Position numbers and translations under genes: made by a program
Shown here: one piece after another, positions 1 through 64,000 of the stretch
Position numbering within the stretch: the first letter of the stretch is position 1
How the letters are laid out: the number at the start of each line of letters is the position of its first letter
Notes under the pieces: model-generated
What the model saw: the letters and a program-made list of their open reading frames with translations, nothing else
Databases searched by the model: none
Told to the model about the DNA's origin: nothing
Origin: Adineta vaga
Lineage: Eukaryota; Animalia; Rotifera
DNA: 64,000 nucleotides
Reading direction: 5' to 3'
NCBI GenBank assembly: GCA_021613535.1
Contig: CP075493.1
Span: 1,798,001-1,862,000 of the forward strand

Positions 1-399
1 GTACTGGATTACAGAAAGCCATTGTTCCAAATAGAATGTGTAGAGAAATATTGTGATCGAAGAAGTATGTTATGAAGCTATTGTAATGGTATGCATTTAT
101 ATCAACGAAATCTCATTTGGTTAAAATGGCTCAAACTGTTCCAATTATGCATTTTATCAAAGAATTGTTCCGATAAGTAGGATTGATCAATTAACTTTTC
201 GAGCCAATCAATCGATCAATGACTTAACTAATCAATTTTTATCTTTCTCTCTTTCTCGTTCATATCGTGACACGAAATAAGTGATTGGAAATATTTTCAA
301 TGGAGGTAACTTTAAACAAGCGGACGATTGATAATCATAATTGATGAATTTTATTTAGAAAAAAAAAACAAGAATGGATCGATACAAAAGAATGTTAAA

Positions 400-1165
400 A
401 TGGTTCCTGATTGATGCTGATCATGTCAGAAATTGGTTCTTGGGTTTGTAAGTTGTTATAATGTTGAAAGCACTGCTTTATTGAATTACCAACAAGAGTT
501 TCAGTTGATTAAGTTGATTAAGTTCGTCTTTGTGAATGGATTATAAAAATGATGTAGGAAGTCGAAAAACATGTTTTTTGAAGTCTTTTTTGGTTTATTA
601 TCTCTGATAATTGTGGTGGGTGGAACTGATTAACTATAATTGAATTGATTTGTGAAATTGTGAGTTACATTGTGCTGAAGAAATGTTTAATAGCTGTCAG
701 GACTTAATCAATTTGATCTCGTTTAAACATTTGTCGTATCGGAAATTTGTTTTTTACGGCAAAAAACGTTGAAAGTATTTTATGTTGTTGTAGAAAATCG
801 TGTTTTTCTTAATTTGATAGATGAGAACAATGTATCATAATAATATTTCTTTTCGAAATGATGAATTTCAACAAAGATGTTTTCTGTTATCCGACGATAT
901 CGTTCTTCAAACGAAGATAGGTGGTAGTAATCAAATTTTTTAATACCAGTCGTTTGCTTTTGGATGAATGTAGATTAAAAAGGAAGAAATTCAAACGTTG
1001 TTTTAAATCGATATGTGTACATTGTACTATGAATAATTGCTGAATGACCTGAGCGGATTAGTATTTTTTTTGTCGTTAAGTACATTTGTACATCGTATGA
1101 GACAAATGAGAAGGAGAGATGAAGAAAGAAAGAACGAACAATATCGTTTGTGTTATTTTTTTCAT
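400..1165 (-). pseudogene. Probable decayed gene for a secreted protein
   Basis: An ATG at 1165 gives signal-peptide-like MKKITQTILFVLSFFISPSHLS, followed by repeated in-frame stops within coding-like sequence. The 3' boundary is approximate. Confidence 0.3.
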
Positions 1166-2157
1166 TGTCAACATTTTTTGTAGTTCTACTTGATTTCATC
1201 TGCTTTTGCTTATGAGTGAAAAAGAACGAAAGAAATATATACTTATATTATGTCGATGTTATTTCTTGAGGATAAACGAATAAGTTCCTTGGAGAAATCA
1301 ATTTGTAATCGTAGTCTTATCAAACAACGACCTTCGTTATGTTATTTTACATTGAATAAAAGTCAATAGAACTGCGTGAGACAAAGAAAAGTCGTTTTTT
1401 TTTCATTACAAAATCCGAAGCAAATATGATTGATAACATATTGAAAGAGAATAAACATTCAAAAGAAATGAGTTAGTTGAACTATCTTGACTGAAATTAT
1501 GATAGTATTCTTAATTCTCATTCGTCGATGATATGTACTTTTTGTCATGAAAAAACAACATTTTTCTCGTCAATCCATATCGAGTAAACCGAAGACTAAT
1601 TAATCATATACGATATTATTTGAAGTATAATATGGCATAAAGGTAAAAATGATTCAGTTTACACAAGCGCAGAAAGAAGAGAAATAAATGATTCATCAAT
1701 ATTCTCCGATAAACCAATGAATAAACAGCGCTACTTTCTTCTGTAATTGATTTCAGTGAAAAAAATCGGAAATATTTACTTTTATTTATGAAAATGTTTT
1801 ACAATGAATATCGTTCGTATTCGAATAAAACTTTTATATTTTTCTCGAATCTTTTATCTGATTGGTTAGAGAACGGAATGAATCTTTCCATCATCGTCAA
1901 CAACAAACGTTTTTTTTCGCGTACATTACATTGTATTTATTGTTTTTTTCCTTTCTTTTCTTTCATAGGAAAAAAAATCTCATAGTGATCGTCTAATGTC
2001 GTAAATGAATACGCGTCAAATCAAAATCGAATAGTATCGAGTAAAAAAAGAAATAAGAAGAACATTTTTTTTTCCTTGTAGATTTTCTTTAGCTAATGTT
2101 ATTTTGTTTGGGCTATGCTGAAAATAAGTTTGATTAGAAAACTTCTTTCAACTCAAT

Positions 2158-5100
2158 ATGAAACGCAAACGAAATGAATCAACACAAGTATCCAATAAGA
2201 TTTTATGTTTACAAAATGGTTCACATGTTGAAGTTCAACTAGACGATGGAAAATGGTTCAAAACGATTTTTTGTTCGTTAAAGAAAATCTTTGAAAATTT
2301 CATTCTTTCTAGGCATGCTGGAATTGTCATTCAGTGTCAACCAAGAAAATATCTTGTACAAGTTGAACAACAACAATGTTGGATTGAATCGGATCTAATT
2401 AGACCGAACACAATTCTTGATCAGGTAAAGAAAGCGAAAAGTAATATAAAGAATTTGAAATTTGATTTTAGAAACGGAATGTACCTTTTGAATATCGACC
2501 CGGTCAATTTCTTCGAAATGATGCAAAAACTACAAATAAAATAGTATCAGGTATGAGATTCAATCGTTGTTTTCTTCTTCTTCTAAATATCTGTTAATAA
2601 TTATTGTGTTTTCTATAGATGAAAAAGTTTCTTCATCTCCTACTGATCCTCTTCCTCCTCCTTCTCCTCAAATCGATTCTTCGAATGGTAAAATTCGATA
2701 AATATTTGAAATATTTCTAAGAAATTCTTTGTGAATATTTAGATTTGAAAAGAAAACGTTTACCTCGATCTACAAGTACAAATACTGAGCAAAAGAAATC
2801 CCCTTTTGTTTGGAAACCAAGTACTATTTCAACTATTCAGAGTAAATTCTTGATTTTCATGATAAATTTAAATTTAATCATTGGTATTATTTAGCTCGTC
2901 GATCATCAAGAAATAATCATTCACCAAATATTTCTTCGGATGATCAAATTCCTCTCGATAATAATCATTGTCGAACGCGAACATTATCAAATTCAACTCA
3001 ACCAAAAACAACATCGAACAGTAAATTGATTTTTTATTCATTTTCTTGATCGATCAAATTATTCGTTTGTTTTAGGTGTTAAAACTTCTCCAGATGTTCC
3101 TTCATCTGAAGTTCTTATTTTTCGTCCAGGTAAATCCATGAAAACAAAATGTTCGATATATATATATATATATTCCGTATTTTGATTTCTTTAGTTATTC
3201 GTTATAAAGATTCAGACACAAATGGAAAACAATCGGATAGTACAATATCGCCAAAACGTAAGAAGAAATGTTTTTATTCTTTGATTGAACTTGTCAATAT
3301 CTATTTACTGTCTTATGCGACGAAAAAATATTCTGTAAAGATAGTCATGACATGATAAGAAGAGCTAAAAATATCTCTTGTTCTTTTCAATAAACAAATG
3401 TTACTATTGGTTATTCCGACAACACACACAACACATACACTCGTGATATTTATGTAAATCAGTCGACGAAAGATAGTTCCGACTGACTTCTTACATCAAT
3501 AGTCAAAATATTAACTTTAACTTTTTGACACTTGATAAATAATATAAAAATTGCTTGAGGAGAAAACCTTCGACTTGAATAATTCATCAATAAAAATGTG
3601 TGAATAAGTTAATTTTGTTATTTTTCAGGTCATTGTTCTACTGATGATGAAAATTTTACCAAACCTGATGACGATACTTCAAGAAGACATCGTCAATCAA
3701 AAGATGATGAATATCCTGAATCAATAACCAATCCTGATCTTATTTATCATATAAATGCTTCAACTGATAGTCGTTCATCATCAACAACAAGTACCGATAA
3801 TTCATATCTTGTTAATCAATATGACACACTACCACCGGCAGTTGATCATCAAATCAAAACCGAATCGAAATCATCATGTTTTCTTGAAACACCACCTCCA
3901 TCATTACCTGATATACATGTTACACAAGAATCTGAATCATCATTTGACAAACCACTTCAACAATTGAAATCTAAACGTAAACAAGATAATCCACAACGTA
4001 AACAATTATTTTTAAAATCACACGATCAAGGACAACAATTAAATGGTGTACTCGATCGTTTATTATCGAAACAAAAAGATGATAATGATGATTTATTGAA
4101 AACATCACCTGATCTTTGTGATCCAGGTTATTTATCTGATGAATATAGTGAACCAATATCATCGAATAAAGATTTAGAAACATTTTATCAACGTTTAGAA
4201 CAAATCTCTTCGGAACAAACGAATACTATTCTTCTTAATGAAAATGATAAAATCTTTTTCGAACGATTTCAAATCTATATTCATAATCATTCGGAACATT
4301 ATGAAAAATTAGAAAAATATCGTTTAGAATCATATCGAAATTCATCAAATCAACGTTCGAATATAATATCAACTATTCTACAAAGAATATTTTCTCTTTG
4401 TTATCAACAAAATCTCAATAATTTCTTTTCTCATCTTCCCGATGAAATAAAAACACATTTAAAATCATGTTTTAATCATGTTATCAATGAAAATTCTACA
4501 ACAACGAAAAAAATGGTTACAAGAGGAAAACGTTTAGTCAATTTCGGACAAAAATCATATCGAAATATTAAAACAAAACGATCCTCATTACCAAATCTAA
4601 CTAATACCGATATTGTATTAAATAATGAACAACAAATGTTATTATCACCATCTAGTCCTTTAACACCTTTATCATCAAAAATCATTGAACAACAAACGAA
4701 TGAAGAATTGTTATCTCCAAATAATCATTTAATTAATTCCGGTGTAATGGAAGAAATTGCTGTGCTACCAAAAGAACGAGATGTTTATGAAGTGATACAT
4801 TGTTTATGTAATTGTGAAATTGATAATGGATTTATGATTCAAGTAAGATATACAAATAAGAAAACTTGTACTAAAGTCTTGAGAGATCATATTTCTCTTT
4901 CTGACCTTTGACCTTGTACAAGAAAAACAAATAAACTATTTGATCTTAAAGAATTTTATGATTGCTTATCTTTTTTTTCTCTAGTGCGAAACATGTTTAT
5001 GTTGGTCACATTGTGAATGTGTTGGTGTAACAGCAACTTGTATACCAGCCTTTTTTAAATGTAGTATTTGTACAAAAGCTGAAGGTAAATGAAATATTCA

Positions 5101-6003
5101 ATTTAAGTGCATTTCATTTGAAATTTGCATTTCTAGCTGAACGTACACCACAATGGTCATTAACATCGATATTTGATGATGAAACGACAAGTTCATTTTT
5201 AACGACTGCAAATAATTCGGATAAAGTTTCTCATTTTCTTTCTTATTCACGACGTTTATGGAATTTACGAGAAGAAATGATTGAATTGAAATTACGTTAT
5301 ACACCTCAATTAAGATCTTTACAACATGCTCTAAGGTAAAATTGATCTCAATGAAGAGTTTGTTTTAGAAATTTTATCATATTTCTTTCTTTTTTTCCAT
5401 ATAGATGTGATGATTTAATTGAATTGTTTGATTATGCGAACATTCAGTCAGATGAAATCGAAAGAAAAATGAAAGAAAGACAAACAAATCGACGAGAATT
5501 TGAATGTATCTCTCAAACAATTGATCAAATCGTTGATTGTGTGTGTTCATCATTGACCAGTAAGTTAAAAATTCATTTTTTTTTGTAAATTGAAACTATT
5601 TCGTTTTCGTTAATCAAGCTTCATCATGTTTATGTATTGAATTAAAAAACCAAAGTGAACCACAAATTAAGCCTTTAAATGATCAAATGGATATATTAAT
5701 TACTCGTTTATGTGATGACGATCAGACACGACAAGCTCGTTTAACGATACAAAGTCGTTATGAACAATTAATGTCGATAGTTGACAATAAAATACAAACA
5801 ATTTTACGTGAACATCAATGTACGTATTTTCTATATAAGAAAACTGTCAATATAATGAATTTTTATTCTTTTCTATTCAAGCAATTCAAACACAAATGGC
5901 ATTCGAACTTGGAATATTTCCGCAGAATTCATCAGATGATTATCTTTCCTATGATTCCTATGAATTAACATTACGAACAGCTATTGAACGACTAAAATGT
6001 TAA
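2158..6003 (+). CDS. PHF20/MBD-R2-like chromatin reader (N-terminal Tudor-like domain, PHD finger), multi-exon
   Basis: Tudor-like GSHVEVQLDDGKW..HAGIVIQ..YLVQVE..WIESDLIRP. PHD finger across the intron at about 4843-4984: EVIHCLCNCEIDNGFMIQ|CETCLCWSHCECVGV..FKCSIC. Stop TAA at 6001-6003. Confidence 0.75.
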
Positions 6004-6049
6004 GAAAAATTCGTTTTCCTATGCAGGGCGACGGATACAAATAGTAATT

Positions 6050-6400
6050 TGTGTCTGTGTGTGTGTATGTCTGCGTATATATTATACATATATACATATA
6101 TATATATATATATTCTGGTTTTTGTACATATTATATTTCACATCTAGGATTATTTTTTGTTTGTAGTGTGTGTGGTTTCTTCTCGCTTCTGCTTCTTCTT
6201 CGTCTTCTTCTTCTTGTTCTTATTGTGCTCGGTGTCGTTGAACGTTTCTTTTTCTTTTCCAACTGTTGTTTTATTATCATACACACGTGTTTTTGTTTCT
6301 TTTTTTCGATGTTCAAACAAAAAAAAAATCTGTGTGTGTGTATCTTGGTTCTTTTTTCTTTTGTTTTTTTTTCTTTTTTTTTGTGTTTATTATTATCATC
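6050..6400 (+). repeat. Low-complexity U-rich 3' UTR with (TG)n, (TA)n and (CTT)n microsatellites
   Basis: Simple repeats visible directly downstream of the PHF20-like stop codon. Confidence 0.7.
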
Positions 6401-6514
6401 ATTCTCACCTATATAAAATCATCACCATCATCATCAGCCCAGCCAGTATATTGTCTGTTTGTGTGGATGTATATTAATATAAAATAAGAGAAAAAAGACT
6501 TTTTTTTAGATAAA

Positions 6515-8579
6515 ATGAATAATAATGAAACAATTAATACCGAAAGGGAAAAAGCGAATTTATTATGTTTAATTAAGTAAGTGAAGATTTGTAAAAAAAC
6601 AATGAAGAAGAAAAACATTTCTTTGTATAGATTAACTTTAAATACATTGATTGATCAATCGTCATCACCAACGGCAACGCCAGTATTGGATGATCGAAAT
6701 AGTGATGTAACAAATTTTATCTTAACATTAGAGCGGGTGCTAAGTTTTCGTATGAGAGGTAAGGAATGAGAAAATAAAGCGATAGGATTTTTATTTTATT
6801 TCAATAATAGCAAATTGGCTCTCTGAACGACGGTATTTCTGGGATTTTGTTCGACCAGCATGTGTTGGTTCAGCTCGACAGAGTAGTAAGTATTGCAGTT
6901 ACGATGATTTTCAGTTTCTATTCATGTCATTTCAATAGTCATTGATCGCGTGGAAGAAGTATCGAAAACAAAAAGTATCAAAGATAAGGTAAAGATTTCG
7001 CATGATTGAGACTAATTAAAGATAAAATAAAACTTTTTCAGGGTCGAACATGGATTAAATTTGCACTGATGGAAAAGAAACTATCTGAACTTTTAAAACT
7101 AGTTATATCCGATTGTCATCTAGTTCGGTAAGGAAAATTTTTCAAACAAAATCAAATGTTGTTCTTATAAATACATGTATGTTTTGTTTTTAGAAAATTC
7201 TATCATGATGATTCAATCATGACGTCATCACAAGCATTTATTTTATGTGATCAATTAGCTGGTCTCAGTGCTATTGATTTCAGGTAGATTGATTTTTTTC
7301 TCGATTTCAATTTCACCAATAAATCTTATCCTATTTCTTTAGTTTCTGTTTCAAACAAGACGGACCAATCATTGCGCCACTTTTACTCAATGGTTCGGAA
7401 ATTGATGTTATCGATTTAACTCCATTTCTATGTTACAAATCAAAACAGTAAATCGATCGATTTCGAAAGATTTGTTTCTATAATTTCATTACTTTGCAGC
7501 ATCAAACAATTACTAAAAGAACAATATAATGATGAAGAAAATAAGCAACCTATGCCATTATTAGCTGCTATGAATGAATTGAAACCGCTCAATCCACCGG
7601 AACGTGAAATGATTCCTCTTGATAAACATAAAATTGAAGTAGAACAGCGAGTAAGCTTTTCTTCTATCGATATGTCCGTATATGATCATTAATAAGTCCT
7701 TTTATTCTATTAGAAATATTTCGAGGAATTATTACGACATCGTGATCTTGAATTACAACAATTAAAAACTCGTTTTGATACATTAAAAAGTGAACGTGAA
7801 AATGAAGTAATGTTAATGGAAAATATTATTCTTGAACTTCAATTGGAATTGTTCGTAGAAAATTTTCGTAACAAAAAAAAACAATTCTCATTCAATTCTT
7901 TTCAGACGTACAGCTCGTGATGAAGCGGAATTTAAACGAAAGAAATCTCCTCAACCTGAATCGTTAACACCACCAAAAAATCTTTTTAGTTTTACACATC
8001 GAAAACTAACTTCACCGACAACACCAACTAACGATCGACATCAAGATGATGACGATGCGTAAGTATCAAATTGAAACATAACACATTGACAATATTTATA
8101 AACTAATTTTTTAGACAAATGCGTCCAATTGAAGATGTATCAGTAACAGATGCTGATCAAGTGAGTTGATTCATTTATCAAATTCTTTATAGAACTAATT
8201 TCACTTTTGTTAGAGCTCAAATTTAACTACTGATAATGTTAATCAAAAGAATGACTTTGTTTATCCACCTTCTCAATCATCTCGTCGTTCAAGTCGTTCA
8301 ACAACGAATACTGAAGATGATCAATATGAACTTGTTCGTCAATTGACATCTCAACAAAATACCACATCTAATGAATTCAAACCAACATCCAGTCCAGAAA
8401 TGGTTTCCTCTGCTACTTCACTCTCCAGTCCATCATCTTCATCGTCATCAAGTGATGAAGATGAACCAAAAGTAGAAACAGTAACTCAACCAATCATTGA
8501 TGAATCTGGTCGATTTGAACCTGTAGAAATGACTAATGAACAAGCAACACTATTAGAAGAAGCTAATATACCTGATTGA
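6515..8579 (+). CDS. RUNDC3: RUN domain-containing protein 3-like, multi-exon
   Basis: EKANLLCLIK|LTLNTLID..NFILTLERVLSFRMR, GRTWIKFALMEKKLSE, RKFYHDDSIM, LAGLSAIDFSFCFK, and a coiled coil QR|KYFEELLRHRD all match RUNDC3A/B motifs. Confidence 0.8.
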
Positions 8580-8999
8580 ATCCTTTTGATTTAATCAACG
8601 GCACATATGTATATATACAATTTTTCTTTTGTCTTATTAAAACATGTAATTTTCCAATAATTCGTTTCCTTCTGAGATCGATGTCTGATGTTATCTGAGC
8701 AATGAATGAAATGATTATTTCGTTTCTCTCTCTCTCCCTCTCTTTCTGTAATTGCAAATAATCCATGTCAATTTTGTGATATATTATCGTTGTTTTCTTT
8801 TTCTTTTTCTTACTTTACGATACATTTGTGATTATCACTTTATTCGCTTTCTTTTTCGTTTTGTTTTCTTGCTTGAAAAATATAATAAAATTCAACTTAG
8901 ATCAAAGTAAATATGTCTTATCTTAAGTTTTATCTCTTACTCGATGTGAGATATAAAAATGCATGTTAATAATTTAGAATTGTTTGCAATTGGAAAAGA

Positions 9000-9356
9000 A
9001 TGTCGAACTCTTTTGAAACAATCGATGCTGCTAATCGTCATTTTGAAGAACTTTTTAATGCAGGAAAATTTGATGAATTAGTTGCACTTTATACATCTGA
9101 TGGAAAACTTTGTCCACCGGATAAGAAGAAATATGAAGGACGAGAAGAAATTAAAAACTTTTGGCAAGGTGCTCGTGCTGCTGGAGTTAATAACTTACGT
9201 TTAACCACAGGGACCGTTTTAGAAGCCGGAACAGATCGATTGATTGAAACAAGTTCATATCAACATTCATTAGATCGCGGAAATTATCAAGTCATATGGA
9301 AACGTGTTGGAGAAGGGCAAAATCAATGGCAATTAGAAATTGATATTTTCAATTGA
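9000..9356 (+). CDS. Intronless NTF2-like SnoaL/DUF4440 (ketosteroid-isomerase-like) protein, HGT candidate
   Basis: 118-aa ORF with IDAANRHFEELFNAG..LVALYTSDGKLCPP..GREEIKNFW..GNYQVIWKR..WQLEIDIFN, the pattern of bacterial DUF4440 proteins. AATAAA lies just after the stop. Confidence 0.8.
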   Translation: MSNSFETIDAANRHFEELFNAGKFDELVALYTSDGKLCPPDKKKYEGREEIKNFWQGARAAGVNNLRLTTGTVLEAGTDRLIETSSYQHSLDRGNYQVIWKRVGEGQNQWQLEIDIFN

Positions 9357-9915
9357 TTTTCTTTTTGCAATTTTGAAAATAAAGATGAAAGAGTAAAACA
9401 ATCTTGTATTCATATCTTTTTGATCGAAGTTGATTTCACAAAACTATGATTATAGTTAGAGTATTGATAGAAATATGCTTTGTGAATGTGACAGATGAAA
9501 TCTATTCGATGAGGACATCTATTGACTGGCTAACCATTTGCCGATTGTATAGCTGTGATCGGTCGGTCCTTCCTTCCTTCCTTCTTTTGACGAAGTGCTG
9601 TCTGTCTACATCTTTTTTTTATATCATTTATTAATATCACATTTTCATCACTTTATTCTCTAATCTGTTTTTTTCTTTATTTAACAAATAACGAAGAGAA
9701 AAACAGTCTTACTCTTTTCTATCTATAATCACACAAAGTCAGATGTGTTTACAATGAATTGTGTGACTATTTCAACAACTTCTTTTGTTCATTAGTAGAT
9801 GATTCACATAAACTTGTCAAAATATTTACTATGAATATTCTATTGAATTTACATAATCATTTGATTTGTTTTTCTTCCATTTTAGTCTATTTGTTTTTCT
9901 TGTCTTTTGTATGCG

Positions 9916-10990
9916 ATGCGTCCAATGGATCAGCATGAAAGTTCTCAAAATAGTACTACAAATATTGTAAGACGTGACAATAGCAATCATTCCAGTCCAG
10001 TTCCAACTTCATCATCACCACCATTATCATCGACAAACATACGTGTGAATAGTATTCTACGAGTAACAACTATGTTTGAGAATACTCGTACTGGAAAAGT
10101 TGTAGCATATGATCCTTCGTCGAATTTAGTCACATTACGTAAGTTATATAATTCAAAGAAAAAAAAGTCTATTTTAATTGATGAAATATACTCAACAACC
10201 GATAAATGGAATTCGTAGGAGAATCGTAACTGACAGATACGATATGATATACTTGATGAACCGGATATATCTTCTATTTGATAGATGTCAAAGGATCAAA
10301 ACCTGGTTTAACATCTGTTGCTGTTATTAATCTTAATCATTGTCGTGAATATGTCGTTGAACAAGAACCGAAAGATGAAACACTTGATCCACTCTATCCT
10401 GTTGATATTAATAAAGTAAGGGTCGAGTCATATTGCTTGTGAAAATATTGTTTTATTTTTCTTTTATGAATTAGTTGAAAAAACGTCAAACAGAAAATGA
10501 AATAGAAAAGAAAAAAGAAGCAACATTTGTGAATATAAAAGCTAGTCGAATTGGTCAAGCACTTTTTCGAGATATTAAAAAGACGTAAATTTGATTTTAT
10601 ATGTAAATGAATCGAATTTGTACGAAGAGATTTTTCTTTTCAATTTAGAATGAATCAAGTCATTCGTTGGTCAAATAACGATATTTTAATTAATAATACA
10701 GTACGAATTAGTGAACCATATCGTTCTGAGAATGTTTCTATTGATTCAACACCACAATCGAGTAATTCTGCTGCAGCAAAAAATTCAGCTAAAGCTGACA
10801 ATGATACTAAAACTCATATTATCAAAATGGTAAATATAAGGATTGAAGGAAACATTTCTCCATCATTATTTCTATTTAGGTAGAGAAATTCTGGTCTGAT
10901 TCATCAAAAATAGCTTCCATTACGAATAATTCATCTCGAACTAAATCAGAAACAACAACTGATACAGCTGATTCCATATCATCAAATTAA
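9916..10990 (+). CDS. LSM12: LSM12 homolog (LSM domain plus anticodon-binding domain), multi-exon
   Basis: LRVTTMFENTRTGKVVAYDPSSNLVTL, VINLNH, GQALFRDIKKT|MNQVIRWSNNDILINNTVRISEPY. Stop at 10988-10990. Confidence 0.85.
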
Positions 10991-11573
10991 CATAGACATT
11001 TTTTTGATTTTATCGGTTAGAATTTCAGATGTTCGTGTATATGTTTTCATTGTCGTACATTTTTCATTTTCTTTCGTTCGTCAACATCTTTTTATTATCT
11101 GTTCTGTTTTCTTCGTTCGTTCGTTGGTAAACTATTGATAACCATCATAACTATGTTTTGTTAAGATGTCGGCACGGTCGATTATTTAATGTGCCGAGAA
11201 AAAACAATTCATATAGAAATAGGTTCTACTACTCGTCATCAGATAATGATAAATTTCAATCTATTCAATTTTGCATTTGAATCAACGGCCAATTGAAAAA
11301 AGAAATTATCATATGTATAGAAAAGAATTTGATTATTGCAAAATCATCCAGATGAATAGATTCTCTCGATGTTCATGAAGTTGAAAACGATAACGATTGA
11401 TTGGACAAAATCATCGAAAAAAAAAGAAGTCAATTCACTTCTGATCTCCACTTAATCTCTTTCAATTCGTTTTCGACGACTTTACTATTCATAGAACGAC
11501 AAATTTCAAATGATATTTACTTATAAAACATTCATTTTCTTATCATAAAACCTACGAAATAATCTGTTCCATT

Positions 11574-14500
11574 ATGGTAGGAATGAAAATAATCGAAACA
11601 AATAAATGTTCAAATGATCTCATTCGAACATCTTTAACATGTCATCATCATCATCATCATCATACACATTCGCATTGCGATTTACCGTTAAATGTCATTC
11701 TTTATAGTAATACTCGAAATCGAACATTAATGGTAAGAAGACAATTAATGGAGCTAATCTTAAGATATTCTTATAAAGAAGAAAGAAAATAACAGACAAT
11801 ATTATTCTAACAAGATCGAGATGTCATAGACGACAGAATGCAAGAAACCTATCCATCATTTACTAATAGATAACGAGAATATAGATATATATATACACAC
11901 ATACATAGAGTAAAAAGTAAATCAGTTGACAATTAGTTCTAACAAGTTCAATATTCTTTTTCTATGTAAGATAGTTTATCTAACTAATTCTTTTATAAAT
12001 AAAGAATTTGATCATAATTAAGATCGTTAACTATTCCATATATATTCTATATCAAATAGATAATGATTATCTAATACATAAATTCCGCGAGATATATTCC
12101 TTCTATCAGAAAATCTTGATTGATCCAGACATTTGATAAAAGATCTTAATTTAGAATCGTTCTCAATCAACTCAATTCAACAATGAACAATTATCGTCTA
12201 TAGATCAAACAATGAATCAGCCTGATGGTGTTCTTCATCATGTATGTATACTAGTCATCATTCTTTAAATGATAAAATTGACATATAGAGAGTAGAGAAA
12301 ACGTGCTTGTCGATGATTCTCATTTTACATTTTGATGCATGTTGAAATCAATTGGGTAGTATTAAAAAATCGAAAGGTATACGAAAAAGCAAGAAAAGAT
12401 ATGCGTCGATTCGGTTATTACTCGTATTTTTATCATTAACTATATTTAATCGATTAAAAACATTTGTATCTTTTTTCTTCCAAAGAATATTAGTCTACCG
12501 TGTACAGTCGTCCTAGAATAATAATAATAATAATAATAATAACAAAACAGAAGTATTTTTCGTATATGTGAGCATGCAAATAGTGTTATGTCATTAGAGG
12601 TAAGCGAAAGAGATAGAAATGATAGATGAGATGTTTTCATGAAATGAATAAAGATAATTTTGTTTTTGTATATTTAGGATCAACAAGCAGCGTTATTGAA
12701 TTCAATTGATTTTTTCACTGAAATCAATCGTTTTAAAGCACGTCTTGATGTATTAGAAAGAGAACGTTTTGAACTTGAAGATAAAGTTCGACGACTTCAA
12801 GTAGTTCTATATTCCATAATTTCATTTTTCTAGTTTCTTTTTCAGGCAGAAAATCGAACTTATAAAAATCATTTTTATAATGAAACTAATGATTGGAATG
12901 GTTCACGATCAATAGCAGTACTTAATGGACATCCAATTTCATTATCAGCTACTGGTAAAATATGTTTGATGACGTAATGAGCTTCTCTCTCTCTCTCTTT
13001 GTGTGTGTGTGTATATATGTAAGGCGTACAAATGAGTTCGTTTATATTTAATCAATATCTTTTAAAACAAGGTCAAACAATTCCTATGAGAGAAAATCGA
13101 GCAAAAGAAGATACATTATCATGACGTTTGACTCGTCCTACTGTTCTGATATCTTCTTCGTTCTCTTTTTCCTCTTCTTCTTTTTTCTTCTGTACGTATG
13201 CTTCTTTTGATCATGTCTTTATACAACATTGTACAATTCATCAAACGATTATCTCGCGCGCGAACGATTGCCTAACTAGAAAAAAGATTATCGTGAAATT
13301 AAATGTCGTCTTATATTAATCTTGAGCCATGTCTTTTTGTCTATCCGTATATAACTAAAACTCCACTTCTTACACGATATACTTCTCAACATTCGAATCG
13401 TCGCGGTAAGATTTGAATTTAGAAAGAAAATCGATCTTACTTAACTTTCTTTGTTTCTATTATTATTGACAAATGTTCAATTATTATTTTATTTCATAGA
13501 AAATGATATCGAACGATTAAAACGACGTATTGAAACACTGGTAAAATCAAATGATGAAAAAGTAGGTCGTAAAAGTAGAAATTCGACAAAAAAAATGATT
13601 GAATTCATTGATTTAGGAAAAGAAAATTGGAGATTTACAAGTACAATTGACGAAATGTCAAACAAGTCTACCTTTAGTTAAACCGAAAAAAATTGACACG
13701 CATGGTATGTATAAAGATTGATTTATGCATTTGATTATATATATCTATATGAAGAAAATGGTTATGCGATTCCAAAAGTCAATTATGAAGCCGATGGAGA
13801 TATATCAGATTCGAATTCATTACCATCTATTAACAGTGATAAGGATTGTCAAGTAAATCTTGATAAATATGAAACTATCTTCAAGTATTGTTTTATATTA
13901 TATTAGTTATCAAAAAAACCTTCACTTGTCCACAATGTTTATGAATCTTATCCGAATCAATCGATGAAACTTGGATTACATCGTGTAAGTAAAATGCGAT
14001 CTGTTTTATACATCGCATATTTTTTCTTTTCCGAACAATTCAGGCATCAAGTGCTGAACCAATGTTAAATCATGAAATTGTAAGTGAATAGTTTTGAATT
14101 ATACTAATGATTTATTTTCTTATTTTAGATTCCGATTCGTCAAGTGTCAAAAGGAACACTTCCGTCAACGAAACGAAGTTTTTCAAAATGTAAAATAAAG
14201 ACAAATTTCGAGAAAAAACAAATAAAAATCAAAGTTTTATTTAGATGATCATAGTGGTTATATATCTGATGGGCCAAGTCAAAAATATTCGTTATATAAG
14301 AAATCATCAACTACAAATTTAGATCGAAATAAATCATCGAGTGTCAAAGGATTAAAAAATCTTTTCGGAAGAATAATTCGAACAAATTCAGGAAATATTC
14401 GTGAAGATCAAGAACCATTAACATCGAATTCACTTCGACGAGGAGGATTTCGAGCATCAATTACCAATGAAAAAACATTAAGGTAATTTGAAACGAATCG

Positions 14501-16079
14501 ACATTATCAAGGAAAGACTAAATTCTTTTTTCATAAATGATTCTGTCAAGAAGAAGGTTAACATCAAGGATATTATAAACAACTTATTAAGATGAAATAC
14601 AGATGTTTGTATAATAATTCTTAGAAATAGTTGAATTTCATTTATTTAGTCCATTAGAATCGACATTTGCTCATTGGCAAATAGAACAAATTGTGAATTG
14701 GTTGTATGGTATTGGTCTTGGTCAATATACAAATGAATTTCGAAAATATTTTAAGAATGGTTTACAATTATTACATACTACACCACAAGAATTAGAGAAG
14801 GTAAAAAGAAAAGAAGAATTCATTGAAAACATATTCATCTATGTTGTTTTTTAATCATAGAAAATTGGTATGCGTAATCCCTTACATCGAAAAAAACTTC
14901 AATTATGTTTAAATGGTCTATGTACACGAGAAACAGAGCCGAATAGTCTTGATACATATTGGGTTCAAAGTAAATTTAGAATTGAGAAAGAAAATTCTTA
15001 CATTTTTTTGTAATTATTAAGAATGGCTTGATGATATTGGTTTACCACAGTATAAAGAATATTTTACTGACTCAAAAATTGATGGTCGAATGCTCAATAG
15101 TTTAACTCTGGTAGAAAAGAACAACGATTATATGTATTATAAACTATGATCGATTATTGTTTGTTCTTTTAGGAAGATATTATTTATTTAAATGTTACAA
15201 ATGAACTTCATCATTTAAGTATTAAACGTGCTATACAAGTTTTACGTTTAAATGATTTTAATTCAACATGTATGAAACGACGTCCAAATCTGACGGATAA
15301 AAATAATATTAATGAAATTATTCATTGGTCAAATCATCGTGTTATGGAATGGCTACGATCAATTGATTTAACGGAATATGCACCAAATTTACGTGGTTCT
15401 GGTGTTTGTGGTGCTTTAATTGTAAGAATTATTCAATGATGAACTAATATTAAAAATCATTGTTCTTGATATGTTTAGGTTCTTGAATTACGTTTCAATG
15501 TATCAACTCTAGCAGAAATTCTCTCAATTCCAATGTCTAAAACATTATTACGACGTCATTTAGCAATGCGTTTTCAAGAATTAATTGGTAATGAAATACA
15601 AAATCGTAAAAATCAATATGAAAAATCACCTAATTGTCAACCATTAACTTTACATACGAAAATAAAAGTAATAGAAATTTAATCAGTGTTTTTGTTTTTC
15701 ATAATCTACATTCGTAGTTTCCACGTGGATTATTTGCTCATCGACGAACACGTTCAGTTGATGCTGATGAACTCGTCTGTCCAATGGATGAAAATGGAAT
15801 TCCAAATGGAATCTCATCAAAATTGAAAGTATGTTCATCGAATAGCATTTTCTATTTGTTTCAATAAAAATTACATTTAAATTTAGCACACTCAAAGAAA
15901 AGAAACAGTTATGGTTAATACTTTAGTCGATGAAGTGGGTCTTGTTGTTTTTGTGTATAAATCTAAAGCATTTCGAAATCTTTCTGCATGATAAAAATTT
16001 ATTTTTTGAAAAGTTTTTATTTTAATTTTTCTTCTTTTAGTTTGCTGTTCATCATGACAGTCCAACAACGATTGTTTGA
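11574..16079 (+). CDS. PPFIBP: Liprin-beta (coiled coil plus three SAM domains), many exons; 5' end uncertain
   Basis: IERLKRRIETLVKSNDEK|EKKIGDLQ; SAM1 WQIEQIVNWLYGIGLGQY..NPLHRKKLQL; SAM2 WLDDIGLPQYKEYF..IDGRML; SAM3 WSNHRVMEWLRSIDLTEYAPNLRGSGV..KTLLRRHL. Stop at 16077-16079. Confidence 0.88.
12517..12540 (+). repeat. (AAT)8 microsatellite
   Basis: Perfect trinucleotide repeat, apparently intronic. Confidence 0.85.
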
Positions 16080-16333
16080 ATAGAAATAGTCAAATATGTT
16101 TGGTGTGAAAGAATTTTCGAAAAAGTTTCTTCTTACTACTTCATTGTATTTATATCATATAGAATCTTCTTTTGTTAAGTAATAAAAGCTAAATTTGTTT
16201 CTCTTTTTCTTTTCTAATCTATTCGATTCGTATGTTTAACTCATTAGCAAAGAGAACATTCTGAAACTAAATCGTATTATCATCATCATCAAATATGTAC
16301 GCGTAGTACAGCTGTCAAATCAAGTTTTATTAA

Positions 16334-17762
16334 TCAAAAGATATTCAATATGATCGGACGGAAAATAGCGATAGAAAATAGAACTACAAAAGATAGAGAA
16401 TAATCGTTAGCATTTGATTTTCCGTATAATTTAGTATCCCATTCTCGTCTTAAATTTTTCCGTGCAATTTGACATTCTCGTGCTCCCCATGAATCACCAC
16501 ACATAAGCATAATTAATTCATCTGGATCATCTTTACAATCAACTTCAAATTGTGCATTACGAATAAGATTCTCTAAAGTTAATAAACTTTTTTCTCCACA
16601 TTTTTCACTGAAATACGAAAATCAAACTCAATAGTTTCCAATTATAATTGTCTCTTTAACTTACGCAATTGGAAGATCAGGTGAATGTAAAACTAAAAGA
16701 TTCATTTTCGTTACACGATATGGTCCAGTATGTTGAAAATAGGGTAATTCAAATTCAGCAAAATATGAATTATTACGATAAGTTGGTCGACCATCCGTTC
16801 GACTTCCATTTAAAACAATATAAATTTCACCAGCAACTCTTTCAGCAAACTAAAAAAGAAATCAAAAACATATCAAATTAAATGTATTCATATTTCAAAC
16901 TACCGTTCTCGATGCAAGTCCCCAAAATGCTAAATCAGCCCATCGATTATCGCGACAATTATTCGGACAACTAACATAATCAAAACCTTCTGTATCATTC
17001 TCCTTGCCACACCACATTAAACCATCGAGCATATTTGCTGCCAATGTATCTTCTAATGTTATATAATTATAACCATGTCCACTATAAGTATGAGCAATTG
17101 CATAAGTACCACTCCAGAACATAGCCTTTCGAGAAAAGAAAAATAAATTATTATTTATCTTGAATGATCAATAAAGTTCTTACTCGATTGATGACATGTA
17201 CACCAGCAAGTGCTTTTTGAAAATATCTATCGTATGTACTCATATTCATATTACAATATGGTTTATAACGAACTTCTGATTCGAATAGATCATAAAGTTC
17301 GGTACAATTTTTAATTTCACTAAATATATACAAATATCTGTTAATAAAAATATTTATCAGTTTTGTTTTGTTTATTTACGTAGTATTTGATAGATAAAGA
17401 CCACGTTTTATGTATTGATATTCATAGCAACGACCTAACATGATTTCTTTAAGACCACATGTTGTTCCATTTGTTTTCGTAAATGTCCCATTACATGGAT
17501 AACCGGTATTTGCTTTATTAATTCTTGCTATTTTATTGTCATTTTCTGATGAATCAGGAAGTGGACGATCAACTCGATATCTTCCAGTTAAATTTGGAGG
17601 TTTAAGTTGAATATCATGTGATTGTTGATTTGTAATAGATATAGTTAACACCAGAAGCAACACCACTGAAATATATATATATGTATATATTAAAAATAAC
17701 ATCAAGGCATACGTTTTATTTTCAAGATACATACGGTGAATTTGACGTGAGAACATTTGCAT
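16334..17762 (-). CDS. ADP-ribosyl cyclase / NAD glycohydrolase (CD38/BST1 family), multi-exon
   Basis: IMLGRCYEY, MFWSG, the TLEDTL signature, LMWCG, FWGLAS, the catalytic-Glu region SYFAEFELP and EKCGEKSL, plus a hydrophobic C-terminal tail. Confidence 0.9.
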
Positions 17763-19165
17763 TTGATGTCTTTACTCTAAATAACGAAAAAGCATATATT
17801 TGCTTATTTCCATTCGAATGAAAATCTTAACCGATCATTTAATACCAATAATCTCTTATTTGCCTAACTTTTCGAATAATAATGCAGTTTATCCCTTCAA
17901 ACTTTTGAAAGGTATTTAGTCAAATAACGGATATAAGACATAGAAGAAAATAATCTACAGCTGTTTATAGTAGACTAGTCTTTTTGTCGAGAATTTTGCA
18001 ATTAGTTCTGCAAAGAGTATTGATAGAAATGTACAATTATTATCGTGAGCATGGGTAATATAAACAGAATGCGATAGTTGTTATGGATTAAGGAGAGAAA
18101 AAGAAATCAGCAGTAAATGGTTAAGCTGGTTGGTTGCTGGAGATCTCAAGTATCGATAGGAATGCTTTCTTTCTAAGTTAGAGAGAAAAAAAGAAGAAGA
18201 GGATAACGCAATGAAAGACAAAAATGGGATTAGTTCGATTATGAAAAAAAAAGGAAATCAAATTGAGAGAAAATGTATTCATTGTACTCAGCAATCGATT
18301 GAATATTAGAATTAATATTTCGAGAACTTGATCATATCGAACTCAATAACTGGAGAAAATAGAAGAAGAAAAAAAAACGTAGTTTTCTTTTACATATATC
18401 GACAAAGGAGAGAATTCCAGAAAACAAACGATTGTATATTTATAACGCTACTTAAACTATCGAATGTCCAGAGATAGTTTTGATGAAATAACTGATAACA
18501 ATTTAGTCACCCGTCCTTTTATTTACTTCTTACTTGCTTATCAGAACACACTCACATTCTTCTCATTTGACGAGTAAGAATGATGAAAAATCAGTCGTTA
18601 ACTTGTTTTTGATTTATGATATTTGAGAAGTTGCTTGATTTTAATTCAATACTGACGTATAATCTCTCATGTAAGTCGATTGAAATTGAATACTTCGATA
18701 AATCTTTACCAATTCAGATTAGATTCGAATCTTATTCATCGACTCAACTGAATGTAAACGAAAATATGACTAATTTCTTCATCATAATTATACTTCTTAT
18801 GAAAGGTCATACGAAATTTGGATTGAAGATGATTTTTCGAATTGGAATTTTATAGAACGAAAAAAAACAAACATTTTGACGCTATATAATTTAATTGATG
18901 AAGTACAAAAGCAATTCGTTGTGAAAATTCTACAATAATCTTTAAAAGTAGATTCATTACAAAACTCGCTATTTTCAATCAATAATATATCAAACTCTAC
19001 TCCATTTTCTCCTTATGATTTATACGACTGATCGATTTCTTCCATCTTTTATAACCGTAATCTTTATAACATGTATACAAGTAATTGTATTGAATCGATA
19101 AATAATTGTAAACTACATCTATTTCTCTTTTCTTTCAATCTATACATCAGAAATAGCGATTAGTA

Positions 19166-20128
19166 ATGTCTGCTACTGTCATATCCATTGATTTTCTCTG
19201 TCTGATTTTTATATTCTCTGGTTATCAGATACAATCTGCAGAAGTTCCGTACGATACTGTCGTCTGTTTTGGTGATTCTCATTCTGATACTGGTAATGTT
19301 TATAATTTATCAGAATTCAAATGGCCTCCTGTTCCACCTTACTATCAAGGAAGATTCTCCAATGGACCGATATGGATCGAAAAATTAGGCATATCAACTT
19401 TGATTAATTATGCATATGGTGGTGCAACAACTGATAATACGTTAGTAACAGGTGTGACAATGACAAGTAATATCGTTCCTGGTGTTCGTCAACAGATATC
19501 AACATATAAAAATCTAACTGATTTAACTAAAATTAATTTTAATCGAACACTTTATGTCATTTGGGCTGGTTCTAATGATTATTTTTTCAATATAAATTTA
19601 TCTCCATATATCGTTGTTAATAGTCTTACGAATAGTATTGATGATTTAATACAAATCGGTGCGAAACATTTTCTTATTTTTAATGAACCACCCTTTGAAG
19701 TTTATCCGTATGTTATGATGTTAAATATGAGTATCTATATGAAGGCATTAACATTAGCACATAATAATAACCTTTCAAATATCATTCAATCAACATATCG
19801 AAATATTACTTGTCATTTCTACGATACACATTCTCTTATTACAAATATTCTTAATAATCCTTTGAAATATGGAATAAATTCGACGAAAAATTGTTGTTGG
19901 AATACATTATCTGGTATTGTTAATATTTCATGTACAACTACAGATACGTATTTATTTATTGATGAATATCATTTCACTACTCGTATACATCAATTTATTG
20001 CTGATAATGTTCGACAATTATTTTCCACATCAAATAAAACTACGAAACATTTTCATTCAATATCGATTCTTTTATGGTATATCTGTAGTTCGATTGTTTG
20101 TCTTTGGAAAAAGTATTGTTGTATGTAG
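19166..20128 (+). CDS. Intronless secreted GDSL/SGNH lipase/esterase, HGT candidate
   Basis: Signal peptide; block I FGDSHSDTGN; GRFSNGPIW; block II NYAYGGA; block III IWAGSNDY; block V FIDEYHFT. Confidence 0.9.
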   Translation: MSATVISIDFLCLIFIFSGYQIQSAEVPYDTVVCFGDSHSDTGNVYNLSEFKWPPVPPYYQGRFSNGPIWIEKLGISTLINYAYGGATTDNTLVTGVTMTSNIVPGVRQQISTYKNLTDLTKINFNRTLYVIWAGSNDYFFNINLSPYIVVNSLTNSIDDLIQIGAKHFLIFNEPPFEVYPYVMMLNMSIYMKALTLAHNNNLSNIIQSTYRNITCHFYDTHSLITNILNNPLKYGINSTKNCCWNTLSGIVNISCTTTDTYLFIDEYHFTTRIHQFIADNVRQLFSTSNKTTKHFHSISILLWYICSSIVCLWKKYCCM

Positions 20129-20271
20129 ATCCGAAGTAGTGTGAAGAAAAATATATGAATACAAAGAATTTATTTATTCAATTAAACATAATGTCAATAT
20201 TTTATACATCGTTCGTTCTTGGTTATTTTATTCTAATCAGATCTCCAAACAAAAAAAAGAGAAAATTAATA

Positions 20272-22408
20272 TTAATCTGACTCTTCCTCCTCTTCTTCTT
20301 CCTCTTGTTCTGCTTCTGCTTCTGCTTCTTCTTCTTCTTCTTCAGCATCAGATTGGACACGCTTTCGTTTTGTTTGTTGTTCTCGATCTGATTCTTCTTC
20401 GTCTGAAGAACTAATTTTTCGATGTTTTGTTGAAGTTGAAGAACGTTGACCTATCGGTTTTTCCTTTGGAGTATCATCTTCTTCTTCCTCTTCACTTGTA
20501 TCCTCATTTCGATATCCTCCTAAATTCATTTCTATGAAAACTTTTCAATTAAAATGAAAATTATTACCTTGTAGTTTTTTCTTTTTAACATTTTTCTTAA
20601 TTGCACTAATCGATTCTTGTTCTAATTCTTCATCATCTTCATCTCGATCTTCCATATAACTTGCTGACATATTTCTATCTCGATGTGCTGCACGTTCACG
20701 TTGTCGTATCTGTTGATTTCGTCGACGTTCTTCTGCTCTGGCACGTTGTTCTTCTTTCTACAAAGCATATGTAGAAAAATGAAGCAAATTTATATCAATT
20801 TACCTTTATCATATCAGCACTATTTAATAGTGGTGCTTTAATATTTGAAAGAACTCGAACTTTAGGTACTGGATTTGCTTTACTAGCAAATTTAAGTTTT
20901 AAATGCGCTAATGAATCATGAGCATGCTGTCTAAAATAGAGAAGGATTATATTACAATTGTAAATCATGTTTTTTTTCTTTTTTTAAATTTCTTACCGAA
21001 AGGAAAGTTTTGTACGAAAAACAGCTTGTGCTTGCATACTTTTTTGATGTCGAACAAACAAATGATTATGATCACTTTGAATATTTGATTTTGAAACATC
21101 GAAAATTTCTTTTCCAACATGTAAAGATAAACTAAATGAAAAATTTCTTTTGACTAAAAACATCTTTCGATTTTAAATAATAAAAAAATACCTTCCATCT
21201 GACCAACGAACTAATCTTGTATTACTTTCACGAACAGTTTCACCAAGTTCATTTGTATTATAACGCCAACGAATTGTATTTTCCAACTAAAGAATTTCAC
21301 GATTGATATTTTGTGAATGAAAATAACGTTAGTTACTTGTAATTTTAATATAGCTTTACTATCTTCATCATCATCATCACGAATTTCTTCATTGAGATAT
21401 TGAGGTTCATATGGTCTATAAATTGTATTCGTATAAAATCACATATGATTAGAAAGAAAAGAAACGTTTACTTTGGTTCAATTTTCATAAAAGTTGGTAA
21501 TTTAACAAGATGAATATCACGACCAAGATCACAGGTAACATGAGGTGTATCAACTTCAATTTGTTCTTCTTCTTCTTCTTGATCTTCAAGTAATTCATCT
21601 TCATTAATCTCCTATTCAAAGATCAGTTTTTCTCATTACAAACATTTTCACTTCATCAAGTAATAACATACTTGACTGCCATTTAAATCCGAATCATTCG
21701 CTCTTTTTCTTCGTAAACCATCTTCATCTTCACTTAAATCACTTAGTTCTCCACCAAACACATCTTCTTGTGTGAGATTCTGAGCTAAAAATGATTTTCA
21801 ATATAATACGAAGTATATTTGTCAACACGATCTTTTACCGGCTTCAACGGAATCTTCATCTAATGGATTAGTTGGATCAACAGCATCTAAATATTAAACA
21901 AAAACAAAGTCATTTGATTATTGTTTGATCGAGATATTTTCTCAAAACAAAGAATTACTACTAGTCGCTGCTCGAATCTGTAATCTCACGATTAACTTAT
22001 AAATAAACCATCGTGTGGAATAGTTAAGTTTTCTTATTATCTAATTTTCTGAATTGAAGACATCTATTTGATTTCTCCGACTTGTATGCATACCTCTTGA
22101 TTCTTCTTGCTCTTCTTCTTGTTGGTCTTCCTCTTGTTGTTCCTCCTCCTCCTGCTCTTCTTCTTCTTCTTCTTCTTCTTGACCGTTAGCATCATTTTCC
22201 TCCGTTTCTTCTTCTTCTTGCTCTTGTTCTACTTCTGATTCTACTTCATTATCATCAATCTCATGTTGTTGTTCTTCTTCTTCTGCTTCATCAACTTCTT
22301 CTTCTTCTTCTTCTTCATCTAAATAAAAATCAAACTATTAAATTAATAAATATTACTTATCTTATACTTACGTTCTTCTGATTCGACATGTTCATCGTTA
22401 CTATTCAT
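20272..22408 (-). CDS. LEO1: RNA polymerase-associated protein LEO1 (PAF1 complex), multi-exon
   Basis: Acidic N- and C-termini, with core [18 protein letters not shown] and [22 protein letters not shown]|[13 protein letters not shown]. Confidence 0.9.
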
Positions 22409-22631
22409 TCTTCTGAAATAAACAGATATATTATATGTATGCGTTGTAAATAAATCGATATTTATTCTTTTTAACATCTGCAGATGTAGAAAATAAATAC
22501 TGACAAAGAATTTGTTCAATTGCACAAAGAAAACAAAACAAAACACATTTCACTGTGATTGTTAAGAAAAAAAAATTTTTTGTTTGAAAAAAGAAAAACG
22601 TAAAGGAATGTTCGCGTTTTCTTTCGTTCGT

Positions 22632-23483
22632 TTATAAAAGAACACAACAACATGAATCTTTGGTTGTCGTTGTTGCATTCATTGGATGTCTATTGGCTTC
22701 ATTTTCGATATCTTTAGTTGTTTTTTTCAATGGTCGAACAATTCTCATTAATTCACAAAAAACTTTATCGACATTTAATTTAGTTTTTGCTGATGTTTCA
22801 ATATATTTTATTGACCAATCGTTTGCTTTCTTTTCAGCATCATCTGGTGATACTTTACGTTTATCAGAAAGATCGATTTTATTTCCAACTAATATAGCAG
22901 GGATACTTGTTCCACCACCTTTAACACGTAAAATTTGCTCACTAAAACAAAAGAAAACAAAACAATAATTCCTTTTTTTATTCTCAAATCTTTCTCTATC
23001 AATTTTATACTAAAGTTCAGTTAAATCAGTAAATGATTCATTATCAGTGACATCGAAGACTAGAAGAAATCCTTCACCAGTTCGAATATACGTATCACGA
23101 ATAGCTGAAAGAGAAAAACATATTCATCGAAAAAGTTTAGACATCATTTTTAACAACAAACCAGCATAGTTTTCTTGACCAGCTGTATCTAAAATATCGA
23201 TTTGAACTTCTTCACCATCAAGCATTACTGTCTTTCGATATGAATCAGCCTTTGTTGGTTCATAATCAACAACAAACTAAATAATTCAAAATTTTCCTTA
23301 TGAATTTTAAAATTGTGTTTCAATTTACTTCATCATACATATATTGAAGTGTTAATGCTGATTTACCAACACCACCACTTCCTACCTGAAAAGAAAAGAA
23401 AATGAAATTACTTTCTAGATGCTTTTTTTCTTTATTACCATAATTAGTCGATAAATGGCTGATGTTTTATTTGCTGTCGCCAT
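22632..23483 (-). CDS. RAL: Ras-like GTPase Ral, multi-exon
   Basis: [35 protein letters not shown] (Ral effector loop), DTAGQE, NKID, ETSAK, and a C-terminal CAAX box CVLL. Confidence 0.92.
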
Positions 23484-24025
23484 TGTTTTGTATTATTTTA
23501 AAATATAAAACAGGTTATCTATAAATTCGCGACGCGGTCAATGATAAACAATCTACTCTACTCGTATTATCATTGAAGAAGAAAAATATGCTGCACAGAC
23601 AGACAAGGAGAGAACGTTTTCATTGGACTATTCATTAGACAATATGATAAGTTTAATAGATGGAGTTAGTTTACTAGAAGATTGATTTGAGCTATATCAA
23701 CTTGTTTTATGATCATTACGTATGTCTTTATTGAGGGCTTTATCGAAAATATTTGATCTTAGCTTTAATGAATGTTCGCTTCTTTGTGTCGAGAGATTTT
23801 GTAGATAATCAAATATGTTGTTTTAGTACATTTATTTGACGTCTTTATATAAGTGTGAGTGAGTAAAACTCAGAGTGAATGCTGTAGTTGAATCCTTTTC
23901 TTTTACTTTATCCATATAAAAGAACGAACGAAGAAAAATTATACAGAACAACAAAGAGAAACGAAAAAAAGCCTGCATGATAATAAGATTGGCACAAGTC
24001 ACTATCGCTCTATGTTATACATCAA

Positions 24026-26168
24026 ATGGCAATGTCTAAAACTTGTCTCAATCTTTTAATAATTCATTTCATTGTATTTCTTCTCATTCAGTCTACAACA
24101 CAAGATCAACAAACATGGCCATGGATAAAAACCAATTATTTAACACGATCAAATTGGTCATCTTTATTAATTCCGAATACTAATAATGAACAACATTCAG
24201 TATGGTTTATATTTCATTATTTGAATTATTGCGGATATTGTAAAAAGGCTGAACCTGGATGGGAAGCTGTTGCTCAATATGCACTTAGTAACGACTCTTT
24301 CAGATAAGAAAATCTTTCTTTTTTATTTTATACAAAACTTTAGATTGGACAAAATATATTCAAATTGGTGCATATGATTGTAACAGTGAATCGACGTCAG
24401 CTGGAGATATTTGCCAAGATGAAAAATATCCAAAATGGCGTATCTATTGTCCATTAACAAATAAAACACAATTAGGATTTGATTCTGAACAACGAACAAA
24501 TCAAACAACACCGGAAGATATTTTGAACTGGTTAGTGACTAAATTAAATCAGATTGCTGAACAATGTTATGGAAATTCATGGCCAATTGAGAATGCAATC
24601 GAGTAAATAAGAGAGAGAGAGAATTAAATGATTGTTTTTAAACATTATGTTTTAGACCAAATACAAAAGATGATTTGAATAACATTATTCCGAAAAATAT
24701 CACTAAATTTAAATTATTCGTTTCTGATGATATTCTTCTTTATACACTTGTAAAGTTGAATTACTTTATTTATTCATTACATTGATAAGTTGTCTTTTCT
24801 CAGTATGTTTTAAACAATTCTAATACAATTCAAACAGAACCAATCTATCGTTTGGCTATGAACAATAAACTTATTGAAAACAGTGGAATTTTAAAAGGAA
24901 CACGAGATACAAATGGACAAATATTTCTTCAAACGTTAGTCAAATATCTAAGATTATTTTCTGAGTTTATATAAAAATCTTATTTAGACGAGATTCAAAC
25001 GAAGCAATAAAACCTTTTGTACTCGACAAAAACATTGTCTCTAATCTTGAGACCACAAATGGGTAAATAATTAACATATTAAGTTGATAAATTTCATCAT
25101 CAGATATATTCTTTTTAAAAGAACGAGTACAGCTGCAAAGAGACCAACATTATCTGATATAGATAGTGCAACTGTTTGGATTATCAATCGAGATCTTCGT
25201 CGTGGTTTACCCAGTTCAACAGAAAACGTCAAAGCTTGGATAAATACTCTATATAATGTAAGTAGATTGTTTATTTTCAAGAAAAGCAAAAGTCATTTTA
25301 ATCGATTGAAATCTCATAGTTTTATCCCGGAAGTACAACAATGAAAGATTTTCTCTATGATTTAAATGAATTTCTCAAAAATCAAACGGAATTATCGTCC
25401 AAAGACTTTCAAAATTATGTCAATTCAACATCGGTAAATCATTTCAAATGATCTAAATTTTCTATTCTTCTATGATTTCTAGACTATTAAATTACCTTCA
25501 TTAAAATTCGATCATTGTTATGCATCGGATTCAAGTAGACGTGGTTATCCATGTACTTTATGGATCTTATTTCATAGTATGACTGTTAAACAAGCTAGAC
25601 TCGCTGAACAAAATGCATGTAAGTCAATAAAAACTTTCGATTCATTTATATTCGTTGTTGTTATTCTTATGTATTGTTCAGTATCATCCAATGTGAAACC
25701 ATTCGATGTTATTGTTTCAATTCGAGAATTTATTAATCATTATTTCTTATGTGAAGAATGTGTAACACATTTTGTGAATATGACATCAAATGTTGAAAAT
25801 GAAATTAATTCATATGATGAAAGTGTTTTATATCTTTGGCGATGTAAATAAAATCATTTTTTGTATTTATTAGATTTCAATAGATTGGTTTCTTTTATTT
25901 AGGTCATAATAGTGTAAATAAACGACTTCGATATGAGAATTATACAAATGATCCTGATTGGCCAAAAGTACCGTTTCCTACTAAACAACAATGTAATCAA
26001 TGTGTTCAACAAACGGATGAAAATGGTGATGTAATCGAATATAATTCTAAGGAAACATATCAATTTTTAAAAGAATTCTATTATTTAAATCATTCGAAAG
26101 GAATTGACAAATCTAATCGAATGTTATTATTCTTAATAATTCTTATTAACATATTAATTTTCAAATAA
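24026..26168 (+). CDS. QSOX: Quiescin sulfhydryl oxidase, multi-exon
   Basis: Signal peptide; thioredoxin CGYC; RGYPCTLWILFHSMTV; Erv domain FLCEECVTHF; HNSVNKRL; DPDWPKVPFP..CNQC; hydrophobic C-terminus. Confidence 0.9.
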
Positions 26169-29100
26169 ATCAACATTTTCTTCACTATATCTATAACAGA
26201 CATTTGCGAGACGATATTCTTCAGATCAAAGTATTTTTGATTTTTGACAAAGAACACTTGTTGAAAAGTATAGATCGCATTTCTTCTCTTAATTACCTAA
26301 AAGAACAGATCAAATCAAATTGTATGAAATTTCATACTTACGTCTATTTTACAAAAGAAAAAGAACTTTCATATCTAAGAAGTCATATCAATACTTTATA
26401 TTATGTGTTTTGATGAAACGTAATACATTCTAAGAGATTAATAACTAATATTTAAAAACAAATACATAGATTCTATTTCTTTTTGACGGTGTGGATATAG
26501 AAGAAGAAAAAAACATTAGTCCGATTATTCGCTTGCATGATAATCTAAATATATGATGTTGTTTTCATTTTGTTAAAAGCTTGAAAATTGTGAAATATAC
26601 GTGAGAAAAAATGGTTTCAATACACTGACTTTTATACTTATTTGTTTCTATAGAAGATAAGAATATTAATAAACTATTTTTGATAGAATTCATTGTTCAT
26701 TAGAATTGAAAGATATCTGATTCAGGTTGTTCCTTTCGAGACAAGTGATTTTTCGTGTTTAATTCTTCTTTTTTTCTAATATGCAATTCATCATGTATGG
26801 TTTATAATCTATGTCTACATAGATTCTTTTTTCAATGATCTTGAAAAAGATAAATATTATGTAAGAAAATTCGAACAAAGTCTAACAATTATCTTTGAGT
26901 GTCTACAAGAGAATTGCATTAGTTAAAATGCATGGAGTGTATGATAGGATCGTTTAATGATTTGAATCTTGTGAATAGAATGTAAATGTGAAAGAAAGCA
27001 AACGTTTAATTGTAAATGTATGTTGTTTAATTATCAAATCATTAAATATTATTACTAATGAACAAATTAGATTAACTTTTACTAATCCTTAGAGTATTGA
27101 ACTGTTTTTATTATATGTAATAAATGTAAATGTAGGTGAATAATTTCTATAACACGTTTATAAATCTTCTTTGTAATGAATTTCATCCCTAGATCTATTC
27201 TATTATTTAAATAACTTGTGACTTTGTCTATTTCTTAACAAAATATTCATTGTGTAATGTATATGATTAAAATATACTTGTTTTTCTTCTCATTATCATA
27301 GGTTCGATTGATTGATGTAACGTAACATCAACCATCAGTGTGACACATCATATCCGCGTATTCTTTTTCAAACAAACATTGAAACTCGAGATAGATAAGA
27401 ATCATTTCTTAAGATCCTGCATTTTCCATTACACATTGTGTTTTTTTCATATCAAATTCTATCCAACAATAACGATTTTGCTTTCCATAAAATTATTCTC
27501 ATTGACATATTGACATTCGGTTAGAGTTGAATTTGTAGTCAGATGAGAAGAGTACAACATCATATGAGAATTAACAATATACTAAAATAAAAGCTTGAAT
27601 ACATGTCAATGTAACCTTACATATTGTTAGACATGTAACTAAGCTTATTAGTTTGAAAATAAGATAGATCATATTTAAAGAAAAGAAGAAAAACACATTC
27701 TTAGCATGTTATTAACTGTTAAGATTAATCTATTCTTTTCATAAATGTATTCAAACACGAAATACTATTTATTAGATTGGAAATCTTCTTCATAAAAACA
27801 TATTTATAACATTTTCTATATCCTATTAATAGTTAAGGTATCTATTGAATCGCAAATAAAATATTATGGCAGCAAATAAGAATGTTTCTTTTGACCTTCG
27901 ACATCATTCTACAATACATTGGAGACATCAATCAAAATATAGACTATAACATATCAGAAAGGTGTCAAGACAATTTATAAGGGTATGTTATACTGAGATT
28001 TATCGAAGGTTATATTAACTTGTAGACAATATGTATTAGACAAAATCAAAAAGAAGAAACGATTAATAATGACATTGTCTACTTACTTGAATAGAACTCA
28101 AGCTGACATTCAAGTCTGTCTATTTCGTCGCTTCATTTTTTTCTTTTTATGATGAAACATCTTCTGTCACCTTCAGTTGTTCATTAGTTTCAGAAGAGTT
28201 GAATGATATGTTCAGATTAATTTCACTTTATCATCGATGATGAAGAAGTAAGATAATCAAATAATAGATCAAAATAAAACTCATGATTTCAAACTAGTGG
28301 ACTACTTTTTTCATTCGATACAATGAAGATCTTTATCTCGAACATTTTCTCATCGTCGTTAAGTTAATCTTGAAGATCTAATTGAAATTGTCAAATGACG
28401 TACACATATACAGATGACAATGAACTACTGTAATGTATGCCATTCTTTATTCTTTATGATTAAAGCTATTAGTGGTTTATTCTATATAATTGCACACGCA
28501 ATGAGAAAAAGAAAAGGAAAGGAAGCTCTCTTTTTTTTTCCCATATAAGCTTGTCTGTCATTTCTTAGTTTATAACAATGAACAGTAACATAAACGTCAC
28601 CGCTGTTTGCTTTCTAAACTATAAAGACAAGGTAGTGTCAGAATATCAGTATATGATCTAATAAAAAAAAACGGACGAATGTCATTGTACAGGTCAACCT
28701 TGATGCAAGGTTATCAGTGGCATTCGTTCTATTTTAATATATCATCAACTCTTCTTCAACGTAGAAACTGTCAGTAAAGTAAAAAGCAATCTAACGAAGA
28801 ATAATGATAGTGACAAGCCAGACACAATATCTTCATTGTCTTCATAAAGACGAATCCATCATTGTCTTGTCAATTATACTAAGATAGTTTCATTGATCAT
28901 CCATCAGGTATGTTTAAAATAAATCTTTACAAAGATTGCGTGTATCACAATTTCGTAGTAGTTGAAAATAGAATACATGATTATATTTGACAAGATCATT
29001 TTTGTCATATCTGCCTTAAGCAAGTTCACAAGCATAAACCGTATGTATCCACTCTACTACACTTCTCTTCTCCTTCTTCATCTTAATAAAAAACAACAAC

Positions 29101-31112
29101 AACAACAACAACGAGTAAAAAATGGTCCTCTCAGTTTTCTTTCCTCTATCATTGATTACTAATTGAATTCCATAGGAAATTTCGAACATGTAGTTACATC
29201 AAATTTTCATTATTCTGTTTTTCCATTGATATTTTCAACAAATATTGTGTATGTAAATGATATCAATTAGATAATCGAATGCTTTCGCTATGGTTAATGT
29301 AGTACTTCTGTTTTTCTTTGATGTGACTGAAAGATTTTCTACGCTTCATTATAATGTATGTTGAGAAAACAATATCGAACGATTATTATTCATATGAAAA
29401 AACATAATTAGGAAAACAAAAGGTAACTGATCAAGAAACGACAATGATTAATGATTGATTGACAAATATCTAATAAGAAAAACATGTTCAACTTTGAAAA
29501 ATGATGTGAATATAAGCATGTATAGGATTCATTTCTTATTCATTATTTAATATACAAAAGCATAGAGTGAAGATTTTCTTCGACAATCAAAAGCATCGTT
29601 TGTATATATATAGAAAAATAATGCCGAAAAGAAAGAAAAACTTTTAGATGAATGTAATGTGATGATAGAGAAGAGAGAAGAGAAGAAGAAGAAGAAAATA
29701 GAGAGCAGTCTTTTTCTTCTTTCATCGTATATTCGTTTAGAAAAACTAATAGAGAAAATTCAATCAATAATAGAGCAAAAATCGATTCGATTTTTTCCGA
29801 TCAAATATGGAATGTAAGTTTCTTTTGAATAAAATTCTTTTCATCGAAGTCTTTTAGAAATCAATACCCTATTACTTAGTCGTAACATTTGATTACCTTA
29901 AAGCGAGCTTTAGTTATTTATTAGTCGAAAGATTTTTCTTTAGAGCATGCGATTGGATAGGAATGTATTATGTAGAAAATTTATTGTCTGCTTAAAAAAC
30001 AAACAGTCAAATATTTCTTGAGTGAAAGATATTTTTGCGAAAAAGAAAAAACTAAAGTCACGTGTCGATTGAATTGTCAGGCGAATGTTCGAAACCTACT
30101 ATACTTTAGGGAAATCAAACATTTGATTTCTTGTAACTGAATATTTCATGTTACACATAGTTCAAAGACTACATGATATTCCTATTCGATTATTTGATTA
30201 TATCAGTATCAAAACTTCGAAAACTGTCCTAAATGACGAAAAAAGATAGTAAGACTCGATGTTGTTCATCTCGTGTTTGTTTTCTAATGAATTTCCTAAG
30301 ACAACATATTTATCTTTACGGAAGTTTGCACTGATAGAAGAGAAAACGATTGGTATAACATCGAAGTACATACACGCAATGTGTCTTTCTATTTTCATTA
30401 ATCACATATCAATGAGTTTCTGATAAAGATAAACGTACGAGAAGACGAGAGAAAAATTTTCGAAAAATTCGTCTAAAAAACAGCAACATTGTTTCATAGA
30501 TTTGAAAGACGTTCGATGAATACAGAGAAGATAAATTTAATAGATTCTTATTCATATGGTTCCGACATCTTTGTATTTTTTCTTTCTTCTCCTCTTCCGT
30601 TAACATCCATATTATGAGGAAAAAAGAATGAGTATAGAAATCTTTGTCTGCTATAATATAGAAAACAGACAAGGTAATATTGTGTCCTCTCACAAAATTC
30701 TATTAGCAAAAATATCTTTTCTCTTAACTTTTACAAGAAGTCTACTAATGAGCTCTTTAGATATCGATTCCTTTATTTATGTTATAAATTCACGGATTTC
30801 CCTTGTTGTTTTTTTCCTCGTTACTATGTAACATTACCGATAATGATTTCTTTTGTTTGCTATTAAAAGAGCGAGAGAGACTATACTAATTTGATTCCCT
30901 CGAGAAAATAAGACTATAACAATGTAAAGATTTTCCTTTTTCAACTTAATTGTAGACAGTGTAAGTATATAAGAGATCGATGTTGATATATAATGAAAAC
31001 TTTTCAGTTTTTGATAAGTTCACAACTTGTTCTTGACGTCAGAATAAACTAATTCTTTCTTTTTTCTTCTTTTTCTTAGATTTACGTATGATTTTCTGTT
31101 AAACAATATATA

Positions 31113-33726
31113 ATGTTAATGAGTGAAAACAGCTCATTGAATTGGACATCTTCTATTCCCAAAAATGTCACGACAAGTACGATTACCAATCGTGAACAAA
31201 TTCTTATTGATGGATTTAATACTTATATACAAATTGGAATTGGTAGTCTTCTATTTCTCTTTGGTTTAACATTTAATTGTTTAAGTTTACTTTATTTTTG
31301 TGTTTCAAGAAGTTTTCGAAATACAACATTTCGACTTTATTTTTCAATTATTGCAATACTTGATACCATACGTTTATTTGAATTCTTAGTATTTATTTTA
31401 TTTGATAAAGGTTATCTTAAAGTTACATTAACATTATGTCGCTCAGTATTTTTTACCATTATGTTTACTGGACAGGTAATTTTCTAAATGCTATTTCCAG
31501 AATCAGTAAAGTGCTTCTATTTTTCTTCCTTTGACTTAAAATGGCATACCATTATGCATTGACGTATGTTGATGAAAAAAAAACAAGAACTTTCGTATTA
31601 TCGATTAGATTTTATTCTAGTTCGATAAACAAATTTAAATAGATTTGCTAACATTCACTCACACACATCTGGGAATGTTTATACTTTCGAAAAAAAAAAG
31701 AAAATAATCGTAAAACTATTTATCATATATATATAAATAAATAGTTTTATCATATTATTCTCATTATTTATCCGAAATAGAGCGATCGTTAAAAAATTTA
31801 TCATGTAAATTTTATTAGACGCGTGAAAGTCTCATTAATTTTTCTTTTTTCCTTATTGTACTAGAACATCAACGTCATGATTAAATAGAAACGATGAACA
31901 TATCGACATATAATGAGTAGATCTATATACAAAACTATAACAAGTGATGATAAAGGCAATTTGTTGAGTTTATTCAACTAACATAGAACAAATTATATTG
32001 AAGTGATGTACTTTAAAACAAAGATAACATTGTTGAAGAGACTACGTCATTAAAACCATGAATGTGTTCCTCTTGATTCAATGTCATACATACTTTTCTC
32101 GATGTATGTGATGACAAAAAAAAAGACTAAGAAAACAAGACAATATCGTTTTGTCTTTATAATAAGAACAAAAAAAGACAATGACAAAGAATATTGAAAA
32201 GACTTTTCTATAGATCAAACAAATATGATTTGTTTTTCTATTCTTCTTTCTCTATAGGCAAGTATATGGTTAACAGTTGCATTAGCAATTGAAAAATGTG
32301 TTATTATTTGGTTTCCAATCAAAGGACGTTTATGTTTTACAATGACAATTTCAAAAATTGTACTTATCTTTGTTCTTTGTCTTGTTTTCTTTGCTAATGT
32401 TATCTATCTTCTTCCAACATTTTTCTCTCATACATATGAAAATATGTCCATTCATACATTTATGTGTGTTTGGCATAAAGGTAGTCAAACATCAACAAAT
32501 CGTTATGATCAATGGAAAAAACATTATTTAACATTTAATACCGTGTTTTTTTATTCAATTATTCCATCAATTATATTATTAATTGTTAATTGGTTGATTT
32601 TATATAGTCTATCACGTCACCGAGTTAATTTATCGAAAATTGGTTCTATTGATGCAAAAAATGTTTTGAAACGTGAAAAACAATTTAAAGAAAAAACGAT
32701 TCAATTGGTTCTATCTTCATTCTTTGTTATTATTACTATTTCACCACGATATATTTTAACAATGGTCAATGCATTTGCTACTAATCTTAGTAAAACACCA
32801 TTAATGCCATTATATATTTATGTTAATTTAAATACAGTTTTTCGAGTTTTGGAAATGTCAAATTTTTCATTGAATATTATCTTTGCAATATTAAGGTAAA
32901 TTTTTTCTATTCAAAGTTTTTTCCAAGCAAACAACTTTATTTATTTCTTAGTGGTCAAACATCACGTTTAGAAATTCGTAAAATTCTTTGGGAATGTTTA
33001 TTTTGGCGATTTAAACGAACACAATCCGATCGTAGTACAACCAAATATCCAGCACATGCATTTATTTTCACTGATGATGATGAAGATACAGATCGATCTG
33101 TACAAATTCAAGGTACACCTTATTCTGGATTGAATCTTCGTCAAAATAATAATAATTTATCACCAAAATTAAGTAGTGGCAATTATTCATTTCAATTATC
33201 GCAAACATCAAATTCAACATCAGTTTTCAATTGTTGTGGTTTTAGTATTGATTTATCCAATAAAAATTCACATATGTCACATTCAAAAATATTTCTTGAT
33301 GAATCATCATCACGACGTTCATTCAATAATGTAACTTCAAATAAAATATTAGCAAAAACAGCTTCTTATCCTCAATCAAAAGCTTCCTCTCCAAATGATT
33401 GTTTACTACGACCACAAAAAACTGTATGTTATCGATCGACAAATGTACCACGACCAATAACAAGACGTCGAGCAACAACTCTTGTACAAGCTCGACGTAA
33501 TACACCAGCATCAATTAAAACAACATTAACAACAACAGTTTATCCGTCAATATTACAAGAAAATCAATATCTAGCATCTGAAAAACTACCTTCAATTATT
33601 GATATACCTTCAACAACAAAAGAAGAAAGTAACATAGATCTAATTGCATCACCTGACCCTTCACTTCCCATTTCAACCGATTGTAATGAACCACTTTTAC
33701 CAGCCTATATTATAGAAACATGTTGA
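31113..33726 (+). CDS. Class A (rhodopsin-like) orphan peptide-type GPCR with a long C-tail, 3 coding exons
   Basis: TM1 GLTFNCLS; TM2 YFSIIAILD; TM3 Q|ASIWLTVALAIEK..FP; TM5 YSIIPSIILLIVN; TM6 FFVIITISP; TM7 SNFSLNIIF. Confidence 0.85.
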
Positions 33727-34351
33727 TTTTCTTGTATTTTTTAAAAAATTATCTGTATACTTTTGCATAGTTACTAAACAACGATCTAGATAGATAAAAA
33801 TGAACTGTAATGAGAAATCAAGATCAAAAACCAGGGATACCGGAAGATGATGTAGGTTATAATTTTGTTTTATTCTTGTTGTTTAAAGATAATCGGAAGA
33901 AATCTGTGGTAAGTAGTTCGTTGTTAATCTTCTTTTCTATTGAAATTCATTACGAAGAAACTCGGAAAATAAAGTTTCATTCTCGATATTTCATTTTATA
34001 TAAGATTTGATGAAACATTAAGGAAAAATAAGCTTAAATTTTCTTTCTCGTTTACATAAAACAGGCGACAGAAAGAAAATCCTTTAATACCAGTCTATCA
34101 TCGGAATTAATGAGTGTAACGAAGCATTTCTAAGTGCTCTCTGTCTTTGTTGTAATCATATTACGTATATGACAATCATGTTTTTTTTTCTTTCATAGAT
34201 TATTTTGAAAAGAAATCTATGAACATCTTCTACTCGTTTAGAACGAATTTTATTAAAATGGATCAGAAAAACAAAATCAAGAAATCATCATGTTTTCAAT
34301 CGAAACTAAAACTAAATCATAGGAGATGAGTTTTTTCGCGATCAGATTTAT

Positions 34352-35820
34352 TTATTTATTTGTTGAATGTCCTTTAGTTGCATCACCTTCTGTATAAGCA
34401 CGACTAACAACTTTGCCTTTATCAACAATCAAATATTCTTCACGTTGTGGTCGATCATTCAGCCAATTACCAAGAATTTCTTGAACACCAGTTGCATAAC
34501 GTGCTTGAGCATCTAACGTTGTACCTGAATAGTGTGGGGTCATTGCATGTCGTGGCATTGAACGCCATGGGTGATCTTTTGCTGCTGGCTATAGAACAAA
34601 ACTAATCTAGATATACAATTATTCGTATTCAATCTTACTTGTGGATACCAAACATCACCAGCATAACCTTCGATATGATTTGATTTAATAGCATCAACTA
34701 ATGCATCACGATCCATGATCTTTCCACGTGCTGTATTAACAATATAACTACCTTTTTTCATTAACGATAACATTTTTTTGTTGAACATATGTTCCGTTTC
34801 TGGATGTAATGGACAATTAATTGTAACAACATCACATGCTTTAACTAATGATTCAACATTGGAATGATATGTTACATTAAGATCTTTTTCAATCGATTTA
34901 TCTAAACGAAATTTATCATAATAATGTAAATGAACATTGAATGGTTTAAGACGTTGTAAAACACGAAGACCAATTCTTCCAGCTGCAACTGTACCAACAT
35001 GTTTATTTTCTAAATCATATGCTTTATCAGCTATTCTTGCAATATCCCATTCACCATTGACAACTTGCTAAATAATATGTAAAAGAGAAATTTAATTTTT
35101 CGATTTATTCATTCATTTTCATTTACTTTATATGCTGGAATAAAATTTCGTACAAGAGCCAAAATCTGCATAACTACATGTTCAGCAACACTAACAACAT
35201 TTGAACCTGAGACTTCCGCTATATAGAAAAAAAACCAAAACAAATTTTCATTGAATATCTTCAATAAATTCCGACATACATACCGACAGTAATACCTAGA
35301 AGAAAGAAACAAGTTATTATTTTGTTTTTTATTTCTCAAAAAACATACCTTGTTTACAAGCAGCTTCTAAATTAACATGATCAGAACCGACACCAGCTGT
35401 AATTGCTAATTTTAATTTTTTAGCTTTGTCAATTCGTGTTTGATCGAGATAACATGGCCAAAATGGTTGAGATATAACTACACTTGCTTCTGGTAAGGTT
35501 TTTTCAGCAAGAGAATTTTCACCTTGTTTATCCGATGTAACAACTAATTTTAGACGATCTTCAAGTTTATTAGCTTTAATCCATTCTGGTAAACCTAACG
35601 CATTTTCAACACATCCTAAAATTTTCTTATTTTTCTTTCCAGCTTCACCACCTTTAAAATAAAGAAATTATTTCGAATCTATCCTATTCATTCAAATCAA
35701 ACCTTCATAAAGTACAACTAAAACTGTATGTTGACCATTATTTGTCGATGCATAACGTGCCGATAATAATAAAGAATTCTTATTATTCAAGAAGCTTTTT
35801 TTAATGATCTTACTTAACAT
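34352..35820 (-). CDS. FDH: NAD-dependent formate dehydrogenase (396 aa, 6 exons) with an N-terminal mitochondrial-type presequence
   Basis: Exons 35820-35703, 35651-35349, 35295-35284, 35218-35127, 35067-34639 and 34588-34352 join in frame (1191 nt). Motifs: [84 protein letters not shown]. Confidence 0.95.
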
Positions 35821-35922
35821 GAATGTACCCAGTCAATAAAGAAAGAGAAAAGTAATATGTGAAGTGAAAGTGTGTCTACAGATAGATATAGGTCAACTGA
35901 TCGAGTTTATTTTTCTCTTCTC

Positions 35923-36462
35923 TTATCTATATTTCGATAAACTTAACAAACAATAAACGAAAAGCAAAGAAAGAAAAGATACTGTTTTGATTTGATATGA
36001 TGAATTAATCGATGATGTCGATAGATGAATTCGTTTTAATGATAAAGAAGTTGTAGTTTGAAAATGATTTGTAAGACAATATAATGGATCATTTTGTTCA
36101 ATTCTTTCTAAATTTATTTCACAATATCCATGTTGAATTGATATATGAAAATAAATTGAACGAAAATGATCTTTAAAATAATCTTCTTGACAATTCATTT
36201 TCATATAATCATATAAACAACATAATGTTTCACGAATTTTAATGCAACGAAATGATTTTTCATCACAATTATATGAATTACAAAGAAGATGTTTTTGACA
36301 TTGTCGAGGAATATAATATAAATCTTGATTGATTGATATATTTCTACAATAATTTGATTTTTCCAATGTAAAATTTGTATCAATATCAATTAAATAATAG
36401 GAATTTAATGAGAAACTTGTAATTATTTGAATTGATATACAAAAAATGAAATAATCAATCAT
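35923..36462 (-). CDS. Intronless Cys-rich secreted, possibly GPI-anchored orphan protein (179 aa)
   Basis: Hydrophobic N-terminus, Cys-rich core, Ser/Thr-rich stalk, hydrophobic C-terminus, and AATAAA just after the stop. Confidence 0.65.
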   Translation of the reverse strand: MIDYFIFCISIQIITSFSLNSYYLIDIDTNFTLEKSNYCRNISINQDLYYIPRQCQKHLLCNSYNCDEKSFRCIKIRETLCCLYDYMKMNCQEDYFKDHFRSIYFHISIQHGYCEINLERIEQNDPLYCLTNHFQTTTSLSLKRIHLSTSSINSSYQIKTVSFLSLLFVYCLLSLSKYR

Positions 36463-37040
36463 AATGATAGAAAGAAAGAATAGTTGATCGATTTTGTATT
36501 AAGTAGAAAGAAAGCAACTATTGCATCCGTTTCTCAGACAGACACAATTATATGCTTAACGAAGAGAAATATTATTAGCTCGATTACAAACACAAGATGC
36601 GTGATGATGATGATGATGATGAGAATTGCATACATTGATTATCTCATTGAACAATAAACAAATCTTAAACACTGTTTCACATTACTTATCAAATAAATAT
36701 TAGATACAATTCATACAGATTGAAAAGAATATGTACATTGAAGTATTCACCTTACTATTTTCGATTGTATTCGAAAATGAATATGTTGATGAAGAAGAAG
36801 AAGAAGAAGAAAAAACAACATAGAATAACAATCAAATGAAATCTCTAGATGATATGTATAGACAAGTCAACAAGTTCAATGTCTGATTGGTACTTCTCTT
36901 CTCTTACAATAACAAGAGAAGAAGAAGAATGAATAAATATATATTCAATAATTACCATCTGGTAAGTTTATTCTACTAAAGATAATGAACGTTTGATTGA
37001 CAAGAGTCTTGTTTTATCATTAGGATTAAAATGATGCTAT

Positions 37041-37328
37041 TTATGACAAAGATACATTCGATTGATTTCGAATTCCTTCGACAATCCATTCTACAACATT
37101 TTCTATCAATAGATTTGGTATTTGTTGAAAAAGTTGATAGAGAAAATTCGGTAAACAACAACGAAGTATGGAAAGTTCATTCAATGAAATATGTGCGATT
37201 AATCGAATGAGAATACATTCAATCATATCATGGATCAAATTTGGTAGTTGTATTATTTGTTGAGTAGATGGATTGACATAGGATTTTTTCATCAAGAAAA
37301 AAAGAAATTTAGTGCGCGTAATGCACAA
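37041..37328 (-). CDS. Small hypothetical protein
   Basis: An 83-95 aa ORF with coding-like composition and no recognisable motif. Confidence 0.3.
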   Translation of the reverse strand: MCITRTKFLFFLMKKSYVNPSTQQIIQLPNLIHDMIECILIRLIAHISLNELSILRCCLPNFLYQLFQQIPNLLIENVVEWIVEGIRNQSNVSLS

Positions 37329-37612
37329 TTAATTCTGTTGTTTATTTGAGAAAGAAAAGAAAAAAAAACAAACGGGAGAGAAGAAAATAATAGAAGATGA
37401 TGTTTTTCTCTCTCTCTCTTTCTCTCGATTCCATATAATATCAACATAAAAGAAATGTATGTGGATGTTAAATTTTTCTAATCATAAACTACAGAGGTAC
37501 ATAGAAAGCATCTAGAAAGAGAAAAACACTCGAAATAAAGACGAAGAAAAACGAGAAATATACTAAGAACACTGTTGGCCGGTTCAATATTGTTCATTAG
37601 AAGTGAGTTTGT

Positions 37613-39817
<2,205 letters not shown>

Positions 39818-42800
39818 AATTGTACAACTATAAAATCTAAGAAAAAAATAGACTTCTATGTAGATGAAAACTATTCAGGAGAAGAAGAAGAAGAAAAACC
39901 GGAGTTCACAATAGGAAAAACAACTGATAATCTTCTTCGATGAGGCTAGATGATAAACACAATGGCGATTATTTTCGTTTAATTTTCAAGTTTCTTCTCA
40001 GAATTTTGATTTAAAAATCAATTGAAATTATCTGACGATATTTTTTTAATTAATTACATTGTATTTATTATCATAGCACACTAATGCACTTTGACTACAC
40101 GGGTGGATCGAAAACTTATATGTATACAGCAGAACGAACGAGAGGGGAGGAGAGGGAGAACAGTACAAGACACAAAGCTAAAACCAAAGATTGAAACTAA
40201 ATTTCTATATTCTAATCAATTTTATAAACTATGATCGTTAAAACATACAACGCCAAAAAATAAAATAAAGTTCAAGTCCACAACTAGAAGTACTCATTTA
40301 TAAATATTATGCTGTGATCAAACAATCTTTTTCCATCTAGTTCTCATGATGTGAAGTACCGTAAACAAACACGTCTTTGAAGAAAGATATAAATATCATT
40401 CATAGTATAATATTAAAAAAAAAACATATCAACATTTTGTTAATTGCCGAACTATAACCCCGAGTGTTCGATGAGTGAAATATGGAGTTATTTATTATTA
40501 ACCGGATATGTAGTACAATTCTGTTAAAAGGATAATGAAAGGATAATTTTCAAATATTTTTATATCTTGATGTCTTGTGTTATCTTTCTCGATGAACTAT
40601 CTTGGAAATAATGATCGATGGAAAATGGTAAGTAGGTTTTTAATTTGTTTGAATGTTATAAAATCAAATATTATATTTTTATTAATAAACGTATAGAGTT
40701 CTATTATTTACCTATTAATCGAACTGAGAGGGAGATAAAGAGATTCTATAAACAATTCTTTAAATATAACTATGTCAGACTGATTACTCATTAACAATAT
40801 CCGATTAGTTTCAAATCGTCAATCTGTCATTTGTTGATCTTCTTAGTTTTATAGGTTAATCATGATTTTTTTGTCTCATTTTACAAATGAAAAATATTCT
40901 CTTCAAAATTTCTTATATAATCATCATCTTATCTCAATCAATCAATTTGAGTCATTTTTAAAACATAATAAAATTCATTTGAATAACTAGTCAATCATTT
41001 TATCTCTCATTTAATATACCATAGTTAATGGTTTTGACATTTTTAATTCTCATATTGATTCTCTTTTCAATTTCATAGAGGGAAATCTTACTAAAAATAA
41101 CTTAGAAATACATATAAATGTCAAGATCATACGTAAAACTAAGTTCCTACCAAAAAGACATTTGAAATAATTTATTTCTATTACGTTCGTTTTTTTCTCA
41201 TAAAGGTAAAAGTATTCTTTATCTTAACATCTATGTTAATATTGTATATACGAATTGATTAGATATTCTTTACACAAAAATGCTTGAACATTAGAATAAT
41301 AATGACTATGTTAGTAATAATTGAACAAAATGTGACATATTCGAAATGATTTAGCTCGGAAATGAAGAAATAAATGCGTTTTTATTCTCTTGAACAACGT
41401 CTACAGAAGCAGCTGCTCTCTACATAAAAACCAATTAGATTAATTAAAGTATAAACATGATCGACTTCATAAACAATTTCTTCAAATATTTCCTACGCAA
41501 TTTATTCAACTTGAAAAGAGAAAGAGAACGATTGCATATGATACAGCATGTTTACTCTAAAATACTCTTGATAAAAATAGGAATATAATAAAGAATTAAA
41601 GAATATAGCAATTAAAATTTAGTTATGATGAAGTAGAAAAGAATAGAATAGAATATCTTAGCTTTTAAACATGTTATTAGATTTGCCTTGATGAAAAGAA
41701 AGAGAAAAGATTAATTTCCGTCTTTGAAGACAGATTTTATGATGTATTTATGTGGACAGTAGATCATCCCTTCGAATTCATTACTGTATAGCATACGTTT
41801 TAGTTCTATAGAGTCGAAAAACTCCTCGATGAATACACAACAACAATAGTTCATTACATCCGTCGTGAGTTGATGAATTATAGTTAGTTCAATCTCCGGA
41901 CTAGCATGGGACGTACCTTATTGAACATCATACTGTGTATATGTCAACGGTTAGTAATTTTCTATGAGGAGAAAATTTGTGTTTTCTGACATTTTTTCTC
42001 TTCTTCGTCTAATGTTAATCAATAAATAAACATATAGAAGAAAATTAGAGTGAATGTCAATAAGTAAATCATCTTGAAGAGATATTAACATGTGAAGCAG
42101 ACAACCTGATTTTTCTTCTCCTTTCAAACAATCATTATCATGTAAAAAAAATGTGCTTTTTCCGTTTCGATATGGTAATCATAAATCAGGTTTTTCAGGA
42201 TTGTGATCATGTTTCTTCGGTTAAAGAAAAGAAAAGATTTGTTTTTTGACAATATATAGACTATATTTCATCTTCTTCTATAAATAGTATGAAAGTTTTT
42301 CATTGAGAATCTGTCTATACATTATCGACGCCATAAAAACTGTCATAGAACCTGATCGAGTAAAGTTTCTAGAGGGCAAAAAACAAAAAGTAACAACTAT
42401 ACTTGATTATTGTACTCAGTACGAGCATAATGAGAAACAAGTGCTCTCCTTCGGGATTCTTCTTTCTCATGTCGACACATAATATTTGCCTATTTTCTTT
42501 CTTTCCTTGACTATATCATTTCATTTCATCTGATCACACTTGAAAAACAACTGATAGTATATGCATATATTGATAAATATTCAATAGAACAGATGGTTTA
42601 ACAACATGATTACAATTCCAAAATAAAAACCAACCATCTAATCATAAAAAACTAAGACATCATCTCAATTATTTTCTGTTTCCTTTTTCACATGTCAGTT
42701 TGACAACTGGTTGGTGTATTGAACAAATAAGTAGAATTCTTTAGCATACTCAACAAATATATACTCGCCATAGCTTAAGAATGTTGGAATGGATAAAGTT

Positions 42801-43286
42801 CGTTTTCTTTTCTTTTTTTTTTCTTCTCTTCTCTCTTCGAGTTAGTTACCATGACAGGAAAAACGTCTTTTTCAGTTAATATTACTTCTTTTTTTTGATC
42901 ATGTGATGTATTCTATAATTAACTTGTATTTTGATGTTAATTTATCTTCTTCAAGGATTTCTATAGAATAGGAAAAAGGATATTCAAGATGAGAAATGAA
43001 CAAGGTAAGTTCAAAAGAAAAGCACGTTCTATGAGATTAAAAAAACAACATAATTTCAATTTGATTGAATTCTTTCTTGAGTAGGAGTCTTAGGAAAAGA
43101 AAACATGCTTGATTACATGGAAATTATTCTCTTGAGAAAATCTCTTCTAATTGTTGAATTTTCATCAACTTAGGAAGAAATACGACGTGTTTTTTGTTTT
43201 TAGTCTAAGACACATCAATTGATTTGATATTTCAGATTGACAATGTTATTTTATTAAGTACTAAAAAACCAAATCAATTCAAAATT

Positions 43287-44814
43287 ATGAATACAACGTA
43301 CGCAATTGATGTTTGTGAAGATGTCAAAGATATTTACAATCGTTCTCCAACATGTTTTATCGATGCTCGAGATCTAATTTTACCAGATTGTGATAAAGCA
43401 CTTTTTATTTATCGATTAATATTAGTTAATTGTTATATAACACGAATATTTTTACCAACAACAGCAAGTTTAGTTATTATTGGAACAATTCTTAATCTTT
43501 TTTCGTTATATTGTTTTCTTAAAATGAAAAAACGCAATTCACAAAATGTTTATCTTTCAATTTTGTCATTATCAGATACAATTAATTTACATATTAACTT
43601 CACAATACCATTATTACGGCAACAATTCGATAGTATCAATGATATTTTTGAAAGTTCAATAATTTTATGTCGAATTAATGGATTTTTTACCGAATTTTCA
43701 CTTATCTTTCCATCATGGATTATCGTATTATTGACTTGTGAACGATTAATAAGTATTCTATGGCCATTGAAATGTTATTCATTATATACTCATAAACGTG
43801 CAAAATTGTCCATATTTATCTTAGCTTTTATTATTATGATTTTATGTCTTTATCGTTTTTTTGATCTCAAAGGTATCGATCAAGTTAGTGTGTTTGCTAT
43901 AACTGCATGTGATGATGAAAGTCATCGAAATTTTCGTTTTCTTGTTAATGTAAATCTAATTATTTGGGCAATTTTACCAGAATGTTTAACATTAATTATG
44001 AGTTTAATTATCATTTATAATATTAAATTAGCTACACAATTATTTCAACCATGTCAGTCAAAAGCACGCAAAACTAAATATAATCAAGCAAATAAAACTG
44101 TTTTATTAATGTCAGTCCTATTTTTTGTTTGTCATACACCAACAGGTAAACAATTCTATTAGAAAATATTATAAAATTCAACTTTTTCTTTTCTTTTTTT
44201 CAAATAGGTATTATGATAACACTTCATATTATCTATCAATCACCTAATATGACATTAGGTTTCTTTGTTATACTTGTGACAAGAAAAATTACAGTTATTC
44301 TTTATGAAATAAGTTTATGTTGTAAATTTTTTATTTACAATCGAACATTTCGAAATTTTAAGTAAATATTCTTGTTTTTCTCTCATTTTGAAAATTATTT
44401 ATTTAAATTTGTTTATTTAGAAATATTCTACATACATCAATGACACGTTTTACACGTCAATCAAATTCAGCAAAATTAGGTCGACCGGTATTAGGCATGA
44501 ATTATGTTCGTAATCATCATGCGAAAATCTTTCAATTTGATCAAAATAAACGTCGTCAAAATCATCCGACAAAAGAAACAGATAATTTAGTTCGAAATCA
44601 ACATAAAAATTCGACAAAAACATCTACAAGTACATCAAGAGGAAGTCGAGAACATCATCAACAACATATGGTTGTTGCTATGATGAAAACGAATGCCGAT
44701 ATTCAAGTAAAAGTTTTTGACACACCAAATTTATTACGACGACTTACAACAGATACGAAAGATACATCGAATAATCGATTATTATGGCGAAGTAAACCAC
44801 AAACAACGCTATAA
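43287..44814 (+). CDS. Class A orphan peptide-type GPCR, 3 coding exons
   Basis: GTILNLFS, YLSILSLSD, CRINGF, SWIIVLLTCERLISILWP, WAILPE, FFVCHTP; TM7 LYEISLCCKFFIY. Confidence 0.85.
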
Positions 44815-45008
44815 GTCAAATAAAAATATCCATTCTTTTTTTTTGTTGTTTTCAAAGAAAAAAAGAAAAGAAGAGAAGAGATCTTTGCGTAGGAAATTTA
44901 ATTTATCAATTATAGACTTTGCTTATGATAAGAATTAGAGATTATTCGTATTATCATCAAGTTGATATAGACTCTTTTTTTGCAATGGAGGCGAAAGAAA
45001 AAAGTGAT

Positions 45009-45680
45009 TTAAATTTTACAAGATTTGTTTCTTTCAAGTTGAACTAAACGAAGATGATGAATGTAATTCATAATTGTTTGAGAATGTGTAGAATCATTAT
45101 CAAATAATGATGATGCTGTCTGTTCAGTAGAACTATCTTTTGAATGAGAAATTCGTGATGATGATCGTCGTTTAGTTAAGATTTGTCGTAAAGTTGTGTC
45201 TTCATTTTGTGGACGTCTTACATGTAACGAAAGATCACGTTTAAATTGACGTTGTTGTTCAATTTGTCGAATGGAATTTCGAATATAATCATACATTGTA
45301 TTCGATTGTGATTTGGATTGAAATGATTCAGTTGAAAGATGATTAGATTTCATTGAAGATGTTGATGGTAAACGAGAATAGAATTCTTTCGAATGAATAT
45401 CTGATATGTCGTGTAAATAGGTATTTCGATATGCCACATCAGGTGCCTGATTAACTTGACTTATTTTATCCGAATAACGTTGCCAATGATAAGATGAATT
45501 TTTTGTTTCATGATGATAAACACGTGAATGTATTCGATGAGATGAATGACGATATTTTTCTTGACGAGAACGAAGATCATTCGATGATATTTCACGATAA
45601 TGTGGTAATAGAATAAAACTAGATAAAGGTGTAGGTGTTCTACGAACATATGATGTCATATCAATATCATTCCGATTCAT
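45009..45680 (-). CDS. Intronless hypothetical Ser/Arg/His-rich protein (223 aa)
   Basis: An uninterrupted 672-nt ORF in very AT-rich DNA, with no recognisable domain. Confidence 0.6.
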   Translation of the reverse strand: MNRNDIDMTSYVRRTPTPLSSFILLPHYREISSNDLRSRQEKYRHSSHRIHSRVYHHETKNSSYHWQRYSDKISQVNQAPDVAYRNTYLHDISDIHSKEFYSRLPSTSSMKSNHLSTESFQSKSQSNTMYDYIRNSIRQIEQQRQFKRDLSLHVRRPQNEDTTLRQILTKRRSSSRISHSKDSSTEQTASSLFDNDSTHSQTIMNYIHHLRLVQLERNKSCKI

Positions 45681-46247
45681 TCTTTTTTTCTTCTTCTTCT
45701 TCTTCTTCTTTTATCAGAGAAAGAAATGATTGAATTCAATCAGTTAAATAACAAATGTTTCATGCAATATATGAGTTAATTTCATTTTTACAATTTCTTG
45801 TTTCATTCTGTTTCAAAATGCACTTTGCTGATTTCTTTCTCGTTTTTTTCTTCCTTTTTTTCCATCATAGAATTGATCGATATTGACAAAGAAGTTTCGT
45901 TAGTATGTTTCCTTCCGTAGGACTAATATAAAAAATGTATGAACAACACCTTTTACTTCGTCTTTTTTTCTAGCCTAATGGAAAATAAACTTATTAATTG
46001 TTATTTCTCCAAGGTAGAATGAAAATTACTTTCCAAACTTATGTAAGATCATTGGAATATGATTGATCAAAAATTCAATCTTTTCTTTTTCTTTAAGATA
46101 AATAAAATTTAAATCAGATTTTGATTATTAATAGAATAAGACAAGAAAAACATATCTATGACTTCCTTCTTTCTATTGGTGTTCTTTAATACAATCATTA
46201 ATGTACTAAAATTCCTTTCTTTCTTAATAGTAGAACAAATTGAATCA

Positions 46248-47858
46248 ATGCCAACATCAAGTCAATCACAAATTCTTTCCGTAGTTGATTATCATTTATT
46301 AAAACAGCAACAATTTAGTGACTTGAATGGTGGAATGAAATTTTCTATTCGTAGAAAATCAAGCGTTCAAGTAAAACGAAAACAATCGAGAGATAATCGT
46401 CGTGTATCGGCAAGAAAACAAGATGCGAAGAATCGAAGTTTAGGTAAAAGTATTTTACTAACAGTTCTCCTTCTTCATCTTTGAATCTATTTTGCATAGG
46501 TACTGTTGTTCCACCACGTAGTAAACTTCTTCATATGCCAGTAATTAATCTTTATTCAATGACTGATCAAACACGAAGACCATCAATTGACAATTCATTG
46601 ATCAATGAAATGAAAGATTATTCGTCGTCAATGTTAACTGTTGATGAGAGTGATAAACTACTTGATCAATCGATCATATCCAATGGAGAAACTATTTCTC
46701 GTGAACGAAGATTGAGTTTTCTCAATGAAAATACACGACGTTTATTTCGTTTGGGTACAATTCGTCCATCGAAAACATTCTATAAAGATTTACCCGAAGC
46801 AGATGTTGACGAACTCATGGAATATTTTCGTCGTATAAGACATAAAAATCAACAAATGACATCCGAAGAATTTAATCAAGAATATCAAACTCAGTTTAAA
46901 GGATATAAACCAAAAATATGTAAATATGAAAATGTTGATCTAATCAACAATCGAACTCGTTTTATTTATTTCTAGTTTTTGATTCTACTCGTGTTACAAA
47001 AGTTCAGATAAAAATCGTCGAAAACCTTGTGGAACAATATGTTGATCAAATCCGAACGCATCGAGCTGAATTGATCAAAGTTGATAATCCTATGCGATTC
47101 ATTATTAAAGGAATGAATAGTGAGAATAATACACCATTGATAACAATACCACGAGAATATAATGATTGTTTATTAACATTAATTACACGATCAGATTCAT
47201 TACGACAATCGAATTTGATTTCTGATCTTATTCAAGATCAATTTTATGAAGATATGAAAGCAAATTCATTGGATATTAGGTGAGACATATTTGATGAGAT
47301 ATGAAAGCGATTGAATCAATTGATTCTAGTTATTTTCCTGATGGGATAAATTATGAACATCGACAAGAAGAATCAGATAAAAATGGTCAAATAACCAATG
47401 AAACTTATCAAAAATTGAAAAACCGATTACGAAATCGTCAAGTTCGGTATTTCAATCGTCCGCCGGAGAAAAAGCCTCTGGCTTTATTAGCTATTTTACC
47501 TGTTAATGGTTCGATTTATGTCAATCATCAACAGTTACTTGATTGTCTTTATGATCGTTTAAAAACATATTCTACAAATAAGATTACCGAAATTCAACAC
47601 AAAATAATATCCATTGAATTTCTTCCGTTAACTTGTATCTTAGATTCAAATGAAATCTCAAATCAATATATTATCAATTGTGATACAATGGAAACAAAAC
47701 AACAATTAATAATCAAACCGATAAAATTAAATCTTAATAAACAATTCTTTCTTATTGAATTTCATTCCTATGATGAAGATATTCAACGAGAATATGAAAA
47801 ATTTCTTCAAGCTGAAAAATATCGTGAATTAATTAAAAATTATCAAAAAGCAAGATAA
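46248..47858 (+). CDS. Hypothetical protein, about 4 exons
   Basis: Four consecutive ORF segments linked by short GT-AG introns, with AATAAA after the stop at 47858. Confidence 0.65.
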
Positions 47859-48318
47859 CTATTCTCATCAAAAATAAACAATGTTTTCTATGACTTATTT
47901 TATTCAAATATTGTATTTTATTCGCATTATTCTAATTATAAACTTTCATTTGATCTGATTCAACAGATCTAAACGAAGTCAAGATAATCTCAGTCACACA
48001 TTCATGAAATAGATGTCGACAAAAACGTCTGCCGATCAAAAAATAACATTCCTATGGAGACTGAGATGAAATACAGTTTTTGGTACTTCTCTTTTGTCAT
48101 TTCTTGCTGAGAAATTTTATTTTCATTGTTGTTTATTTAATCGAGAGAAAAAAGGTAAAATTAGTAACCAACACCAAGGAACATTGTTTATTAGTATATA
48201 AATGCGAACACTAATGGAATATCTTTTGAAAAGCTAAAATATATTTTTGTTATTGTCTATAATTTGTTTGGCAAATGAAATCATATAAGCGATAGGTAAA
48301 TTGATTTTGTCTTTTTGT

Positions 48319-49516
48319 TTAAGATGGTTTGTCATGCCAATATTCATATGCTCTATGCTTTTTAACAACTAATTCAATGATTTTCTCATGTGATGCATAC
48401 AATTTATGATCACGATCAAGTGAATACCATTTCACTTTGGCAGCATCATCACCTGTAGAGAACAAATATTTTTATAAAATCAATCTATTGAAATACATCT
48501 ATTTACCAGCTTCTAATTTCAAATCCTTGGTTAAATCACCTGTCTCATCATGCATATTAGCTGCTTCAGTTTCCATCCAAGAATTGTCTATTTAATATAA
48601 TTCACAATGAAAAGCAAAACCAACCATTGGAAAGAATCGATTTACCTGTATTTCGTGGATCATCGACATAACCTGCATAAATCTATGAAAAGATTTCAGT
48701 CGATGTGAATCAATTACAATAAGACTTACTGTAGAAGCTGTTTTGAATAATTCATCAATTTGTTTAGCACCATCTTCATTTGAATTCATTGCTTCTTCAA
48801 TAAATTCTCGTTTAATTGCTGCTGAAACATGTTCACTAAATGAAAAGAATTACTTTCTAAAAATAACTAAGATCTATAAAGTTCATACCCAGCATCAACC
48901 ATTCCACCTGGTAAAGCTAATTCACCAGTATCTTTTCGTTTAATAAGAATAATTTCAAGAACTTTTCCTTTATCAGTATCACCACTTTTTGCCCAACGTG
49001 TAACAACAGGATCACCAGCATGATTTGGTCCCCATCGGCCAAGTAAACCACGACCAGATACTAAATAAATCTTTATTTCAAAAATAGGTTCTCTTTTTTC
49101 TTTCTTGTCTAACATACATCCTGTACGACCTTGAGGATTTCTTGGTCGATTTGTTTCTTTATCAATATTATATTTGTCTGTCAAACTTGTTCGATCAATT
49201 TTGCCATCAATTTCATTGAACTTTTTGATTTTCGTTCTTTAAAAATCAAGACAAGATTCAGGGAAATGTTCGTTTTTTTCTGGCGAACTTACGCATCAGG
49301 ATCATCAGCCCATGGTGGACTTTTTAAAACAACTTCTGCTGTATATTCAGTCGGTTTATAATCCGTCCATTCTACATTCCAAGAAACTTTTTCATCTGGT
49401 ACAGATGCTCTCTAATAAAACAAAACTCATTTAATATCAATCAATTTTAATCTTACTTGAACATCTTTTGTTCCAGAATACGGTGATGTACGCGCTTTGA
49501 CATGAACATTGGCCAT
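48319..49516 (-). CDS. NUDT9: ADP-ribose pyrophosphatase NUDT9, multi-exon (may extend further 5')
   Basis: [38 protein letters not shown], Nudix box GGMVDAG|[23 protein letters not shown]|DNSWMET, LEA|GDDA, LYASH. Confidence 0.95.
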
Positions 49517-50344
49517 TGCTTTTGATTGAGTTATTTTCGAAGACGTAAATGGAATAGAATTATGCTGCGTCGGGTGTATAGAAATATTTTTCTAGAAAAC
49601 AAATCACTGAAGTGATTGTTACTTTGTATTGATTGAACGAGTAATATATGCACCGTTAAATGAGAATGTGGGAAGTTTTTTTTTAAATAAAAGGGAAAAA
49701 TCGATCAGAAAATGGTTCTTTTCTTTTCTTCCTCTCTACGTAAACATTTCTGATTGTCACATGTCGATCGTTACCTTGAGACTGAAATCTTCTGAGAAAA
49801 TAATCATCTTACGAAAGCTGATTTCGAACAATAAACCGATAACTAAAATTTTGCGGAAAACGTATTAACTCAGACAAGTTTATATCAGATAATGCGAGTA
49901 ATTAACGATACGATAGAAGGTAATAAAATTGAATACTACTCGTATGTCATGATATCAGTGTAATTACTTGAATGAGTATTGCTATGTGGTACCACAGAAA
50001 GTGAGAAAGATTTATACTCTAACTTACACACTTATTCCTTGTAAAGCTGTGTTTAAGAACGAGTCTGTCTGTGTGTCAAAGAAGAGTAAAAGTTATTAAC
50101 TCCTTTGTGTCTATTTGTCAAATAATCTGAAAAATGAAACATAATATGTAAATATCAAGGTAAAACTGAAGAAAATGATTAATTGAATTTAATGTTGAAA
50201 TGACCGTTAAGCGCTACTATCGATTCTATTTAACAAAAAATGAAGGATTACGAATGGTTTATTTATATTTCCAATCATGAATAAAAATGAATCATATCTA
50301 TCTATGATTACAAAATGAAATGTAAGAGATTTTCTTAAATTTAA

Positions 50345-53326
50345 ATGGATCATCAAAGAAATAAGACAGTTCTTATTCTCGATCATGGTAGTTTCTTTGC
50401 TCGATCGTCCGGTGTTACATTTAATGTAAATGTTCAAAATACTGATCAACAACAACCTGATGAGATCAATAATGAAAATACTCTTGGAATGAAATCATTA
50501 TGGACATGTGTCGTTGAATGTGTACTAGAATATTGTCGAATTTTATTCGATATTTTCGAAGATGATGCCTTGGTAAGATGTTAAGATAAGATTGAATTTT
50601 TGCTTTTATTCTTCTCTCATTTAGATTACATTAATAGTAACAGGAATTGATCAACGTGATCAATCATCTTGTTGGAATCGTTATAGAAATCTTTCACAAG
50701 TAAAGAATTATTAAGAAAATCTAGTTTTTTCAAAACTTCACTTTTAGTGTATGGATTTCTTTGCAGGTATTCAACCACCACAAGAACGTACATCGGTGAA
50801 TGATGATGATCTTTTAAAACATTCTTTAAATGAAGCAATCACTGTCTTATGTACACGTTCAAAAAAGCAAAGTATTCCAAGTGATCTAGATTATACAAAT
50901 AGTGGACATATTGTTGTATTTTCAACTTTTAATACGTATGACAAATGAAAAGAAGATTGCATTCATTGATTTGATTTGAAATATTTAGAAAACGTATCGA
51001 AACAATCGAAAGAGATCTTCGACTATTTCATGAATCACATAATCATATGGCACTGGAAGTAACCGAGTAAATATATGAAGAATGATCTGTTACTTGAATA
51101 GAAGTTATGAGAATGAAATATCGTGATATATTATGAATTAGCAGTGTTTTACAAATTTCAGATAGCTCGAACAATTCCCATATTTCTATATTTAGTTTTG
51201 TTCCATTAGCAAAATGTGATTTGACATTGATGGATATTCGATCACTTGATCAAACTGTACCGTCTTCGAAACCTGAATTGAATTCTGTAAATAAAAATGT
51301 GCTTCATTCTCTATTATAATTCTATCTGTACAGGTGACTTCAATTCTTCATCGTACACTTTATTATTCTCAAGCTGGTCAAATGTTATTTACACGAATGT
51401 TACAAATGTTATTAAAACAACATAATCTAGCTTTAACAACTGTAACGGGTATTCCGATGAAAGTATGTCAAAACTAAATATTCTTTTCTTCTATTTCTTC
51501 CAATTGACATTTTTCAGGAAGATGTAGCTTCACGTTCAAGTTTAAATTATGATGTTGATATTGTTCATCCAGCTGAAGTTCATGATGGTTTACGTGAACG
51601 AGCACCATTAAAATATTGGCGTCAAATCAAAGATGATGTAGAAACAATTGTACTCAAATGGAGTGCATTCTCTTACGATCCAGAAAGTAAGTTATCGTGT
51701 TTTTTTCTCCCTCAATCACCATATGTAACAACGAATAGAAATGAGAAAACATATGATTATATTTTAGATTATTATGATACATATTCTGCATACCGTTTTT
51801 CACCATTGGATGTCAACAGTCGTGAATCAGCATGTTTAACAAATTTCTTATTAAGTGGCAAATGTGTTTTACTTGAATTAGGTAATTTACCAGCTGAATG
51901 TACAGTTAATATCAATGAATATGGTGATGAGAAAAGTTTAAATACATCTGATATTGATCCATCAACAGCAGCAACAACAACAAATCGACTTTTTTCTCAT
52001 ATGATTATATCACATAATCAAGAATTAATGATCCATGCGCTTGCATTTGGTTCTAATAATCCTATGAGTAAAATTGGTCCATGTTATATCGTTACAGATG
52101 ATAAAGATAATATTTCAATCAATGATTTAGAAGAATTAATGGATGAAATTGATGATGATGTCTTAGAAAAAGATCTACGTGTTGATGTAATTGATAACGG
52201 AAAACCAAAATCCTCATTCTTTCATCAATTTTCTATTTGTTTTTACAGAGTTTTATCAATGTCATACGAACAACAACACTTTATCCATGTGATACAATAT
52301 CAAGTGGGAAAATTCCTATTGAAGATTGTAAGAGAACCATTTATTCTTGTTGAAAAACTTGCTTATAAATATTTCCATAGCACTTCGACTACTTGAACGT
52401 CATACACGTCGATGTCCAGTTATAATTAATGAAACGATTTTATTCAATTTACCATCAGTAAAATGAATGAATAAATGAATTATGATATATTGATATTTGT
52501 TTGTTTTACTAGCCAATGAATGTTCTAATCAGTTTGATATTGCGTGAGAAATTGTCAGATGATGATGTAGGAAAATGTCTCATGGCTTTAAAACATATTG
52601 ATAAAATGGAACGAAATGGAGAAATATTACCCGTACCAAATAATTTTCCATATACAACGAAAATTATGACAGCAAAAGCGAAAAAGTAAAGATTTCTTCT
52701 CCATATTCTGTCAATCATACACTCGCTGAATGTTCTAGAGATGAAGCCTATCGATATCTCTGGCGTGAAATAGAATATTTCGTTCGTGGGTATAAAGAGA
52801 CATCAGATGGTCATCGTCATATCTATCAAAATATTCTCGAGCGACGAAAATCTGATTATGAACATGATTCATCATCAGTTTATCCAAGGTATGAACATCT
52901 AGTTAATACTCGATTTATTCTATTAAACAAAATTCTTCTAGTACTAAAATTGATTTTGTTTTTCCTACGGATGAATCATCTTCAAATGGAATGACAACAA
53001 CAACAAAACGTGAGAAAACGTCTCACGAAAATATCGACAAACCAAATGGTCGTGTTTGGTCGGAATTTACTGATTTAAAACAAGTTCTAGCTGGTAAATA
53101 GAAATCTCTATGAAAACTAAATTCATTATTTCTTTCAGCTAATTCTCTACGTGATATGTGGAATCGAAAACAACAAGAAAAACGTGCACCCGAATTCGAT
53201 GGTCGAAATGAACATCCACCGCCGCGTATAATTCCACTCTACGTTAATTTAAATACAAAACCTCCTCTTGGAAATCCATCTAATATTCCTATAACATCAA
53301 ATTTAGCTGAAAAAAATGTGAATTGA
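50345..53326 (+). CDS. INTS13: Integrator subunit 13 / Asunder, multi-exon
   Basis: KTVLILDH, KSLWTCVVECVLEYCRILFDIF, LTTVTGIPMK|EDVASRSSLNYDVDIVH, DVNSRESACLTNFLLSGK, and C-terminal EFDGR..PLY. Confidence 0.9.
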
Positions 53327-53425
53327 TCTTTTGTTAATAAATCTCTGTTATTTTCTTCTGTAAAAAACAAAAAGCAACATTCAGTTCATTCTTCGAAGAT
53401 TTCTTTTCTTTTTTTAAAGATTTCA

Positions 53426-55964
53426 ATGTCATTTGAAAGAATTAATCTTGTCTTAAAACAAATCTCATCATCGAATTCTTATTCATCTATTCAATCATTG
53501 ATTGAACAGTATTTTTTCGATAAAACTCTACAATTAACATCATTAGATCAAGAAAAATTAGTTCGATTATGTTTGAGAAAACTATCCGATTGGTTTTTAC
53601 AAAATCCCGAACAAATTAAAGAGATTAAAATCAAATTTCATCAACATCTTCTTCAAACACCTTTTCTCTTAAAACAAAAACAATTAATTGATTTAATTTT
53701 AAACGAAAATCAAACTAATCTAAATGATTATTTCATTTTTCTTCTCAACGATATCTACGAGAAAAATTATCAGAACTTATTAAATGAATTAGAGAATGAT
53801 AGTGATGTTGCCTATATAATTCATCTTCCGGATCGTATCGGTAATATTTCAATGACAAATATTCCACTTAGTTTTCAAACGAAAACTTATTTCAATCGAT
53901 TAAGTGATTATATTCAAGAACAATTAATTACATATCATTATCCGAAAATGGTAGCACAAATGGATACAAATGTTAGTTTCCTATGTCGACTTGTTCATAA
54001 AGCAGCGAAATTAGGTAATCATCAAATTGTTGTAGTTTAAGATCAAGTGTTTACTAACAAATTGATACAATCATCTATTTTAGGACATACGGAATACATT
54101 TGGCGTCGATTATACAAAAATTTATTTCTTAAAAAAAGTCCAAACGATTCACTTTGGTTACGATTAACACAATATTTTCTCTTAGAAACAATCGATGATG
54201 TACTTCTTTATACAATTCAACATGGTAATGCTCAAATTCTTGATTTAATTCTTAGTGATCGTATTCTTCATCATTCTGAATTACAAACATATCTTACTGA
54301 TACATTACTTTTTCGTAAACAACTCTCAATAAATCTTGTTCGAACTATTCTTATCTATTTAACCATGTCATCAAATCGATTAGAACAATGTTTCGAAAAA
54401 ACATTCGTTCGCTTTCTACAATTGTGGTCTCAAGAAAGTTTCATACGATTTTCATCCAATGAACAACATTTTTATATATGTCAATGCATTTGTATTTGTT
54501 TAGCTTTAAATCAACAAATTCATCTACAAGAAGATAAAGATCAAATTCTTTTATGTATATTAAATGGTATTCGAATTCATTTAGAATCAACATTTGATTA
54601 TATTCAACGACGTGGACAATTTCTTGGTGAATTAATTATTGAAAGAATCGATTTATTTTCCAAATCCAATCAACTTCAATTTAATACTTATGATAAAAAT
54701 CATCCAGAAATCGAAATTTTAAGAAAATTAGCTGAATTAAATCATTCATATAACGATAGAGAATTATCCGATGATGATGAACAACAAGAAATTCCAAAGA
54801 AAAAAGGTAAGAAATTTTCATTTTTCTATTCATTCAATTTCTTCTATCAACAAATTTTCGATCTTCATTTAGAAACTTCTATCATATCTACAGAAAAAGT
54901 CATCTCTTCTTCGAATACAGTTATTCTTCATGAAGTTTCCAACGATGAAGATGATGATAGTGAATTTGAATCCTATGATTATTCACATGATAAAGAGAAA
55001 TCTGAAGTAGCTAAACCAAGTTATATTCGATCATGTCTTGCTGATTTAATTGCAACAGATAAAGTTCCACAATTAGAAGGTGCTCTACAAATTCTACCAT
55101 CCTTAATCGAATTCAATAAGATTGAATGTGAAGAAGTGGCTTTAGAAATCTCACGAATTCTATTGAATTATAATAGTACATTTAATATTGAAAATTTTCA
55201 AGAATTACAATTGAATGGTTTAGTTACATTATGTAAAACCTATCCAATTTTAATCAGTGATTATCTATGTAGACAATTTTATGAAAGAAATTATACATTA
55301 AATCAACGAAGTTTAATTTTAAAGACAATTCAAGAAACTGCAAAACCGCTTATCAAGTATTGATCAAATTCGAACGAAAATTCATGAAGAATTATTTTCA
55401 TCTACCGATGATGATGATGATGAACAAGAATCATGGCGTTCAACGATTAACAAACGATTAAAATTGAAAACAAAATATAAAACAAAACTTCAGTCAAATC
55501 GTCAAGGAATTTTTCAAGAAAATTCTTTTGGAAATATTGTCGGACATTTCTTTTATCCATTAATATCATTGATCGATCAATCGACACCACATTTATCATT
55601 AATCAATGGTGATAATGATCATTTATTATTATGTGAACTTCTTGCATGTTTAGGTCGATTATGTATTCATGCACAAAATACAATTCCATTAAAAAATATG
55701 ATCAAACAATTCGTACAAGTTTTACATCTTTTACAACAACATCAAGATCCCGGTGTTCGACATGCAGTTATTTATGCATATGCATGTTGTTTAGTTTCAA
55801 TTGGAAATCAATGTTATGATGAAGATTTACAAGAGAAATTTATTGAATTGAAAGAATGGTTAGATCAAATGGTTATGAAAGATACAAATACAGAAGTACA
55901 GAAATTAGCAAGATCAGTTCGACAAATTTTATTAAAAACTTTACAAGATATGACGAGTAATTGA
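53426..55964 (+). CDS. TELO2: Telomere length regulation protein TEL2 homolog, with an apparent +1 frameshift at about 55346
   Basis: HLPDRIGN, LNGIRIHLES, acidic DDDSEFESYD..KPSYIRSCL, FYERNYTLNQR, ENSFGNIVGHFFYPL, HQDPGVRHAV, LKEWL..KDTNTEVQKLA. Confidence 0.85.
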
Positions 55965-56814
55965 AAGATTTTAGTTGATTTTCTTTTTCCGAAATAAAAT
56001 TTTCTCAAAAATTCATTACCAAGAAAGAAAAAGTATATTATTACAAATGTTTCGTTCTGATTTCATCTGAATCTAAGAAGAAGAAAAAACATGACAAATG
56101 TTTCTCTATCAATTATAAGTAAGTACTTAGTATTTCGAGTCCAACCCAGAAGGAAACAAAGCAATCAATTGTCATTAATTATTAAATAATCTTCAACGAA
56201 ACTATATTGTCGATCTTTCTGTCCTATTTAATTGGCAAATCATGATCTATGATGTAACAGACAGTTGTTTCTATTCTTCAAGGTTTAATTTTCAAGTAGA
56301 ATACAATTGTATTTGATCTAATCATGGTCTATACTTGAGTTGATTTGACATTGTTCAATGGAAATAAGATAAAAGAATAAAAAGAAAAATGACGAAGGAA
56401 GAAGAAAAAGAAAAGAGAAACATCATTGTACATTAATCTTCTAGTAGTAGTAGAAAGATTTCTTTTTCTTGATCTTTCTTTCTTGTCGGTTATTTCATTT
56501 AAGTAAATAAAAGAGAAGTCTTCAATTTAATGTTATCTCGATGAGAGGTTTCTAATTTCTTTTTCTTTGTATCTCTTGCAAAGGTATTAATCAAGAAATT
56601 AGTAAGTCCGAATAAATTGAGTAGGCGAGATAGACTTCTTATTAATTTCCTTTATTTCTCTGCCATGATTAGTAGTATATAACTGAAAGCTATATAAAGA
56701 GATGCATTTATCTCATGAATTCTTTAACATCTCGACTGAACAACATTTTGCTTCTTTATTTTAGCATCGAATTCAAACTCTTATTTTAATTTACAAACGG
56801 TAATATAATCAATC

Positions 56815-57295
56815 ATGTTGAAAATACAATTTATTCTTATGTTTATTTGCGCACAAATCTTCCTGATGAATTGTTTTACATTAAATCATATTCAAGTAAA
56901 TGTTTAATAATTCAATTATTGTATGTTGTATTGTTTGCTTTTTCTTTTTCGAATTTAGAGACCATTCTGGTCGGAATCTGATGGTGAAATCAATGATGAA
57001 CTTCTTTCGAAATTATTACGTACTGAAACGTTATTAAGTGAAGTTAATCCAGCAATTGGTTCATCAGCTGTTGGTCTTTTCGAACAAACCGATGGTCATC
57101 CACGTGGTTTACAAAAACGAGGACGACGTAACTAATCATTCGATGTATTTTCTTTTCTTGAAATTTCTTTTCGATTTAGAATGTCTATGGAAAGTATGTA
57201 GTTGGGCACTTGATAAACGTTCATTGCGCTCATCGGGTACATCATCGTCATCATCATCAAATTCAATCGATGCGTTGTCCAAACTTTTGTATTAG
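56815..57295 (+). CDS. Neuropeptide prepropeptide, urotensin-II-like (CLWKVC), 3 exons
   Basis: Exons 56815-56895, 56959-57127 and 57180-57295 join in frame: signal peptide MLKIQFILMFICAQIFLMNC.., an acidic spacer, then KR-GRQCLWKVCSWALD-KR. AATAAA follows the stop. Confidence 0.85.
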
Positions 57296-58544
57296 AAAAG
57301 ATCAAAAATAAATCTATTGTGAACTATTTCCTGTTGTTTTCTCTTTCTCTCTCTCTCTGATTCACTCGATCCATCTTACATTGATTCGTTCTATTGATCA
57401 ATTATCATATCAAATAAATAATAAGAAAAAATGAAACTAAAAATTTTCGTATTAAACAATGAGAAAATTATAGCAAGATTTTGTATTTATCGAATAGAAT
57501 GTTTAGAATATTCTAATCGAGATGATTTATATGATCTATACACGTCGTTTGCATATCCGGAAAAAAGTAATAATCCAGTATTAGTTTGGATGAAATACAA
57601 ATGTGACAATTAAAACAAAATATAATGTTTCTCGTGTATATTATCTGCTCATCAAATATTTATGACATTGTTATACAAACAAAGCTGACAGATGAAAAAT
57701 CCTTTTTGATTGTTGTTTGTATAGAAAATGAAGATTAGAATTTCATGTCTCTATCAAACAGTAATGCGTACTTTTTATCATCCATTTTAATGATTATTAG
57801 TAGCATGAAAAGATTTGAAATGTTTATCAAGAAGTACTGTGCTTTTGATTCATAGCAGCTTTTACACGACCTTGTTCATTTCTATCTAATTAGTCGTATG
57901 AATGATTATATAAAATCATGCGTTTATGAAGTAAAAAATTTCAACTGATTACTAGGGTTTTATCTTGACTGGATTCATTTGACTAAGTTGTTAATCGTTT
58001 AGAAATAGAAATGAATAATTCAAAATATAGGAAAATTCAGTGGAGTAACCAAGATTTGAAACGAATGAACAAACTTTGCTGGTGTTGAAAAACTTATTGG
58101 GCCAAATATTTTCTCGACCGCGGTCATGTTAACAATCATAAGAGAATAAGAAAAGGATAATTATACGATCGAACACTGATATTTTTGTTATTCTATCTTC
58201 TTCGATGAACATTTCACGAAGAAAAAAACGTCGGGAAAATACGTCTGTAATTCAGATCAAAGAAAAAGATGGGAAAGAATACAAAAATAGATAAAAAAAA
58301 CTCGGAAAGAGTTTAATTTCGATGAGCAATTACCAACTAGAGGAAAAGTAAGATTTCTGCACTTCGAGGTACTATGGAACTACAGAGGTCTCGATTCACT
58401 CCTCCTGGATATGTCGTTGAGAAGATTCATCTCGATGAAACTTGTTTATTAAAAAACTATTCAATGTATTTCACAAAATTTATTTTCAGTAAAAGAAGCA
58501 AAAGATAACAAAACGAACGAAAAGAAATTCTTCGATTAATACAT

Positions 58545-59938
58545 TTATCTATTTTCCTTTGATTTCGTTGAATTGCGTTGCTGTTGATTATATAAATATC
58601 GATCATAATTTTCATCTCCAATTCGTTCATCGTTCATTATTCGATTGAATTCATGTTCAATCGATATTCGATCTTCACTAAATTTCTTCATATATTCATC
58701 TTTTATTTGTTCAAGTTCATTTTCAAATCGTTGAAGAAAATTTACAATCTTATCTACACGATGTTTCATTGGTTTTATATCAGTTTCAATTACAATCGAT
58801 TCATGTACTTGAACATCGATTGTTGGATGACACTCTCTCGATGTTTGATCAATTACTACAGGACAATGATTAACAATCGTTCGTGGAGGTGATGTCCAAC
58901 CACATTCACTAATTCTATTTTTTGTTCAAATGAGAAAAAAACTAATCCAAAATGACGTTTATTTCGTTTACACTGCTCACTCTAGTGATGGAATTGAATT
59001 TGATGAAGTTGTTTCTACTAAATGATCAATTTCATCATTTGTATAATCGTCTTCTTTTCGATGATTGTTTATTAAAGATGATAATGTTGATAGAAGATGA
59101 TTGGGTACTTTACTCAAGAAAAGATTCGTACCATATAAACGTATTTTTGACATTTCAAGAAGTTTTTCAACTGATTTTTCATTTTCAAATTCGATTATTG
59201 CACATTTTGAATCATTCGGAAGTATATAACAAGCAATTACATGTGTACGTTTATCGAAATAATCACTAAAATAAAAGCATTTATTCTTCATATTTCTTCG
59301 TTTTTACCATAATCTTACATTAACATTTTTTCCGAAATTTTATCCGTTAAACCATTCACATATATTTGATGATGAACATTCAATGTTAATCGATTCTTTT
59401 CAATGGTGAACTCTTTTGGATGTACAGCTGGATGAATTGTAAATATTTGATTATCGATTGTTTTTGGTATTGTTTGTTGTTGAATTATCGTTCGAATATA
59501 TTGTCGACTGGAAAATTCAATTAAAATATAGACTTGATTCTGTTGTCGAGATAAACAATGATGTAACAATGAATCGATAATTTTATAAAATTGAACGATT
59601 GTTTTAATATCATTTTGATTGATAATAGGTCCAACGAATAATTTACGATCAAGATTTAATAGATCGAAATTATTTAAAAGATTTTCATAAGATATGATAT
59701 CGAGTTTGATGGAATCAATTCCATGTTGAGGAAAATTAAGAAATTGTTCAAAATGTTGTTGATTGGAAAATTCAATGATACGAAAATCACAAAATAATCG
59801 TTTATCATCGGGACATTCAGCAATTGAACAGGAAAGTATTGTACCGAATTTTGAACAATAATTTAATAATACTTGATCATCAATGGAAGATGTATTTCCA
59901 ATATAAATACATAAAGAAGTATTTCGAATTGAAGTCAT
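58545..59938 (-). CDS. Protein with several degenerate RRM-like domains and a C-terminal coiled coil
   Basis: IYIGNT..LLNYCSKFGTI..IIEF, RKLFVGPI..ILIEF and IYVNGL..AIIEFENEKSV across three exons. Confidence 0.7.
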
Positions 59939-60018
59939 ATGAACACGAATTTCGTTATGAATCTTTTATTTGATTCAGTTCTATATCATATATTATTTCA
60001 TTCGATATATCATAAGAA

Positions 60019-61225
60019 CTAGAGGTCGCTTAAATCAATGTGATTTACTATATGATTATAAATAAGAATCAGACAAAAATTAGAATAATTAGTTCGAAGA
60101 ATTGAATGATTTGTAATGAACAAACTTCTTTTTTGACAATAATTTCGACATTTTCCTTCAATGAACGACCATTGATGTTGACATTGTTGATAAATTCCAG
60201 TTATATTATTTATTTCATATCCTTTCCATTCTTTTGGTGTTTTACATCGTGCAAATGCTGATAAATCAATTGGAAATCGATAAAAATCACCGCGTTCATA
60301 AGCTTTTTCTAAATGTCGACGAAGTTCTATTCGTGTTATCCAATGATTCAAATAATTCTCGATATTTTCATTGTTATTTTTGATTAAAAGTCGATGGATA
60401 TCACCGTATTTGATATAAAACAAATTACATGGATTATCCATTAAGTAAAGTTGACGTAATGATGAAATATGATAATATGTACAAATATCTAACGAATGAA
60501 TATTTGAACTAACAAGATCAATTTCAACTAAAGATTTAACACCACAAAATGTTTGTTTTAATGGTAAAGAAGTATTTTCATTTCGAAAATAATTTCCTCG
60601 TAATTTTATTGATTTTAATTGTTGATTGAAAAGAAATAAAAATGACGGAAGATTTTCTAATTGAGTATTTTCAAGATCAAGATATTGAAGATTTTTCAAT
60701 GGTTTTAATAGATTATTTGTTAATGAACGTTGTCCTAATGGATTATTATTCAATAGAAGAATTTTTAAGTTTTTTAATATTAAAAATGCATTAGAATCAA
60801 TGATTGAAATTTGATTATCGGATAAATCAAGTGTTGTGATTTGATGACAATAAGTAAATATTCCATAGGAAAGATAAGTTATGCGATTTTGACGTAAAAT
60901 TAATGTATCTAAATGTTTTAATCCAAGAAAATCTTGAATAAAAAGTTCACGAAGATGATTTGGCTTAGATCAAGTGTACGTAATTGTTCAAGACTACGTA
61001 AAAAAGAATTTTCACTTAGAGATTCAAATTGATTATTTTGTAAATTGAGATTGAAGAGAGTTTTACTAAAAGATTTGAAAGTATGTGGCGAAAGAATAAT
61101 TGTATGAGTTGAATTTGGATAATTTACAAATGTATCTGATTTAATTGTTTCAATACTAACATTATGTAAATCAATTGTTTGATTATTTGGTATAAAAGAT
61201 GAATAGAACTTATCAAATATTGTGA
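60019..61225 (-). pseudogene. Leucine-rich-repeat protein with a frameshift at about 60960 and a shortened LRRCT cap
   Basis: LxxLxLxxN repeats (LRTLDLSQ/NHLREL, LDTLILRQNRITYL, LQYLDLENTQL). One A is missing in agc-caa-atc relative to an intact repeat. The 5' end is approximate. Confidence 0.6.
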
Positions 61226-62722
61226 ACTATATTAGAACTAAAAGAACAGATGAAATTATATTTGTACTTTTGTTTCTGAAAGCTACTAACTTCGATCATC
61301 ACAATCGAATGTAAAAACAATTTAAATAAATCATTATTGAGAATAAGTTTGATGTTTTGTAGAAAAAAGATTGATAGATTTATGTTATCAATAAGTTAAA
61401 TATCAGATGATAAAATGACTAACACAATAGATTTCTGTTTTGCTTCGGTCAAATGATGTGTTGACATGTCTTGATAATCAACTAGCTTTATCTACCTAGT
61501 TTGTGTATAAATGAACGAATGTGACTGTTCTTTACAAACAGCGATGGAATTAGTCCGAAGTTGTGAGAGAAAAACTGGAGTTACAACTATCCGTATAAAA
61601 GAACGGTCGATAACTCCAATGATTGCTACGCAGTGGTATCAAAAATTCTTTGTTGATAGGGGAGTTAACTCCGGAATCATCGGCGTCTGTTCACGAAGCA
61701 CAATGGAGAAGTGATAACATGATGTTTGAATTACTATATTAGACCTGTCTTGTAGAAATCGTATTTGAAAGTACCAATAAGCTAATTACTTATACTGTTT
61801 TGCAAAAATCTAATATCAGATTCGAGTTCTTTGACTCCAATTATCATTAGGGCAAAATTTTTGAAAGGAAGCCCGTTTTACTTGCACACTATTTTTTGAT
61901 CAATCGATAGATATGAGTAAATGTATGGATGTTCAACTGAATAACTGATCACATCCACACCTTATTTACTTCTATAAAAAAAATTAACAAAACATCATGT
62001 TAATAGGCAATGAATGGTGTAAAAAACAAATAAAGAAATTATTATGCATCATGACTTCGTTAAAAAAAGAGAATTTGATAATATTTCCGATTGCTGATGA
62101 ATAGAGTCTTGGCGTTACGATGTAGGTTTGAGTGAGTGAGTGTTTTCAGATAAAGTTTTAGATTGGAATAATTTGTGAATTCGATTTAGAAAAGAAAACG
62201 ATAGTTATCTCTCTTGTCTCTCAGCTCTAATTTATGAAACAGCAATAGTTAAAGATAAATCAACACATTGTACAAGCAAAGATCAGCATGGCATTGAATT
62301 TATTTCATACAAAACAATAATGTTGAATTCATTAGCGAGAATATAATAAAAGTTCTGTTTTTTTTTATAGGACTTATTCCAATACGACTCAAAACGGGTG
62401 AGACGAAAATATTGTACAATAATATTTAAATTGATTTCAAACTAGATTAATATTTGTTTTGAATTTCTTACTGATTATAGAATTAACAAATGCACCAACA
62501 TATTTTTCTTACATTTAAATTTCATCTTGCATTAGATTTTACTTCTAAAACTTAAGTCTTGTATGATTGAAATCGATCTTATTCTTATTAATGGACGAAA
62601 ATATGTTCTATTGAAAATAAAATATACCTTGATTCTTAACAAACAGGTCGATGCTGCGAAACTTGGTATATTTCTATTGATTTCACACGATTGCTTTTAT
62701 TCAAGTCAAAATAGAATTTCAT

Positions 62723-64000
62723 TTATAGCAAAGGAAAATAAAAATAAAATCTTTCGGTATGTACCCATGTGCCTATCATAATTAATCGTTTTACTTTCGC
62801 ACAATGTCGTCGTGTTTCTTCTTTTGTAAAGTTGTTCGTTACCCTTTCTAAAGCACTATAGTAAATTGTTAATTCAGCCAAATGTGGTACATATGTTTTT
62901 GTTTCATTTAAAAATTGTTCTGCATAATCGTTACTTGCAGTTCTCACATCAAGTGAAGTAAGAAAAGGATATTCAGCAATTGAATATGACTGACCCCTGT
63001 CAGATAAGTCTGTAGTAAGTTTAAACGTCGACTGTGGATGAACATTCATAATACGTAAATTAATCAATAATGGAAAAGATCGAGCAATTCGAACAAAGAA
63101 TTCGTGGTTGAATGGAATCTTGTACTAATAAATATGTAACATAATTAAATATGGTGTCAGAAAATATATTGCCGATATCTTCAAGATGATCGAATGCAAA
63201 AGGAAGAGAGAAGATATGATGTACAACATTGTGATTATTAGTGTAATGTACGATAATAGCTACTGATTGTTGCTGGACGTTTGTGACAATCTTCTCATTA
63301 TCTTGTTCGGATAGATCATGCAATAAATCAACAGCATTGTGATGAGTAGAAATATAAAAAGTGAATGAATGACGCGGTGGCATATGAATAATAATTTCAT
63401 TTTCAAGATGAGTATTATGGATGAATCTTGCTCGATCTTTGATACGAACATATAAAGTTAATTTTTCCAAAAATGGCATACGATGAAGAAGAGATAGAAT
63501 TTTATTATCATATTGGTTGGTTTCAAGATAACATTTTAATGAGAAGTTTTTTAAATTAGGTAGATCATCCTAAATAACAGATATTTATCAACATGTATAA
63601 TTAAGTTAGTCAAAACAAAATGAATGACGCATACAATGAATTCACGAAAAATACTCATGTAAAAATAGTGTTTCATTTTCCAAGTAAACAATATCCATTA
63701 ATACTGTCTATGGAAACTCGGTAGATTTCGCTTTTCAACTATTGAGAACAAACTTGAATTATATAGTTTTTTTACACTAAAGTTATGCAAAATTTGTCGT
63801 ATGATCAATCTTCTTTGTTTAGTACTTACTGTATTGTGAATAATTGGGAAAGATTCACGTATGAAACTTATTCTAATAATAAGTGTAGATAATTGTTTCA
63901 GTCGGCCATCAAGTAAATAGAGACAATCATCAAATGTATATAGATCGATACATAAATGAGTGAGAGTTGAAGAGAAGAAAGTAGTTGGTGATAACTTATG
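62723..64000 (-). pseudogene. F-box/RNI-like LRR family member, frameshifted; runs off the window end
   Basis: DDCLYLLDGRLKQLSTL, DLPNLKNFSL..LLHRMPFLEKLTLY, HIFSLPFAF, then a frame change at about 63115 into PFNHEFFVRIARSFPLL..LERVTNNFTKEETRRHCAKVKRL..FYFYFPLL. Confidence 0.65.

Follow-up and report, generated by a model that had tools for sequence, protein, structure and literature searches.

The metal-free, NAD+-dependent formate dehydrogenases (FDHs) are canonical enzymes with textbook chemistry. A review of the family defines the subfamily by a PF[HW]P loop, an Ile/Val residue, an NAD-selecting Asp and a His-Gln pair; it gives the enzyme for bacteria, fungi and plants only, reports no FDH with another physiological substrate, and puts the KM of known FDHs for formate at a weak 3-10 mM (PMC6303947). 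Plant mitochondrial FDHs (Arabidopsis, 3JTM; Physcomitrium, 7ARZ) have a presequence and a short N-terminal loop, an architecture shared by the fungal enzymes of Candida boidinii and Chaetomium.

Animals normally take one-carbon units to CO2 by way of ALDH1L1 and ALDH1L2, whose fold is unrelated to that of FDH. These enzymes use folate-bound formyl and yield NADPH. The net result is that of FDH: the formyl carbon leaves as CO2 and reducing power is recovered.

Bdelloid rotifers are known for the abundance of their foreign genes. Adineta vaga has about 2,600 of them, 8.9% of its genes, and a protist-like origin accounts for 28.7% of bdelloid foreign transcripts (Eyres 2015, PMC4632278; for the system, Simion preprint, 10.1101/2020.06.16.155473). 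The ancient acquired enzymes described in these studies are intron-bearing, expressed and present in both Adineta and Rotaria. Here we describe an FDH gene that is likewise foreign and shares these properties; it differs from the others in that the host block around it is conserved and in that it may do the work of a core animal enzyme. UniRef already names most bdelloid copies formate dehydrogenase automatically. In the papers and supplements of the literature searched, FDH is named neither in rotifers nor in other animals, and what is new is an old, conserved, animal-encoded FDH. We think it likely that bdelloids possess a working enzyme, gained from a microbial eukaryote, that clears formate in mitochondria and is probably, in A. 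vaga, the main route from one-carbon units to CO2.

The window analyzed here is a stretch of 64,000 nucleotides at 1.80-1.86 Mb of contig 1 of the A. vaga assembly (GCA_021613535.1; 100.8 Mb, 6 contigs). The FDH gene, present in one copy in the genome, lies on its minus strand (Table 1). Its 6 exons join into 1191 nt, or 396 amino acids and a stop, and a frame check finds 0 internal stops. An intact 396-residue frame with the catalytic motifs of the family had been predicted, and it is there: N151 in GSNVV, D226 in YYDKF, R289 in NTARG, Q318 in WYPQP and H337 in TPHYSG. So are the 5 host-size introns, all GT..AG, 50-65 nt long and 17-24% GC. The coding sequence has 34% GC and 13% GC3; the window has about 29% GC. 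The window gene was searched exon by exon, and full-length database queries were made with relatives rather than with the joined model, which was used to check the frame, in local BLAST and in the tree and dN/dS calculations.

Table 1. Features of the FDH locus (positions are those of the window)
Feature	Position	Strand	Remarks
FDH exon 1	35703..35820	-	codons 1-39 + 1 nt; holds the presequence and the first part of the catalytic domain; intron 1 junction spliced in 2 runs
Predicted mitochondrial presequence	35746..35820	-	residues 1-25, ends R-Y-A-S; 5 K/R, no D/E, moment 0.50
FDH intron 1	35652..35702	-	51 nt, phase 1; spliced contigs; same position in Rotaria
FDH exon 2	35349..35651	-	PFWP loop (102-105), V127; PRK07574 111 bits; PF00389
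FDH intron 2	35296..35348	-	53 nt, phase 1; spliced contigs; same position in Rotaria
FDH exon 3	35284..35295	-	12-nt micro-exon; seen in 3 RNA-type runs; conserved in Rotaria
FDH intron 3	35219..35283	-	65 nt, phase 1; spliced contigs; same position in Rotaria
FDH exon 4	35127..35218	-	formate-binding N151; PRK07574 38 bits
FDH intron 4	35068..35126	-	59 nt, phase 0; spliced contigs; same position in Rotaria
FDH exon 5	34639..35067	-	Rossmann domain: AAGRIG, D226, R289, D313, Q318; PRK07574 234 bits; PF02826
FDH intron 5	34589..34638	-	50 nt, phase 0; spliced contigs; same position in Rotaria
FDH exon 6	34352..34588	-	H337 in TPHYSG, C-terminus, stop; PRK07574 99 bits
Longest spliced FDH contig, 1371 nt	34228..35874	-	about 54 nt before ATG, 124 nt after stop
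Upstream neighbor, 179-codon ORF	35923..36462	-	no Pfam match; beside FDH in other bdelloids; kept in contig 4 sister block
ATP synthase beta, host gene (approximate span)	37745..39817	-	synteny marker
Downstream convergent neighbor, GPCR-like by eye	31113..33726	+	no Pfam match per exon; synteny marker

The family assignment is supported by four exons. NCBIfam PRK07574 (FDH) is the best family for exons 2, 4, 5 and 6 separately, and for exon 5 the next family scores only 110 bits. The four exon scores add up to 482, which is a sum and not a whole-protein score; the curated whole-protein cut-off is 329 bits. When exon 5 is compared with the PDB, the best 30 matches are all formate dehydrogenases, and FDH structures are the best fold matches of the structure predicted for the A. 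steineri orthologue from a shallow alignment, with a mean pLDDT of 74.

The features that define the subfamily are present as well. The extended beta3-alpha3 loop carries P102-F103-W104-P105, and the Ile/Val of the beta4-alpha4 loop is V127 in AGVGSDH. A His-Gln pair (H337, Q318) replaces His-Glu; the formate ligands are R289 and N151, and these columns are invariant in the alignment. The NAD-selecting D226 aligns with D222 of Granulicella, the site of the D222A/S/Q variants. All of these elements, and the fold, are common to the FDHs of Pseudomonas sp. 101 (2NAC) and Granulicella (6T8C). Unlike these, the bdelloid enzyme is animal-encoded, with an N-terminal presequence and five introns in its gene; it has a short N-terminal loop, TPHYS instead of TPHIS, and a bdelloid-only insert of 4 residues near residue 70. 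Since the family review gives no FDH a physiological substrate other than formate, we strongly infer from the sequence that the gene product is a metal-free, NAD+-dependent FDH active on formate.

Is the protein mitochondrial? The 31 residues before the first strand include 5 Lys or Arg and 0 Asp or Glu, with a hydrophobic moment of 0.50, and the first acidic residue of the protein is at position 39. A basic, acid-free leader with Arg at -2 is typical of matrix presequences. The leaders of orthologues vary in sequence, yet they stay basic and acid-free and end in RYAS, a motif retained in 7/7 full-length orthologues tested. In the leader dN is 0.31-0.40, versus 0.05 in the mature part, and in the A. 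steineri model pLDDT is below 50 across residues 1-26. Cleavage is likely to follow Y23 (R-2 type), and the protein is probably imported into the matrix by a presequence of 23-25 residues. The earlier suggestion of a mitochondrial enzyme thus gains in weight, as a prediction from this amphipathic leader and its conserved end.

A second FDH gene of Rotaria sp. Silwood1 encodes 373 amino acids without a leader and has an in-frame stop just upstream. It has the same five introns, different neighbors and an altered nucleotide-binding motif, VVGTGRIG, and it branches first among the bdelloid copies. It is likely a cytosolic paralogue from an old duplication.

The gene is transcribed and spliced, as judged from assembled contigs of runs whose type we guessed to be RNA. 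Introns 4 and 5 are exactly removed in contigs from 3 such runs, each from a different study. The same 3 runs show introns 2-3 as one 125-nt joint with the letters of the micro-exon between its sides, and in 2 of them the contigs reach intron 1, which is also removed. Contigs from a fourth run are unspliced. These contigs attest presence and splicing; their depth is no measure of expression level or condition, and their ends do not mark transcript ends. The longest spliced contig starts 49 nt from the stop of the upstream ORF, and only about 100 nt (window 35821-35923) separate this stop from the FDH start. A promoter within the upstream neighbor, or trans-splicing, is possible.

The locus is embedded among host genes. 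ATP synthase beta, which the original prediction set about 2 kb away, does lie about 1.7-1.9 kb upstream, though not adjacent to FDH, as the 179-codon ORF intervenes. Two metagenome bdelloids and Rotaria sp. Silwood1 also have ATP synthase beta, the unknown ORF, FDH and the GPCR-like gene in this order; the neighbors differ for one copy in R. socialis. Contamination or an assembly artefact would have to account for a gene with host GC and host intron size between host genes on a chromosome-scale contig, for synteny conserved in independent assemblies and for spliced RNA-type contigs. We consider its likelihood negligible, in agreement with the earlier view.

How old is the gene? Orthologues occur in A. 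steineri (92% identity), A. ricciae (88%) and five Rotaria species (84-89%), with identities of 82-92% overall. All five intron positions and phases, the micro-exon included, are common to A. vaga and three Rotaria genes, and dN/dS of the mature part is 0.09-0.19. The bdelloid families are estimated to have diverged over 60 My ago (PMC4632278). Orthologues in Adineta and Rotaria with the same introns, mostly the same neighbors and low dN/dS therefore make the gene over about 60 My old; together with the spliced contigs, they bear out the description of an old and domesticated foreign gene. A break in one metagenome FDH contig was rejected as a further shared intron, being a frameshift-like duplication. 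The A. ricciae protein model has a gap of 13 residues just before the micro-exon and one R. socialis model is 20 residues longer, both probably annotation errors.

A. vaga is a six-chromosome paleotetraploid, and chromosomes 1 and 4 form one of its sister pairs. On contig 4 the sister block retains ATP synthase beta and both flanking genes, and no FDH remnant was found in its 2.4-kb gap. Only 40% of A. vaga genes keep a sister copy, so the absence of FDH from contig 4 does not date the gain: it fits a gene acquired after the tetraploidy as well as one whose sister copy was lost.

Where did the gene come from? The earlier prediction implied a bacterial, fungal or plant donor. The nearest kin are instead protist and oomycete FDHs with presequences. 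The best full-length non-bdelloid matches listed, at 65-74% identity, come from Phytophthora, Flabellula, Leptophrys and foraminiferan transcriptomes and from many anonymous metatranscriptome or assembly sequences. Measured identities are 59-61% to full-length bacterial FDHs and 49-53% to plant and fungal ones.

Three types can be told apart in the alignment. Bacterial FDHs and that of Salpingoeca have a long N-terminal loop; plant and fungal FDHs have TPFHP; the third type combines a short loop with QPFW and TPHYS and holds the bdelloids with oomycete, amoebozoan and rhizarian FDHs. The A. vaga protein shares the short-loop eukaryotic architecture of the plant and fungal enzymes but has QPFWP, not TPFHP, and falls outside their clade, which is separate at 100/99. 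It has neither of two bacterial marks, the N-terminal loop of about 29 residues and the insert of 3 residues at the C-terminus. Phytophthora, Flabellula, Leptophrys and foraminiferan FDHs resemble it in short loop, QPFW, TPHYS and basic presequence. Leaders of this basic, acid-poor kind occur in 40/43 scorable TPHYS-type sequences, bdelloids included. The genomic examples examined from oomycetes, amoebozoans and rhizarians are intronless, in contrast to the five introns of the bdelloid gene, and two genomic contigs of the protist-type group have eukaryotic neighbors. The group as a whole is a large, unlabelled set of eukaryotic FDHs that bear a presequence and have QPFW and, in most cases, TPHYS, which sets it apart from the plant-fungal type. 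It goes unmentioned in the family review (PMC6303947), and the literature searched holds no characterized oomycete, amoebozoan or rhizarian member.

In all trees the bdelloid FDHs group together (99-100), and neither the plant-fungal nor the long-loop bacterial clade includes them. Their clade is supported at 100/100 and placed among protist sequences, where the backbone is poorly resolved. The 40- and 72-row trees omit fragments, near-duplicates and six long-branch sequences. AU tests on the 40-row LG+G4 tree, whose bootstrap had not quite settled, reject a grouping of bdelloids with fungi (p=0.0009) and with the choanoflagellate Salpingoeca (p=4e-52); they allow a sister-group relation between bdelloids and the bacterial clade (p=0.27). 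The claim of a transfer stands insofar as vertical grouping with these opisthokonts is rejected. Salpingoeca urceolata itself has an FDH of the long-loop bacterial type, with an N-terminal leader, which makes its acquisition separate from the bdelloid one.

Two other histories can be weighed against these data. A bacterial gene might have received its presequence and introns in the rotifer. QPFW is common to bdelloid and bacterial FDHs, bacterial structures outscore plant and fungal ones, and the AU test leaves the bacterial sister position standing. However, the bacterial loop and insert are missing, protist identities exceed bacterial ones, and no near kin turned up when 185,579 prokaryote genomes were searched for bdelloid-specific words. 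We regard a bacterial donor as highly improbable. No relative was found in viral contigs either.

Alternatively, there was no transfer: an old eukaryotic mitochondrial FDH descended vertically and was lost in most animals, or survives in small ones that have escaped sampling. The related group does span several eukaryote supergroups and has presequences, and most of its members are unlabelled metatranscriptome sequences; some of the anonymous close relatives could be other small animals. Against this, both opisthokont types sampled, fungal and choanoflagellate, are rejected as sisters. Among the 240 full-length matches listed, many of them anonymous, there is neither Brachionus nor any named non-bdelloid animal except one amphipod, in a Hirondellea UniRef entry at 58% identity. 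That entry has no contig on record and groups with a foraminiferan sequence at 100/99; it is most simply a passenger transcript. Vertical descent is thus very unlikely in our judgment. From the sequences compared, the gene was apparently gained before the Adineta/Rotaria split from a microbial eukaryote in which the enzyme was already mitochondrial.

What would such an enzyme do in an animal? ALDH1L (10-formyl-THF dehydrogenase) was not found in the A. vaga genome, the one genome covered, by domain, motif or ALDH-exon searches. The genes matched by PF00551 and PF02911 are limited to those for GART, MTFMT and a HypX-like protein. Three ad hoc ALDH1L motif patterns returned MTFMT, an HtrA protease match rejected as chance, and nothing, respectively. 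As a positive control, an ALDH2 exon scores 68-69 bits against the solved ALDH1L1; in the genome the same search gives two ALDH2 copies and otherwise only loci below 42 bits, which by motifs resemble ALDH1A/2, 3, 4, 5, 7 and 8 (one locus is ALDH4). The PF00171 search was scored for 12 of its 70 candidates, and one ALDH exon had no match in the PDB. Exon-wise searches lose sensitivity where introns split a motif, so we put the absence of ALDH1L no higher than highly probable. The genome has one trifunctional MTHFD1, the sole FTHFS gene, without a presequence, and an MTHFD2-like gene with one; it keeps two copies of GART, MTFMT and two copies of esterase D. Esterase D and MTHFD1 would be sources of formate. 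PurU and pyruvate formate-lyase were not found in the genome. With FTHFS leaderless and PurU missing, neither was a matrix enzyme that releases formate from 10-formyl-THF, and formate would thus have to reach FDH free.

We propose the following model. Before the lineages of Adineta and Rotaria parted, a bdelloid ancestor would have acquired FDH from a microbial eukaryote; the gene would since have become a normal spliced host gene. The precursor would enter the mitochondrial matrix by its presequence and be processed there. By direct hydride transfer from formate to NAD+, the enzyme would give CO2 and NADH, and the NADH would pass to complex I and the respiratory chain. In this way FDH would remove the free formate that comes from food, from folate overflow and from the detoxification of formaldehyde, and would regain the reducing power of that formate. 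Formate inhibits cytochrome oxidase; its removal would take away an inhibitor and recover energy from one-carbon waste. Since the searches gave no ALDH1L, FDH may take the place of the route that animals usually have and would then probably be the main exit of one-carbon units to CO2.

A second reading accounts for the same observations; the link to ALDH1L is the one point on which it departs from this model. The enzyme and the transfer are the same, and FDH would be an accessory detoxifier of dietary or microbial formate, ALDH1L having been missed or lost independently. One gene among about 2,600 foreign ones could well be of this kind; the high KM of the family (PMC6303947) fits bulk detoxification, no matrix formate-releasing enzyme was found, and putatively foreign formate/nitrite channels suggest exchange with outside formate. 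Strong purifying selection over more than 60 My and retention in every bdelloid genus seen speak against an accessory role, and several independent searches miss ALDH1L yet find MTFMT, GART and more than 10 other ALDH loci. We hold this reading to be quite possible, if short of probable.

The channels in question are two tandem intronless genes on contig 2 (15484967-15485713 and 15490174-15490920), of which one was scanned and lies above the TIGR00790 cut-off. To our knowledge, the formate/nitrite transporter family is unknown from animals. At 11529425-11532200 on contig 3, a HypX/HoxX-like gene with formyltransferase N and C domains and an enoyl-CoA hydratase domain precedes a FolD-type domain. 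A broader rewiring of the one-carbon end, in which bdelloids lost ALDH1L and came to rely on the protist-derived FDH together with foreign formate/nitrite channels and the HypX-FolD fusion, is conceivable but rather doubtful. On that reading bdelloids would be the first animals known to oxidize formate directly to CO2 and NADH, and a foreign gene would have replaced a core animal enzyme instead of merely adding a function.

It was also proposed that FDH serves in recovery from desiccation or hypoxia. In plants FDH is a mitochondrial enzyme of the stress response (PMC6303947), and bdelloids tolerate desiccation, so that by analogy the main role might be stress-specific. We found no support for this. 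R. magnacalcarata and R. socialis, non-desiccating species that live on an aquatic host, have an intact gene. The word 'formate' is absent from the supplements of A. vaga desiccation, spaceflight and pathogen transcriptomes, which possibly give gene ids only. The reaction needs free NAD+, and where NADH is already in excess, an NAD+-consuming enzyme is poor help. A primarily stress-specific role is therefore unlikely, and general formate clearance in the matrix, as is probably also the task of the plant mitochondrial enzymes, is the reading we prefer.

The bdelloid copy extends the range of FDH beyond the bacteria, fungi and plants of the family review (PMC6303947), and points to the transfer of a ready-made mitochondrial enzyme from a eukaryote to an animal. 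Should the loss of ALDH1L hold across bdelloids, these animals would offer a natural model of how formate is cleared independently of folate, and would put to the test whether core metabolism can be taken over by foreign genes. The large unstudied group of protist FDHs may contain catalysts for NADH regeneration.

Other genes of possible interest came to light in the same searches. Bicupin-like genes lie on contig 3 (4106742-4107904), contig 1 (15.18 Mb) and contig 6 (11.62-11.63 Mb). Their similarity to oxalate decarboxylase is weak and scores far below the cut-off, and they were not counted as a source of formate, which they could possibly be if active on oxalate. A small expansion of ALDH1A/2-like genes occupies contig 2 (6.816-6.824 Mb, three in tandem), contig 5 (11.34 Mb) and contig 1 (15.50 Mb). 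The window itself holds two further foreign-gene candidates, both intronless ORFs: one with a SnoaL-like domain (9000-9356) and one with a GDSL lipase domain (19166-20128).

Follow-up and report, generated by a model that had tools for sequence, protein, structure and literature searches.

The window (the whole stretch of 64,000 nucleotides of Adineta vaga DNA that was analysed) carries on its forward strand a small gene with three coding exons, located between positions 56815 and 57295; all features given below lie on this strand unless stated otherwise. The coding part of exon 1 (56815..56895) translates into 27 residues, in which one lysine is followed by a hydrophobic N-terminus resembling a signal peptide. 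It is separated by intron 1 (56896..56958; 63 nt, GT..AG, phase 0) from exon 2 (56959..57127), whose 56 codons plus one nucleotide encode an acidic pro-region ending in QKRGR and then provide the first base of a Gln codon. Intron 2 (57128..57179; 52 nt, GT..AG, phase 1) splits this CAA codon, and the coding part of exon 3 (57180..57295) supplies the rest of it, the cysteine ring CLWKVC (57182-57199), the residues SWALD, a KR pair and a post-peptide of 24 residues. In translation, exon 3 reads CLWKVCSWALDKR, followed by the Ser-rich 24-residue tail and the TAG stop codon (57293-57295). The exons thus translate as proposed in the preliminary description, which had been made from the sequence by itself and had reported a three-exon gene with a signal peptide, an acidic pro-region and a KR-flanked CLWKVC.

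The computed charge of the pro-region is nine D+E versus four K+R in 51 residues. The only dibasic pairs in the A. vaga protein are two KR sites, at residues 80-81 and 96-97: the first (57115-57120) is in exon 2 and is followed by Gly-Arg, and the second (57215-57220) is in exon 3. The mature peptide predicted between these two sites would span 57121..57214 (57121-57127 plus 57180-57214, with intron 2 in between) and would be 14 residues long, or 12 residues long in a pyroGlu form starting at the Gln. As judged from hydropathy, the hydrophobic stretch covers approximately residues 4-21, after the single lysine, and is conserved; indeed, the 12-residue Kyte-Doolittle maximum at the N-terminus is 2.3-3.1 in ten relatives, with values of at most 1.5 elsewhere in each protein. 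A single C.WK.C match is found when the 64-kb window is translated in all six frames, where 200 shuffles give an expectation of 0.04.

The spliced product is identical, split Gln included, to a 121-residue protein deposited at NCBI as "hypothetical protein I4U23_000503 [Adineta vaga]" (P0001), exon 1 corresponding to residues 1-27 and the coding part of exon 3 to residues 84-121. The gene model is therefore already public, albeit without a functional name, and the gene, initially described as hidden, is not hidden from annotation.

Transcription was examined by comparing four sequencing runs over 56600-57500: X1, X4 and X5, which come from three different studies, and the DNA-type run X17. The first three were taken as RNA on the basis of the spliced and poly(A) forms themselves, the run label being a guess. 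In the contigs of all three, both introns are removed exactly at GT..AG. The first joint (56895>56959) is present in X1, X4 and X5, and the second (57127>57180) in X1 and X5; in X4 the latter is given as 57116>57180 plus ten intervening letters, which, once an A missing from the run of five A at 57113-57117 is allowed for, corresponds to the same junction. We take the missing A to be a homopolymer error in this 2013 data set. As an unspliced control, X17 gives one contig across the locus, with the introns retained and no joints. The X5 contig ends in 11 non-genomic A after position 57443, 25 nt past an AATAAA hexamer (57413-57418), which places the poly(A) addition site near 57443 and delimits a 3' untranslated region of 57296..57443. 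At the other end, the contigs start at 56763 (X4), 56776 (X5) and 56804 (X1), giving a 5' untranslated part of at least 56763..56814, the true start not being fixed by the contigs. A TATA-like box, TATATAAA, can be read from the sequence at 56692..56699, approximately 64 nt upstream of 56763, the most 5' contig start, and may function as such. The window gene is thus transcribed, loses two GT..AG introns by splicing, receives a poly(A) tail and encodes a protein of 121 residues. The spliced transcript that the preliminary description had named as a test therefore exists, in contigs from three studies, and its placing of an intron within the Gln codon just before the ring is confirmed by the spliced contigs (intron 2, phase 1).

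An exon-by-exon search of the A. vaga genome (100.8 Mb, six contigs) revealed one other locus, on the minus strand of contig C4, with matches over C4:12810062-12810310; the copy as a whole occupies C4:12810062-12810400 (equivalent to L002 1387-1789). This second copy also has three exons and is annotated as I4U23_021240 (P0016), a protein of 92 residues. Its introns occupy the same positions as those of the window copy: the first is of phase 0 and 64 nt long, and the second, of phase 1 and 60 nt long, again lies within the Gln codon. The 21-residue core GLQKRGRQ-CLWKVC-SWALDKR is identical in the two copies (21/21), and the five nucleotide differences found in it, when codons are compared across the split Gln (last 22 nt of exon 2 plus first 41 nt of exon 3), are all synonymous. 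By contrast, only 16 of the 27 residues of the signal exon are identical and only 17 residues are shared by the pro-regions (49 residues in the window copy, 41 in the C4 copy), while the tail after the second KR comprises 24 residues in the window copy versus three in the C4 copy. A frozen core within an otherwise divergent protein is the pattern expected of a prohormone strongly constrained only at its mature peptide and cleavage sites, and the comparison of the two sequences shows purifying selection focused on the core.

The two copies lie in related surroundings. At C4:12800731-12801420, 9 kb away from the C4 copy, lies a homologue of the downstream neighbour (60022-60753, minus strand) of the window gene. 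The two neighbours are 59% identical and the arrangement is mirrored, which indicates that the window and C4 loci are ohnologous blocks and not the result of a recent duplication. In a maximum-likelihood tree, the C4 copy groups with short-tail Rotaria paralogues with moderate support (84/99), which places the duplication before the Adineta-Rotaria split. Note that the same downstream neighbour also has an 86% identical tandem relative at C1:1863987-1864688 (minus strand), some 6 kb further on, just past the end of the window. For the large exon located upstream of the gene (54047-55360, plus strand), a search of the A. vaga genome at E <= 1e-5 detected no second copy, and the ohnologous exon seems to have disappeared.

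Profile searches retrieved relatives from Adineta steineri, Rotaria sordida, R. magnacalcarata, R. sp. Silwood1, R. sp. Silwood2 and Didymodactylos carnosus, together with metagenome and assembly proteins. In alignments of the retrieved proteins, CLWKVC is invariant in more than 20 relatives, and KRGRQ-CLWKVC-SWALD-KR is unchanged in every relative that includes the core, the exception being P0027, a read-through model with ALE in place of ALD. Both KR sites are invariant in the bdelloid relatives. Conservation of the ring and of the KR sites in related species, on which the initial proposal depended, is thus observed in A. steineri, in the four Rotaria species and in Didymodactylos. When aligned over the precursor, P0006 of R. 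sordida and the A. vaga product share 69% identity (65% by BLASTP). Two environmental sequences bear on the gene structure. In a 916-nt contig (L008), the three exons directly abut one another, as would be the case for a spliced mRNA of another bdelloid, and in a 17-kb genomic contig (L009) introns interrupt the gene at the two positions seen in the window gene.

More distant matches (P0029-P0033) keep K-R-G-R-Q-C-L-W-K-I-C-[S/N]-W. A gene of this kind, with KRGRQ-CLWKIC-NW, is found at L005:1939-2313, on an 8-kb genomic contig from a JGI metagenome; it has the phase 0 intron only, the pro-region and the ring being in one exon, and P0029, P0030, P0032 and P0033 are products similar to it. Six other entries (P0002, P0007, P0008, P0009, P0018 and P0027) are erroneous predictions that continue through intron 2 (57128-57179). 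Indeed, this intron is open in the frame of exon 3, so that several public gene calls made on genomic or metagenomic contigs run through it and yield chimeras in which the N-terminal part contains translated intron or is out of frame. Word-based protein searches returned bdelloid and metagenome or assembly sequences only, with no named mollusc or annelid precursor among them.

That the locus holds no gene at all, but three chance ORF fragments stitched together by eye, is a reading to which we give practically no credence. The individual ORFs are short, but this is all that could be said for it, and no support is left after testing: it is refuted by exact GT..AG splicing in three studies and by the poly(A) tail, as well as by the identical annotated product and by conservation in at least seven named bdelloid species and in two ohnologues whose cores differ by synonymous changes only.

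What this gene encodes can be approached by comparison with the SSRP-like peptides, which Koch et al. (2022, Mol Biol Evol; PMC9048919) characterize by a cysteine loop of four residues in which WK follows an aliphatic residue, by extensions on the N- and C-terminal sides and, usually, by one C-terminal Trp; these extensions "commonly" contain several Pro and a single Trp on the C-terminal side, and Gly/Ser on the N-terminal side. The canonical gene described by the same authors is interrupted twice, by a phase 0 and then by a phase 1 intron; of its three exons, the first carries the signal, the second encodes at its 3' end the beginning of the peptide, and the third contains the loop. The A. 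vaga peptide has a four-residue cysteine loop containing WK (CLWKVC), with Leu, one of the aliphatic residues of the family (I/V/L), before WK, and is flanked on both sides by basic sites (KR), as are SSRP-like peptides; the three-exon, phase 0/phase 1 structure is found in the window gene, in the C4 copy and in L009. Its extensions contain a single Trp (in SWALD) and no Pro, and consist of only G-R-Q on the N-terminal side. The locus is therefore very probably an A. vaga SSRP-like (Aplysia-urotensin-II-like) neuropeptide precursor gene, one of two ohnologous copies, this family assignment resting on a short motif and on gene structure, not on significant similarity to non-rotifer members. The preliminary description had likewise proposed a rotifer member of the protostome urotensin-II-like family, and sequence, splicing, conservation, gene structure and a ring identical to that of Aplysia apUII all speak for it.

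Its further suggestion that the family was being extended to rotifers for the first time has to be withdrawn, since Koch et al. (PMC9048919) already list SSRP-like sequences from Rotaria sordida and Brachionus angularis; A. vaga is not named in the main text of that paper. The R. sordida sequence listed there may correspond to P0006 or P0013, the R. sordida proteins found here. No new question is opened in this respect, rotifers having been placed in the SSRP-like family by the same authors. A 2024 preprint on rotifer neuropeptides, which used arthropod-derived models, does not cover the SSRP-like family.

The motif could in principle have arisen independently: the gene would then encode a cyclic peptide that is secreted and processed by convertases but is not neuronal in its role (a glandular, defensive or developmental signal, for example), and CLWKVC would be convergent with, and not homologous to, the SSRP-like ring. 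In favour of this reading, the peptide is short and has extensions on both sides of the ring that are unlike those of mollusc and annelid members. Statistical similarity to non-rotifer members is not demonstrable either: a Pfam scan of each exon and of the 85-residue ORF gave no family at E <= 10, Urotensin_II and Somatostatin included, the Pfam profiles being too short or too vertebrate-centred to help. Convergence nevertheless seems unlikely, as the number, position and phase of both introns and the placement of the peptide match the canonical SSRP-like gene, the ring is identical to that of Aplysia, and in the CLANS analysis of Koch et al. (PMC9048919) the rotifer precursors fall together with those of the lophotrochozoan SSRP-like peptides and of chordate UII/URP.

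Still less probable, by a wide measure, is an allatostatin-C-type precursor, allatostatin-C being the second protostome peptide that has a disulfide ring and is related to somatostatin signalling. In both families the precursor is small and has its disulfide loop towards the C-terminus, and a phase 0 intron lies in the pro-region. According to Koch et al. (PMC9048919), however, protostome allatostatin-C loops always have six residues and lack WK, and this identity is contradicted by the four-residue, WK-containing loop of the A. vaga peptide. A vertebrate-type urotensin II or somatostatin was rejected as well: there is no Pfam match at E <= 10, and the ring is CLWKVC, not CFWKYC or one with an FWKT core. 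Like vertebrate urotensin II/URP and somatostatin, the rotifer peptide has a six-residue disulfide ring with Trp-Lys at its centre, and its precursor is small and carries the ring at the C-terminal end, but the vertebrate urotensin II ring has aromatic residues before and after WK. The introns differ too, UII/URP genes having further phase 1 introns and SS genes the phase 0 intron only (PMC9048919), whereas the A. vaga gene combines phase 0 and phase 1.

Within the SSRP-like family, to which we thus assign the A. vaga gene, the predicted peptide is unusually compact, with at most three residues before the ring, five after it and no prolines. Where other protostome members have six to eight Gly/Ser-rich residues before the ring, it has Gly-Arg-Gln, or pyroGlu alone; its C-terminal extension has five residues without proline, in contrast to the Pro-rich extensions of molluscs and annelids; and its precursor differs from those of protostome SSRP-like peptides by the conserved 24-residue post-peptide ending in ...SKLLY. 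To our knowledge, apUII of Aplysia californica is the only protostome SSRP-like member for which mass-spectrometric and physiological data exist. The comparisons with Aplysia and Capitella made here rest on the peptide sequences printed in the respective papers (PMC3493602 and PMC9048919). Like apUII and apUII', the A. vaga peptide has the ring CLWKVC and a Trp in the C-terminal tail; apUII' is longer, with 20 residues (versus 12-14 in the rotifer peptide), of which six form the N-terminal part and eight a Pro/Ala-rich tail (PMC3493602). Romanova et al. (2012; PMC3493602) characterized apUII' by tandem mass spectrometry. The Aplysia peptide is disulfide-bonded and released by convertases, and it inhibits feeding motor programmes. 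Ct-SSRPL1 of Capitella teleta has a WK ring of the same size and was synthesized with an N-terminal pyroGlu, as proposed for the rotifer peptide, but its ring is CIWKVC (Ile instead of Leu) and it has a long N-terminal part and a PPTPW tail (PMC9048919). Finally, cone snail consomatins, which also contain C.WK.C and whose genes are built in the same way, derive from the SSRP-like gene family as well (PMC9048919). They are, however, venom-gland toxins under diversifying selection, whereas the rotifer core is under strong purifying selection, and nothing suggests a use in venom.

We infer the processing, secretion, neuronal expression and receptor of the A. vaga peptide largely by analogy with the family. 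The precursor would enter the endoplasmic reticulum by means of its N-terminal signal, the signal peptide being removed there, as in other members of the family. Prohormone convertases would then cut at the two KR sites. A second cut, after Gly-Arg, may expose the Gln, which would cyclize to pyroGlu. A Lys at P4 fits the rule for monobasic cleavage at Arg, and the invariant Gly-Arg after the first KR puts a Lys at precisely this position, making the second cut and the pyroGlu form, with 12 residues, plausible. A carboxypeptidase would trim the C-terminal KR, and the peptide is not expected to be amidated, since no Gly precedes this KR. A disulfide bond between Cys85 and Cys90 would close the ring and present Trp-Lys. 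With the disulfide bond in place, the computed monoisotopic mass of the 14-mer is 1661.78 Da ([M+2H]2+ 831.90) and that of the pyroGlu 12-mer 1431.63 Da ([M+H]+ 1432.64); for the linear 24-residue post-peptide it is 2446.22 Da. As regards the enzymes, the A. vaga genome contains at least nine matches to the P_proprotein domain, and PCSK1, PCSK2 and furin-type genes have been reported for A. vaga (10.1101/802215).

Once secreted, the peptide would have a GPCR of the rhodopsin type as its target, from the somatostatin/urotensin/opioid/MCH-related group, by analogy with Capitella, whose peptide activates Ct-SSTL1. The earlier statement that the receptor is unknown holds for rotifers but not for the family, since Ct-SSTL1 has been deorphanized, with an EC50 of 13.1 nM (PMC9048919). 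The effect is probably inhibitory or modulatory, for instance on feeding, if Aplysia apUII is taken as a guide. Given the small nervous system and the chromosome-level genome of this tractable rotifer, and given that a peptide of 12-14 residues is easily synthesized, pairing with a receptor and a behavioural test are feasible, with feeding, ciliary beating and desiccation entry as readouts in view.

The assignment provides a functional name for two A. vaga "hypothetical proteins" (I4U23_000503 and I4U23_021240). Moreover, bdelloid genes keep the phase 0/phase 1 structure of the mollusc and annelid SSRP-like genes, and this kept structure supports the published view that a somatostatin/urotensin-type system, separate from allatostatin-C, is ancestral to Spiralia.

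The post-peptide (57221-57292) is itself conserved among long-tail orthologues, with the pattern S-L-R ... N-S-[IV]-D-A-L-S-K-L-L-Y. Its last residues are ...SKLLY or ...SKLFY in the Adineta and Rotaria proteins, and ...LKVLY in that of Didymodactylos. The short-tail paralogue lacks most of the post-peptide, which may serve in sorting or be released as a second peptide. One may speculate, and we consider this rather doubtful, that rotifers use a minimal SSRP-like peptide, with pyroGlu abutting the ring and a five-residue Trp-containing tail, and that the long-tail paralogue additionally releases a second signalling peptide (...NS[IV]DALSKLLY). The block K-R-G-R-Q-C-L-W-K is frozen in both of the ancient bdelloid ohnologues and in the distant metagenome relatives, which lack intron 2. 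If this proposal were true, the long-tail paralogue would be a two-hormone precursor, which has not been described for the SSRP-like family.

Part of the post-peptide is variable: its poly-Ser run differs in length between alleles and between species. Likewise, the differences between sequencing runs are confined to the pro-region and the tail, none being found in 57104-57222. Those that change the protein are two substitutions in the pro-region (Ala>Pro and Ile>Met) and one in the tail (Thr>Pro), the tail also having one Ser codon fewer. The differences, at 57024-57063 and 57239-57274, form two haplotype-like sets, one shared by X4 and X17 and the other by X1 and X5, and neither set extends into the peptide core.
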